A stretch of DNA of 12,978 nt from a virus: UHGV virus genome UHGV-1798460. The stretch is one strand, 5' to 3'. How positions within the stretch are numbered: the stretch's first letter is position 1; the number at the start of each line of letters is the position of its first letter. This document shows positions 1 through 12,978 of this stretch, one piece after another. The translations under genes were made by a program, and so were the position numbers. The notes beneath the pieces are model-generated. The model saw only the letters and a list, made by a program, of their open reading frames with translations. It searched no databases and was not told where the DNA came from.

Positions 1-137
1 TGAAAAAACTGACGTTCACTGGAGTGGTCGGTTTAGCGTTGCACCAATGCTCGATAGGATGTATCGTTTTTGAAAAACAATTGGTTATGTGTTTTGTGGG
101 AGCCTATTGGGAACCTATCAAAAGATTTTTTGTCATA

Positions 138-161
138 ACAGTGTCAGATGCAAAACACTGT
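138..161. promoter_or_regulatory. 7-bp inverted repeat ACAGTGT-N10-ACACTGT just upstream of the -35 of the module promoter; candidate regulator binding site
   Basis: Read directly: acagtgt at 138-144 and its reverse complement acactgt at 155-161, 10-nt spacer. Confidence 0.3.
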
Positions 162-174
162 GATGGTCGCTTTG

Positions 175-203
175 TTGACATCGCAACTTCTGCAGGTATA
201 ATT
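175..203 (+). promoter_or_regulatory. Consensus sigma70 promoter (TTGACA-17 nt-TATAAT) for the Panacea/membrane-protein operon
   Basis: TTGACA at 175-180, 17-nt spacer 181-197, TATAAT at 198-203; predicted TSS near 210, leaving a roughly 150-nt leader before the ATG at 360. Confidence 0.6.
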
Positions 204-359
204 CGCCACCAATTTGTAACCTGTGTATATGTACAGTCATTTGCTGGTTATAAACACAGTGAATTGCTCTTGCAATCTTCCAAAACTTTTTTGTTCGTGT
301 TAGGTTGAGATAACAGTGATGATACTGTTTGCACATTCAGTGTAATGAGGAGGGTGGTT

Positions 360-833
360 ATGTACAGTCCGGTACAAATAGCCAATAAATTCATAACGTT
401 GGGAAACCAACATCATAATCCTCTGACCCACATGCAACTGCAGAAGCTTACTTATATTGCCCATGGTTACTATTTAGCATTAACAGGTAAGCCTTTGCTC
501 AATGAATGTGTCTCCGCGTGGAAGTACGGTCCAGTTATTCCTGGAATGTACGATGCTTTCAAAGACTATGGGAATAAACCTGTTACGAATGTAGCAGTAG
601 CTCCTTTTGGTGGCATCGTTACTATGGATCCGCAAGCAGAGAGCATTATCGGGGCTGTTTATAAGTTTTACGGCTCGAAAAATGGAATTGAGTTATCAAC
701 TCTAACTCATATGCCAGGTACGCCTTGGTCACAAGCTTATAATGGTATTGGCTCGTCAATCATCTCAAATGATGCGATCAAGGCTTATTATCATGATTTA
801 TTGAATAACCGACAGCAATGTCAGGGCCTCTGA
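360..833 (+). CDS. DUF4065 / Panacea-domain protein (PanA-like putative antitoxin; SocA/GepA family)
   Basis: ORF track 345-833; preferred start is the ATG at 360, 6 nt after GAGGAGG (347-353). The N-terminal pattern LQKLTYIAHGYYLALTGKPLLNECVSAWKYGPVIPGMYDAFKDYG matches my memory of the DUF4065 core (LQKL.Y.A.G..L....PL......AW..GPV....Y..FK.YG). Confidence 0.7.
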   Translation: MYSPVQIANKFITLGNQHHNPLTHMQLQKLTYIAHGYYLALTGKPLLNECVSAWKYGPVIPGMYDAFKDYGNKPVTNVAVAPFGGIVTMDPQAESIIGAVYKFYGSKNGIELSTLTHMPGTPWSQAYNGIGSSIISNDAIKAYYHDLLNNRQQCQGL

Positions 834-854
834 AAAGTAATATTCAGGGATGAC

Positions 855-1403
855 ATGTCTCACAATTCAGATATTTATAAACTTATCGGAGCGGCCGCAG
901 GTGTTGAAAATGGTCGCTCTGAAGCATCCTTAAACTCTACTGACAGTCAAGAACAGGTTTTTAAATCTGCATTTGAGCCGTCTAATCATGAGAGCGACGA
1001 TGATTCTTCTTCAGAAAATAAAGCTATTCTGGAGGCAGAAGAGTTTGGTTCTAATACTGGTGCATTGCATGAGTTTATGCAGCAGAACAGAATGGACAGT
1101 CTTCAAGCTCAGCTTGATATGCTCAAATCACAAGTACGGGATAAGATAGCTGACGCAACTGGTAAAGAAATAGACAATGAGCTTCGGACAAAAATGGCCT
1201 CATTCACGGTTTGGTTTATGTCGTGTTGGTGCTTATTCGTTGTCGCAATGTTTACATCGTTTCTTATTGCACATGAAGGAAAGCCTCCAGTTGAAGCGAT
1301 CGTTGCATTACTAGGTACAAGTACAATTAGTATTGTTGGTTTGGTTGGTTTCGTTGTTAGTGGATTGTTCAAATCAAGAAAAGATAGTGATAAAGAAAAA
1401 TAA
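855..1403 (+). CDS. Membrane protein: acidic, Ser/Asp-rich N-terminus, coiled-coil segment, two C-terminal TM helices; candidate toxin/effector partner of the Panacea protein
   Basis: ATG at 855 lies 21 nt after the upstream stop, with a GGGA RBS. Hydrophobic stretches FTVWFMSCWCLFVVAMFTSFLIA and IVALLGTSTISIVGLVGFVVSGLF are followed by a basic tail KSRKDSDKEK. Confidence 0.6.
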   Translation: MSHNSDIYKLIGAAAGVENGRSEASLNSTDSQEQVFKSAFEPSNHESDDDSSSENKAILEAEEFGSNTGALHEFMQQNRMDSLQAQLDMLKSQVRDKIADATGKEIDNELRTKMASFTVWFMSCWCLFVVAMFTSFLIAHEGKPPVEAIVALLGTSTISIVGLVGFVVSGLFKSRKDSDKEK

Positions 1404-1421
1404 CCCGTACATATACGGGTT
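1402..1421. terminator. Bidirectional rho-independent terminator between the convergent Panacea module and the leftward early operon
   Basis: Perfect 8-bp stem AACCCGTA/TACGGGTT with a 4-nt loop. On the minus strand it is followed by ATTTTTCTTTAT, on the plus strand by a T-rich AGTTTTAGTTTAGTT. Confidence 0.65.
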
Positions 1422-1436
1422 ATCCATAGTTTTAGT

Positions 1437-1709
1437 TTAGTTATATTTTTGTTTTTCCGTTCTGACTTTTTCCCACTCAGCTCGCCCTTCTTCCCGTCTT
1501 TTGTCAATATATTCCGCAAGATCCTGAATGTTGATGCAGCGTTTTGCTTTTTGTGATGTACCGATGCGATATGTAGGTACAGGCAACTTACAAGCGTTTG
1601 CTTTTGCTTCTGCTGTGGCTGGACTCATACCAAAGTATTTTTGACTAACTGCTGAGAGTTCAATGTTAGGGGTATTGAATTCAGCCATCAGTAAAAACAA
1701 GGTGTTCAT
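1437..1709 (-). CDS. PrtN-like / excisionase-like small DNA-binding protein
   Basis: ATG at 1709 with a GGAG RBS 6 nt upstream (MNTLFLLMAEFNTPNIELSAVSQKYFGMSPATAEAKANACKLPVPTYRIG...). The family assignment is from memory of enterobacterial prophage annotations, not a search. Confidence 0.5.
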   Translation of the reverse strand: MNTLFLLMAEFNTPNIELSAVSQKYFGMSPATAEAKANACKLPVPTYRIGTSQKAKRCINIQDLAEYIDKRREEGRAEWEKVRTEKQKYN

Positions 1710-1745
1710 AATTTTCTCCATCAAAACCGGCTGCACCCGGGAAAA

Positions 1746-2318
1746 TCATAATTCTGTGCTGGTGGCAGAAATTAATTTCTGCCAGATAGCGGAAACATAT
1801 TTTGCCTGATGACGGGCATCGGCCAGGGCGTTGTGCCGTTCGCCATCGAAAGGCATGTCCATTTTGGGGTCGAATCCGATGGAACGCCCAAGCGTAACGA
1901 TCGTGCGTACATCGTGGTCATTCCAGTATGCCCACGGGCAGATTTGTCCTGCTCGCTCATAAGCTCCACGTAAAATTACGTTGTCGAAGGTGGCCCCGTT
2001 ACCCCAGACTTTTAAATATTTTGTATTGTCTGCATGCTGATTAATGAAATGGCTCAGTTCAGAGAGTGCATCGCTGATCGACAAAGTATCATCAATACAG
2101 ATTGCAGCTCGTGCTTCAGGGCTCTGTTTCAACCACCACAGGATGGTATCGCCGTCAGGTGTGGCCCCTTGCTCCATAGCACTTTCCAGGCTGACAACCG
2201 TATAGAATTCTTGTCCGATGTCTCCGGTTTCTGGGGTGAAGAACACCGCGCCAATGGAAACGATTGGAGCATCCTTATTTTTCCCCATCGTCTCAAGGTC
2301 GATCATTAAGTTGTTCAT
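1746..2318 (-). CDS. DnaQ-like (DEDDh) 3'-5' exonuclease
   Basis: Start ATG at 2318 preceded by GGAGGTGAAG; its A is shared with the upstream TGA stop. Exo I-like motif MIDLETMG at the N-terminus and H-x4-D motif HNALADARHQ near the C-terminus. Confidence 0.75.
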   Translation of the reverse strand: MNNLMIDLETMGKNKDAPIVSIGAVFFTPETGDIGQEFYTVVSLESAMEQGATPDGDTILWWLKQSPEARAAICIDDTLSISDALSELSHFINQHADNTKYLKVWGNGATFDNVILRGAYERAGQICPWAYWNDHDVRTIVTLGRSIGFDPKMDMPFDGERHNALADARHQAKYVSAIWQKLISATSTEL

Positions 2319-2599
2319 CACTTCACCTCCTGCGGCGGTTCTTGTATTGGCATCGACTGAGCTATATATAGCGGCTGAACATACCAGCCCTTTGATAACC
2401 AACTGTCAGCAACGTTTTTACTTCTGGTTATTGCTGGAATACCCAAGCCATTGTCTGAATGCAGCCATGCCACCGGTTCTGCTTCCAGCGAGGCTAACGC
2501 TATTTCATAAGCTCGGCGCTCAATATTGTCTCGCACGTCCAAGCTGCCTATGCGCTCTTTGATTTCTTTAATCAGTTCTTTGTCGGTAAAAGTGGTCAT
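2318..2599 (-). CDS. Hypothetical phage early protein (93 aa)
   Basis: ATG at 2599 with an AAGGAG RBS 7 nt upstream; stop TGA shares one base with the exonuclease ATG (TGATG). Confidence 0.55.
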   Translation of the reverse strand: MTTFTDKELIKEIKERIGSLDVRDNIERRAYEIALASLEAEPVAWLHSDNGLGIPAITRSKNVADSWLSKGWYVQPLYIAQSMPIQEPPQEVK

Positions 2600-2609
2600 G
2601 TGTTACTCC

Positions 2610-2873
2610 TTAACCCGCAGTGCTTTCAACTGACGAGGGGAACAAAATCTTTTCATCAAATCCGGCATTCATATCATGGACAGCAACACACCAATCCATT
2701 GACGAACGATTATCAAGAGCCTCCATGATTTCATCCATGCGGCGTAGGTCATACAGGTAAATATTTTTATCGCCAATGGTGTAAAAACCAATTTTTTTCG
2801 GTGATGGACAGCGATCAATAACGTCCTGTAATTCGTTCAACCATGCCTGTTCTTTTTTTGTCAAAGTTGCCAT
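2610..2873 (-). CDS. Hypothetical phage protein (about 87 aa, MATLTKKEQAWLNELQDV...)
   Basis: Internal ATG at 2873 preceded by AAGGAA. The longer ORF-track version (to 2963) would overlap the neighbouring gene and lacks an RBS. Confidence 0.5.
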   Translation of the reverse strand: MATLTKKEQAWLNELQDVIDRCPSPKKIGFYTIGDKNIYLYDLRRMDEIMEALDNRSSMDWCVAVHDMNAGFDEKILFPSSVESTAG

Positions 2874-2874
2874 A

Positions 2875-3093
2875 TCAGTTTTCCTTATACGGATTAATTT
2901 TATTGTGCAGTGTGTTGAACGACGCCCATACCACGTCGTTATACAATTCAATAACTGGCTCAATTATTTTCCCGATTGCCCAGACAAAAATTAGCGGGGA
3001 TATCGGTATCATCAACACGATAAACAGAATGAGAAACAGGAATTCTGTCGTTCTACTCTTTCGCGGATATTCTTTTCTGAATAATGTCGGCAC
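2875..3093 (-). CDS. Small membrane protein (72 aa, one strongly hydrophobic helix)
   Basis: GTG start at 3093 after AAAGGAGAG. Hydrophobic segment FLFLILFIVLMIPISPLIFVWAIG. The region is AT-rich. A plus-strand ORF (2843-3130) overlaps it and is judged antisense noise. Confidence 0.45.
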   Translation of the reverse strand: MPTLFRKEYPRKSRTTEFLFLILFIVLMIPISPLIFVWAIGKIIEPVIELYNDVVWASFNTLHNKINPYKEN

Positions 3094-3094
3094 A

Positions 3095-3424
3095 TCACTC
3101 TCCTTTGATGCGAATGCCAGCGACGCGTAGTGCGTGTTCTAAGTCAATCAGGCAAAGCCAACTGCCATTTTCTTTAGGTATCATGACATGTCGCTTATCA
3201 GCATTTATTGGGTGTCCATATCGAAGGTCGTAGCGAGTCGGTAATTGAACTTCCCTCGCTTCCAGTTCTGTAATGCGTTTGTTTTTAGCTTCTAGTTCAT
3301 CCAGCAGCGCCAGCACAACCTGCGGTGTGACTTTCATACGAAATGCCAGCAATTTTTGTGGTGTGGCTACTATTTTTATTGCTTCTGCCGCCTCACGCAG
3401 TGCCTGATAGTTAATTTTGGTCAT
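3095..3424 (-). CDS. Hypothetical phage protein (109 aa, coiled-coil segment)
   Basis: ATG at 3424, 1 nt after the upstream TGA, with AGGGTGA upstream. Confidence 0.55.
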   Translation of the reverse strand: MTKINYQALREAAEAIKIVATPQKLLAFRMKVTPQVVLALLDELEAKNKRITELEAREVQLPTRYDLRYGHPINADKRHVMIPKENGSWLCLIDLEHALRVAGIRIKGE

Positions 3425-3425
3425 A

Positions 3426-3725
3426 TCACATCACCCTGAAGCCGTTGCATTTACGTAAGAAATCGCAGATATAGCCCTTCATTTTTTCATGCCAATCTCG
3501 ATCATTCCCATTGCACCAACCATCAGGTGGAGTCCAGTTTTCTATCAGAGCAGCCATTTTCTTTGCTTTCGCCGGAGTAGCTGTTGCGGTATCGCAGTAA
3601 TGACGAGTGTCAACCAACGAATCCATACCATCGATATCAAGTACGCAAAACCATGTGTGATTCGGAATTCCTACAGGTGGTATTTGTTGCCCACGTCGAC
3701 GTTTATCAATAAGATATACACTCAC
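3426..3725 (-). CDS. Hypothetical phage protein (about 99 aa); start inferred at GTG 3725
   Basis: The ORF track extends to 3917, but that stretch is occupied by the Lar-like gene in another frame. AAGGAGG sits 6 nt upstream of the GTG at 3725, inside the Lar 3' end. The internal ATG at 3626 is an alternative start. Confidence 0.4.
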   Translation of the reverse strand: MSVYLIDKRRRGQQIPPVGIPNHTWFCVLDIDGMDSLVDTRHYCDTATATPAKAKKMAALIENWTPPDGWCNGNDRDWHEKMKGYICDFLRKCNGFRVM

Positions 3726-3945
3726 TGGTTGCCTCCTTTGCTCGCTGATTCCACTCAGCTCTAACCTCTGAATAAAAAATCGCGCAGTCATTTCTAGGCG
3801 CTGCATATTTGCTACCAGATTGAGCGCGACACGTACCGCATCGAACGAAATAGAATCGACCGCCAGAGCCATATTCAGGGTGATCTGCTTCGCTGGCAAC
3901 GTGCGCTGCACCGCCACAGAATGGACATGGTAGTAGGTTGCTCAT
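3706..3945 (-). CDS. Lar-family restriction alleviation protein (zinc-ribbon CPFCG...CGTC)
   Basis: ATG at 3945 with AAGGGAG 7 nt upstream and an ATGA overlap with the upstream gene stop. Product [16 protein letters not shown]...FVRCGTCRAQ resembles the Lar/Ral-type small Cys-rich proteins of Rac-like prophages. Confidence 0.6.
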   Translation of the reverse strand: MSNLLPCPFCGGAAHVASEADHPEYGSGGRFYFVRCGTCRAQSGSKYAAPRNDCAIFYSEVRAEWNQRAKEATSECISY

Positions 3946-4502
3946 GAATGCACTCCCTTGTGAAGCTGTTCCGCACAATGCAGCAGGGCGTCAGTCGCCT
4001 CTTTCACCGTAACGCAGTCGCCATCGTCCAGCCCGGACACCGACGCGTGCTTAACGAACGCCGCGCAAAGGTCATCAAACGCCTTAGCCCGGACTTCAGC
4101 CAGGAAAGCATCGGTGGCTGGGGTGTCTGATTGCATAGACTTTGCGCGATAATCATTCCACCCTCTTGCATATATGGGATTAACTTGCACTCCATCTTTT
4201 ACGCAATATGCCTGCCCTCCACGGTTGATAACCTTGATTTCGTCCATAGCGCCAGACTTCAGCCCCGCATTCTCCGCCGACAGCGCTGAAAACTTCTCGT
4301 GTGCCAACTTAACAGCCGCATCAGCCTGCTTAATTGACTCAATCGCTCTCTGTTGGTCTTCGGACAGAGCCGAAATCCTGGCCTCCGCTTCAGCAAATTT
4401 ACGCACAAGATATTCAGCGTTTGTTTCGTTAACCTTTAAATCTCGTGGGATGCATTTACCTTTCAGAAATCCATCCATCTCAATTAGTGACATTTGTTTC
4501 AT
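3942..4502 (-). CDS. Ead/Ea22-like phage early protein (186 aa; coiled-coil N-terminal half)
   Basis: ATG at 4502 in an ATGA overlap with the upstream stop. The family name is a tentative recollection; the function is unknown either way. Confidence 0.5.
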
Positions 4503-4663
4503 TTCTTCCCACTCCGCAACATCGCATTCAGATATTTGTTTTGATTCACTGACGGAAAAGAATTTCTCTTTAGCAATTCCTCTCTCGATGGCATTGGCTT
4601 TACGCGTTGGCGAATAATCATTTCTGCCGGAAGAATGCTGGGATTGTATGCAAGTCCTCTCAT
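4499..4663 (-). CDS. Small hypothetical protein (54 aa)
   Basis: ATG at 4663 with GAGGAA 8 nt upstream. The longer ORF-track version overlaps the upstream gene and is rejected. Confidence 0.35.
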
Positions 4664-4673
4664 GGTAAATTCC

Positions 4674-4967
4674 TCAGTCATTACTGATAGCGCCATAGCG
4701 TGAGCGGTAATTACGCAGGCGCGGGTCAATTTCAGGGAAGTGGGTATATGTGGCTTTGCGGAATGGTCGGATTGATGTCTGGTAAATTCGCTCGCGTTCT
4801 TCTTTCTCTGCAAGCCATATACAATGGCGAAATTCCTTTTCCTCTTTCGTTTCCTGCGGTAGCGACCTTATCAGGTCGTAGTTTTTTCTGAATTTATCCA
4901 GCACCTCCGATACGGAATTGCCGGAACAGCGGCGCGGGTCATCCGCACCATACAGAGGCGCTGGCAT
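4674..4967 (-). CDS. Hypothetical phage protein (97 aa, highly charged)
   Basis: ATG at 4967 with a TAAGGA RBS. Confidence 0.5.
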
Positions 4968-4990
4968 AATGGAATCCTTATGTTGCTACT

Positions 4991-5374
4991 TTAGAAGGGA
5001 ATTGAATCGTCGTATTCAGGATGATTTTGATGATTGCTACTTTGCTGCTGTTGGCTGTTTCCTGAGGTTGCAAATCCAATCTTTGCATTCAGTAATTCAA
5101 GAGTGATTGATTGACCATTTTGCCCCTGATAAACATCAACCCTGATGTTTTCTCCGGTAATTTCTACAATGCCACCTTCAACAAGAACACTACGGTAGTA
5201 ATCCGCTTGCGCTCCCGGCTTGGCAAATACAACGGCGCTGTAGTTTGTCCATTCTTTCTTTTTTGTCTGGCGATCGTAATACTGAACGCCAGCACGGATG
5301 TTGAATCCGATATTTTCCCCGGCCTGAAACTCTCTTGCGGGCTTGTTTAGTCTTACAGTAATCGAATGTGCCAT
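4991..5374 (-). CDS. Phage single-stranded DNA-binding protein (SSB-like; C-terminal acidic tail ...EYDDSIPF)
   Basis: ATG at 5374 shares a base with the erf stop (TAATG), GAAGGAG RBS. The C-terminus has a Gln/Ser-rich linker then DDSIPF, matching the E. coli SSB tip DDDIPF. It sits immediately downstream of erf. Confidence 0.65.
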   Translation of the reverse strand: MAHSITVRLNKPAREFQAGENIGFNIRAGVQYYDRQTKKKEWTNYSAVVFAKPGAQADYYRSVLVEGGIVEITGENIRVDVYQGQNGQSITLELLNAKIGFATSGNSQQQQSSNHQNHPEYDDSIPF

Positions 5375-5979
5375 TAAGCAGCCGCTCCTTCTAATTCGTC
5401 TCGTCTGATGTTGTAAACGTCCTGCGCTTTGTGCTGCTCCGGTGTGCCTTCGAGCATCTTCCACGCTTTGGCGAACGCCTGTTTAAGCTCTTCTACGGTG
5501 TTTTTCTGCATTGCTGCGTCAGTGAATGCTTTTAGAACCTGTTCAGGTGTAGGTGATGGTTTTGATTGCTTTGCTGCTGCGTTCTGCTGATGTTTATGCT
5601 CGTCGGTATCTGCATCTTTCGCATCATCAATGCCGAACAAACCATTGAGGCAATACTTGCGTGCATAAGAGCTTGTAGCTCCCGTAACTTGTGCAGAATC
5701 CATTCCTTTCTTGCTTTCTTCCTCTCGTGCAAGAGCGGTTGCTGTATGACTGTTTTCGCCATCGGTAATAGTTGCCGTGGCTTTCACGTAATACCGATCA
5801 CCAATCAAAACAACTTCATCGCTGATTGATAAAAACAGGCCATTCAGTAACGGCTTAACGCCTTCAAGAATGTCTTCGCAGCTTCTGTATTTATATTTAC
5901 CGAATGAGTTGTACTGATTTTTTGGCGCGTTCAGATTCTCCTGAATGGCTGCCAGTCTTGCGTAAAATTCTTTGCTCAT
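5374..5979 (-). CDS. erf: Erf-family single-strand annealing recombinase
   Basis: First ATG at 5979 gives MSKEFYARLAAIQENLNAPKNQYNSFGKYKYRSCEDILEGVKPLL..., recognised as the P22 Erf-type N-terminal domain. The ORF-track TTG start at 6009 is less likely. Confidence 0.8.
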   Translation of the reverse strand: MSKEFYARLAAIQENLNAPKNQYNSFGKYKYRSCEDILEGVKPLLNGLFLSISDEVVLIGDRYYVKATATITDGENSHTATALAREEESKKGMDSAQVTGATSSYARKYCLNGLFGIDDAKDADTDEHKHQQNAAAKQSKPSPTPEQVLKAFTDAAMQKNTVEELKQAFAKAWKMLEGTPEQHKAQDVYNIRRDELEGAAA

Positions 5980-6068
5980 ATGTTTGTTCTCAGAATGGAC
6001 ATGGCCCAATGAAATAACGCTGATTTAATACTTCAGTCTTTGCCGCATTTAAAAATACGCGAACACCT

Positions 6069-6239
6069 TCACGATCTCCCTTCTGGCGATACATTAACGC
6101 CTGCTGCGTGTACATGCGTCTCTGTAACTTGCTCTCCTTCACTGTGGTTGCAAGTGACATGAATATCTCCTTCGTTACCGATTAATTCTTTCATCTGACG
6201 AATGAATTCTTCGTCTGACCAGTTATCTGTAAAACTCAT
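6069..6239 (-). CDS. Small acidic protein (56 aa) between kil and erf; positionally equivalent to P22 arf
   Basis: ATG at 6239 in an ATGA overlap with the kil-like stop. No sequence-based identification. Confidence 0.35.
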   Translation of the reverse strand: MSFTDNWSDEEFIRQMKELIGNEGDIHVTCNHSEGEQVTETHVHAAGVNVSPEGRS

Positions 6240-6388
6240 TTCCTGCGATACCACGGAAGGTTGATAGCTGATTTCATCTCTTTATTTGCTTCAAGCCACA
6301 TTTTTGAATCACCAATAAATCTGGCTATTACTGCTTTGTTTTGTGCTGCACGAAGCATCTGGTGATTGATGGCTATTTCATTGCGCAT
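6236..6388 (-). CDS. kil: Kil-like host cell-division inhibitor (50 aa)
   Basis: Below the ORF-track size cutoff; found by manual translation. ATG at 6388 with GAGG 7 nt upstream, overlapping the cIII 3' end as kil does in lambda. Product MRNEIAINHQMLRAAQNKAVIARFIGDSKMWLEANKEM...; the FIGD motif and position fit Kil, recalled from memory. Confidence 0.5.
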   Translation of the reverse strand: MRNEIAINHQMLRAAQNKAVIARFIGDSKMWLEANKEMKSAINLPWYRRK

Positions 6389-6504
6389 AATAAGACCTCA
6401 ACTCTTTTCCATCCGTCACGTAATTTACGGGTGATTCGTTCAAGTAAAGATTCATTTAGTTGGAAGGCACCCATGCGAGCGCCTCCCGCGATTGCGTAAA
6501 TCAT
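6373..6504 (-). CDS. cIII: CIII (FtsH/HflB protease inhibitor)
   Basis: Below the ORF-track cutoff; manual translation. ATG at 6504 with AAGGAA 6 nt upstream. The product contains ESLLERITRKLRDGWKR, which I recall as identical to the central amphipathic helix of lambda CIII. Confidence 0.75.
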   Translation of the reverse strand: MIYAIAGGARMGAFQLNESLLERITRKLRDGWKRVEVLLCAMK

Positions 6505-6528
6505 GGGTGGTTCCTTATGTTGGTTTTA

Positions 6529-7497
6529 TTAGTAGGTTATTTTTGTTGCGAATACTTCGCCTTTTACGATGGCTGTTATGATATTTTTAGCAACATCTTC
6601 TGATGCACCAACCTTGATAAGGTCAGCAAGTATTTTGTTATTTACTTCTTTCCGGTGAGCTTTATCCTTTGCTCTACACTCTTCCTCTTCCTTGATTCTT
6701 TTTTCTTCTGCTATTCTGGCTTGCTCTTTTGCTTCAGCCTCGCGCCGGATTCGTTCAGCCTCCTCCTGTGCTTTTCGGCGTTCTGCTTCGATTGCCGCCT
6801 GCTTTTCTCTTTCAGCTCGTTCTGCTGCCTCTTTTGCTTCGCGCTGTGCTCGTTGCTCGGCTTCAATGCGTTCACGCTCTGCACGTTCCGCTGCGGCCTT
6901 AGCTTCTGCTTCTCGCCTTGCTGCTGCTTCAATTTCGGCTTTTGCCTTTGCTTCGGCTTCTGCTCTGGCTTTCTCTTCAGCTTCTCTTTTTAAGCGTTCT
7001 TCATGCTCTCGCTTTTCCTGCTCCGCTTTGAGTCTTGCCTCTTCTCTTTGGCGGTCAAATTCGCGATCCATCAAAATCGCTATTTCATGGTCAGACTCAA
7101 TTTGCTTTGCGAGAGCTTCAGCTGCTGCCTTAGCTTCTTCTTCGGCTTTAATCCGCGCCTGTTCCTCTTCATAATCAGTAAGAGGCTGGCGTGCCTTGGA
7201 TTTCAGCTCATCAAGGCGATCACGCACTGTCTTGCGGTTGGCATCAATTAGCTTTGGAATTTCCTTCAGTTCAGCAACAAGGTCTTTTCCAAGACCATCG
7301 AGATATGTTTTCGTCTGCGCAACTTTATACGCCAGAGAAGCGATCTCCTTTCTGCCCTTTGCCGTTGTGATATCAGGCACAAAGGACATAACTTCACGTT
7401 CAACCTTTTGAAGGATTTCTTCAATCTGGTCGGCAGACTGAAATACAGTCATTGCATTTGCTTTTTCAATAACAACTAAATCTGTTACTTCACTCAT
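6529..7497 (-). CDS. Coiled-coil protein (322 aa) with a long E/R/K/A-rich central repeat region
   Basis: Start ATG at 7497 with GGAGGA upstream. The ORF-track 5' extension to 7551 runs through the terminator hairpin and is rejected. The central 150 residues or so are almost entirely E, A, K and R. Confidence 0.65.
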   Translation of the reverse strand: MSEVTDLVVIEKANAMTVFQSADQIEEILQKVEREVMSFVPDITTAKGRKEIASLAYKVAQTKTYLDGLGKDLVAELKEIPKLIDANRKTVRDRLDELKSKARQPLTDYEEEQARIKAEEEAKAAAEALAKQIESDHEIAILMDREFDRQREEARLKAEQEKREHEERLKREAEEKARAEAEAKAKAEIEAAARREAEAKAAAERAERERIEAEQRAQREAKEAAERAEREKQAAIEAERRKAQEEAERIRREAEAKEQARIAEEKRIKEEEECRAKDKAHRKEVNNKILADLIKVGASEDVAKNIITAIVKGEVFATKITY

Positions 7498-7509
7498 ATA
7501 TCCTCCGTC

Positions 7510-7538
7510 AAAAAAATTGCCCTCACACTGGAGGGCAA
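7510..7538 (-). terminator. Intra-operon rho-independent terminator (tL-like) immediately upstream of the coiled-coil gene RBS
   Basis: On the minus strand: stem TTGCCCTC/GAGGGCAA with loop CAGTGT, followed by TTTTTTT. The T-run ends 3 nt before the GGAGGA of the next gene. Confidence 0.55.
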
Positions 7539-7672
7539 AGAAGATTTCCAATAATCAGAACAAGTCGGCTCCTGTTTAGTTACGAGCGACATTGCTCCGT
7601 GTATTCACTCGTTGGAATGAATACACAGTGCAGTGTTTATTCTGTTGTTTATGCCAAAAATAAAGGCCACCA

Positions 7673-7924
7673 TCAGGCAGCCTTGTTGTAAATGTTGCAG
7701 GTATCAAGTAAGTAATTAGATGGAGCGCCATAAATTATGAATTCATCGTTTGTCGGGTCCATCTCCATCTCTTGGCCTATTGCCATTCTTGCGTCAGTGT
7801 CGTCAGCGGCGAAGCATAAAACAGCCCACGCACCCATTGTTTTAAAAAGAACTGCAATTGGCTGTGGTTTTACTGAATTTGCGTTAGCGCGAAAATCACA
7901 AATCGCACTTTCATGAAACTCCAT
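7673..7924 (-). CDS. Hypothetical phage protein (83 aa)
   Basis: ATG at 7924 with GAGGTGA 4-5 nt upstream. Confidence 0.55.
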   Translation of the reverse strand: MEFHESAICDFRANANSVKPQPIAVLFKTMGAWAVLCFAADDTDARMAIGQEMEMDPTNDEFIIYGAPSNYLLDTCNIYNKAA

Positions 7925-7986
7925 ATCTCACCTCAAATAAGTGGTTTGCTGCCAAAACAATGAACCATCCGGAAATTCCAGATAGT

Positions 7987-8211
7987 TCATAATTCACTCT
8001 TCAATACTTCCAACTTACTAATCGCCGATAGATATCCGCGCTGATAGGGCATCATCATTCCTTCGAGCTTGCCACTTCTTAACTCCTCCCTGAGCAATTG
8101 TATTGCTTGATCAATAACCTCTGCCTTAGCGTCCTTTATGGCTTGCTTTCGGGGCTTTGCTTTCTGCTTTGACAGATTTCTCAAGCATGATGGAATGTAT
8201 GTCTGATTCAT
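7987..8211 (-). CDS. Hypothetical basic protein (74 aa)
   Basis: ATG at 8211 with GAGG 6 nt upstream, immediately after the upstream TAA. Confidence 0.5.
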   Translation of the reverse strand: MNQTYIPSCLRNLSKQKAKPRKQAIKDAKAEVIDQAIQLLREELRSGKLEGMMMPYQRGYLSAISKLEVLKSEL

Positions 8212-8214
8212 CAC

Positions 8215-8418
8215 TTACCTCGCTGTAACCTGCTTACTTGTACGATGACCAGCTGCGAAAAGCGCAACTTCTGGCAGGCAGACAGTACCACCTTCAACTT
8301 CCTTCTGAAGCGTTCCGGCAAGCGAAATGGCTCTTGAAACACGTTTACTGGCTCCGTCCATGATTTTCATGAAAGCCATATAGTGCATTGGCTTCTTTCC
8401 TTGCTTGTTTGGCATCAT
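8215..8418 (-). CDS. Small ORF at the position normally held by the N antiterminator; start uncertain and no arginine-rich motif
   Basis: The ORF overlaps the HNH gene 3' end by 74 nt if it starts at 8418. Candidate ATGs at 8388 (weak AAGGAAAG) and 8361. It is the second gene after PL. Confidence 0.3.
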   Translation of the reverse strand: MMPNKQGKKPMHYMAFMKIMDGASKRVSRAISLAGTLQKEVEGGTVCLPEVALFAAGHRTSKQVTAR

Positions 8419-8878
8419 CTAAAAGTTTGAATGAGCCTAGGTATTTTCGTTTTCCATCCACAGTTATCGATGCAACATAAAACCCATGCTCTTTTCTTGC
8501 TTCAACACCTGTAACTCCAGTTGATGAAGATGATTTTAAAGGCATGTTTTTCATATTCTCTTTGAAAGAAACGCTTCTTAAATTGGAGATTCTGTTGTCA
8601 TCCTTAACGCCGTTTATGTGATCAATCACATCAGGCCAGTAGCCATGCACGTAAAGCCATGCAAGTCTGTGAGACTTAAATTTTTTACCTCCAATATTTA
8701 TTCTCAGATAACCCTTGTTGTCAGGTGAGCCAGCCTTTTTACCTGGATACTTCTTGTTCCACGTCAAGGCAGCTCTGTTATCCGCAAACAAATGCTTTGC
8801 TCTCGGCTTCCAATAAAAGTCACCACTCACAGGATTGTAATAAAGAATCTCCCTTACAGACGCTTGAGTAAGATCCAC
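8345..8878 (-). CDS. HNH endonuclease with C-terminal AP2 DNA-binding domain (free-standing homing-endonuclease type)
   Basis: GTG start at 8878 with AGGAGG 5 nt upstream. HNH_3-type motif HRLAWLYVHGYWPDVIDHINGVKDDNRISNLR, followed by an AP2-like GVTGVEARKEHGFYVASITVDGKRKYLGSF. Confidence 0.8.
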   Translation of the reverse strand: MDLTQASVREILYYNPVSGDFYWKPRAKHLFADNRAALTWNKKYPGKKAGSPDNKGYLRINIGGKKFKSHRLAWLYVHGYWPDVIDHINGVKDDNRISNLRSVSFKENMKNMPLKSSSSTGVTGVEARKEHGFYVASITVDGKRKYLGSFKLLDDAKQARKEANALYGFHENHGRSQ

Positions 8879-9016
8879 TTAAACCTCCTAACAAAAACAC
8901 TTCAATAACCCTCCGGTTATGGAAATGTTCTTTTGTAGTGAGCAGCATTGCCGTTCATCCTGAACCCGCCGCGCTCCCGACGCATGGTTTAATGTCGCGC
9001 CGTTCGACATGGCTTA

Positions 9017-9045
9017 ACTATATCCAAAGCTATTATTGCTGTAAA
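9017..9045 (-). promoter_or_regulatory. PL-like early-left promoter (TTTACA-17 nt-TATAGT on the minus strand)
   Basis: Minus-strand -35 TTTACA at 9045-9040 and -10 TATAGT at 9022-9017 with a 17-nt spacer. An operator half-site lies in the spacer. Confidence 0.55.
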
Positions 9046-9052
9046 TAGCTAT
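9026..9052. promoter_or_regulatory. OL operator: AAAGCTATT-N9-AATAGCTAT inverted repeat overlapping PL
   Basis: Read directly; the same half-site recurs in OR. Confidence 0.6.
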
Positions 9053-9146
9053 AGTTATAAAATAACTCCTTTGGTTATTTAGTTATTGATATCTAATGTA
9101 ATTTATTTTTCTTGTATGTGAGATTTGGTGTTTTTTGGGCAATAAA

Positions 9147-9167
9147 AAACCCGCAAAAAGCGGGTTT
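9147..9167 (-). terminator. Rho-independent terminator downstream of the repressor gene
   Basis: Stem AAACCCGC/GCGGGTTT with loop AAAAA; on the minus strand it is followed by TTTATT. Confidence 0.6.
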
Positions 9168-9184
9168 GTTGTGGCGTGATGAGG

Positions 9185-9916
9185 TTAGTAGTCAACTACA
9201 GACCACCAGAAGATTCTTCCGATGATCTCGATATCGCTTAGATTCTTTTCTTCTTGTGGGTATTCCAGTGAGTTAAAGCTTCTAATGCTTACCTTGTCAG
9301 GCCCTGATCGAAAGAGAATCTTAATGCGTTTCCAACCGTTCTCGTTAATGGCGTAAATCTTTCCGTCAACTATTTTCTTATCGTTGGTGTTAACAGCAAC
9401 TGTTGTTCCATCAGGAATGTTTGGCTCCATGCTGTTGCCACGAGCCGGAAAACAAACAACCCCGCTTCCATCACTGTTCGCGCCAACTCTGCGAAGGGTT
9501 GATTTGGAGAAGCGCAACATAAAGCCGTTGTGATCTTCATCAATCACCCGACCATCCCCGCATGCAAACTCAATATCTTTAAGGTAAGGAATTTCAACTT
9601 CATCACCTCTTAAAGGCGTTCCTCCATCCCATGGGTCCAAATATCCCCACGTGCTTTCATGAGGAATAGAAGATTTTGGATTATAAGGTTCAACTCCCTC
9701 ATCACGCATTGGCCCAGTTCCATCGGAAAGCCATTCCGTACGAACTCCAAGCACTTTTGATATTTCAAAAAGTTTGCGCGTATTGCGTGTTTTTCCAGAC
9801 GTAAGTTTCCAGACGCTTGGCTGAGACATGCCAACAGCATTGCCAAGAGAAGCCTGAGTAAACCCAGCCTGATCCATCGCGTATGTAAGCCTTTGAGAAA
9901 AAGTATCTAGTTTCAT
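9185..9916 (-). CDS. cI: CI-like phage repressor (N-terminal HTH, C-terminal S24 LexA-type autopeptidase domain)
   Basis: HTH region QASLGNAVGMSQPSVWKLTSGK; S24 motifs GNSMEP (Ser nucleophile) and a downstream KR. Divergent from cro across an operator region. Confidence 0.8.
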   Translation of the reverse strand: MKLDTFSQRLTYAMDQAGFTQASLGNAVGMSQPSVWKLTSGKTRNTRKLFEISKVLGVRTEWLSDGTGPMRDEGVEPYNPKSSIPHESTWGYLDPWDGGTPLRGDEVEIPYLKDIEFACGDGRVIDEDHNGFMLRFSKSTLRRVGANSDGSGVVCFPARGNSMEPNIPDGTTVAVNTNDKKIVDGKIYAINENGWKRIKILFRSGPDKVSIRSFNSLEYPQEEKNLSDIEIIGRIFWWSVVDY

Positions 9917-9922
9917 TCGTAC

Positions 9923-9951
9923 AACCTATAGCTACAGCTATTATTAGTCAA
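9923..9951 (-). promoter_or_regulatory. Candidate PRM (minus strand TTGACT-17 nt-TAGGTT) giving a near-leaderless repressor mRNA
   Basis: -35 TTGACT at 9951-9946 and weak -10 TAGGTT at 9928-9923; the ATG at 9916 lies about 7 nt downstream. Confidence 0.35.
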
Positions 9952-9957
9952 ATACCT

Positions 9958-9984
9958 AAAGCTATTTACTTTCTGAATAGCTTT
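9958..9984. promoter_or_regulatory. OR operator: perfect inverted repeat AAAGCTATT-N9-AATAGCTTT overlapping PR
   Basis: Read directly. Extra partial half-sites (AGCTATT-like) at 9937-9943 and 9985-9991 suggest a tripartite operator. Confidence 0.6.
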
Positions 9985-9993
9985 GGCTATTAT
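9965..9993 (+). promoter_or_regulatory. PR-like early-right promoter (TTTACT-17 nt-TATTAT)
   Basis: -35 at 9965-9970, -10 at 9988-9993; the operator half-site lies within the spacer, mirroring PL. Confidence 0.5.
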
Positions 9994-10024
9994 CCTGATT
10001 GTGAATTCAGCAGGAGTTATTTTT

Positions 10025-10255
10025 ATGGTCAACAAGGCTATTAAAGCGGCTATTGACTCAGTAGGAAGTCAGCAAAAGTTAGCTGATGCCTGCGGTGTTA
10101 AGCAGCCGTCTGTATGGGCTTGGTTGCATGGGAAGAAAAGGGTATCCGCTGAAAATGCCAAGCGCATTGAAATGGCTACCAATGGAAGCGTCCCTGCATA
10201 CCTGATTCGCCCTGATTTATCCGCTTTGTTCCCCAATCCGAACAAAGCAGCTTAA
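10025..10255 (+). CDS. cro: Cro-like repressor (76 aa)
   Basis: ATG at 10025 with AGGAG upstream. HTH QQKLADACGVKQPSVWAWLHGKK; divergent from the repressor. Confidence 0.75.
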   Translation: MVNKAIKAAIDSVGSQQKLADACGVKQPSVWAWLHGKKRVSAENAKRIEMATNGSVPAYLIRPDLSALFPNPNKAA

Positions 10256-10374
10256 TAAAGCAAATTTTTATACCGAACGGCCCGGTATACGGTCGGGTGC
10301 CCGGCGTGGTCATGGATGACTGTCAATGGTGCACAATAAAAAACCAAATTATTTACCTATGGAAATAGTAAGAA

Positions 10375-10671
10375 ATGGAACAAACAAGTTACAGCAAACT
10401 ATCCCAGCGTGACGTTGATCGCGCAGAAACCGATTTACTCATCAACCTGTCAACGCTTACCCAGCGCGGTCTGGCAAAGATGATTGGCTGTCATGAATCG
10501 AAGATAAGCAGAACGGACTGGAGATTTATTGCTTCGGTCTTGTGTGCTTTCGGAATGGCATCAGACATCAGTCCGATTAGCAGGGCTTTTAAGTATGCGC
10601 TTGATGGACTCACCAATAAAAAACGCCCGGCGGCAACCGAGCGTTCTGAACAAATCCAGATGGAATTTTAA
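10375..10671 (+). CDS. cII: CII transcriptional activator
   Basis: The C-terminus TNKKRPAATERSEQIQMEF matches the lambda CII C-terminus as I recall it; HTH LAKMIGCHESKISR. The start is not well supported by an RBS. Confidence 0.8.
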   Translation: MEQTSYSKLSQRDVDRAETDLLINLSTLTQRGLAKMIGCHESKISRTDWRFIASVLCAFGMASDISPISRAFKYALDGLTNKKRPAATERSEQIQMEF

Positions 10672-10693
10672 CAACATCCAACGAGGTAATTAT

Positions 10694-10966
10694 ATGCGAA
10701 ACAAAGGCTTTAATCCACCTGATACACACAAAGAAGCTAAGCGTTTGCGCTTCCTTCGTTCCATTGATGAAAGAACTCAAATCTCTTTTGTGAAAGTTGC
10801 CAGAACTGAGCTTCTGAAGGCTGAGGCGAGGGCGTTGCTCCCGTCTCTACCAAAAGAGGAGGGATATACGTTCATTCCAAACGCATTTCTGGAAAAGCTT
10901 CTCAAAGAAGACATATCCGTAAGTCAGTTTAACGATGTTCTTAAGGTCTTTCGTCAAGGCAGGTAG
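10694..10966 (+). CDS. Hypothetical protein (90 aa) between cII and the replication initiator
   Basis: ATG at 10694 with GAGG 6 nt upstream. The ORF-track N-terminal extension overlaps cII and is rejected. Confidence 0.5.
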   Translation: MRNKGFNPPDTHKEAKRLRFLRSIDERTQISFVKVARTELLKAEARALLPSLPKEEGYTFIPNAFLEKLLKEDISVSQFNDVLKVFRQGR

Positions 10967-10968
10967 TT

Positions 10969-11916
10969 ATGAGCAATACAGCAAAAATCTACGATTTCAG
11001 CGCCGCACACGAGCGCAGGAGCAACAGGATGGAGAACCAGAAAACTGGTTACATTCCGTTGTACCGGAGCATTCTGAAACAGTCATGGGCGAAAGATGTT
11101 TATCTTCGCACCCTGTGGGAAAACCTTCTCCTGAATGCCGCCAGAAAGCCATACAAAGCGAATTTCAAAGGTCATGAATGGCATCTGCAACCCGGTCAAC
11201 TGGTTGTGACAGCAGCTGATTTAGGTCTTCAGTTATGCGACAGACATGGCAAGCCAGCAAGCCGTGATCAGGTTGAGCGGATGCTTCAGGTTTTTGTGAA
11301 AGAGGGGATGATCTCCATTGATGGAGAGAAGCAAAAAGGTCGTGTGATAACCATCACAAATTACCATGAATATGCTCAAAAAATGGACAATTCACCCGCA
11401 CATGAAGCCGCACAAACAACCGCACATGATGCCGCACATGATGAAGCCAGTAATGGCGCGGCATTCAGCGCACATGCCGCACATGAAAGCGCACATGAAG
11501 CCGCACAAACAACCGCACATCATGAACAAGAAGGTATTAACAAGAATATAAATAATACCCCCCTACCCCCCAATGGGGGAGGCGATGGGCAGGTTAAACC
11601 TGAACGTCGCAAGGCAGAACGAATCGACTACGAATCCTTCCTGAACGCCTACAACACCGAAGTCGGTGACAGACTTCCACACGCTGTTGCGGTCAACGAG
11701 AAACGAAAACGCCGCCTGAAGAAAATCATTCCGCAACTGAAAACGCCAAACGTGGACGGTTTCAGAGCGTATGTCAGGGCGTTTGTGCATCAGGCCAAGC
11801 CGTTTTACTTCGGAGACAACGACACTGGCTGGACGGCAGATTTTGATTACCTGCTGAGGGAAGATTCGTTAACGGGAGTACGGGAAGGGAAGTTTGCAGA
11901 CAGGGGGATTGCATGA
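10969..11916 (+). CDS. Replication initiator, lambda O-like (N-terminal iteron-binding domain, repetitive linker, C-terminal domain)
   Basis: N-terminus [11 protein letters not shown] resembles lambda O MTNTAKILNFG. The gene contains the tandem repeat and AT-rich tract expected of an embedded origin. Its stop overlaps the helicase start (ATGA). Confidence 0.7.
11396..11524. repeat. Iteron-like 12-bp tandem repeats (CCGCACATGANG family), two blocks, inside the O-like gene; candidate replication origin
   Basis: Units read at 11396, 11408, 11420, 11432 and 11477, 11489, 11501, 11513. A 30-nt segment gcacatgaagccgcacaaacaaccgcacat occurs twice (11398-11427 and 11490-11519). Confidence 0.55.
11527..11580. 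promoter_or_regulatory. AT-rich tract plus C/G palindrome next to the iterons; candidate DNA-unwinding element of the origin
   Basis: aaggtattaacaagaatataaataata followed by cccccctaccccccaatggggga. Confidence 0.4.
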
Positions 11917-12978
11917 GACAGGATATCGAAGCGAGCGTTATCGGCGGTCTGCTGATTGGTGGATTAACTCCAACCGCCAGCGACGTTCTGGCAACACTGG
12001 AGCCGGAAGCGTTTTCAATTCCGCTCTACCGGAAAGCCTTCGAGGTTATCCGCAAGCAGGCGAGAAACAGAAACCTAATCGATGCGCTGATGGTTGCCGA
12101 GGCGTGCGGAGAGGAGCATTTCACGTCAATCCTGATGACCAGCAAAAACTGCCCGAGTGCCGCAAACCTGAAGGGATATGCCGGAATGGTCGCGGATAAC
12201 TATCATCGCCGTCTGGTGCTGGAAATCATGGATGAAATGCGTGAACCAATTCAGAGCGGAACCATCGACGCATCGAGTCAGGCGATGGATGAGCTTGTAA
12301 AGCGTCTTTCAGCCATCAGAAAGCCCCGTGACGAGGTTAAACCTGTACGGTTAGGGGAAATCATTACTGACTACACTGACACGCTTGACAGGCGTCTGAG
12401 GAACGGAGAAGAGTCAGATACCCTGAAGACCGGAATCGAAGAACTTGACGCTATCACCGGAGGGATGAACGCGGAAGACCTGGTGATTATCGCCGCTCGT
12501 CCTGGTATGGGGAAAACCGAACTGGCGCTGAAGATTGCCGAAGGTGTTGCAAGCCGCGTTATTCCTGGTTCTGACGTCCGGCGCGGGGTATTGATTTTCT
12601 CAATGGAAATGAGCGCATTGCAGATTGCAGAGCGTAGCATTGCCAACGCCGGGAGGATGTCGGTTAGCGTACTGCGAAATCCTGCATCGATGGATGACGA
12701 GGGCTGGGCACGCGTTGCTAACGGCATGAGTCAGCTTGCAGATTTGGATGTATGGGTAGTCGATGCCTCGCGGTTATCGGTAGAAGAAATTCGCTCAATC
12801 GCAGAACGGCACAAACAGGAAAATCCAAACCTGTCACTCATCATGGCGGATTATCTTGGCCTGATTGAGAAGCCGAAAGCAGACCGCAACGACCTCGCAA
12901 TTGCTCACATCTCCGGAAGCCTGAAGGCGATGGCGAAAGACCTGAAAACGCCTGTTATCTCCCTAAGTCAGCTTTCGC
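11913..12978 (+). CDS. DnaB-family replicative helicase (partial; continues past the window end)
   Basis: This frame is open from the ATG at 11913 (AGGGGGA RBS) to the window edge, and is absent from the ORF track because it has no in-window stop. DnaB-like N-terminus [10 protein letters not shown] and Walker A ARPGMGKT. Confidence 0.8.

Follow-up and report, generated by a model that had tools for sequence, protein, structure and literature searches.

Kurata et al. (2022; PNAS 119:e2102212119, PMC8832971) newly verified nine PanAT toxin–antitoxin pairs, among them PanA–PanT of Escherichia coli, and found PanT of E. coli to be toxic and to be neutralized by PanA. This toxin halts transcription, translation and replication simultaneously and indiscriminately, and it causes strong inner-membrane depolarization together with SYTOX Green entry, which the authors read as the formation of large pores; ClpXP and Lon are both dispensable for neutralization by PanA (Kurata et al., 2022). 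The pair is listed in Table 1 of that study, for E. coli STEC O31, as WP_000287252.1/WP_000019185.1 with the entry "membrane," and its supplement places it in cluster T3 with A ahead of T (A|T), 22 nt between the genes and "TA" as the flag for validation; PanA is entered there as "noNTD," i.e., without a DNA-binding domain. Complexes of PanA with PanT were recovered by pull-down for five PanAT pairs, the E. coli pair not among them (Kurata et al., 2022). For the PanT of B. choladocola (formerly B. apis), a predicted interface with the stand-alone Panacea domain is backed by mutagenesis, and the parts of the toxin contacted by Panacea are its unstructured N-terminus and a short pre-membrane helix (Ernits, 2023). 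The GPV signature of Panacea has been reported to be critical for neutralization.

The stretch of DNA analyzed here (hereafter the window; 12,978 nucleotides of UHGV virus genome UHGV-1798460) comes from an E. coli lambdoid prophage, of which it covers the left end and the early region. With high confidence, we assign the module near its left edge to the E. coli PanAT toxin–antitoxin system, as one of its alleles; it forms a self-promoted cargo cassette next to the attachment site of a dusA-integrated lambdoid prophage (Table 1). Over 1,800 bases including the module, the window is 99.9% identical to E. coli strain 19-5, whose RefSeq proteins WP_000287252.1 and WP_021563277.1 are identical to the two window translations. 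The antitoxin is therefore the same sequence as the validated PanA (100% identity to WP_000287252.1), and the window PanT can be aligned without gaps to the validated toxin WP_000019185.1, which in strain STEC1588 is annotated beside WP_000287252.1, with 175 of 182 residues identical (96.2%). The seven differences are conservative: V35A, K37E, and S47R fall in the variable acidic region, V130A, A131G, and T134V in the first membrane helix, and S178G in the tail. The window allele would be expected to behave like the validated one. Both genes are labeled in the GenBank record of phage PhiR47_1 (PV340566.1) as "PanA antitoxin" and "PanT toxin," and the PanT of that phage differs from the window PanT at one residue.

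The initial annotation of this DNA had proposed a self-promoted module that couples a Panacea antitoxin to a membrane toxin, a description upheld by the PF13274 match, by the identity with the validated pair and by the promoter itself (see below). It had also taken the membrane protein to lie outside described toxin families and the pairing to be possibly uncharacterized; this was wrong, because an identical PanA and a PanT of the same cluster (T3), matching at the identity given above, had already been validated in 2022. The pair is thus real but already described, having been named, assayed for toxicity and rescue, assigned a mode of action and annotated in public phage records, and what is new here is the genomic context only.

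Table 1. Features of the panAT cassette and its flanks (window positions).
Feature	Position	Strand	Remarks
Host dusA, native 5′ fragment, displaced	1..55	+	Context, outside the module
Attachment-site region	39..116	none	Core around 39–63; conserved arm with repeats at 98–115
Swappable cargo cassette	117..1433	+	Inverted repeat, promoter, leader, panA, panT, hairpin
Imperfect inverted repeat 5′ of promoter	134..165	none	Arms 134–144 and 155–165
Candidate consensus sigma-70 promoter	175..202	+	TTGACA-16 nt-TATAAT; both boxes perfect; consensus match
5′ leader, ~150 nt	203..359	+	Read from sequence; GGAGG ribosome-binding site at 349–353
panA, stand-alone Panacea-domain antitoxin, 157 aa	360..833	+	Pfam PF13274; = WP_000287252.1
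panT, membrane toxin of cluster T3, 182 aa	855..1403	+	= WP_021563277.1; PHROG 13343
Hairpin, terminator-like on both strands	1400..1423	none	Perfect 10-bp stem, 4-nt loop
Excisionase-like gene (PrtN/AlpA type)	1437..1736	−	Pfam PF11112, E = 3.9e-23; PHROG 1300, E = 6.2e-40

The assignment of the first gene to the DUF4065/Panacea domain was borne out by an HMM search, in which the Pfam family SocA_Panacea (PF13274) matched PanA residues 27–123 (E = 5.9e-18; 66.3 bits against a cut-off of 25.7). The GPV motif is present at residue 57, in the context KYGPVIP. For PanT, the Pfam search returned no family, and PHROG 13343 matched the protein from end to end (E = 1.9e-113). The second product had been described as a 182-aa protein with an acidic, disordered N-terminus, a short coiled coil and two C-terminal transmembrane helices, and its composition is as follows: residues 1–75 carry a net charge of −11, residues 76–114 are of balanced charge and resemble an amphipathic helix (heptad spacing judged by eye, and a helix in the AlphaFold2 model), and two hydrophobic segments follow at about 115–139 and 147–171, separated by a 7-residue loop and succeeded by a basic tail. 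Modeled by AlphaFold2 from the single sequence, PanT has helices at 55–141 and 145–180 with a turn between them and a low-confidence N-terminus; this model, made without an alignment, is weak (mean pLDDT 65.5, pTM 0.31) and was used for helix boundaries only. Solved structures searched by sequence contained no meaningful match for either PanA or PanT.

Purifying selection acts on both genes. Values of dN/dS ranged from 0 to 0.16 for panA, for which most comparisons showed up to 11 synonymous and 0 non-synonymous changes, and from 0.09 to 0.27 for panT. Within PanT, residues 23–63 are variable and those from 64 to the C-terminus almost invariant, the second membrane helix being invariant. Among the related loci L005–L013, PanA is unchanged from the window in most alleles, and PanT differs by up to 12 residues. 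Synonymous divergence between the window and L009 is 0.04 in panA and 0.18 in panT, an inequality that suggests recombination breakpoints within the cassette.

Upstream of panA, the initial annotation had placed a perfect TTGACA/TATAAT promoter with a 17-nt spacer ending at 203; the two perfect boxes stand, but the spacer is 16 nt and the element occupies 175–202. No other site in the window matches perfectly, and shuffled sequence would be expected to give 0.01 such matches; among 14 alleles a single spacer base differs while the remainder is constant. The inverted repeat that had been reported directly 5′ of this promoter is also there, its 11-nt arms complementary at 10 of 11 positions (91%). 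It is, however, poorly kept among the 14 alleles (5 of 32 columns variable) and ranks with the most variable parts of the cassette, only the terminator flank (15.2%) being comparable; no paired changes on the opposite arm were seen in this comparison. We rejected the repeat as an operator on account of its variability, the non-compensatory nature of its changes and the lack of a DNA-binding domain in PanA. The leader of roughly 150 nt ahead of the first gene was likewise recovered, spanning about 209 to the panA ATG at 360, with GGAGG 6 nt 5′ of the ATG. As a candidate regulatory RNA it was set aside: its predicted folding is no better than that of shuffles (z = −0.58, no significant fold), and an Rfam scan of positions 1–2000 found no family near threshold (best E = 0.41, on the opposite strand within panA).

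The two genes lie on the same strand with a 21-nt gap, and from the constitutive-looking sigma-70 promoter panA and then panT would be read as a single transcription unit. The hairpin behind them overlaps the panT stop codon and so lies inside the cassette. It scores as terminator-like on both strands, in keeping with the bidirectional terminator, shared with the PL operon, that had been proposed at this position; the minus strand offers the better T-run, and the plus-strand run is weak. Judged from their sequences, the promoter and the hairpin probably work as promoter and terminator, respectively.

The excisionase-like gene, the last in-window gene of the leftward early operon, converges on the cassette. 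All ORFs taken as genes to the right of the cassette, up to the cI-like repressor gene (9185–9916), lie on the minus strand, as expected from the earlier statement that the module runs opposite to the neighboring phage genes, and they include the excisionase, a 3′–5′ exonuclease, an Ea22-like protein and an ERF recombinase. Three other features of the window were recorded. A 340-aa minus-strand ORF at 6529–7551 has a long, extremely charged center rich in Glu, Ala, Lys, and Arg (EAKAKAE-type repeats) and no Pfam match. Near the repressor gene, still within the leftward early region, an HNH_3 endonuclease-domain protein (8345–8878, minus strand; PF13392, E = 2.8e-15) may be a homing-endonuclease-type insertion. 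Finally, copies of a 12-nt repeat (CCGCACATGAWG-like) recur every 12 nt in two runs at 11384–11538, the step from one run to the other being 69 nt; the array sits in a replication-initiator-like gene (10969–11916), gives its product a repeated HEAAQTTAH peptide, and looks like the origin iterons of a lambdoid O gene.

At the left end of the window, the prophage junction could be followed through the fate of dusA. In identical loci in RefSeq, a 105-nt pseudogene annotated as "tRNA-dihydrouridine synthase, missing C-terminus" ends at the dusA fragment, and the integrase together with an intact or restored dusA is found some 38 kb distant, where the prophage has its other end. Phage records begin at window positions 47–54, and in two loci the sequence departs from that of the window left of position 39 (L007) or 52 (L012). 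The repeats in the attachment arm (GGGAGCC and GGGAACC) are by themselves not above chance. The dusA fragment points into the cassette, and an orphaned host dusA promoter, being so directed, could read into panAT. In the excised circle, the predicted minus-strand order is early operon, xis, antisense cassette, attP, and int.

Comparison with sibling phages defined the limits of the cassette. Similarity to PhiR40_1 and mEp460 ends at 116, after the attachment core and arm, and restarts just past the excisionase stop codon, at 1434 in PhiR40_1 and PhiR55_1 or at 1447 in mEp460; because the shared backbone breaks off and resumes at these points, the segment between them is a self-contained cassette. 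PhiR40_1 and mEp460 also carry two small plus-strand genes between the attachment arm and the excisionase gene, but the genes themselves differ from panAT. Those of PhiR40_1 encode an unrelated 179-aa protein without a Pfam match, which has no meaningful similarity to PanA, and a YafO-family toxin (PF13957, E = 1.9e-21), whereas those of mEp460 encode two unrelated proteins with no function assigned. In the PhiR40_1 locus (L015, 222–1212), the depositors name the 179-aa protein "YafM antitoxin," and it may be an undescribed antitoxin partner of YafO. Cargo swapping at the same prophage position in relatives, which the initial annotation had marked as something to check, is therefore seen in both phages, and the moron-type layout that it had proposed is likewise supported.

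Only 79 of the 5,426 complete E. coli genomes have the cassette, in each case chromosomal and single-copy; the plasmids searched contained no panAT, and the species-representative genomes no close relative of PanT. Phage records with PanT numbered only three, all from E. coli (PhiR47_1, 1720a-02, and phiSTEC1575-Stx2k), and one panAT-bearing phage is Stx2k-converting. Homologues of PanA, by comparison, occur in 168 phage records from many hosts. PanA precedes PanT in all 13 inspected loci from E. coli genomes and phages. The same order holds for 30 of 31 IMG/VR loci, and the contig of the 31st starts at panT. One of these 30 loci, L048 (436–1564), carries a co-diverged pair (PanA 76% and PanT 64% identical) among different neighbors, namely a DinI-like gene, a Hin-type DNA invertase and tail-fiber genes, with no excisionase. 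The PanT encoded there has a longer, unrelated acidic linker, with the helix and the membrane hairpin conserved. Since the pair has diverged together and sits in a different phage setting, panAT moves between phage backgrounds as a unit.

Combined with the published activity, these features fit a mechanism in which PanT would be anchored in the inner membrane by its C-terminal two-helix hairpin. PanT left free would depolarize the membrane and form pores large enough for SYTOX Green, upon which macromolecular synthesis would cease, and PanA, as a cytoplasmic stand-alone Panacea domain, would neutralize it. By analogy with other PanAT pairs and with B. choladocola, PanA probably binds directly to the cytoplasmic N-terminal part of PanT; we infer this contact here because the complexes were shown for five pairs other than that of E. 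coli.

Given this activity, what the pair does for the prophage can be read in several ways. An anti-phage role, by abortive infection or by superinfection exclusion, is compatible with the toxin–antitoxin identity, and we advance it tentatively, as possible rather than probable. For abortive infection, an invading phage would disturb PanA, acting as a sensor, and PanT, once released, would kill the lysogen or halt its growth before the invader could multiply. This reading is consistent with the carriage of the pair as prophage cargo under its own promoter, with expression predicted to be independent of the lytic operons, with the other toxin modules that sibling phages hold in the same slot, and with the spread of PanA homologues over many phages and hosts noted above. 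It also has a precedent, as Panacea has been proposed to act as a sensor and RosmerTA, a comparable membrane-depolarizing toxin–antitoxin system, defends against phage (Ernits, 2023). Against it, the models of PADLOC-DB 2.0 matched neither protein, PanT giving no match and PanA only a chance-level one to a restriction-enzyme model (E = 0.02), and no defense phenotype or anti-phage test of the pair is reported in the literature covered, which excludes the study depositing PhiR47_1 (Brenes & Laub, 2025).

A more specific proposal combines position and trigger: the attP–xis gap of dusA-integrating lambdoid coliphages would be an exchange slot reserved for self-promoted toxin cassettes, and PanAT in that slot a phage-triggered abortive-infection switch. 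The boundaries of the cassette are clean and lie in a slot where relatives hold other toxin modules. We regard the proposal as rather unlikely as it stands. If true, the exchanged cassettes would include PanAT, the YafO-type module and others, and Panacea would sense a product of the invader and release a pore-forming toxin, which would give the Panacea family both a function and a trigger. The trigger and benefit of PanAT are a family-wide question, not one particular to the window locus, and PhiR47_1 with its ECOR13 host offers a convenient native system in which to address it.

Type II toxin–antitoxin pairs on mobile elements classically behave as addiction modules, and panAT could stabilize the prophage in this manner: once the element was lost or excised, PanA would decay and the membrane-embedded PanT, if long-lived, would poison the cell. 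The location of the cassette at the extreme end of the element, beside the attachment site, and the very strong constraint on PanA (0 non-synonymous against at most 11 synonymous changes) would suit such a role. Neutralization by PanA is, however, independent of Lon and ClpXP, many sibling phages do without the cassette, and only the small fraction of complete E. coli genomes given above carries it; we think addiction quite improbable. A holin-like part for PanT in the phage's own lysis, with leftward early antisense transcription after induction silencing panA, is very improbable indeed, for although PanT forms large pores and a single hairpin is all that separates the cassette from the leftward early operon transcribed towards it, related phages lack the cassette and it is thus dispensable, the lysis genes are far away, the promoter appears to be of housekeeping type, and neither Pfam nor PHROGs shows any similarity of PanT to holin families. 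Both prophage addiction and a role in phage lysis are weaker alternatives than abortive infection or superinfection exclusion.

Whichever role it serves, the module is best understood as PanAT by comparison with the systems already described. One of these is SocA–SocB of Caulobacter crescentus, a type VI toxin–antitoxin system that likewise has an antitoxin with a Panacea/DUF4065 domain. SocA, however, serves ClpXP as the adaptor for a toxin that blocks replication, whereas the partner of PanA is a membrane protein and proteases are not required; neutralization without ClpXP or Lon sets PanA apart from the SocA adaptor mechanism. Filing the pair as SocAB was accordingly rejected, as the NCBIfam SocA equivalog NF047745 scored 97 bits on PanA against a cut-off of 190, the Pfam search gave no SocB-like match for PanT, and the proteases are dispensable.

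Another is the PanT of B. choladocola (cluster T12, node D11), whose composition, by description, resembles that of the window PanT. The two share membrane depolarization with SYTOX Green entry, and neutralization by a stand-alone Panacea PanA that is direct for B. choladocola and probably so for the window pair, but Kurata et al. (2022; PMC8832971) assign the B. choladocola toxin to a sequence cluster of its own, and homology between the two toxins is uncertain. The closest system is the STEC O31 pair, with which the window shares an identical antitoxin, the length and architecture of the toxin, and the gene order; genomes with the validated allele also show the same flanks, a dusA fragment and the excisionase gene. 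The differences are small. The intergenic gap is 22 nt in the STEC O31 pair and 21 nt in the window, where one A is missing, and the STEC O31 locus was flagged "NotPhage" (Kurata et al., 2022; PMC8832971), whereas the window locus is clearly prophage-borne. The locus that received this flag is the terminal cassette of inducible lambdoid phages.

Follow-up and report, generated by a model that had tools for sequence, protein, structure and literature searches.

A phage-encoded SSB with an acidic IPF tip follows erf in an HK022/HK97-type recombination module and probably recruits Erf

In this study, two recombination genes at positions 4991-5979 of a stretch of DNA from UHGV virus genome UHGV-1798460 were analysed; the whole stretch, 12,978 nucleotides in length, is hereafter called the window. 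Both genes, erf and ssb, are encoded on the minus strand. An earlier note on this DNA had delimited the segment, and its limits are exact, running from the ssb stop codon to the erf start codon. The features of the locus are as follows:

4674..4967, minus strand: abc2, anti-RecBCD protein and third gene of the module (Pfam Anti-RecBCD_p2 PF11043, E = 1.2e-63, full length)
4991..5374, minus strand: ssb, an SSB-1b / HK97 gp40-type protein of 127 aa plus stop codon
4994..5020, minus strand: acidic C-terminal tip PEYDDSIPF, SSB residues 119-127 (from the translation; acidic stretch and (I/P)PF end kept family-wide)
5021..5065, minus strand: Q/S/N-rich disordered linker, SSB residues 104-118 (pLDDT <50 over residues 107-121)
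5066..5374, minus strand: predicted OB-fold domain, SSB residues 1-103
5372..5376, minus strand: TAATG, in which the erf stop and the ssb start overlap (seen in the sequence itself)
5374..5979, minus strand: erf, Erf single-strand annealing protein, 201 aa plus stop codon (MSKEFYARL...GAAA)
5383..5544, minus strand: Erf C-terminal domain (CTD), residues 146-199, a predicted three-helix module and proposed reader of the SSB tip
5385..5390, minus strand: Shine-Dalgarno AAGGAG for ssb, within the erf 3' end (read directly from the sequence)
5551..5967, minus strand: ERF annealing core, Erf residues 5-143 (extent of the Pfam ERF match)
6236-6388: kil, a neighbour of the module
9185-9916: cI (S24 repressor), a neighbouring gene

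The erf gene starts with an ATG at 5979-5977 and ends with a TAA at 5376-5374, and ssb starts with an ATG at 5374-5372 and ends with a TAA at 4993-4991, the C-terminal end of its product being ...NHQNHPEYDDSIPF. The overlap of the two genes, on which the claim of translational coupling had been based, is real: the junction reads GCT GCT TAATG GCA, and base 5374 is common to the erf stop codon and the ssb start codon. A strong AAGGAG is located at 5390-5385, 10 nt 5' of the ssb ATG. Together, the overlap and this internal Shine-Dalgarno sequence make translational coupling of erf and ssb a reasonable expectation. Promoter and terminator scanning of 4400-6600 returned sites no more numerous than in shuffled sequence, which fits an internal position inside a long operon.

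The locus is the erf-ssb-abc2 recombination ('Rec') module in the early-left operon of an HK022/HK97-type lambdoid (pro)phage. The genes are ordered erf, ssb and abc2, next to kil and upstream of cI, as in HK97, where abc2 also comes after ssb. Other neighbours, including cro, cII and an O-like replication gene, identify the region as the early region of a lambdoid prophage. All 989 bases of the segment share 98.4% DNA identity with HK022, and identities of 98-99% were obtained with HK022, HK544, mEp213, Sf101, CUS-3 and several Stx phages. The segment is carried by 580 of 5426 complete E. coli genomes, and the small ORF is labelled 'hypothetical protein' among the E. coli genome records listed. 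The erf-ssb-abc2 module is already known and common, and has been present in GenBank since HK022 and HK97 were sequenced; a paper of 2025 assigned the small protein to the SSBs from its predicted fold.

Several further genes of the window were recorded. Between kil and erf, a 56-aa ORF (5993-6160, minus strand) occupies the slot of HK97 gp42 and matches PHROG 1723, labelled 'recombinase', and no Pfam family. The gene at 6532-7497 (minus strand) encodes 322 aa, of which a long central part is rich in Glu, Ala and Lys; the product matches PHROG 1376 (unknown function), the annotation of phage HF4s calls it similar to phi80 Agt, and its first ~115 residues share 41% identity with the product of the gene that lies just upstream of an SSB-1b homolog on a marine phage contig (L098:1362-2414). 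This product may be another recombination or replication accessory protein. The early-left operon also contains, farther on, a gene for an Rv2179c/DnaQ-like 3'-5' exonuclease (1749-2318, minus strand; PF16473, E = 1e-75), which is followed by a PrtN-like gene of the pyocin activator family at 1440-1736. On the strand opposite to the early-left operon, a SocA/Panacea antitoxin-domain protein (345-833, plus strand; PF13274, E = 6e-18) and, 21 bases after it, a 182-aa protein (855-1403, plus strand) that has a strongly hydrophobic C-terminal third and matches only PHROGs of unknown function look like a Panacea-type toxin-antitoxin pair. An HNH_3 endonuclease gene (8348-8878, minus strand; PF13392, E = 3e-15) located between the N region and cI is probably a homing-type insertion. 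Inside the O-like replication gene, positions 11396-11507 hold a degenerate 12-base repeat with the consensus CCGCACATGAAG in 9.6 copies, which encodes a repetitive protein stretch at the position where lambdoid origins carry iterons.

The identity of the first gene product is solid. Erf matched the Pfam ERF family PF04404 over residues 5-143 with E = 2.1e-44 and 151.6 bits (cut-off 25), which places it in the ERF superfamily, and it also matched PHROG 155. It is 100% identical to the Erf of HK446/HK633 and 74.6% identical over its full length (residues 1-200) to P22 Erf, the biochemically characterised prototype, and is by sequence a close relative of that annealase.

The small protein was less readily classified. 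The 127-aa sequence had no match in Pfam at E up to 1, scored 16.4 bits against the curated bacterial-type SSB model TIGR00621 (NCBIfam), below its cut-off of 53.95, and returned insignificant results in sequence and profile searches of the PDB, the best being an SSB at E = 0.04. Residues 2-127 matched the phage SSB family PHROG 44 with E = 1.8e-28. An AlphaFold2 model built from 44 homologs had a pLDDT of 84, exceeding 90 over residues 1-103, and these residues were modelled as strand-strand-strand-helix-strand-strand, the OB topology. Foldseek searches of the PDB with the model yielded 44 matches at E <1e-3, all of which were bacterial, mitochondrial or apicoplast SSBs or PriB, and identity in the structural alignments to SSBs was about 15%. 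The earlier note would have given up its SSB-like label had no OB fold been predicted; one is predicted with high confidence, and its closest structural counterparts are bacterial SSBs.

Profile-sequence comparison with E. coli SSB using hhalign gave a probability of 85%. In this alignment, on which the correspondence depends, Y32, W42, F50 and Y82 pair with the ssDNA-stacking residues W40, W54, F60 and W88 of E. coli SSB, and the four positions are conserved in the 44-sequence alignment as Y (44/44), W (43/44), F (44/44) and Y/F (44/44). The tetramer-interface residue His55 of E. coli SSB aligns to Thr43, which is invariant among the 44 sequences. The disordered linker and acidic (I/P)PF tip of bacterial-type SSBs are also present. 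Modelling and alignment thus support the identification of the protein as a small, highly diverged member of the SSB family in which a short disordered linker joins an OB domain to an acidic IPF tip. An OB-fold protein of another role, such as a PriB-like adaptor, an anti-defence protein or a T7 gp2.5-like annealase, is very improbable. The gp2.5-like identity was rejected, since gp2.5, whose OB fold carries a long additional helix, is not the closest structural match.

In sequence, the family stands apart and has few members: of 1.84 billion representatives of 50%-identity clusters, only 216 matched it with an E-value of 0.001 or lower, and the 150 best of them, as listed, were all small proteins (47-229 aa). 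Scanning IMG/VR with the family alignment gave near-identical E. coli prophage loci only, and the diversity described below was taken from scans seeded with distant homologs. PGAP and most phage records still read 'hypothetical protein', and the fold, the aromatic residues and the tip justify annotation as a phage SSB.

The C-terminal tip resembles that of the host. The E. coli SSB tip is MDFDDDIPF; PEYDDSIPF is identical to it at 5/9 positions, and two more are conservative (D to E, F to Y). The host-like character of the DDSIPF tail was evaluated among homologs. Among the complete close homologs, 81 of 103 terminate in PF, and an acidic residue stands just before PF in 78. In a wider set of 117 full-length 50%-identity cluster representatives, 64 have an acidic stretch and a PF end, 12 have the tip and a short extension, and 6 have near variants. 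The linker is hypervariable among homologs, ranging from about 15 to >90 residues and being unalignable. The tip appears to be under selection, because it is conserved while the linker varies freely.

The resemblance to the host tail is therefore real and not due to chance, but the 'mimicry' proposed in the earlier note is probably the wrong word, and the tip is better described as a retained ancestral feature of SSBs. Convergent mimicry of the host tail was set aside: given an SSB-like OB domain and a tip that is kept family-wide, retention is the simpler explanation. One homolog carries the exact host 11-mer PPMDFDDDIPF, and SSB tails can be exchanged between proteins, as this homolog suggests. 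The nine-residue E. coli tip used for comparison agrees with the SSB-Ct peptide in PMC6393309.

Two deposited records of the same gene end differently. HK97 gene 40 (AF069529, L002:1364-1753) ends in ...YDDSNPILI through one extra C relative to window positions 4975-5075, and without this C it reads ...DDSIPF-stop. As deposited, the published SSB-1b prototype thus hides its SSB tip; the cause is a sequencing error or a real frameshift. In phage HF4s (L001:1771-2243), ssb is broken by a frameshift: the first part is a 94-aa 'ssb protein', and the ...DDSIPF end is still encoded by a second ORF of 36 aa.

Tails extended beyond the IPF tip were also observed in many phage SSBs, both canonical and SSB-1b (L265, L270, L273, L282, L298, L300, L303 and others; likewise L004:4001-4534, P0101 and P0119). 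A recurrent extension, ...PFPRH(A/T)IHAI, is found in 11 distinct sequences, and two more end in QFN(K/R)HSIHSI; further examples are ...DDDIPFNQGGR and a PPMDFDDDIPF with 17 aa behind it. Tails that continue after PF have no free carboxylate on a terminal Phe, which is described as a key contact for host partners (PMC6393309). Such tails may be masked or phage-specific.

The pairing of Erf with an SSB, the central claim of the earlier note, extends well beyond this phage: the order of an Erf gene followed by an SSB gene is retained in phages as distant as those of E. coli, those of Vibrio and marine ones. The Vibrio phages have an Erf of 56% identity directly followed by an SSB homolog of 50% identity, and in metagenomic phage contigs, too, the gene just before the SSB homolog encodes an ERF protein. 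Across the loci surveyed, the genes directly upstream of SSB-1b homologs encode Erf, a Sak4-like AAA_24 ATPase, a Rad52-like protein, a YqaJ exonuclease, Gp157 or a coiled-coil protein. Judged from these neighbourhoods, the SSB-1b type is a general partner of phage recombination genes, and Erf is its usual partner in enterobacterial phages.

Gene order also bears on the view that the protein is chiefly a replication SSB, for theta or rolling-circle replication, and that its adjacency to erf reflects operon packing with no functional pairing. The YqaJ exonuclease, Gp157 and coiled-coil neighbours are not annealases, and one homolog has no recombination gene nearby, as this view would lead one to expect. 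However, the window ssb shares one base with erf, has abc2 on its other side and is distant from O and P; elsewhere its neighbours are mostly recombination genes (Erf, Rad52-like, Sak4-like and YqaJ), and the analogous SSB of HK620 stimulates its annealase. A role confined to replication is accordingly regarded as improbable.

The C-terminal domain of Erf (residues 146-199) falls outside the Pfam ERF match and was predicted by AF2 as a three-helix bundle with a pLDDT of 89. Its identity with the C-terminal ends of AAA_24/Sak4-like proteins of Erwinia phage 59 and a Leminorella prophage is 51-52%; in the Leminorella prophage, an SSB-1b homolog comes after the CTD-bearing AAA_24/Sak4-like protein. 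Searching for homologs of the CTD alone retrieved just 18 fragments, and a fold search with it retrieved only generic helical bundles, from thousands of which this bundle is not distinguishable.

The relationship between this domain and the SSB tip was surveyed at 306 loci by counting distinct pairs of SSAP C-terminus and downstream tail; the pairs are phylogenetically non-independent. The counts, given as the upstream SSAP, the downstream SSB type and the ends of the SSB, are as follows:

Erf with CTD, SSB-1b: 31 PF; 2 with Pro replaced; 2 frameshifted records (HK97, HF4s)
Erf with CTD, canonical SSB: 1 PF; 1 PF plus 8 extra residues
Sak4-like with CTD, canonical SSB: 32 PF (mostly PMDFDDDIPF); 13 with an 8-residue extension
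Sak4-like with CTD, SSB-1b: 1 PF
Erf without CTD, SSB-1b: 5 with no IPF motif; 1 PF (L134)
Erf without CTD, canonical SSB: 4 PF; 1 PF plus extension

In 65 distinct pairs, an SSAP with the CTD stood ahead of a PF-tipped SSB; these pairs come from related sequences and are not independent events. The 13 extended tails behind Sak4-like proteins with the CTD comprise 11 that continue after PF and 2 that read QFN(K/R)HSIHSI. All the IPF-less SSB-1b variants in the survey (5/5) come after Erfs without the CTD; their tails end in ...YNNNRG (L087), ...YNQGRG (L146), ...NFNQPQR (L088 and L092) and ...PPGHRR (L139). The C-terminus of the Erf at L134, the apparent exception, looks like a divergent CTD missed by the profile. 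L087 is the most telling case for a link between CTD and tip: its Erf core is close to that of the window, and the Erf C-terminus and the SSB tail are both replaced.

These counts bear on two other functions that the tail might serve. According to the first, which is how the earlier note saw the tail engaging or competing for host partners, the tail would act mainly on host proteins (chi/Pol III, PriA, RecQ, RecJ, ExoI, RNase HI), either bringing them to phage ssDNA or serving as a decoy that draws them off host SSB. The match to the host tip at 5/9 positions includes the terminal IPF and two acidic residues, the exact host 11-mer occurs in one homolog, and PF tips are found beside many different partner genes, as fits a host-directed reader. 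Against this stand the IPF-less homologs, which still adjoin Erf, so that not every member needs the tip, and the many phage SSBs extended past PF, which would lack the free Phe carboxylate (PMC6393309). As the main function of the tail this is possible but on balance unlikely; it is compatible with recruitment of Erf, and the two are not mutually exclusive. Host SSB-interacting proteins can presumably also read the phage tail, which is near-identical to the host tip.

According to the second, the acidic tail is mainly autoregulatory and folds onto its own OB domain, tuning ssDNA affinity and cooperativity. T7 gp2.5 and T4 gp32 have acidic tails with autoregulation as in E. coli SSB, and a linker of ~15 residues would keep the tip near the OB domain. 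Charge alone, however, would not demand a conserved, precise IPF end, and the co-occurrence of the tip with the SSAP CTD would be left unexplained. We consider autoregulation as the main role slightly less credible even than a role confined to replication.

The reading that we prefer is that of a Rec module in which the tip of a phage SSB recruits Erf, and we assign it a probability of roughly 0.7. Phage ssDNA would be exposed by Abc2-modified RecBCD or by replication, and the phage SSB would coat it. The exposed DDSIPF tip would then recruit Erf to the SSB-covered ssDNA, most likely via the three-helix domain at the Erf C-terminus, after which Erf would displace SSB and anneal complementary strands. 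By analogy with the Sak4-SSB pair of HK620 and with Redbeta, and from the co-occurrence of the domain and the tip, it is more likely that the first client of the SSB tail is the phage's own Erf. From the same co-occurrence and precedents, we infer that reading of the SSB tip by the Erf CTD is the most economical model.

The CTD cannot be the sole tip reader, because PF-tipped SSBs also follow SSAPs and exonucleases without it. HK620 Sak4, a core-only RecA, probably reads its SSB tail without such a domain. Alternatively, the Erf CTD could bind another shared partner. What might be new here is the portable CTD as a candidate tip reader. The stronger form of this idea, that Erf 146-199 is a portable three-helix SSB-tip reader grafted onto unrelated annealase cores and exchanged together with the SSB tail, is put forward tentatively, at somewhat less than even odds. 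If it is true, compatibility between annealase and SSB would be set by a swappable domain-peptide pair, and swapping the small CTD, instead of the whole protein, could re-programme the host range of recombineering; the in vivo need of P22 Erf for its C-terminal domain would also be accounted for. Erf-family annealases are little used in recombineering, and the compact, naturally coupled erf-ssb pair is an obvious construct that brings with it a candidate domain-peptide interface between the Erf CTD and the DDSIPF tip.

The window can be compared with several known systems. Its closest counterparts are the unnamed ORF of HK022, to which the window protein is 100% identical, and the HK97/HK106 type, to which it is ~94% identical and which occupies the same slot (HK97 gene 40) between erf and abc2; there is essentially no difference between the window protein and HK97 gp40 or the HK022 ORF. 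HK97 gp40 was named SSB-1b from its AlphaFold 3 fold and stated to be experimentally unstudied in PMC12315714 (Genome Res 2025), the main text of which leaves the C-terminal tip unmentioned. E. coli SSB (PF00436; 1EYG, 1QVC) shares the OB fold, the disordered linker, the acidic IPF tip and aromatic residues at the four stacking positions with the window protein. It differs in its linker of >50 residues within a 178-aa sequence, compared with ~15 residues in the window protein, and in the tetramer contact made by His55, where the window protein has Thr.

In P22 (arf-erf-abc1-abc2), the 74.6% identity of Erf to that of the window includes the CTD, and abc2 lies downstream in both phages. P22 has abc1 after erf where the window has its SSB gene, so P22 Erf must use host SSB; because P22 Erf possesses the CTD and the phage lacks an SSB of its own, it presumably uses the host DDDIPF tip. 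By analogy, the window Erf is probably also able to use host SSB. Lambda Redbeta and Erf share an annealase core followed by a small three-helix C-terminal domain, which in Erf is predicted. The Redbeta domain binds the SSB C-terminal peptide, for which the terminal Phe is required (PMC6393309). No sequence similarity was detected between the Redbeta and Erf CTDs, and lambda encodes no SSB of its own. RecT-SSB compatibility is set by the last 7 SSB residues (bioRxiv 2020.04.14.041095), and phage SSBs in operons with annealases have been described as frequent (PMC12054835).

The HK620 SSB (HkaK, 'SSB-2') occupies the same slot as the window SSB, directly after the annealase and before abc2, and its NDYPPF tail resembles the host tip. 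The annealase of HK620 is the RecA-like Sak4, whereas that of the window is Erf, and the HK620 SSB is of a different sequence type. Its last six residues (NDYPPF) are needed for Sak4 loading onto ssDNA coated with SSB and for the stimulation of recombineering (PMC5928155). The Sak4-SSB pair of HK620 is the best functional model for the erf-ssb pair of the window.

Follow-up and report, generated by a model that had tools for sequence, protein, structure and literature searches.

The stretch of DNA analysed here (the window) is 12,978 nt from virus genome UHGV-1798460. On its minus strand lies a leftward early operon, led by a PL-like promoter (9045-9017; TTTACA, 17 nt, TATAGT) that aligns with the PL promoters of HK022 and APC_JM3.2. 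About 1.5 kb downstream is the gap that concerns us, flanked by an 83-aa ORF upstream and a 322-aa ORF (6529-7497, minus strand) downstream. The latter, the "coiled-coil" gene, falls into phrog_1376 (1.4e-109), a family with no known function, and a Pfam search with it gave no match; RefSeq calls its homologue either "TolA" or "coiled-coil domain-containing protein". Further along come cIII, kil, erf, and ssb, named in an earlier, sequence-only reading of the window and each matching PHROGs families.

Near the downstream end of the gap is a stem-loop (7538-7517, minus strand), consisting of a 5' arm TTGCCCTC (7538-7531), the loop CAGTGT (7530-7525), and a 3' arm GAGGGCAA (7524-7517). A repeat finder reports the two 8-nt arms as perfect. 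Seven T follow directly (7516-7510), then GAC (7509-7507), then the translation initiation region of the coiled-coil gene (7506-7495), with GGAGG at 7506-7502, ATAT, and the ATG at 7497-7495. Reading the minus strand gives exactly the arrangement that the sequence-only reading had described, a terminator separated by 3 nt from a ribosome-binding site.

There are simple expectations of an intrinsic terminator: a GC-rich stem of 5 to 14 bp closing a loop of 3 to 8 nt, a U-tract directly 3' of the stem, and a promoter upstream on the same strand. The stem here has 8 bp, five of them G-C, the loop has 6 nt, the seven T abut the stem, and the PL-like promoter provides the transcription. The RNA hairpin, whose folding the earlier reading had proposed as a check, is predicted to form at -13.2 kcal/mol (z = -3.4), a value equalled by 1 of 200 shuffled sequences. 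A consensus scan finds 27 terminator-like sites, this one among them, compared with 12.6 +/- 3.4 after shuffling. The evidence supports considering 7538-7517 and its T7 tract to be a bona fide-looking intrinsic terminator within the leftward early operon. Three terminator-like hairpins follow PL in series, and this one comes last, after those at 7990-7960 and 7684-7663. The second of these, missed earlier, overlaps the stop codon of the 83-aa ORF, is followed by TATTTTT, folds at -13.9 kcal/mol, and is homologous to the hairpin found just after ral in lambda.

Relation to lambda PreS

The gap from 7689 to 7511 aligns with the intergenic region between ral and ea10 of lambda with only three substitutions. 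Silverman, Nashef, Bruner, Noy, and Melamed (2024 preprint; bioRxiv 10.1101/2024.10.31.621285) found that this region of lambda encodes a small RNA, LPR1, which they renamed PreS. Its 3' end is the terminator tL2a, and the RNA is enriched with Hfq and carries a 3' module of the Hfq type. On northern blots the RNA appears as a species of about 88 nt and, more strongly, as a processed one of about 68 nt. Both are detected from 10 min post-induction onward but not in lysogens; expression is confined to the lytic cycle. By RIL-seq, PreS has 47 partners, enriched in essential host genes. It raises expression of a dnaAN-gfp translational fusion about 4-fold, opening the dnaN ribosome-binding site, and represses alaS about 2-fold, both effects confirmed by compensatory mutations. 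Deletion of the seed leads to less DNA replication and to a lower yield of spontaneous phage and of plaques, in an Hfq-dependent manner (10.1101/2024.10.31.621285).

How much of this RNA is present in the window? The primers used for lambda LPR1 (Table S5, 10.1101/2024.10.31.621285), 5' GAGCAATGTCGCTCG and 3' GAGGGCGATTTTTT, map onto the minus strand and set the ends of an 88-nt homologue, GAGCAAUGUCGCUCG...GAGGGCAAUUUUUUU, at 7597 and 7510. The homology runs the full length of LPR1. Compared with lambda 34011-33925, it has a single substitution (G80A) and an additional T, to be set beside the preprint's own cut-off of at least 92% identity, at which its authors count PreS in 2,537 genomes (10.1101/2024.10.31.621285). 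Because of G80A the terminator stem has U-A at its base where lambda has U-G; its tail is U7 where lambda has U6. The 88 nt fold at -29.2 kcal/mol (z = -3.8), and the fold has at its 3' end the GC hairpin and poly-U tail of an Hfq-type module.

The seed region CUUGUUCUGAUUAUUGGAAAUCUUCU (7564-7539, minus strand) is identical to that of lambda. The mutagenesis primers of the preprint (P838/839 and P888/889) and its seed-deletion primers locate the functional positions within it. The CUG that pairs with dnaN (mutant M1) is at 7558-7556 and the GAA that pairs with alaS (mutant M2) at 7548-7546, both unchanged. The region ends with AUCUUCU (7545-7539), a stretch complementary to Shine-Dalgarno sequences, and most of it is unpaired in the predicted fold. 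The surroundings are those of lambda as well: the locus follows the second gene block of the PL operon and precedes the third, with the 83-aa ORF before it and the coiled-coil gene, cIII, kil, and erf downstream. Lambda shares both seed sites, the hairpin and U-tail, a 14-bp hairpin upstream, and the terminator-like hairpin before that. The neighbors differ, ral and ea10 in lambda standing where the window has the 83-aa and the 322-aa ORF.

Since the lambda primers map to 7597-7510 and the seeds are unchanged, I conclude, with a probability of about 85%, that the hairpin and U-tract at 7538-7510 are a copy of tL2a and at the same time the 3' end of an Hfq-dependent PreS RNA. By analogy with lambda, the RNA would be expressed at the same stage, depend on Hfq, act on the same targets, and have the same effect on the phage. 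Neither tL2a nor PreS is new, and the feature is real. What appeared to be a plain terminator would then be one instance of a widespread small phage RNA that reprograms the DNA replication of the host, and the value of recognizing it is a correct annotation.

Phage mEp234 (JQ182732) is 99.0% identical over the full 401 nt compared and has the same genes upstream and downstream. Its GenBank record annotates rho-independent terminators at 25522-25550 and 25668-25694, the equivalents of 7684-7663 and 7538-7510 in the window.

Other ways of naming the RNA led nowhere. Searching the whole window against Rfam 15 at the gathering threshold gave no match; neither PreS nor the put RNAs (discussed below) have a curated family. 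The one match from a local search by E-value, of the terminator to RyhB, is at chance level (E = 0.79; 19 bits, the gathering score being 55). AgvB and AsxR were considered as candidates and rejected, both belonging to a different locus, the moron site at PR'. The preprint on the Pas sRNA does not mention the PreS locus. A small ORF of 32 codons runs across PreS, from an ATG at 7592 to a TGA at 7496-7494 that overlaps the coiled-coil start as ATGA. It too was rejected: the T-tract of relatives ranges from 5 to 8 T, which shifts the frame, and its GGAG-CA-AUG spacing is too short.

Probable antitermination by put RNAs

If the hairpin terminates transcription, then something must carry polymerase past it. 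In lambda that is N. The sequence-only reading called the status of N in this phage unclear, a matter that can now be settled. The only trace of N is an ORF (8215-8418) corresponding to its C-terminal half: it matches positions 48-100 of the 100 in Pfam N_peptide and only residues 44-87 of the 87-aa N protein of mEpX2. No complete ORF with the N-terminal arginine-rich RNA-binding motif was found, and upstream of the remnant is instead an ORF for an HNH endonuclease (8345-8878; phrog_99 at 2.8e-66, Pfam HNH_3). HK022 has nun, presumably in the position that the HNH gene and N remnant occupy here. By contrast, mEp234 has an intact HK97-like N gene after PL, where the window has putL, the HNH gene, and the remnant.

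The window probably possesses another means of antitermination. Directly after PL is an antiterminator RNA of the HK022 putL type (9012-8936, minus strand), about 70 nt forming two stems and 92.8% identical to that of HK022 over 83 nt. The published putL has A3-G7 paired with U19-C15 and a -10-like AACCAT at +23 to +28 (PMC9378689), a numbering that fits the sequence right after the HK022 PL. AACCAT is present in the window, and stem I differs from that of HK022 by a compensated base-pair swap. A second, putR-like element (10274-10338, plus strand) was recognized by its alignment to the window's putL. It lies between a cro-like ORF and cII, about 275 nt from a PR-like promoter (9965-9993), as compared with about 270 nt past the PR start for the published putR (PMC9378689). 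The local alignment of the two elements scores 56, whereas shuffled sequences score 22 +/- 3 and at most 33.

Because putL and putR are present and N is only a remnant, read-through of tL2a is here most likely licensed by put RNA, probably with no phage protein taking part, in place of the N-dependent read-through of lambda. The layout is not peculiar to this genome. UPF_BP1 has putL, HNH, and N remnant, APC_JM3.2 has putL and a shorter remnant, and both are isolated, viable phages. The idea that HNH lies within a group I intron splitting N was rejected, in view of the lack of any Rfam intron match and the still shorter remnant, without HNH, in APC_JM3.2.

PreS, it appears, travels with phages of the put type and not only with those of the N type, HK022 itself having the PreS block. 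The association sharpens a question: how is an RNA that ends at a terminator made by polymerases that ignore terminators? On this the preprint has nothing, nor on the generation of either end of PreS (10.1101/2024.10.31.621285), and a literature search on tL2a and on RNase III together with ea10 produced nothing further. The scheme that follows, as regards the ends, is therefore mine.

I propose that during lytic development leftward transcription from PL (starting at about 9010) would cross the early genes. RNA that ends at the hairpin, whether by termination or by trimming of its 3' end, and that begins beside the hairpin upstream would constitute the PreS of about 88 nt, to be cut further, as in lambda, to about 68 nt. 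Since polymerases modified by put or by N should ignore the terminator, a part of PreS may come from 3' trimming of read-through RNA and not from true termination. Hfq would bind PreS through the GC hairpin and U-tail. If events continue as in lambda, the single-stranded seed would open the dnaN ribosome-binding site and so increase both the sliding clamp and the replication of phage DNA, and alaS would be repressed. Polymerases that read through, licensed in this phage by putL (9012-8936) and putR (10274-10338) without N, would allow the coiled-coil gene, cIII, kil, erf, and ssb to be expressed.

RNAs of this kind are known elsewhere. StxS is a small RNA ending at an early terminator, derived from the PR' transcript of Stx phages. 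Lambda 6S RNA, made at tR', is compared with PreS in the preprint (10.1101/2024.10.31.621285). In both cases, as with PreS, a terminator within an antiterminated operon yields a short RNA besides gating the genes downstream. They differ from PreS in belonging to the late and not the early-left operon, in having unrelated sequences, and in acting on other targets.

The upstream hairpin and the ribosome-binding site

A second inverted repeat in the gap was noted in the sequence-only reading, which took it to be a neighbor of the terminator, separate from it. The 9-bp repeat, GTGTATTCA-N10-TGAATACAC, is indeed there and perfect, present once in the window where none is expected by chance, but it lies at 7599-7626, 10 nt from the position (7589-7616) it was given. 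Folding shows it to be part of something larger than was described. The core (7628-7597) is a 14-bp stem with the loop CAAC (-18.8 kcal/mol, z = -6.3), extended to an imperfect RNA hairpin in which 20 of 22 bp pair (7636-7589, minus strand; -24.9 kcal/mol). Far from being separate, the hairpin abuts PreS +1: positions +1 to +9 lie within its extended 3' arm, where +1, counted from the loop, is nucleotide 14.

A sigma-70 scan upstream of 7597 detected no promoter that might serve an independent PreS transcript, and inspection of the -10 and -35 positions by eye revealed no acceptable hexamers. Because there is no promoter and the geometry is compatible with cleavage by a double-strand-specific enzyme, I suggest, with low confidence, that the hairpin may mark or create the 5' end of PreS. 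Variation among relatives is small, the hairpin being identical in 106 of 122 sequences, too little for a covariation test, and neither stem shows double compensatory changes. There are, however, five loci (L012, L028, L054, L071, and L077) in which unrelated sequence replaces the 14-bp hairpin. The replacement again forms a hairpin, this one of 11 bp and with the loop UACG, whose end lies 2 nt short of GAGCAAUG. That a hairpin of different sequence stands at the same spot favors a role at the level of RNA.

The 3' end of PreS offers a further possibility. The sequence-only reading supposed that the hairpin bears on the start of translation, and computation agrees: in the predicted read-through RNA, AUCUUCU (7545-7539) pairs with GGAGGAU (7506-7500), which lengthens the terminator helix beyond an internal loop of 10 nt and leaves the Shine-Dalgarno sequence about 99% paired. 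Its predicted probability of being unpaired is 0.01 with PreS upstream, as against 0.41-0.61 for the start region alone. The coiled-coil gene might thus be gated in cis, with PreS blocking its translation until cleavage, remodelling by Hfq, or excision of the small RNA. I consider such a gate unlikely, though it deserves a hearing. It is with this same stretch that PreS in lambda represses alaS, at the alaS Shine-Dalgarno sequence (10.1101/2024.10.31.621285), and predicted occlusion recurs in all nine listed junctions of the coiled-coil type (0.01-0.06), with weaker occlusion in other GGAGGA junctions (0.08-0.42). On the other side, the gate is a thermodynamic prediction in which the helix has to span the internal loop, and the local 61-nt fold (-18.2 kcal/mol, z = -2.1) is equalled by 6 of 200 shuffled sequences. 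For the ea10 junction of lambda no such effect is predicted (0.58 with PreS, 0.68 without). The pairing may be incidental, because a CU-rich seed would complement any strong Shine-Dalgarno sequence. As to other local effects, neither ea10 nor ral is named as a partner of PreS in those portions of the preprint's supplementary tables that were available.

The two suggestions can be joined. The hairpin at 7636-7589 would be a signal of the RNase III type by which PreS is excised from antiterminated PL transcripts, and the anti-Shine-Dalgarno stretch of PreS would, by pairing in cis, gate translation of the coiled-coil gene. This combined scheme is speculative, and I would bet against it. If it were true, translation of the first delayed-early gene would be coupled to the excision of PreS or to its remodelling by Hfq. 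The processing signal and the occlusion, both of them predictions, are what is possibly new here.

Distribution of the block and alternative readings

When 401 nt (7400-7800) are used as a query, 341 phage records and, among complete E. coli genomes, 2251 of 5426 (about 40%) contain part of the sequence, at 95-99% identity. Most matches extend only up to 7511 or only from 7689 on, from which it follows that the intergenic block is common to phages with different neighbors. An exact-seed scan of viral contigs gave 120 loci. Downstream of the terminator stem there are three major classes: 45 loci have the lambda-type ea10 junction, 47 a junction starting with ATATGCATACC, and 24 that of the window, defined as T-tract, GA(C/T), and GGAG. 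The last stands before at least five different ORF starts, so terminator, GAC, and GGAGG should be regarded as a shared cassette with a mosaic junction at the start codon. Upstream, the break points vary, and many loci lose the first hairpin and keep the 14-bp hairpin.

Conservation within the block is uneven. Over 110 standard viral loci, the body of PreS shows about 0.003-0.005 substitutions per site per sequence, and the core 6-bp stem GCCCUC/GAGGGC is nearly invariant. The terminator loop varies (CAGTGT, CAATGT, TAATGT, and others).

This pattern bears on one alternative, that the locus is purely a transcriptional checkpoint, at which the hairpin stops polymerase that is not antiterminated and what it releases is an RNA without a function. 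The anatomy of the terminator is canonical, it is homologous to tL2a, it comes last in a series of three, and the put system is at hand to overcome it. A terminator needs just a stem and a U-tract, yet the 60 nt before it are nearly invariant despite differing flanking genes. Moreover, the RNA released in lambda associates with Hfq and, by way of the conserved stretch, controls dnaN and alaS, and deletion of the seed with the hairpin left intact lowers the yield of phage (10.1101/2024.10.31.621285). A checkpoint and nothing else is improbable. The two roles are compatible, and the checkpoint proposed in the sequence-only reading is incomplete rather than wrong: it captured the classical view of tL2, in which delayed-early genes are reached only by read-through, and missed the small RNA.

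The PreS reading also does better than one in which the repeat at 7599-7626 acts as DNA, as the operator of a dimeric regulator, and has no role as RNA. In favor of an operator, the repeat is perfectly palindromic, has a 10-bp spacer, and occurs only once in the window. But the RNA stem grows through G-U pairs to 14 bp and then to 20 of 22, which is superfluous for DNA binding, the five loci with the 11-bp hairpin preserve the structure in place and not the sequence, HK022 tolerates an IS903 insertion inside the repeat, and there is no known candidate for the binding protein. An operator is very improbable.

Equally hard to credit is the idea that the conserved 180 bp serve mainly as a recombination linker for the exchange of lambdoid modules, with the hairpins as passengers: non-homologous DNA does flank the block on both sides, in three major classes downstream and many upstream, with break points at the T-tract or start codon on one side and at several points on the other, but any conserved element with a function would be expected to acquire mosaic junctions, which therefore do not argue against function. 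What is conserved is the seed, the stems, and the U-tract. In recombinant loci of the L059 type the seed is retained but the terminator is a different one, and in others PreS is retained behind a different 5' hairpin. This pattern points to selection on the function of the RNA.

The hairpin upstream of PreS and its natural variants

Immediately upstream of PreS (7597-7510, minus strand), the window's homologue of the Hfq-dependent lambda sRNA, lies a 14-bp hairpin (7628-7597, minus strand) that abuts its +1. Phage HK022 (NC_002166; locus L125) has a copy of IS903 (4494-5697) within that hairpin. Both sides of the insertion are bordered by the bases found at 7620-7612 of the window (TCATTCCAA), as would be expected from a 9-bp target duplication. 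HK022 PreS therefore has a disrupted 5' hairpin, making the phage a natural mutant in which the role of that structure could be tested.

Then there are five viral contigs (L012, L028, L054, L071 and L077) that carry an alternative hairpin of unrelated sequence, with an 11-bp stem and a UACG loop. It stands where the window has its 14-bp hairpin, some 35 nt 5' of the seed (the region, 7564-7539 on the minus strand, that in lambda pairs with dnaN and alaS), and ends 2 nt short of the PreS 5' end. A variant of PreS itself is found in locus L059 and two more viral loci, with a recombination point within the seed, after UUGGAAAUC. This form lacks the CUUCUUU stretch and carries another terminator, GCCGCUC-UAUAU-GGGCGGC plus AUUCUUUU.

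The translation-start cassette and the gene behind it

The window (7498-7516, minus strand) and its relatives have a cassette consisting of a T-tract, GA(C/T), GGAGGA(T/A)(A/T)T and ATG. It is common to at least five different downstream ORFs (beginning MSEVTDL, MEITDIL, MKLRVWH, MIKTDYP and MFATDIS), and the start codon is the mosaic junction of the loci that bear it. In the window the ORF is the 'coiled-coil' gene (6529-7497, minus strand), whose 322-aa product falls in PHROG families of unknown function and finds no match in Pfam. The N-terminal (1-115) and C-terminal (111-322) parts belong to separate families, which suggests that the gene is itself mosaic. Homologues are labelled 'TolA', a putative name, in RefSeq records.

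Put RNAs and the N remnant

Two HK022-type antiterminator RNAs are present: putL (8936-9012, minus strand), 92.8% identical to that of HK022 and differing in stem I by a compensated base-pair swap, and putR (10274-10338, plus strand), between a cro-like ORF and cII. No Rfam 15 family detects either. An N-family gene survives as a C-terminal remnant (8215-8418, minus strand), homologous over the last 44 residues only, and an HNH endonuclease gene (8345-8878, minus strand) lies between it and putL. Salmonella phage UPF_BP1 is laid out in the same way; APC_JM3.2 lacks the HNH gene and has a shorter N remnant. In put-type phages N, the lambda-type antiterminator gene, appears to be a relic undergoing decay.

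Other terminator-like elements

Overlapping the end of cII, within 10610-10700 (minus strand), is CCATCTGGATTTGTTCAGAACGCTCGGTTGCCGCCGGGCGTTTTTTATTGGTGAG, whose likely counterpart in lambda is the 3' end of the antisense RNA OOP together with its terminator, the t0 used in vectors; Rfam does not report the stretch. A hairpin with a 14-pair stem and a weak T-tail (7960-7990, minus strand), following a 75-aa ORF, is a possible equivalent of tL1. Another terminator-like hairpin, at 1398-1425, is bidirectional.

Follow-up and report, generated by a model that had tools for sequence, protein, structure and literature searches.

The window analysed here, a stretch of 12,978 nucleotides of the virus genome UHGV-1798460, raises the question of how a lambdoid early-left operon achieves antitermination when its first gene encodes an HNH endonuclease and an intact N gene is missing. 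An operon of this kind looks like an anomaly, but the answer is already known and leaves the known mechanism unchanged: the window very probably covers the part of a lambdoid prophage that governs immunity and early control, with put RNA antitermination of the HK022 type in place of N and nut. This reading derives from the near-identity of its put sites to those of HK022.

Layout of the early-control region

The region has the following features on the minus and plus strands:

9185 to 9916, minus strand: cI-type repressor with HTH and S24 peptidase domains (Pfam Peptidase_S24, E = 3.7e-15; HTH_3, E = 7.6e-5)
9147 to 9167, minus strand: intrinsic terminator 3' of cI (8-bp stem AAACCCGC...GCGGGTTT and T run in the terminator scan)
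9017 to 9045, minus strand: predicted promoter PL (-35 TTTACA at 9045-9040, 17-nt spacer, -10 TATAGT at 9022-9017; 10/12 matches in the promoter scan)
8939 to 9010, minus strand: putL antiterminator RNA element (HK022 positions 1-73)
8891 to 8932, minus strand: A/U-rich long hairpin and U run directly 3' of putL, a candidate pause or terminator element
8345 to 8892, minus strand: HNH_3 endonuclease cassette (SD AGGAGG at 8889-8884, GTG start at 8878, stop at 8347-8345)
8215 to 8349, minus strand: N', the last 44 codons and the stop codon of an N gene of the P22/mEpX2 type (Pfam, PHROG, tblastn)
7987 to 8214, minus strand: orf75 (PHROG 5305, function unknown, E = 5.5e-37)
7684 to 7663, minus strand: second terminator-like site of the PL operon (terminator scan)
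7517 to 7538, minus strand: strong intrinsic terminator of the PL operon (terminator scan)
9965 to 9993, plus strand: promoter-like site PR (TTTACT, 17-nt spacer, TATTAT; 9/12 matches in the promoter scan; +1 near 10000)
10025 to 10255, plus strand: cro-type regulator (Pfam YdaS_toxin, E = 3.4e-19; P22_Cro, E = 3.3e-7)
10271 to 10336, plus strand: putR antiterminator RNA element, between cro and cII, at a distance of about 270 nt from the PR start
10375 to 10671, plus strand: cII (Pfam Phage_CII, E = 7.8e-35)

The cI-type repressor is annotated in relatives as an XRE family transcriptional regulator, with a product of 243 aa there too. For the cro-type regulator we use the ATG at 10025, which gives the 231-nt CDS annotated in relatives; the mechanical ORF begins at 9983. 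The predicted PL has the register annotated for the PL of HK022 and O276 (-35, -10, 6 nt, A at +1), and its +1, inferred at 9010, is position 1 of putL. The first ORF downstream of this promoter is the HNH ORF (8878-8345, minus strand), and the promoter scan returned no second promoter-like site in the interval between the two. At the other end of the remnant N', the start of orf75 overlaps the N' stop (TAAGTGATG) and the SD of orf75 lies inside the 3' end of N'. The same gene is found downstream of N or N' in mEpX2, PEC122, S56 and Z1323CEC0005. The earlier note had placed a terminator at 7510-7538, which the consensus scan supports at 7538-7517. Both this terminator and the site at 7684-7663 must be read through for transcription to reach the downstream early-left genes.

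The put elements of the two leaders

The leaders had been described as lacking a convincing boxB, and as far as nut sites are concerned this description stands: boxA has 12 one-mismatch matches in the window where 12.06 are expected, with 0 exact matches and none within the leaders, and the boxB search of the window likewise remains at chance level. The leaders are not empty, however, as putL and putR had been missed. By megablast, putL is 92.8% identical to the putL of HK022, HK75 and O276, and 98.6% identical to that of phiEt88. Aligned with HK022, it is one nucleotide shorter at the 5' end, identical at positions 6-73 apart from 17 and 19, and its homology breaks off at 73/74. Within the structure, putR differs from the annotated putR of O276/HK022 by a single substitution, located in the loop of stem II, and 100% identical copies of it exist at 8 other loci. 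Published positions in HK022 are just after the PL start for putL and about 270 nt after the PR start for putR (PMC9378689); the positions in the window are the same, with putL beginning at the predicted +1 of PL.

The published fold of HK022 put comprises two stems, of which stem II spans positions 36-72 with a bulged U68 (PMC9378689). The cryo-EM study describes helix a (3-7:15-19) and helix b (10-14:30-34) in addition to stem II (PMC9378689); of the pairs indexed from it, 23/23 are standard pairs in putL and in putR of the window. Helix a of putL differs from that of HK022 by two compensatory swaps from A-U to U-A, and further both-side pair changes distinguish putL from putR. Since an exact 39-mer of stem II served to gather the loci, covariation in putL is confined to helix a. 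Pairs were counted by explicit per-family indices, since a MAFFT alignment of putL and putR mis-registers the upper part of stem II, whose loops measure 3 nt in one element and 4 nt in the other, and breaks up helix b of putR. The residues A9, U28, G35, G45, A64 and U68, which mutagenesis identified as required in HK022 put (PMC9378689), are all present in the putL of the window, and the -10-like element NANNAT described at +23 to +28 of putL (PMC9378689) reads AACCAT, identical to HK022.

Thermodynamic folding does not single out either element, with RNAfold z-scores of about 0 for putL and putR. Non-canonical pairs and a triplex, both part of the published structure, lie beyond the RNAfold model. 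Folding energy alone thus speaks neither for nor against put, hence our use of the cryo-EM description. A search of the whole window against Rfam (E <= 1) matched no put family. Judged by sequence, position and pairing pattern, the leaders contain intact putL and putR of the HK022 type, and of the two possibilities that the earlier note had left standing, namely a damaged antiterminator locus or a mechanism other than N, the latter proves to be the correct one.

In HK022, the put RNA adopts a V shape of two stems and attaches to the polymerase from which it emerged, at the beta' zinc-binding domain; the put-bound polymerase resists pausing as well as intrinsic and Rho-dependent terminators, and a phage protein is unnecessary (PMC9378689). 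Host rpoC mutations in this domain that block HK022 put are described in the same paper. By analogy, the put RNAs would act here as in HK022. Once the cI repressor is lifted, polymerase starting at PL would make a transcript whose initial 72 nt are putL, and polymerase starting at PR would transcribe putR after cro. Transcription by the putL-modified polymerase would then extend beyond the hairpin (8932-8891) and both terminators (7684-7663, 7538-7517), and the putR-modified polymerase would continue into cII and the replication genes. The slot behind putL contains the I-HmuI-like HNH_3 cassette, followed by the 44-codon N remnant.

The arrangement of HK022, HK75 and O276 (PL-putL-nun and PR-cro-putR-cII) shares with the window the near-identical put elements, the distances to PL and PR, the divergent layout around cI and cro, and the absence of N and nut. 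The differences concern the repressor (a 708-nt cI in HK022, the 243-aa S24 repressor in the window) and the stretch behind putL, where HK022 has nun and a different spacer, whereas the window has a hairpin of its own, the HNH gene and the N fossil, without nun. The N-nut systems of lambda, P22 and H-19B follow the same logic, with processive antitermination established shortly after PL and PR, and occupy the same genomic place. From a P22/mEpX2-type N the window retains the last 44 codons, but it lacks the N-terminal half of N, the arginine-rich motif, boxA and boxB. The effector would be a cis-acting RNA in place of their protein-RNA-Nus complex.

For the hairpin that follows putL, RNAfold gives dG = -19.8 kcal/mol and z = -5.2, and 0/200 shuffles fold as well. 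It also occurs in two loci without HNH (L042 and L059), where one C-G pair is replaced by T-A. Two sub-threshold matches of the Rfam scan were rejected as spurious: mir-7927 (28 bits against a threshold of 75 bits) reflects this hairpin, and the terminator-like Trp_leader match is the terminator of cI.

The endonuclease cassette and its place in related phages

The HNH ORF matches HNH_3 (Pfam PF13392, E = 2.8e-15, residues 70-109) and PHROG 99 (E = 2.8e-66), and phmmer aligns its residues 55-149, including DH..N..N, with the homing endonuclease I-HmuI (1U3E, E = 3.7e-5). The catalytic (His-Me finger) motif is present. These matches, together with the promoter scan, bear out the earlier claim that an HNH_3 gene is the first gene after PL. 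The AP2 label (PF00847) that the earlier note had given to this ORF stays putative: a search with the C-terminal 71 aa alone gives a Pfam E-value of 0.11 and 13.2 bits against a cut-off of 33.3 bits. A single-sequence AF2 model of poor overall quality (pLDDT 44.5) places a beta-beta-beta-alpha arrangement at the C-terminus at pLDDT 63-70; Foldseek of this model against PDB yields nothing at E < 0.05, with AP2 entries at E of about 0.6-1. NCBIfam holds no match for HNH, N' or Nun.

Most likely, the HNH gene is a selfish, free-standing gene of the homing type, predicted to be expressed first from the early-left operon. Free-standing homing endonucleases are exemplified by the seg and mob genes of T4. 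As is the case for free-standing HNH homing endonucleases, the cassette is compact, consisting only of a ribosome-binding site and the ORF; it is found in some related phages and not in others, none of the latter showing an exact empty site. I-HmuI of phage SPO1 shares the HNH_3 catalytic core with sequence similarity, while the window gene is without an intron. The boundaries of the cassette follow from two comparisons: homology to the relatives L042 and L059, which lack HNH, ends at 8893, and the intact mEpX2 N gene is matched from about 8349-8350 onwards. Between these points the sequence is conserved to 96-99% across differing immunity backgrounds and divergent flanks, and it is missing from close relatives.

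Salmonella phage UPF_BP1 (KX776161, Lederbergvirus), deposited as a complete genome, has the same putL-hairpin-HNH-N' block at 96-99% identity, with the gene order as in the window, and so do about 8 E. coli prophages (A357, LWY24, CUVET21-PYO5, GPEC1446 and others). In this group the N' alleles differ from that of the window, and putL is unannotated in the records. The immunity flanks differ too, with a LexA-type cI of 708 nt in GPEC1446 and CUVET21-PYO5. Escherichia phage APC_JM3.2, likewise deposited as a complete genome, has putL and a short N'. The prophage of E. coli Z1323CEC0005 has the same cI, cro and PL as the window, and nutL (boxB GCGCTGACAAAGCGC) with an intact N of 127 aa replace the putL-hairpin-HNH-N' block. 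On this comparison, the difference between the two is a module swap from the +1 of PL to the end of N, rather than an insertion of HNH into N. Natural hybrids exist as well, namely nutL-N with putR and putL-nutL-N. These comparative data add some detail on the exchange of antitermination modules among lambdoid phages, with boundaries at the +1 of PL and the 3' end of N.

The gene that follows putL varies: it may be Nun (in 8 other putL loci), an HNH of the window type or of one of three further lineages, an ORF of 147 aa or of 53 aa, or others. Directly 3' of putL there are at least 4 HNH lineages, that of the window and three more with 59%, 40% and 33% amino-acid identity to it. The stretch from putL to the conserved end of N is a hypervariable cargo slot (the 'nun slot') that has repeatedly been host to HNH endonucleases.

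A closer relationship between cassette and slot is conceivable, though we consider it rather improbable. The HNH genes 3' of putL would stand in a functional partnership with the put module, and their homing target might be the near-invariant DNA of put or the early leader, or else the 3' half of N, which is conserved. Upon co-infection, phages of the nutL-N type and of the same immunity type would become putL-HNH-N' by co-conversion of the flanks. If this were true, a selfish nuclease would drive the swap of one antitermination system for another; Z1323CEC0005 would represent the state before and the window type the state after, the difference being exactly the stretch from the +1 of PL to the end of N.

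The N remnant and its interpretation

The earlier note had found no recognisable N in this region. An intact N gene is indeed missing from the window, in which tblastn finds no full-length N; a remnant of N is recognisable, however. With the intact N of mEpX2 as query, tblastn returns residues 44-87 only (8349-8218, 93% identity, E = 2e-24), and the N-terminal half of N gives chance matches only (E >= 2.6). Nun does not exceed chance level in the window either (best E 1.9). The small ORF at 8418-8215 matches Pfam N_peptide (PF25694, E = 5e-14) at profile positions 48-100 of 100 only, as well as PHROG 271 (E = 2.2e-10), and its first approximately 23 residues are the 3' end of HNH read in another frame. 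The faint likeness of this ORF to the C-terminal region of P22-type N proteins, which the earlier note had mentioned but kept out of its call, is hence genuine, and the statement that it lacks an arginine-rich motif holds for the ORF and for the window as a whole.

We infer that N' is a non-functional fossil, the leftover of a recombination of a put phage with a phage of the N type. Its persistence is probably explained by the ribosome-binding site and the start context that it provides for the next gene, together with a role as recombination linker. The alternative, that N' is a functional stand-alone peptide whose RNAP-binding C-terminal module is kept to assist or modulate the put-modified polymerase, or to hinder competing N-dependent phages, appears very unlikely to us. 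It could draw on a reading frame that is open in all window-type loci, on a stub beginning at about codons 43-45 that recurs in three upstream contexts (the window HNH, the 59%-identical HNH of L032 and an unrelated segment in L013), and on the 27-codon stub of PEC122 and S56, which PGAP annotates as a gene and which has a strong SD with TTG as start codon. Against this, the truncation points vary among loci (at about codons 43-45, 47, 58-61 and 66) and the stubs derive from at least 2 N allele families. In L041 an SD and TTG open a different frame from that of L001, so the peptide sequence is not conserved; the stub in L032 is without any start codon and located downstream of a strong terminator; and that of UPF_BP1 is a chimera with a different tail. 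Put in HK022 furthermore requires no phage protein (PMC9378689).

A still smaller chance is left to the reading, raised by the earlier note, that the endonuclease invaded and truncated a functional N gene, leaving a prophage defective in early antitermination. The truncation as such is real, with only a few bases between the stop codon of HNH and the point where N homology starts, and the window offers neither an arginine-rich motif nor a nut site. But intact putL and putR stand in for the nut sites, and the flank upstream of HNH consists of putL and the hairpin, with no 5' half of N. The nutL-N relative of identical cI, cro and PL differs from the window all the way from the +1 of PL to the end of N, and N stubs cut at about codons 47, 58-61 and 66 are found behind putL in phages without HNH. 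The insertion boundaries that a comparison with HNH-less relatives was expected to reveal did not take the form of an exact empty site in any of them, and a simple insertion was rejected: the HNH-less relatives also differ in the length of the adjoining N', which is shorter and of another allele in L042 and L059, and PEC122, S56 and APC_JM3.2 have the HK022 spacer after putL. The orders putL-HNH-N' in UPF_BP1 and putL-N' in APC_JM3.2, both from deposited genomes, also tend to argue against a defect. That N is split or interrupted by an intron, with HNH in a self-splicing intron or between reassembling halves and a full N still being made, has practically no probability: HNH genes often sit in group I introns and a small upstream ORF (9010-8888) contains 'GARRVQDERQ', but no group I or II intron family is matched in Rfam (E <= 1, whole window), the upstream ORF is putL read as protein and turns up at all put loci, the Nun-bearing ones among them, and tblastn finds no N-terminal half of N anywhere in the window.

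The putL core is found in 55 IMG/VR contigs, most of which show putL and putR flanking the immunity region in divergent orientation, while some contigs end before putR; putL is further present in 38 complete E. coli genomes and unannotated in all five matches listed. Phages of the put type are easily overlooked, as there is no Rfam family and putL is unannotated in the matches listed. We note that annotation pipelines label the N stub 'transcriptional antitermination N peptide', which invites the wrong conclusion.

Layout of the early-left operon

The minus strand of the window has the layout of a lambdoid early-left operon, consisting of the following features.

Features of the early-left operon
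9916-9185, minus: cI-type repressor (Peptidase_S24 and HTH_3)
9167-9147, minus: intrinsic terminator at the end of cI (terminator scan)
9045-9040 and 9022-9017, minus: PL, a sigma-70 promoter with -35 TTTACA and -10 TATAGT, 10/12 matches (promoter scan)
8878-8345, minus: HNH_3 endonuclease ORF, first after PL (Pfam, PHROG 99, I-HmuI similarity)
8418-8215, minus: ORF overlapping the HNH 3' end (Pfam N_peptide PF25694)
7684-7663 and 7538-7517, minus: terminator-like sites (terminator scan)

The first ORF after PL encodes, as the earlier note had proposed, an HNH_3 endonuclease, with matches to Pfam (E = 2.8e-15) and PHROG 99 (E = 2.8e-66) and similarity to I-HmuI, a solved homing endonuclease (E = 3.7e-5). 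The HNH_3 part of the proposed label HNH_3-AP2 is confirmed; AP2 is unproven. That no recognisable N antiterminator is present holds for an intact gene: tblastn with the intact 87-aa N protein of phage mEpX2 recovers only residues 44-87 (8349-8218, 93% identity, E = 2e-24) and no full-length N elsewhere in the window, and neither the N-terminal half of N nor HK022 Nun is found by tblastn across the whole window (best E at least 1.9). It does not hold for a remnant, as the ORF at 8418-8215 matches N_peptide PF25694 (E = 5e-14) over profile positions 48-100 of 100 only. The faint likeness to the C-terminus of P22-type N proteins recorded for this ORF is hence real, and the 3'-terminal stub is denoted N' in the following. 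The leaders indeed lack the nut elements boxA and boxB, with boxA-like strings at chance level in the window (12 versus 12.06 expected) and 0 in the leaders, but they are not empty: they contain putL and putR, near-identical to the antiterminator RNA elements of HK022.

The window is an HK022-type put phage that differs from HK022 in its immunity region and carries an HNH endonuclease gene in place of nun, in the slot between putL and the N end. Judged from sequence, the non-N mechanism that had been raised as an alternative is an already known one, HK022-type put. The 340-aa ORF at 6529-7551 (minus) starts just past the strong terminator at 7538-7517, and its PL-driven expression should therefore need antitermination. 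This ORF belongs to PHROGs 1376 and 21365, both of unknown function; its central repeat region, rich in Glu, Ala, Lys and Arg, is highly charged, and relatives label the ORF 'coiled-coil' or 'TolA'.

Position, structure and predicted action of the put elements

In a megablast search of phage genomes, window 9016-8936 matches the putL annotated in HK022, HK75 and O276 (92.8%) and has a closer match in Erwinia phage phiEt88 (98.6%). Alignment with O276/HK022 shows HK022 putL positions 6-16, 18 and 20-73 unchanged in the leader, the homology breaking exactly at position 73/74 (window 8939/8938). The HK022 PL annotation in O276 and the promoter scan place the inferred PL +1 at 9010, on position 1 of putL. 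The cro-cII spacer aligns with annotated putR, with one substitution within the structure, located in the stem II loop; putR starts at 10271, ~270 nt from the PR start. The put geometry of HK022 has the same placement (PMC9378689). No put family is among the Rfam 15 matches for 8939-9010 and 10271-10336, and the two sites are hence without a curated covariance-model score.

[quoted passage not shown] The RNA further contains an A9-G35 platform, the critical residues U28, G35, G45, A64 and U68, and a -10-like NANNAT element of putL at +23..+28 (PMC9378689). We indexed 23 pairs from this description, and a scripted check finds standard pairs at 23/23 in both putL and putR of the window. A9, G35, the critical residues and the NANNAT element of putL are all as in HK022. 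The window putL differs from HK022 putL solely by two two-sided changes in helix a (A3-U19 and A5-U17 to U-A) and the loss of one 5' nucleotide; comparison of putL with putR reveals additional compensatory pairs. The RNAfold energies (z about 0) are unremarkable, which is expected when a fold owes its stability to non-canonical pairs and a triplex as well as to the polymerase.

HK022 put renders polymerase terminator-resistant without any phage protein (PMC9378689). By analogy, given the near-identity, the put RNAs of the window would attach to the transcribing polymerase at its beta' zinc-binding domain, and the polymerase would then resist pausing as well as intrinsic and Rho-dependent terminators, again without a phage protein. 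Readthrough targets on the left would be the terminator-like sites at 7684-7663 and 7538-7517 and, immediately 3' of putL, a very stable A/U-rich hairpin followed by a U run (8932-8891, minus; dG -19.8, z -5.2), possibly the first pause or termination site on which put acts. Each downstream module has its own hairpin and T run behind putL (HK022 type, L032 type, L013/L038 type); loci L042 and L059 share the window-type hairpin, with C-G replaced by T-A as a compensatory change.

Exchange of modules behind putL

The earlier note had alternatively suggested that the endonuclease truncated N and left a defective prophage. This view lacks support: both put sites are intact, Salmonella phage UPF_BP1 (deposited as a complete genome) has the same gene order, and putL with a short N' occurs in the likewise deposited complete genome of Escherichia phage APC_JM3.2. 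The A357 prophage shares 99.4% identity with the window across the immunity/early stretch, and E. coli Z1323CEC0005 (L066, NZ_CP148474.1) shares its cI and cro proteins with A357 and has a PL sequence matching the window. Directly past 'TAAGCCAT' (PL +1), Z1323CEC0005 carries a nut-type leader with boxB GCGCTGACAAAGCGC (L066 1423-1437) and an intact, H-19B-like N of 127 aa with an arginine-rich motif (L066 1603-1986), and rejoins the window at the last N codons and the start of orf75, the next gene after N'. The differing unit is therefore the entire segment from PL +1 to the N 3' end, nutL and N versus putL, hairpin, HNH and N', which rules out a simple HNH insertion into N. The right operon of Z1323CEC0005 has a putR identical to that of the window (L066 1-115, reverse strand), making L066 1-2000 a natural hybrid of nutL-N left and putR right. 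In the PGAP annotation its N is represented just by the final 69 nt, labelled a partial 'regulator'.

The exact 39-nt putL core matched 55 IMG/VR viral contigs, most of which, where they reach far enough, have divergent putL and putR around the immunity region. The first gene behind putL is highly variable across putL loci.

First gene behind putL
Nun: 8 loci
Window-type HNH: 12 fetched loci (GenBank, RefSeq, IMG/VR; some the same phage)
Three further HNH lineages at the same offset from putL: 59%, 40% and 33% identity
147-aa ORF: 9 loci
53-aa Cys-rich ORF: 5 loci
Singleton genes: many

In IMGVR_UViG_2858461253_000003 (L027, ~3180-4250), the operon that begins with putL continues with a boxA-like TGCTCTTTAACA, then a hairpin and an N-like ORF of full length (92 aa, with NAKRRKYLK in its basic N-terminus), apparently a tandem of putL and a nutL-N unit. 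A contig scan of representative genomes with a degenerate pattern covering putL and putR (L068-L077) matches Escherichia, Kluyvera, Siccibacter, Pantoea stewartii and Winslowiella, so that put phages span Enterobacteriaceae and Erwiniaceae; three actinobacterial matches are probably chance GC-rich ones.

The HNH cassette and the N remnant

The HNH cassette is compact (AGGAGG at 8889-8884, GTG at 8878, stop ending at 8345). Homology to the HNH-less, hairpin-sharing loci L042 and L059 stops at 8893, and homology to intact N starts at ~8349, beside the HNH stop. Among 5426 complete E. coli genomes, 38 contain putL and 8 the cassette, which adjoins putL wherever the flank was inspected. At putL itself, 5/5 listed matches of the 38 have no annotated feature. 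IS100 interrupts the cassette in two genomes; in E. coli Z1323CEC0009 (L007, 600-2600) istA/istB lie within the 5' part of the gene and separate putL plus the ~34 initial HNH codons from a truncated HNH ORF. That HNH endonucleases next to putL target the conserved leader or N 3' sequence for homing, and in this way spread the put module into N-type phages, is a speculative and rather unlikely scenario.

We rate N' as a fossil. A functional peptide would be in line with a frame open in all window-type loci and with stubs beginning near codons 43-45 in three upstream contexts. However, stubs of other put phages are truncated at about codons 47, 58-61 and 66 and belong to at least two N allele families; in L041 the SD and TTG that open the PEC122 stub open the alternative frame; the L032 stub lacks a start codon and lies behind a strong terminator; and the UPF_BP1 stub is chimeric, its tail being different. 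We consider a peptide function highly improbable. The 3' end of N' holds the SD of the next conserved gene and overlaps its start (TAAGTGATG), and is also the joining point of different modules, which sufficiently explains its retention as a fossil.

PGAP names N stubs of 20-27 codons 'transcriptional antitermination N peptide'. The UPF_BP1 stub (L004/L053) is window-like up to ...RQKEVE and then ends in ...RMKLSSKPLI, a tail that presumably resembles the C-terminus of lambda/phage 21 N. The +1 frame of N' contains a 43-codon ORF (8215-8342, minus) with a GTG start 3 nt past the HNH stop and a TGA overlapping the orf75 start; it is this frame that the L041 SD and TTG open. The arrangement could form a translational-coupling chain from HNH via the 43-codon ORF to orf75.

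Follow-up and report, generated by a model that had tools for sequence, protein, structure and literature searches.

The DNA analysed here, referred to below as the window, is a 12,978 bp stretch in which a cI repressor gene (9185-9916, minus strand; 243 aa, with HTH_3 and Peptidase_S24 domains) and a cro gene (10025-10255, plus strand; 76 aa) diverge from a 108 bp intergenic region, with cII and O coming after cro. The cro product has a YdaS/P22_Cro-type HTH with the recognition helix KQPSVWAW, and the gene is provided with a Shine-Dalgarno sequence, AGGAG, at 10012-10016. This organization supports an earlier note on the same DNA, which had described a lambdoid prophage immunity region. That note had also given the repressor gene its own terminator before PL, and an intrinsic terminator (9167-9147, minus strand; an 8 bp stem with five GC pairs, then a T run) is indeed predicted just past the cI stop codon. 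It was right, too, in calling the region compact and free of rexAB-like genes: the distance from the cI stop codon to OL is no more than about 125 bp, and there is thus no rex-like gene between cI and PL.

The immunity cassette is bounded on the left by an HK022-type putL antiterminator RNA (8940-9002, minus strand), just downstream of PL, and on the right by its putR counterpart (10278-10334, plus strand), downstream of cro; both segments align almost unchanged to the annotated putL and putR of O276 and HK022. An Rfam scan of 8700-10500 gave sub-threshold chance matches only, Rfam having no put RNA family. The first ORF to the left of putL is an HNH endonuclease gene rather than nun.

Promoters and predicted operators

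A promoter consensus scan predicts PR on the plus strand (-35 TTTACT at 9965-9970, a 17 nt spacer and -10 TATTAT at 9988-9993) and PL on the minus strand (-35 TTTACA at 9045-9040, a 17 nt spacer and -10 TATAGT at 9022-9017). The TTTAC of the PR -35 and the PR -10 are invariant or nearly so among relatives, and both PL hexamers align with the annotated PL hexamers of HK022 and O276. A divergent PRM can be read from the sequence at 9923-9951 (minus strand; -35 TTGACT at 9951-9946, 17 nt, -10 TAGGTT at 9928-9923); the scan of the window did not detect it, because its -10 is weak. The reverse complement of the TTGA in its -35, TCAA, is highly conserved in relatives beside OR2, and the distance of 6 nt from the -10 to the cI ATG implies that the cI mRNA is probably leaderless or nearly so.

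Several similar palindromes overlap these predicted hexamers, three at OR and two at OL, with no others in the window at the sequence level, and these five 14-16 bp palindromes are the predicted repressor sites. The operator unit is a 14 bp core, ATAGC-N4-GCTAT (16 bp with the flanking A/T), repeated at 24-25 bp from centre to centre; the pattern AATAGC-N4-GCTATT occurs with at most one mismatch at 9927, 9951 and 9976, and with two mismatches at 9019 and 9044. OR1 (AATAGCTTTGGCTATT, AATAGC-TTTG-GCTATT; 9976-9991, core 9977-9990) is a perfect match with a matrix score of 22.9, is conserved in 14 relatives, and covers most of the PR spacer as well as bases 1-4 of the PR -10. The same score is reached by OR2 (AATACC-TAAA-GCTATT; 9951-9966; one mismatch), whose distance from OR1 is 25 bp at 13 of the 15 loci; on its right it shares 2 bp with the PR -35, on its left it adjoins the putative PRM -35, and its centre is at about -42 from the cI ATG. 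OR3 (TATAGCTACAGCTATT, TATAGC-TACA-GCTATT; 9927-9942; one mismatch, score 19.8) overlaps the PRM spacer and -10; the relatives have here an ATAGC-N4-GCTAT palindrome that stands by itself, with an information content of about 0 bits at its four central positions over the 15 loci, and in 13 of these OR3 lies 11-13 nt from the cI ATG.

The two OL sites are read on the minus strand. OL1 (AATAGC-TTTG-GATATA; 9019-9034; two mismatches) extends over the PL spacer and into the -10, mirroring the arrangement of OR1 at PR, while OL2 (TATAAC-TATA-GCTATT; 9044-9059; two mismatches, score 21.9) overlaps the PL -35 by 2 bp and is 25 bp from OL1, as in relatives. A matrix of 20 columns was derived exclusively from the OR sites of other genera; applied to all 12,978 bp, it gave scores of 17.9-22.9 at exactly these five sites; the next best score was 8.6 and the maximum of 200 shuffles was 17.4, the lowest of the five, OL1 at 17.9, being just above this maximum.

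Two further candidates were considered. A third OL site at 9086-9105 (TTGATATCTAATGTAATTTA) is left uncertain, its matrix score of 6.9 falling well within what shuffles give; in some relatives a weak third OL site, scoring 14-15, lies 20-21 or 44 bp beyond OL2. Over the ribosome-binding site of cro, a possible fourth site (TTCAGCAGGAGTTATT, 10006-10021) has three mismatches in the window and is not claimed; its equivalent in several relatives, AAAGCAGGAGCTAT, has one mismatch and scores of 11-14, below the 95% shuffle level.

The earlier note had placed a single 27 bp operator on each side. The repeats themselves are present: an inverted repeat of the form AAAGCTATT-N9-AATAGCTTT occurs without mismatch at 9958-9984 (AAAGCTATTTACTTTCTGAATAGCTTT) and with one mismatch at 9026-9052 (AAAGCTATTATTGCTGTAAATAGCTAT), and these are the only two matches in the whole window at up to three mismatches, against 0.01 expected from shuffles. 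The partial half-sites said to flank OR are there as well (AGCTATT/GCTATT, at 9936-9942 and 9986-9991). The comparative data speak against one 27 bp operator per side, however, and each repeat is better read as the right half of O2 joined to the left half of O1, that is, two neighbouring operators face to face, so that the 27 bp inverted repeats would be a geometric by-product of two adjacent palindromes. Promoter occlusion, by contrast, is supported, in that the operators overlap PL and PR and bound repressor would keep RNA polymerase off them. The 27 bp element itself does not sit inside the 17 nt spacer: at PR it extends from 7 bp upstream of the -35, across the -35, to 3 bp before the end of the spacer.

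Repressor, Cro and the covariation of helix and half-site

The N-terminal domain of cI is predicted to have a 434-repressor-like five-helix fold. An AF2 model places helices at residues 6-17, 21-28, 32-39, 49-56 and 60-65, the recognition helix being residues 32-39 (QPSVWKLT). Residues 6-68 match the 434 repressor (PDB 2r63/1per) with E values of 2.7e-8 to 5e-8 in a phmmer search of the PDB, and in Foldseek comparisons the model superposes on 434 Cro (2cro) with a TM score of 0.93 and an rmsd of 0.9 Å, with 1pra matched at 38% identity. The C-terminal part of the protein matches Peptidase_S24 (E 3.7e-15), and comparison of the modelled structure relates its fold to the C-terminal domains of LexA and lambda cI; G-N-S162-M-E-P and the Lys residues of W-K-R-I-K are invariant or nearly so. 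The segment FACGDGRV is identical to that in phi80 cI, whose product is reportedly cut at Cys-Gly; a literature search for this phi80 cleavage site yielded no usable confirmation. The helix motif QPSVW is common to cI and Cro, both in the window and in each of the 14 relatives, and Cro should bind the same operator sites.

Fourteen loci of other genera encode an identical cI helix (QPSVWKL), with three such sites, at 24-25 bp spacing, upstream of cI. In these sites the outer 5+5 bases are kept while the central four vary freely, information peaking at A1 T2 A3 g4 C5 and the mirror positions (profile A T A g C y w w r G c T A T). Two strong OL sites 25 bp apart are also found at QPSVWKL loci, including those with 800-1,450 bp between OL and cI. 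The relatives are phylogenetically related, and these conservation counts are thus not independent. Relatives with other recognition helices keep the 5-N4-5 geometry and the three-site layout while the half-site changes: ATCGC accompanies QSSVNKL, ATAAC accompanies QPAIQKM, ACAAC accompanies QAAIQK, ATCTC/GTGAT accompanies QSMIWKL and ATTAG accompanies QGTIAQ. In a reciprocal test, in which 38 viral contigs were found by the DNA pattern only, a QPSVWKL cI and a QPSVW Cro were encoded nearby in all 38.

Opinion could go either way on a broader proposal, in which the window would be one member of a very large 434/phi80-like cI-Cro family of the Gammaproteobacteria and Betaproteobacteria, with one rigid geometry (A-N3-C-N4-G-N3-T), three OR sites some 24-25 bp apart, and helix residues 2-3 and 5-6 changing with half-site bases 2-4. 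The proposed pairs are QPS.W with ATAGC, QSS.N with ATCGC, QPA.Q with ATAAC, QAA.Q with ACAAC, QSM.W with ATCTC/ATCAC and QGT.A with ATTAG. Should this hold as a predictive code, sequence alone would suffice to assign uncharacterised prophages to immunity groups, and orthogonal sets of repressor-operator pairs could be devised.

These comparisons bear directly on the choice between the 14 bp sites and the long operator of the earlier note, in which each control region would hold one operator with 9 bp half-sites AAAGCTATT/AATAGCTTT and a 9 bp spacer, occupied by one repressor dimer or tetramer. Much about the repeats is attractive, in that their symmetry (perfect at OR, one mismatch at OL) is far beyond chance, the inner-facing halves are the best conserved in the window and in several relatives, and the three extra bases, AAA/TTT, are common to OL and OR. 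These three bases, however, which extend the half-site to 9 bp, fall in the variable operator centre; they are not conserved in the relatives L011, L014, L016, L017, L027, L028 and L040, which have the same recognition helix, examples being AATAGTTAA (L011, L014), AATAGCTAA (L016), AATAGCCAT (L027) and AATATCTAT (L040). Moreover, OR3 is a conserved stand-alone 14 bp palindrome with no 27 bp partner, and a long operator gives no account of the conserved outer halves or of the fixed three-site, 24-25 bp layout across specificity classes. It would also set the half-site centres 18 bp apart, on different helix faces, unlike every solved 434-family complex, whereas the 14 bp reading puts them at a distance of 9-10 bp, close to one helical turn, which is what a dimeric HTH requires; the closest solved relatives of the repressor bind 14 bp sites. 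On these comparative grounds and on helical geometry we reject the 27 bp operator, which we consider very improbable.

A quite different objection is that the ATAGC/GCTAT motifs, though real, are recognised mainly by Cro alone or by a host factor, or that they are largely promoter architecture (UP, -35, -10) shared by descent. Several half-sites do overlap hexamers (the -35 in the case of GCTATTTAC, the -10 in that of GCTATTAT), and since OR1 and OL1 extend with their outer halves into the -10 of PR and of PL, respectively, and OR2 adjoins the PRM -35 with its left half, part of the conservation could be promoter constraint. Cro carries the same helix as cI, so that Cro sites and cI sites cannot be separated on sequence alone. 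Yet across the family the half-site changes with the cI recognition helix while the hexamers stay sigma-70-like, OR3 and the OL sites keep their palindromes without involvement of the PR or PL -35 and -10, and each of the 38 contigs found by the DNA pattern had the matching cI helix, all of which makes this explanation as hard to credit as the 27 bp operator.

The proposed switch and its distribution

We think it very likely that the region works as a bistable switch of the lambda/434 type, with cI dimers on 14 bp ATAGC-N4-GCTAT operators, three at OR and two at OL. In such a switch dimers of the 243 aa repressor would bind these sites, presumably cooperatively, through the 434-like helix-turn-helix, reading the outer 5+5 bases directly and the central 4 indirectly. 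Occupancy of O1 would cover the spacer and -10 of PR and PL and that of O2 the -35, whereby the lytic promoters would be shut. Bound at OR2, beside the -35 of the weak divergent PRM, cI could stimulate its own transcription, probably as a leaderless mRNA, and OR3, which overlaps PRM, could shut that promoter off at high cI or upon binding of Cro, which would use the same sites as cI. The LexA-like C-terminal domain suggests that the repressor would be cleavable during the SOS response.

Of 5,426 complete E. coli genomes, 42 have this immunity type, as do two sequenced phages, APC_JM3.2 and PDP110P2. The half-site is not peculiar to this prophage, as the earlier note had implied in having it define the specificity of this one element: prophages with identical recognition helix and operators of this type are found in at least 12 other enterobacterial genera. 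A tblastn search of 50,697 phage records with the cI N-terminal domain yielded no characterised phage with more than 60% identity, the next matches reaching about 50-58%, and full-text searches with the operator strings and both phage names returned no description of these operators, only the genome announcement of APC_JM3.2. Judged from its sequence, then, the region is an ordinary lambda/434-style prophage immunity switch with a specificity that appears not to have been characterised previously, a new specificity of a well-known kind.

While this changes none of the concepts of how lambdoid switches work, it does provide an operator map for a fairly common immunity type that had never been characterised before, and footprinting, reporter fusions and reuse in synthetic biology should be designed against the 14-16 bp sites and not the 27 bp element. 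It also offers a further clean example of modular exchange of immunity cassettes, a 434/phi80-type cI-cro pair lying exactly between HK022-type putL and putR.

Comparison with known phages

The flanks of the cassette are those of HK022, with sequences about 94% identical to HK022 putL and putR and with PL hexamers that align with those of HK022 PL, whereas cI, cro and all operators have been replaced; HK022 Cro is 28% identical over 50 residues. Lambda has three operators between back-to-back PR and PRM, with O1 and O2 over the lytic promoter and O2 near -42 of PRM; its operators are 17 bp long and about 24 bp apart, its cI transcript has a leaderless start, and its repressor is SOS-cleavable. 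The window matches this logic and geometry, and its cI start is probably leaderless too. It differs from lambda in its 14-16 bp operators, in a cI N-terminal domain that lacks the lambda N-terminal arm and is closer to that of 434, in the absence of rexAB, and in having only about 0.9 kb from OL to OR.

Phi80 cI, to which Erwinia RdgA and Pseudomonas PrtR are related, has the same domain order and size as the repressor of the window and is 51% identical to it overall, mostly in the linker and the S24 domain, with LKDIEFACGDGRV, LRRVGANSDGSGV and G-[ND]-SMEP common to both. The N-terminal DNA-binding domain has diverged, however, with about one-quarter of the first 60 residues identical; phi80 O-R and O-L carry different repeats, of the AATCAACA/TGTTGATT type, with no ATAGC-N4-GCTAT sites in either sequence, and phi80 has extra genes between cI and OL. 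The window thus does not share the DNA-binding domain and operators that make up the phi80 cI immunity type.

A further close parallel is 434, whose operators are 14 bp long, with the outer 5+5 bases contacted and the inner 4 not (PMC1636474). The window likewise has 14 bp operators with conserved outer 5+5 bases, a variable, A/T-rich inner 4 and an invariant A at position 1, a helix motif common to cI and Cro, and a tripartite OR between divergent cI and cro. An alignment of the cI N-terminal domain with that of 434 spans 62 residues (E 2.7e-8), the Gln that opens the recognition helix being conserved, and the predicted fold of this domain superposes on both 434 Cro and the 434 repressor. The differences lie in the half-site, ATAGC as opposed to ACAAg in 434 (operators ACAA-N6-TTGT; specificity half-site ACAA), in the helix, QPSVWK as opposed to QQSIEQ, in two strong OL sites where 434 has three, in the operator spacing of 24-25 bp, and in a Cro that belongs to the YdaS/P22_Cro family and is no close homologue of 434 Cro. 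On this reading of its sequence the switch would work like that of 434 but differ from it in immunity type, and the two are expected to be heteroimmune.

Predicted operators of the immunity region

The region at 9017-9993 is part of the early control region of a lambdoid prophage. The cI repressor gene (9185-9916, minus strand) encodes a 243 aa protein with HTH_3 and Peptidase_S24 domains, and cro (start 10025, plus strand, with AGGAG upstream) a 76 aa protein with a YdaS/P22_Cro-type helix-turn-helix; cII (10375-10671) and a replication O gene (10969-11916) lie downstream of cro. A consensus scan recovered both promoters proposed in the earlier note, PR at 9965-9993 (plus strand; TTTACT-17-TATTAT) and PL at 9045-9017 (minus strand; TTTACA-17-TATAGT), as well as the intrinsic terminator (9167-9147, minus strand) between the cI stop codon and PL.

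The two 27 bp inverted repeats described in that note, at exactly 9958-9984 (OR) and 9026-9052 (OL), are indeed there, and the window has no other match at three or fewer mismatches (0.01 matches expected). The observation is thus confirmed, and the region and its regulatory logic stand, but the operator unit and the number of operators need to be revised. Each 27 bp repeat can be seen as the junction between two neighbouring short palindromes, made up of the right half of the first and the left half of the second. Compared with AATAGC-N4-GCTATT, predicted OR1 (9976-9991) is a perfect match, OR2 (9951-9966) and OR3 (9927-9942) have one mismatch each, and OL1 (9019-9034) and OL2 (9044-9059) have two each; the three OR sites are spaced by 24 and 25 bp and the two OL sites by 25 bp. 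Half-site centres then lie 9-10 bp apart, on one helix face, in a 14 bp reading, versus 18 bp in the 27 bp reading. With this parse PL and PR become mirror images, the transcribed strand of both being GCTATTTAC-N7-AATAGCTTTGG-(A/C)TAT; O1 (OR1 or OL1) covers the spacer and -10, and O2 (OR2 or OL2) touches the -35. The operator had been placed within the 17 nt promoter spacer; the 27 bp element does end inside the spacer but is not confined to it, since at PR it begins upstream of the -35.

Relatives of this cI number in the hundreds in the Enterobacterales. A scan of one genome per species, using an alignment of N-terminal domains as query, gave 70 loci, 14 of which encode a cI whose recognition helix is likewise QPSVWKL, in Pseudocitrobacter, Leminorella, Symbiopectobacterium, Serratia, Sodalis, Edwardsiella, Enterobacter, Pantoea, Pluralibacter, 'Martelella', Photorhabdus, Providencia and Morganella. 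All 14 have three ATAGC-N4-GCTAT sites upstream of cI, spaced by 24-25 bp (one by 23). At OL they have a pair of strong sites separated by 25 bp; the pair is 107-200 bp away from cI in compact loci and 830-1,450 bp away where cargo genes intervene. A position matrix built from the relatives' sites, with the window excluded, has its information in A1 T2 A3 g4 C5 and the mirror image, with a weak Y-W-W-R preference at the centre. Over the whole 12,978 bp window it matches exactly the five sites (17.9-22.9), the next best score being 8.6 and the maximum of 200 shuffles 17.4; pattern and matrix give three predicted operators at OR and two at OL rather than the one per side claimed earlier. The proposed 9-N9-9 unit is contradicted by the replacement of AAA/TTT, which extends the half-site to nine bases, in seven same-helix relatives (loci L011, L014, L016, L017, L027, L028 and L040), and by OR3, which in column-by-column conservation is a free-standing palindrome with no 27 bp partner and about zero information in its four central columns.

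A fourth operator-like sequence lies at 10006-10021, over the cro ribosome-binding site and about 30 bp downstream of OR1; it is TCAGCAGGAGTTAT in the window (three mismatches) and AAAGCAGGAGCTAT in several relatives (one mismatch), and is found in loci L005, L011, L012, L014, L016, L017, L028 and L040. Because it scores below the shuffle threshold, it may simply be a Shine-Dalgarno sequence with an A/T-rich spacer. A possible degenerate OL3 (9086-9105) is located 44 bp beyond OL2 and scores 6.9; locus L082 has a better one (14.8) at the same 44 bp offset, and in L012 and L028 an OL3-like site lies 20-21 bp beyond OL2.

Predicted operator recognition by cI and Cro

Loci with other helices keep the geometry and three-site layout, with the half-site changed. 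While QPSVWKL is associated with ATAGC, QSSVNKL is found with ATCGC, QPAIQKM with ATAAC, QAAIQK with ACAAC, QSMIWKL with ATCTC/GTGAT, QPTIWRL with ATACG or ATAGC, and QGTIAQ with ATTAG; about 60 related cI loci (L005-L074) all keep the A-N3-C-N4-G-N3-T geometry, with three sites spaced by about 24-25 bp. This family-wide covariation, the most interesting by-product of the analysis, looks like a readable recognition code. In a reciprocal test, the DNA-only pattern GCTATTTAC-N7-ATAGC-N4-GCTAT matched 38 IMG/VR contigs, in 37 of which a QPSVWKL cI and a QPSVW Cro are encoded within 1.5 kb; in the other the match is the OL copy, and a same-helix cI is 2.5 kb away. The recognition motif is common to cI (SQPSVWKL) and Cro (KQPSVWAW) in the window and in all 14 relatives, as would be expected if both read the same operators.

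Residues 6-68 of cI align with the DNA-binding domain of 434 repressor (E 2.7e-8), and the Gln that opens the recognition helix is conserved. The AlphaFold2-predicted structure (mean pLDDT 82.6), with five helices between residues 6 and 65, superposes on 434 Cro (TM 0.93, rmsd 0.9 Å) and on 434 repressor, and its C-terminal domain superposes on those of LexA and lambda cI. In the 434 complex Gln28 reads the adenine at operator position 1, and by analogy the family-wide invariant A1 and invariant Gln would fit such a reading. The operators of 434 are 14 bp long and are contacted at the outer 5+5 bases but not at the inner four (PMC1636474), a profile shared by the predicted sites here. The cI of phi80 is 51% identical; the identity is nearly confined to the linker and C-terminal domain and includes FACGDGRV and G-[ND]-SMEP; SOS-inducible self-cleavage is therefore likely.

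Proposed promoter control

It follows directly from the coordinates that cI dimers on O1 and O2 would block the -35, the -10 and the spacer between them in both PR and PL. The cI ATG is preceded on the minus strand by TTGACT (9951-9946), 17 nt, TAGGTT (9928-9923) and then six bases, with no Shine-Dalgarno sequence between TAGGTT and the ATG. The TTGA of this -35 is highly conserved, and in 13 of 15 loci OR3 lies a constant 11-13 nt from the ATG. We infer a weak divergent PRM, and because it ends 6 nt from the ATG without a Shine-Dalgarno sequence, a leaderless cI mRNA is suggested, as in lambda. PRM would be activated from OR2, centred near -42, and OR3 would serve for autorepression and for Cro; by analogy alone, cooperativity is plausible, as is looping between OL and OR over about 0.9 kb.

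The cassette and its distribution

The cassette is bounded by HK022-type antiterminator RNA sequences, putL (8940-9002, minus strand) and putR (10278-10334, plus strand); Rfam contains no put RNA family. Homology to HK022/O276 ends at about 9014, only a few bases from where PL starts, and picks up again at about 10266, just after cro, so the cI-cro immunity module has been exchanged as a unit, in typical lambdoid mosaicism; the PL hexamers of HK022 align with the predicted ones. An HNH endonuclease (PF13392, E 2.8e-15) is encoded by the first ORF beyond PL and putL (8345-8878, minus strand), in the place of N in lambda and of nun in HK022; the arrangement is the same in Salmonella phage UPF_BP1. 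Loci L008, L011, L014, L016 and L082 have 0.8-2.5 kb of additional DNA between cI and OL, an interval that in the window holds only the terminator; this is the position of rexAB in lambda, so these inserts are candidate lysogen-expressed cargo genes.

Phages APC_JM3.2 and PDP110P2 have immunity regions about 99% identical to this one, which is also present in 42 of 5,426 complete E. coli genomes, two matches being counted as plasmid-borne. Two small E. coli records match the immunity region (NZ_LT599830.1, 41,305 bp; NZ_CP158430.1, 178,896 bp) and another the wider window (NZ_CP063485.1, 39,096 bp); phage-plasmids, excised or extrachromosomal phage and assembly artefacts are all possible explanations. 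We found no characterised phage whose cI N-terminal domain is more than 60% identical, and neither the operator strings nor an account of this switch in the literature searched. The finding is ordinary: the kind of system is thoroughly known, and this is a new immunity specificity of that kind.

Follow-up and report, generated by a model that had tools for sequence, protein, structure and literature searches.

A probable replication origin of 12-bp direct repeats inside the O-family initiator gene of a lambdoid prophage

The window, by which we mean the whole stretch of DNA analysed (12,978 nucleotides of the UHGV virus genome UHGV-1798460), represents the early region of a P22/HK97-type lambdoid prophage, in which S24-type repressor, Cro-like and CII genes precede an O-like gene and a gene for a DnaB-type replicative helicase (Table 1). 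Pfam places a Phage_rep_O domain over residues 20–132 of the 315-aa O-like product (E 3.4e-15), and judged by this match the protein is an O-family initiator. The ATG of the helicase gene overlaps the stop codon of the O-like gene (ATGA, from 11913). No DnaA box was found in the window and no promoter-like site in 10300–12100. On the minus strand at 10620–10647, inside the 3′ end of cII, a strong terminator-like hairpin followed by a T-run sits where lambda and P22 have the oop RNA terminator.

Further open reading frames lie to the left of these genes. At the left end of the window an antitoxin-like ORF with a SocA/Panacea domain (345–833, +, E 6e-18) is followed by a 182-aa ORF (855–1403, +) for which Pfam gave no match, and the two could be a toxin-antitoxin pair. 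The early-left accessory genes include an ORF with an Rv2179c-like 3′–5′ exoribonuclease domain (1746–2402, –, E 2e-75), and an HNH endonuclease ORF (8345–8878, –, HNH_3 E 3e-15) occupies the early-left region upstream of the repressor gene. The ORF at 6529–7551 (–), also without a Pfam match, carries hexamer and 18-bp tandem repeats at 6902–7029 (GCTTCT x14, Tandem Repeats Finder); the CDS of HF4s that roughly corresponds to it is annotated as a coil-containing Gam/antitoxin-like protein.

Table 1. Features of the early region and of the putative origin, in window coordinates
Feature	Position	Strand	Basis
S24-type repressor gene	9185–9916	–	
Cro-like gene	9983–10255		
CII gene	10375–10671		
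O-like replication initiator gene, 315 aa, putative origin mid-gene	10969–11916	+	ORF and Pfam Phage_rep_O
Coding region of the N-terminal, putative origin-binding domain, closing with a conserved A-rich leader ahead of the first repeat	10969–11395	+	AlphaFold2 model
Iteron block 1, four phased 12-bp units (CCGCACATGAAG, CCGCACAAACAA, CCGCACATGATG x2)	11396–11443	+	
Central box CCAGTAATGGCGCGGC, then ATTCAG	11447–11462	+	Codon table over 38 loci, collection scans
Extra core copy GCGCACATG, 9 bp, out of phase	11468–11476	+	
Iteron block 2, four phased 12-bp units (CCGCACATGAAA, GCGCACATGAAG, CCGCACAAACAA, CCGCACATCATG)	11477–11524	+	
AT-rich, A-strand-biased tract, presumed DNA-unwinding element	11525–11557	+	82% A+T, low duplex stability
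Module junction, Mulock/Yersinia-type similarity to HK97/P22-type similarity	11549–11557	.	DNA alignments and tblastn mosaic pattern
C-rich segment and palindrome CCCCCA-A-TGGGGG, encoding PLPPNGG	11558–11579	+	
Coding region of the C-terminal domain, presumed helicase contact	11558–11916	+	Identity to HK97/P22 proteins
DnaB-type replicative helicase gene, running off the window end	11913–12978	+	Pfam DnaB E 2.9e-13, DnaB_C E 5.8e-48

The O genes of CUS-3, Gally, JEP4, HF4s and about 50 Stx2a-converting phages match the O-like gene at 98–99% identity, and 283 of 5426 complete E. coli genomes (∼5%) carry the putative origin segment. A single-protein query against genome contigs returned no relatives; these came with an alignment query, and the comparison set used here comprises 36 diverged Enterobacterales chromosomal loci (N-domain 47–88% identical), 80 near-identical viral contigs and several annotated phages. 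The Ala-His repeat set, to which most of the counts below refer, has 31 loci with N-domains 66–100% identical. Among the near-identical genes, 77 are of identical length with copy number unchanged, and there are 66 haplotypes, the window included. Because these contigs were chosen on N-domain identity, the low diversity of their N-domains is partly a selection effect, which leaves comparison with the C-terminal region unaffected. Many database entries for the initiator (proteins P0001–P0012 and others) are ‘partial’ and 150–210 aa long, which suggests short-read contigs often ending in or just past the region of the repeats and the mosaic junction.

Tandem Repeats Finder reports a period-12 array of 9.6 copies at 11396–11507 with the consensus CCGCACATGAAG. 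Its motif SCGCACA starts at 11396, 11408, 11420 and 11432 and again at 11468, 11477, 11489, 11501 and 11513, so that nine copies, all on the + strand and in a single reading frame, fall between 11396 and 11519; the window as a whole has 11 matches where 3.7 are expected, a count that was reached in none of 200 shuffles. Eight of these units are phased and share the core CCGCACAT, with the 8-bp core reading C-C-G-C-A-C-A-T, and they are arranged four and four, just as the original prediction of two blocks of 12-bp repeats with eight units in total had it. The ninth, out-of-phase copy is, on the comparison of related sequences, probably not a functional unit; its fourth base differs in 22 of the 66 haplotypes, many of which have T (GCGTACATG), and the O gene of Klebsiella phage Mulock has no core copy at this position. 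One isolated core, CCGCACA (encoding AAH), occurs at 11003–11009 near the 5′ end of the O-like gene, and we treat it as a chance match because it is not conserved in Mulock or in a Yersinia phage.

No dyad symmetry was found in the arrays of the window or of Salmonella phage L by a scan that does detect the dyads of lambda, P22 and HK97, whose iterons have 6–8-bp inverted arms 5 bp apart. Where lambdoid origins have dyad-symmetric iterons of 18–20 bp as sites for O dimers, the units here are 12-bp direct repeats. As they are head-to-tail units without a dyad, the mode of binding must differ from that of lambda O dimers and cannot be copied from lambda.

Directly to the right of the iterons lies the AT-rich tract, with 20 A on its top strand. 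The original prediction had an AT-rich segment at this place but made it 27 bp long, whereas the tract extends over 33 bp. In the two replication genes no 30-mer is less stable than that at 11528–11557, and in the entire 13-kb window only one is. Among the 66 haplotypes there is not a single segregating site in the 48 bp from 11525 to 11572, compared with 2–7 per 30 bp in the C-terminal coding region. The C/G-rich palindrome expected after the AT segment is also present, with arms CCCCCA (11567–11572) and TGGGGG (11574–11579) and a preceding C6 run. Its counterpart in P22, CCCCCT-AA-AGGGGG, lies inside the annotated rep_origin, and the sequences of HK97, ENT1 and L114 show a comparable C5/G5 element. 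A role of the palindrome as a terminator was ruled out, as the T-run is absent.

This layout can be set beside those of the classical lambdoid origins. In lambda, too, the linker-coding part of a Phage_rep_O gene contains the origin, iterons are again followed by an A-rich tract and then an inverted repeat, and the N-domain forms one exchange module with the iterons while the C-domain forms the other with its partner. Lambda differs in having four 18-bp dyad-symmetric iterons spaced 20–24 bp, and both the two-block layout and the central box are absent from it. The lambda iterons are bound by O dimers, and in place of a phage helicase the partner there is the loader P together with host DnaB (PMC7466680). 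The lambda ori architecture that had been assigned to this locus is thus found in the order of iterons followed by an AT tract, but not in the dyad-symmetric iterons of ∼18–20 bp. P22 gene 18 and HK97 gene O (gp54) share with the window gene the right-hand end of the AT tract and the C5-N-G5 palindrome, as well as the C-terminal domain and a DnaB-type helicase as partner, and in P22virB-3 a rep_origin, annotated by similarity, covers the repeats, AT tract and palindrome at the homologous place. Their N-domains, however, are unrelated at the sequence level, they have no central box, and their iterons are of ∼20 bp with dyads (TTTACC-5-GGTAAA in P22, ATTAGCT-5-AGCTAAT in HK97).

Plasmid iterons have roles in control (autoregulation, titration, handcuffing), and the repeats described here might in the same way be bound by the initiator mainly for control, with opening and initiation taking place at another site, a reading into which the isolated core near the 5′ end of the gene would fit. 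We consider this very unlikely, given that the weakest duplex of the replication genes directly follows the array and is invariant in 66 haplotypes, that the arrangement matches the lambda and P22 origins, and that the 5′ core is absent from the Mulock and Yersinia genes.

The N-domain was modelled with AlphaFold2 at moderate confidence (mean pLDDT 72.5, with disorder at its end, aa 141–145), and the model predicts a winged helix with H2 at aa 82–88, H3 at aa 99–111 and a beta-hairpin wing at aa 115–129. A Foldseek search of the PDB with this model returned generic winged-helix regulators only (E ≥ 0.007), and we found no solved structures related to the initiator by sequence. Over residues 190–315 the window protein shares 97.6% identity with HK97 gp54 and 60% with P22 gp18, two proteins whose N-domains are unrelated to that of the window protein and whose genes have different repeats. 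Residues 3–143 are 74–80% identical to the O proteins of Mulock and the Yersinia phage, which have lambda-type C-terminal domains and a P gene alongside, and keep the CCGCACA array. The junction between the two kinds of similarity lies within the AT tract. The N-domain and repeats are found joined to at least four C-terminal types (lambda-type, Xenorhabdus-type, L114-type and P22/HK97-type), and, as is the case for lambdoid origins, the iterons co-vary with the N-domain and the C-domain with the helicase or loader gene.

Covariation extends to single residues. The core type is near-uniform within each locus, CAC in 22 loci versus CGC in 9, and the split matches residue 82 (A/P versus S) and residue 100 (D versus H) with no exception, A82S and D100H (codons 11212–11214 and 11266–11268) accompanying a switch of the core from CCGCACAT to CCGCGCAT throughout the locus. 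On a neighbour-joining tree of the N-domain with columns 82 and 100 left out, the G-type loci are scattered over at least four places. Since the model puts H2 at aa 82–88 and H3 at aa 99–111, residues 82 and 100 are each predicted to start a helix of the helix-turn-helix. Joint exchange of DNA blocks spanning those codons and the repeats could account for the covariation, rather than independent co-evolution. Recognition of the cores by some other host or phage factor, and not by the O-like N-domain, appears highly improbable: such a factor would be in keeping with the central box, which is common to replicons with unrelated initiators, but the core sequence changes with the N-domain clade, changes within the clade with residues 82 and 100, and remains attached to the N-domain when the C-terminal domain and the helicase or loader are exchanged.

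Being strictly tandem within an ORF, the array has to have a period that is a multiple of three, and in consequence every unit contributes x-Ala-His-x to the inter-domain linker as well; together the repeats encode aa 143–186 of the O-like protein. Across the 31 loci there are 193 cores, all in the same frame and spaced 12 bp apart in 129 cases; the usual unit count is 3+3, and the blocks, measured from the last unit of the first to the first unit of the second, are 45 bp apart in the window and in 28 of the 31 related loci. The logo over these loci reads C-C-G-C-(A/G)-C-A-T followed by four weakly constrained bases, and comparison with these related lambdoid O genes finds the core of the 12-bp unit conserved at synonymous positions. 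The base preceding the Ala codon is C in 155 of 156 Ala-His units, the Ala codon is GCA in 116 and GCG in 40 but never GCC or GCT (the N-domain uses the four Ala codons about equally), and the His codon is CAT in 153. Variation among the 66 haplotypes is likewise concentrated at unit positions 9–12 and in the spacer, with positions 2–8 almost invariant. In distant N-domain clades the peptide is wholly different and the 12-bp two-block DNA layout is retained, with cores (CCGAT-type, AGGTAAC, CGRTACAC and GTCGAA) that encode unrelated peptides. The DNA element and the peptide linker are constrained together, as had been proposed, with the constraint on the DNA dominating (the wobble C and the CAT codon above), and the peptide repeat is largely a by-product of the DNA element.

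The repeats could also be read as a slippage-generated, low-complexity flexible linker with no role as DNA in cis, with the origin lying elsewhere, and in favour of this the linker that they encode between the two domains is indeed simple in composition and the structure model is disordered at aa 141–145. This reading is barely credible, as the synonymous positions are fixed, the copy number is constant in 77 close relatives, the 12-bp layout is conserved between clades whose peptides differ, and the bases between the cores vary freely within a locus, so that whole-unit homogenisation cannot explain the conserved cores.

We conclude that 11396–11579 is very probably the replication origin (ori) of this lambdoid prophage, located in the linker-coding centre of its own O-family initiator gene. 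That the origin lies inside the O-like gene was part of the original prediction, and it is well supported by sequence comparison, through the Phage_rep_O domain, the helicase gene, the position of the P22 origin, the conservation of synonymous sites, the constant copy number, the invariance and low stability of the AT tract, the inheritance of the repeats with the N-domain and the concerted change of the cores. As in lambdoid origins generally, the repeats lie between the Phage_rep_O domain and the C-terminal domain (from ∼aa 190), several putative initiator-binding units are repeated (eight in phase), and the AT tract adjoins them on the right. As in origins of the phage L/CUS-3 type, there are two blocks of 3–4 repeats at 12 bp, a 45-bp gap and a central box.

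For gene 18 of Salmonella phage L, six imprecise 11-bp repeats have been described as the likely origin (Zaworski et al. 2020, PMC8022706), and the corresponding rep_origin of GenBank MW013503 is putative, having been inferred by similarity. In phage L, as in the window, an O-like gene precedes a DnaB-like helicase gene, and repeats with a period of 12 bp (TGTCCAACGGA+1), which have the same box in their central spacer (CCAGTAATGACGCGGC), are followed by an AT tract (AACAATAATATAAATAATA); phage L differs in the sequence of its iterons and in having 3+3 units in place of 4+4, and its initiator is only 22% identical to that of the window. The short-period array is not new, because phage L gene 18 shares the design and is annotated as a putative origin. 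As far as the sequences tell, the origin in the window is a fresh iteron sequence within a design already noted in phage L. The origins of Rep_3/RepB plasmids and the pri-rep-ori origins of PICIs are also alike in having dyad-free direct repeats, winged-helix initiators and an AT-rich neighbour, and some plasmid and satellite iteron replicons have the identical 16-bp central box; these origins are, however, non-coding and beside the initiator gene, and their initiators are not homologous to O.

In the mechanism that we propose for the origin, the N-terminal winged-helix domain would read the 8-bp cores head-to-tail, and not as dimers on dyad sites as in lambda, with residues 82 and 100, the latter at the start of the recognition helix, predicted to touch the core near position 5. 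A nucleoprotein array formed over both blocks would strain the adjoining AT tract and lead to its opening. The C-terminal domain would then recruit the DnaB-type helicase encoded by the phage itself, in the way that P22 gp18 recruits gp12.

Between the iteron blocks of the window there is an exact match to the box CCAGYAATGRCGCGGC, conserved at wobble positions in most of 38 loci and in nearly all O-like clades of this type, phage L included. Its codons are xCC AGT AAT GGC GCG GCx, Ser being encoded by AGY throughout and Ala by GCG, and the bases 3′ of the box are usually YT-NN-AG. A scan of IMG/VR for CCAGYAATGRCGCGGC gave at least 120 matches. Among the matches listed, 44% of the dereplicated sites have a 7-mer occurring at least five times within 200 bp, compared with 0.5% of control positions on the same contigs, and about half are flanked by iteron-like repeats; the sites without repeats look like chance matches. 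Outside O-like genes, and again among the matches listed, the box is in non-coding DNA at the centre of ∼20 unrelated repeat families. Box-centred non-coding arrays of this kind are present at loci L128, L132, L153, L166, L189, L194, L213, L230, L231, L249 and L252, and the genes adjoining box arrays encode Rep_3, D5_N/SF3 helicase, PrimPol-PriCT_2, DUF927, Toprim-VapE and DUF5906/Pox_D5 proteins. In the Rep_3 case the box is in the RepB origin of ∼97-kb E. coli plasmids; in the D5_N/SF3 case it belongs to an E. coli island with integrase, Icd-like protein, SSB and capsid genes, and related sequence occurs in 1138 genomes.

Neither the lambda and P22 origins nor those of HK97 and P4 contain the box. 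At locus L253, near the end of the contig, a second, diverged copy (CCCAGTGATGGCGCGGC) lies ∼70 nt upstream of the exact box. A near-match with two mismatches at 12553–12568 (–), in the helicase gene of the window, proved to be ordinary conserved coding sequence that is also present in HK97. A conserved hairpin of the box and its right flank found no support, as the folding energies of 27 contexts were no better than those of shuffles (z –1.9 to +1.4), and neither did a fixed orientation of the box towards the AT tract, the least stable region lying 3′ in 14 of 21 types, which is not significant. With Rfam models no match was obtained in the window at gathering thresholds, and five other loci had none at the box at E ≤ 1. 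Literature searches by iteron and box sequence found nothing relevant, and the description of PICI origins does not mention a GC-rich box.

It is possible, although we would stop short of calling it probable, that CCAGYAATGRCGCGGC is a discrete, previously undescribed cis element common to the iteron origins of many unrelated proteobacterial mobile elements. Its carriers may include O-type phages, SSU5-like RepB phage-plasmids, capsid-encoding PICI-like islands with SF3 helicases, and PrimPol/DUF927/Toprim-VapE replicons. If the box is indeed a shared element, it is probably read by something common to all of its carriers, and the candidates are a host replication factor or the host primase, which might begin the first primer at the invariant CAG, read as CTG on the template strand. 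One idea in the primase case is that the conserved 14 nt correspond to the primer.

Beyond the first reading of this DNA, the comparisons bring out a symmetry-free direct-repeat array, a predicted contact of residue 100 and a shared central box. They yield testable specifics, in that the recognition core would be 8 bp, binding would be head-to-tail, unlike that of lambda O, and residue 100 is predicted to contact core position 5, D going with A and H with G. The replication modules of Stx2a phages have been classed as uncharacterised in the Stx literature (PMC8951638), and the module described here, with the origin as its expected cis site, is that of CUS-3-like prophages, the LF82 prophage Gally and many Stx2a phages. 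If the primase idea is true, the initiator-specific iterons would merely position a universal start signal, and if unrelated initiators do build their arrays around the same box, this would point to a shared origin-firing step, whether priming or the action of a host factor, that is undescribed for these replicons.
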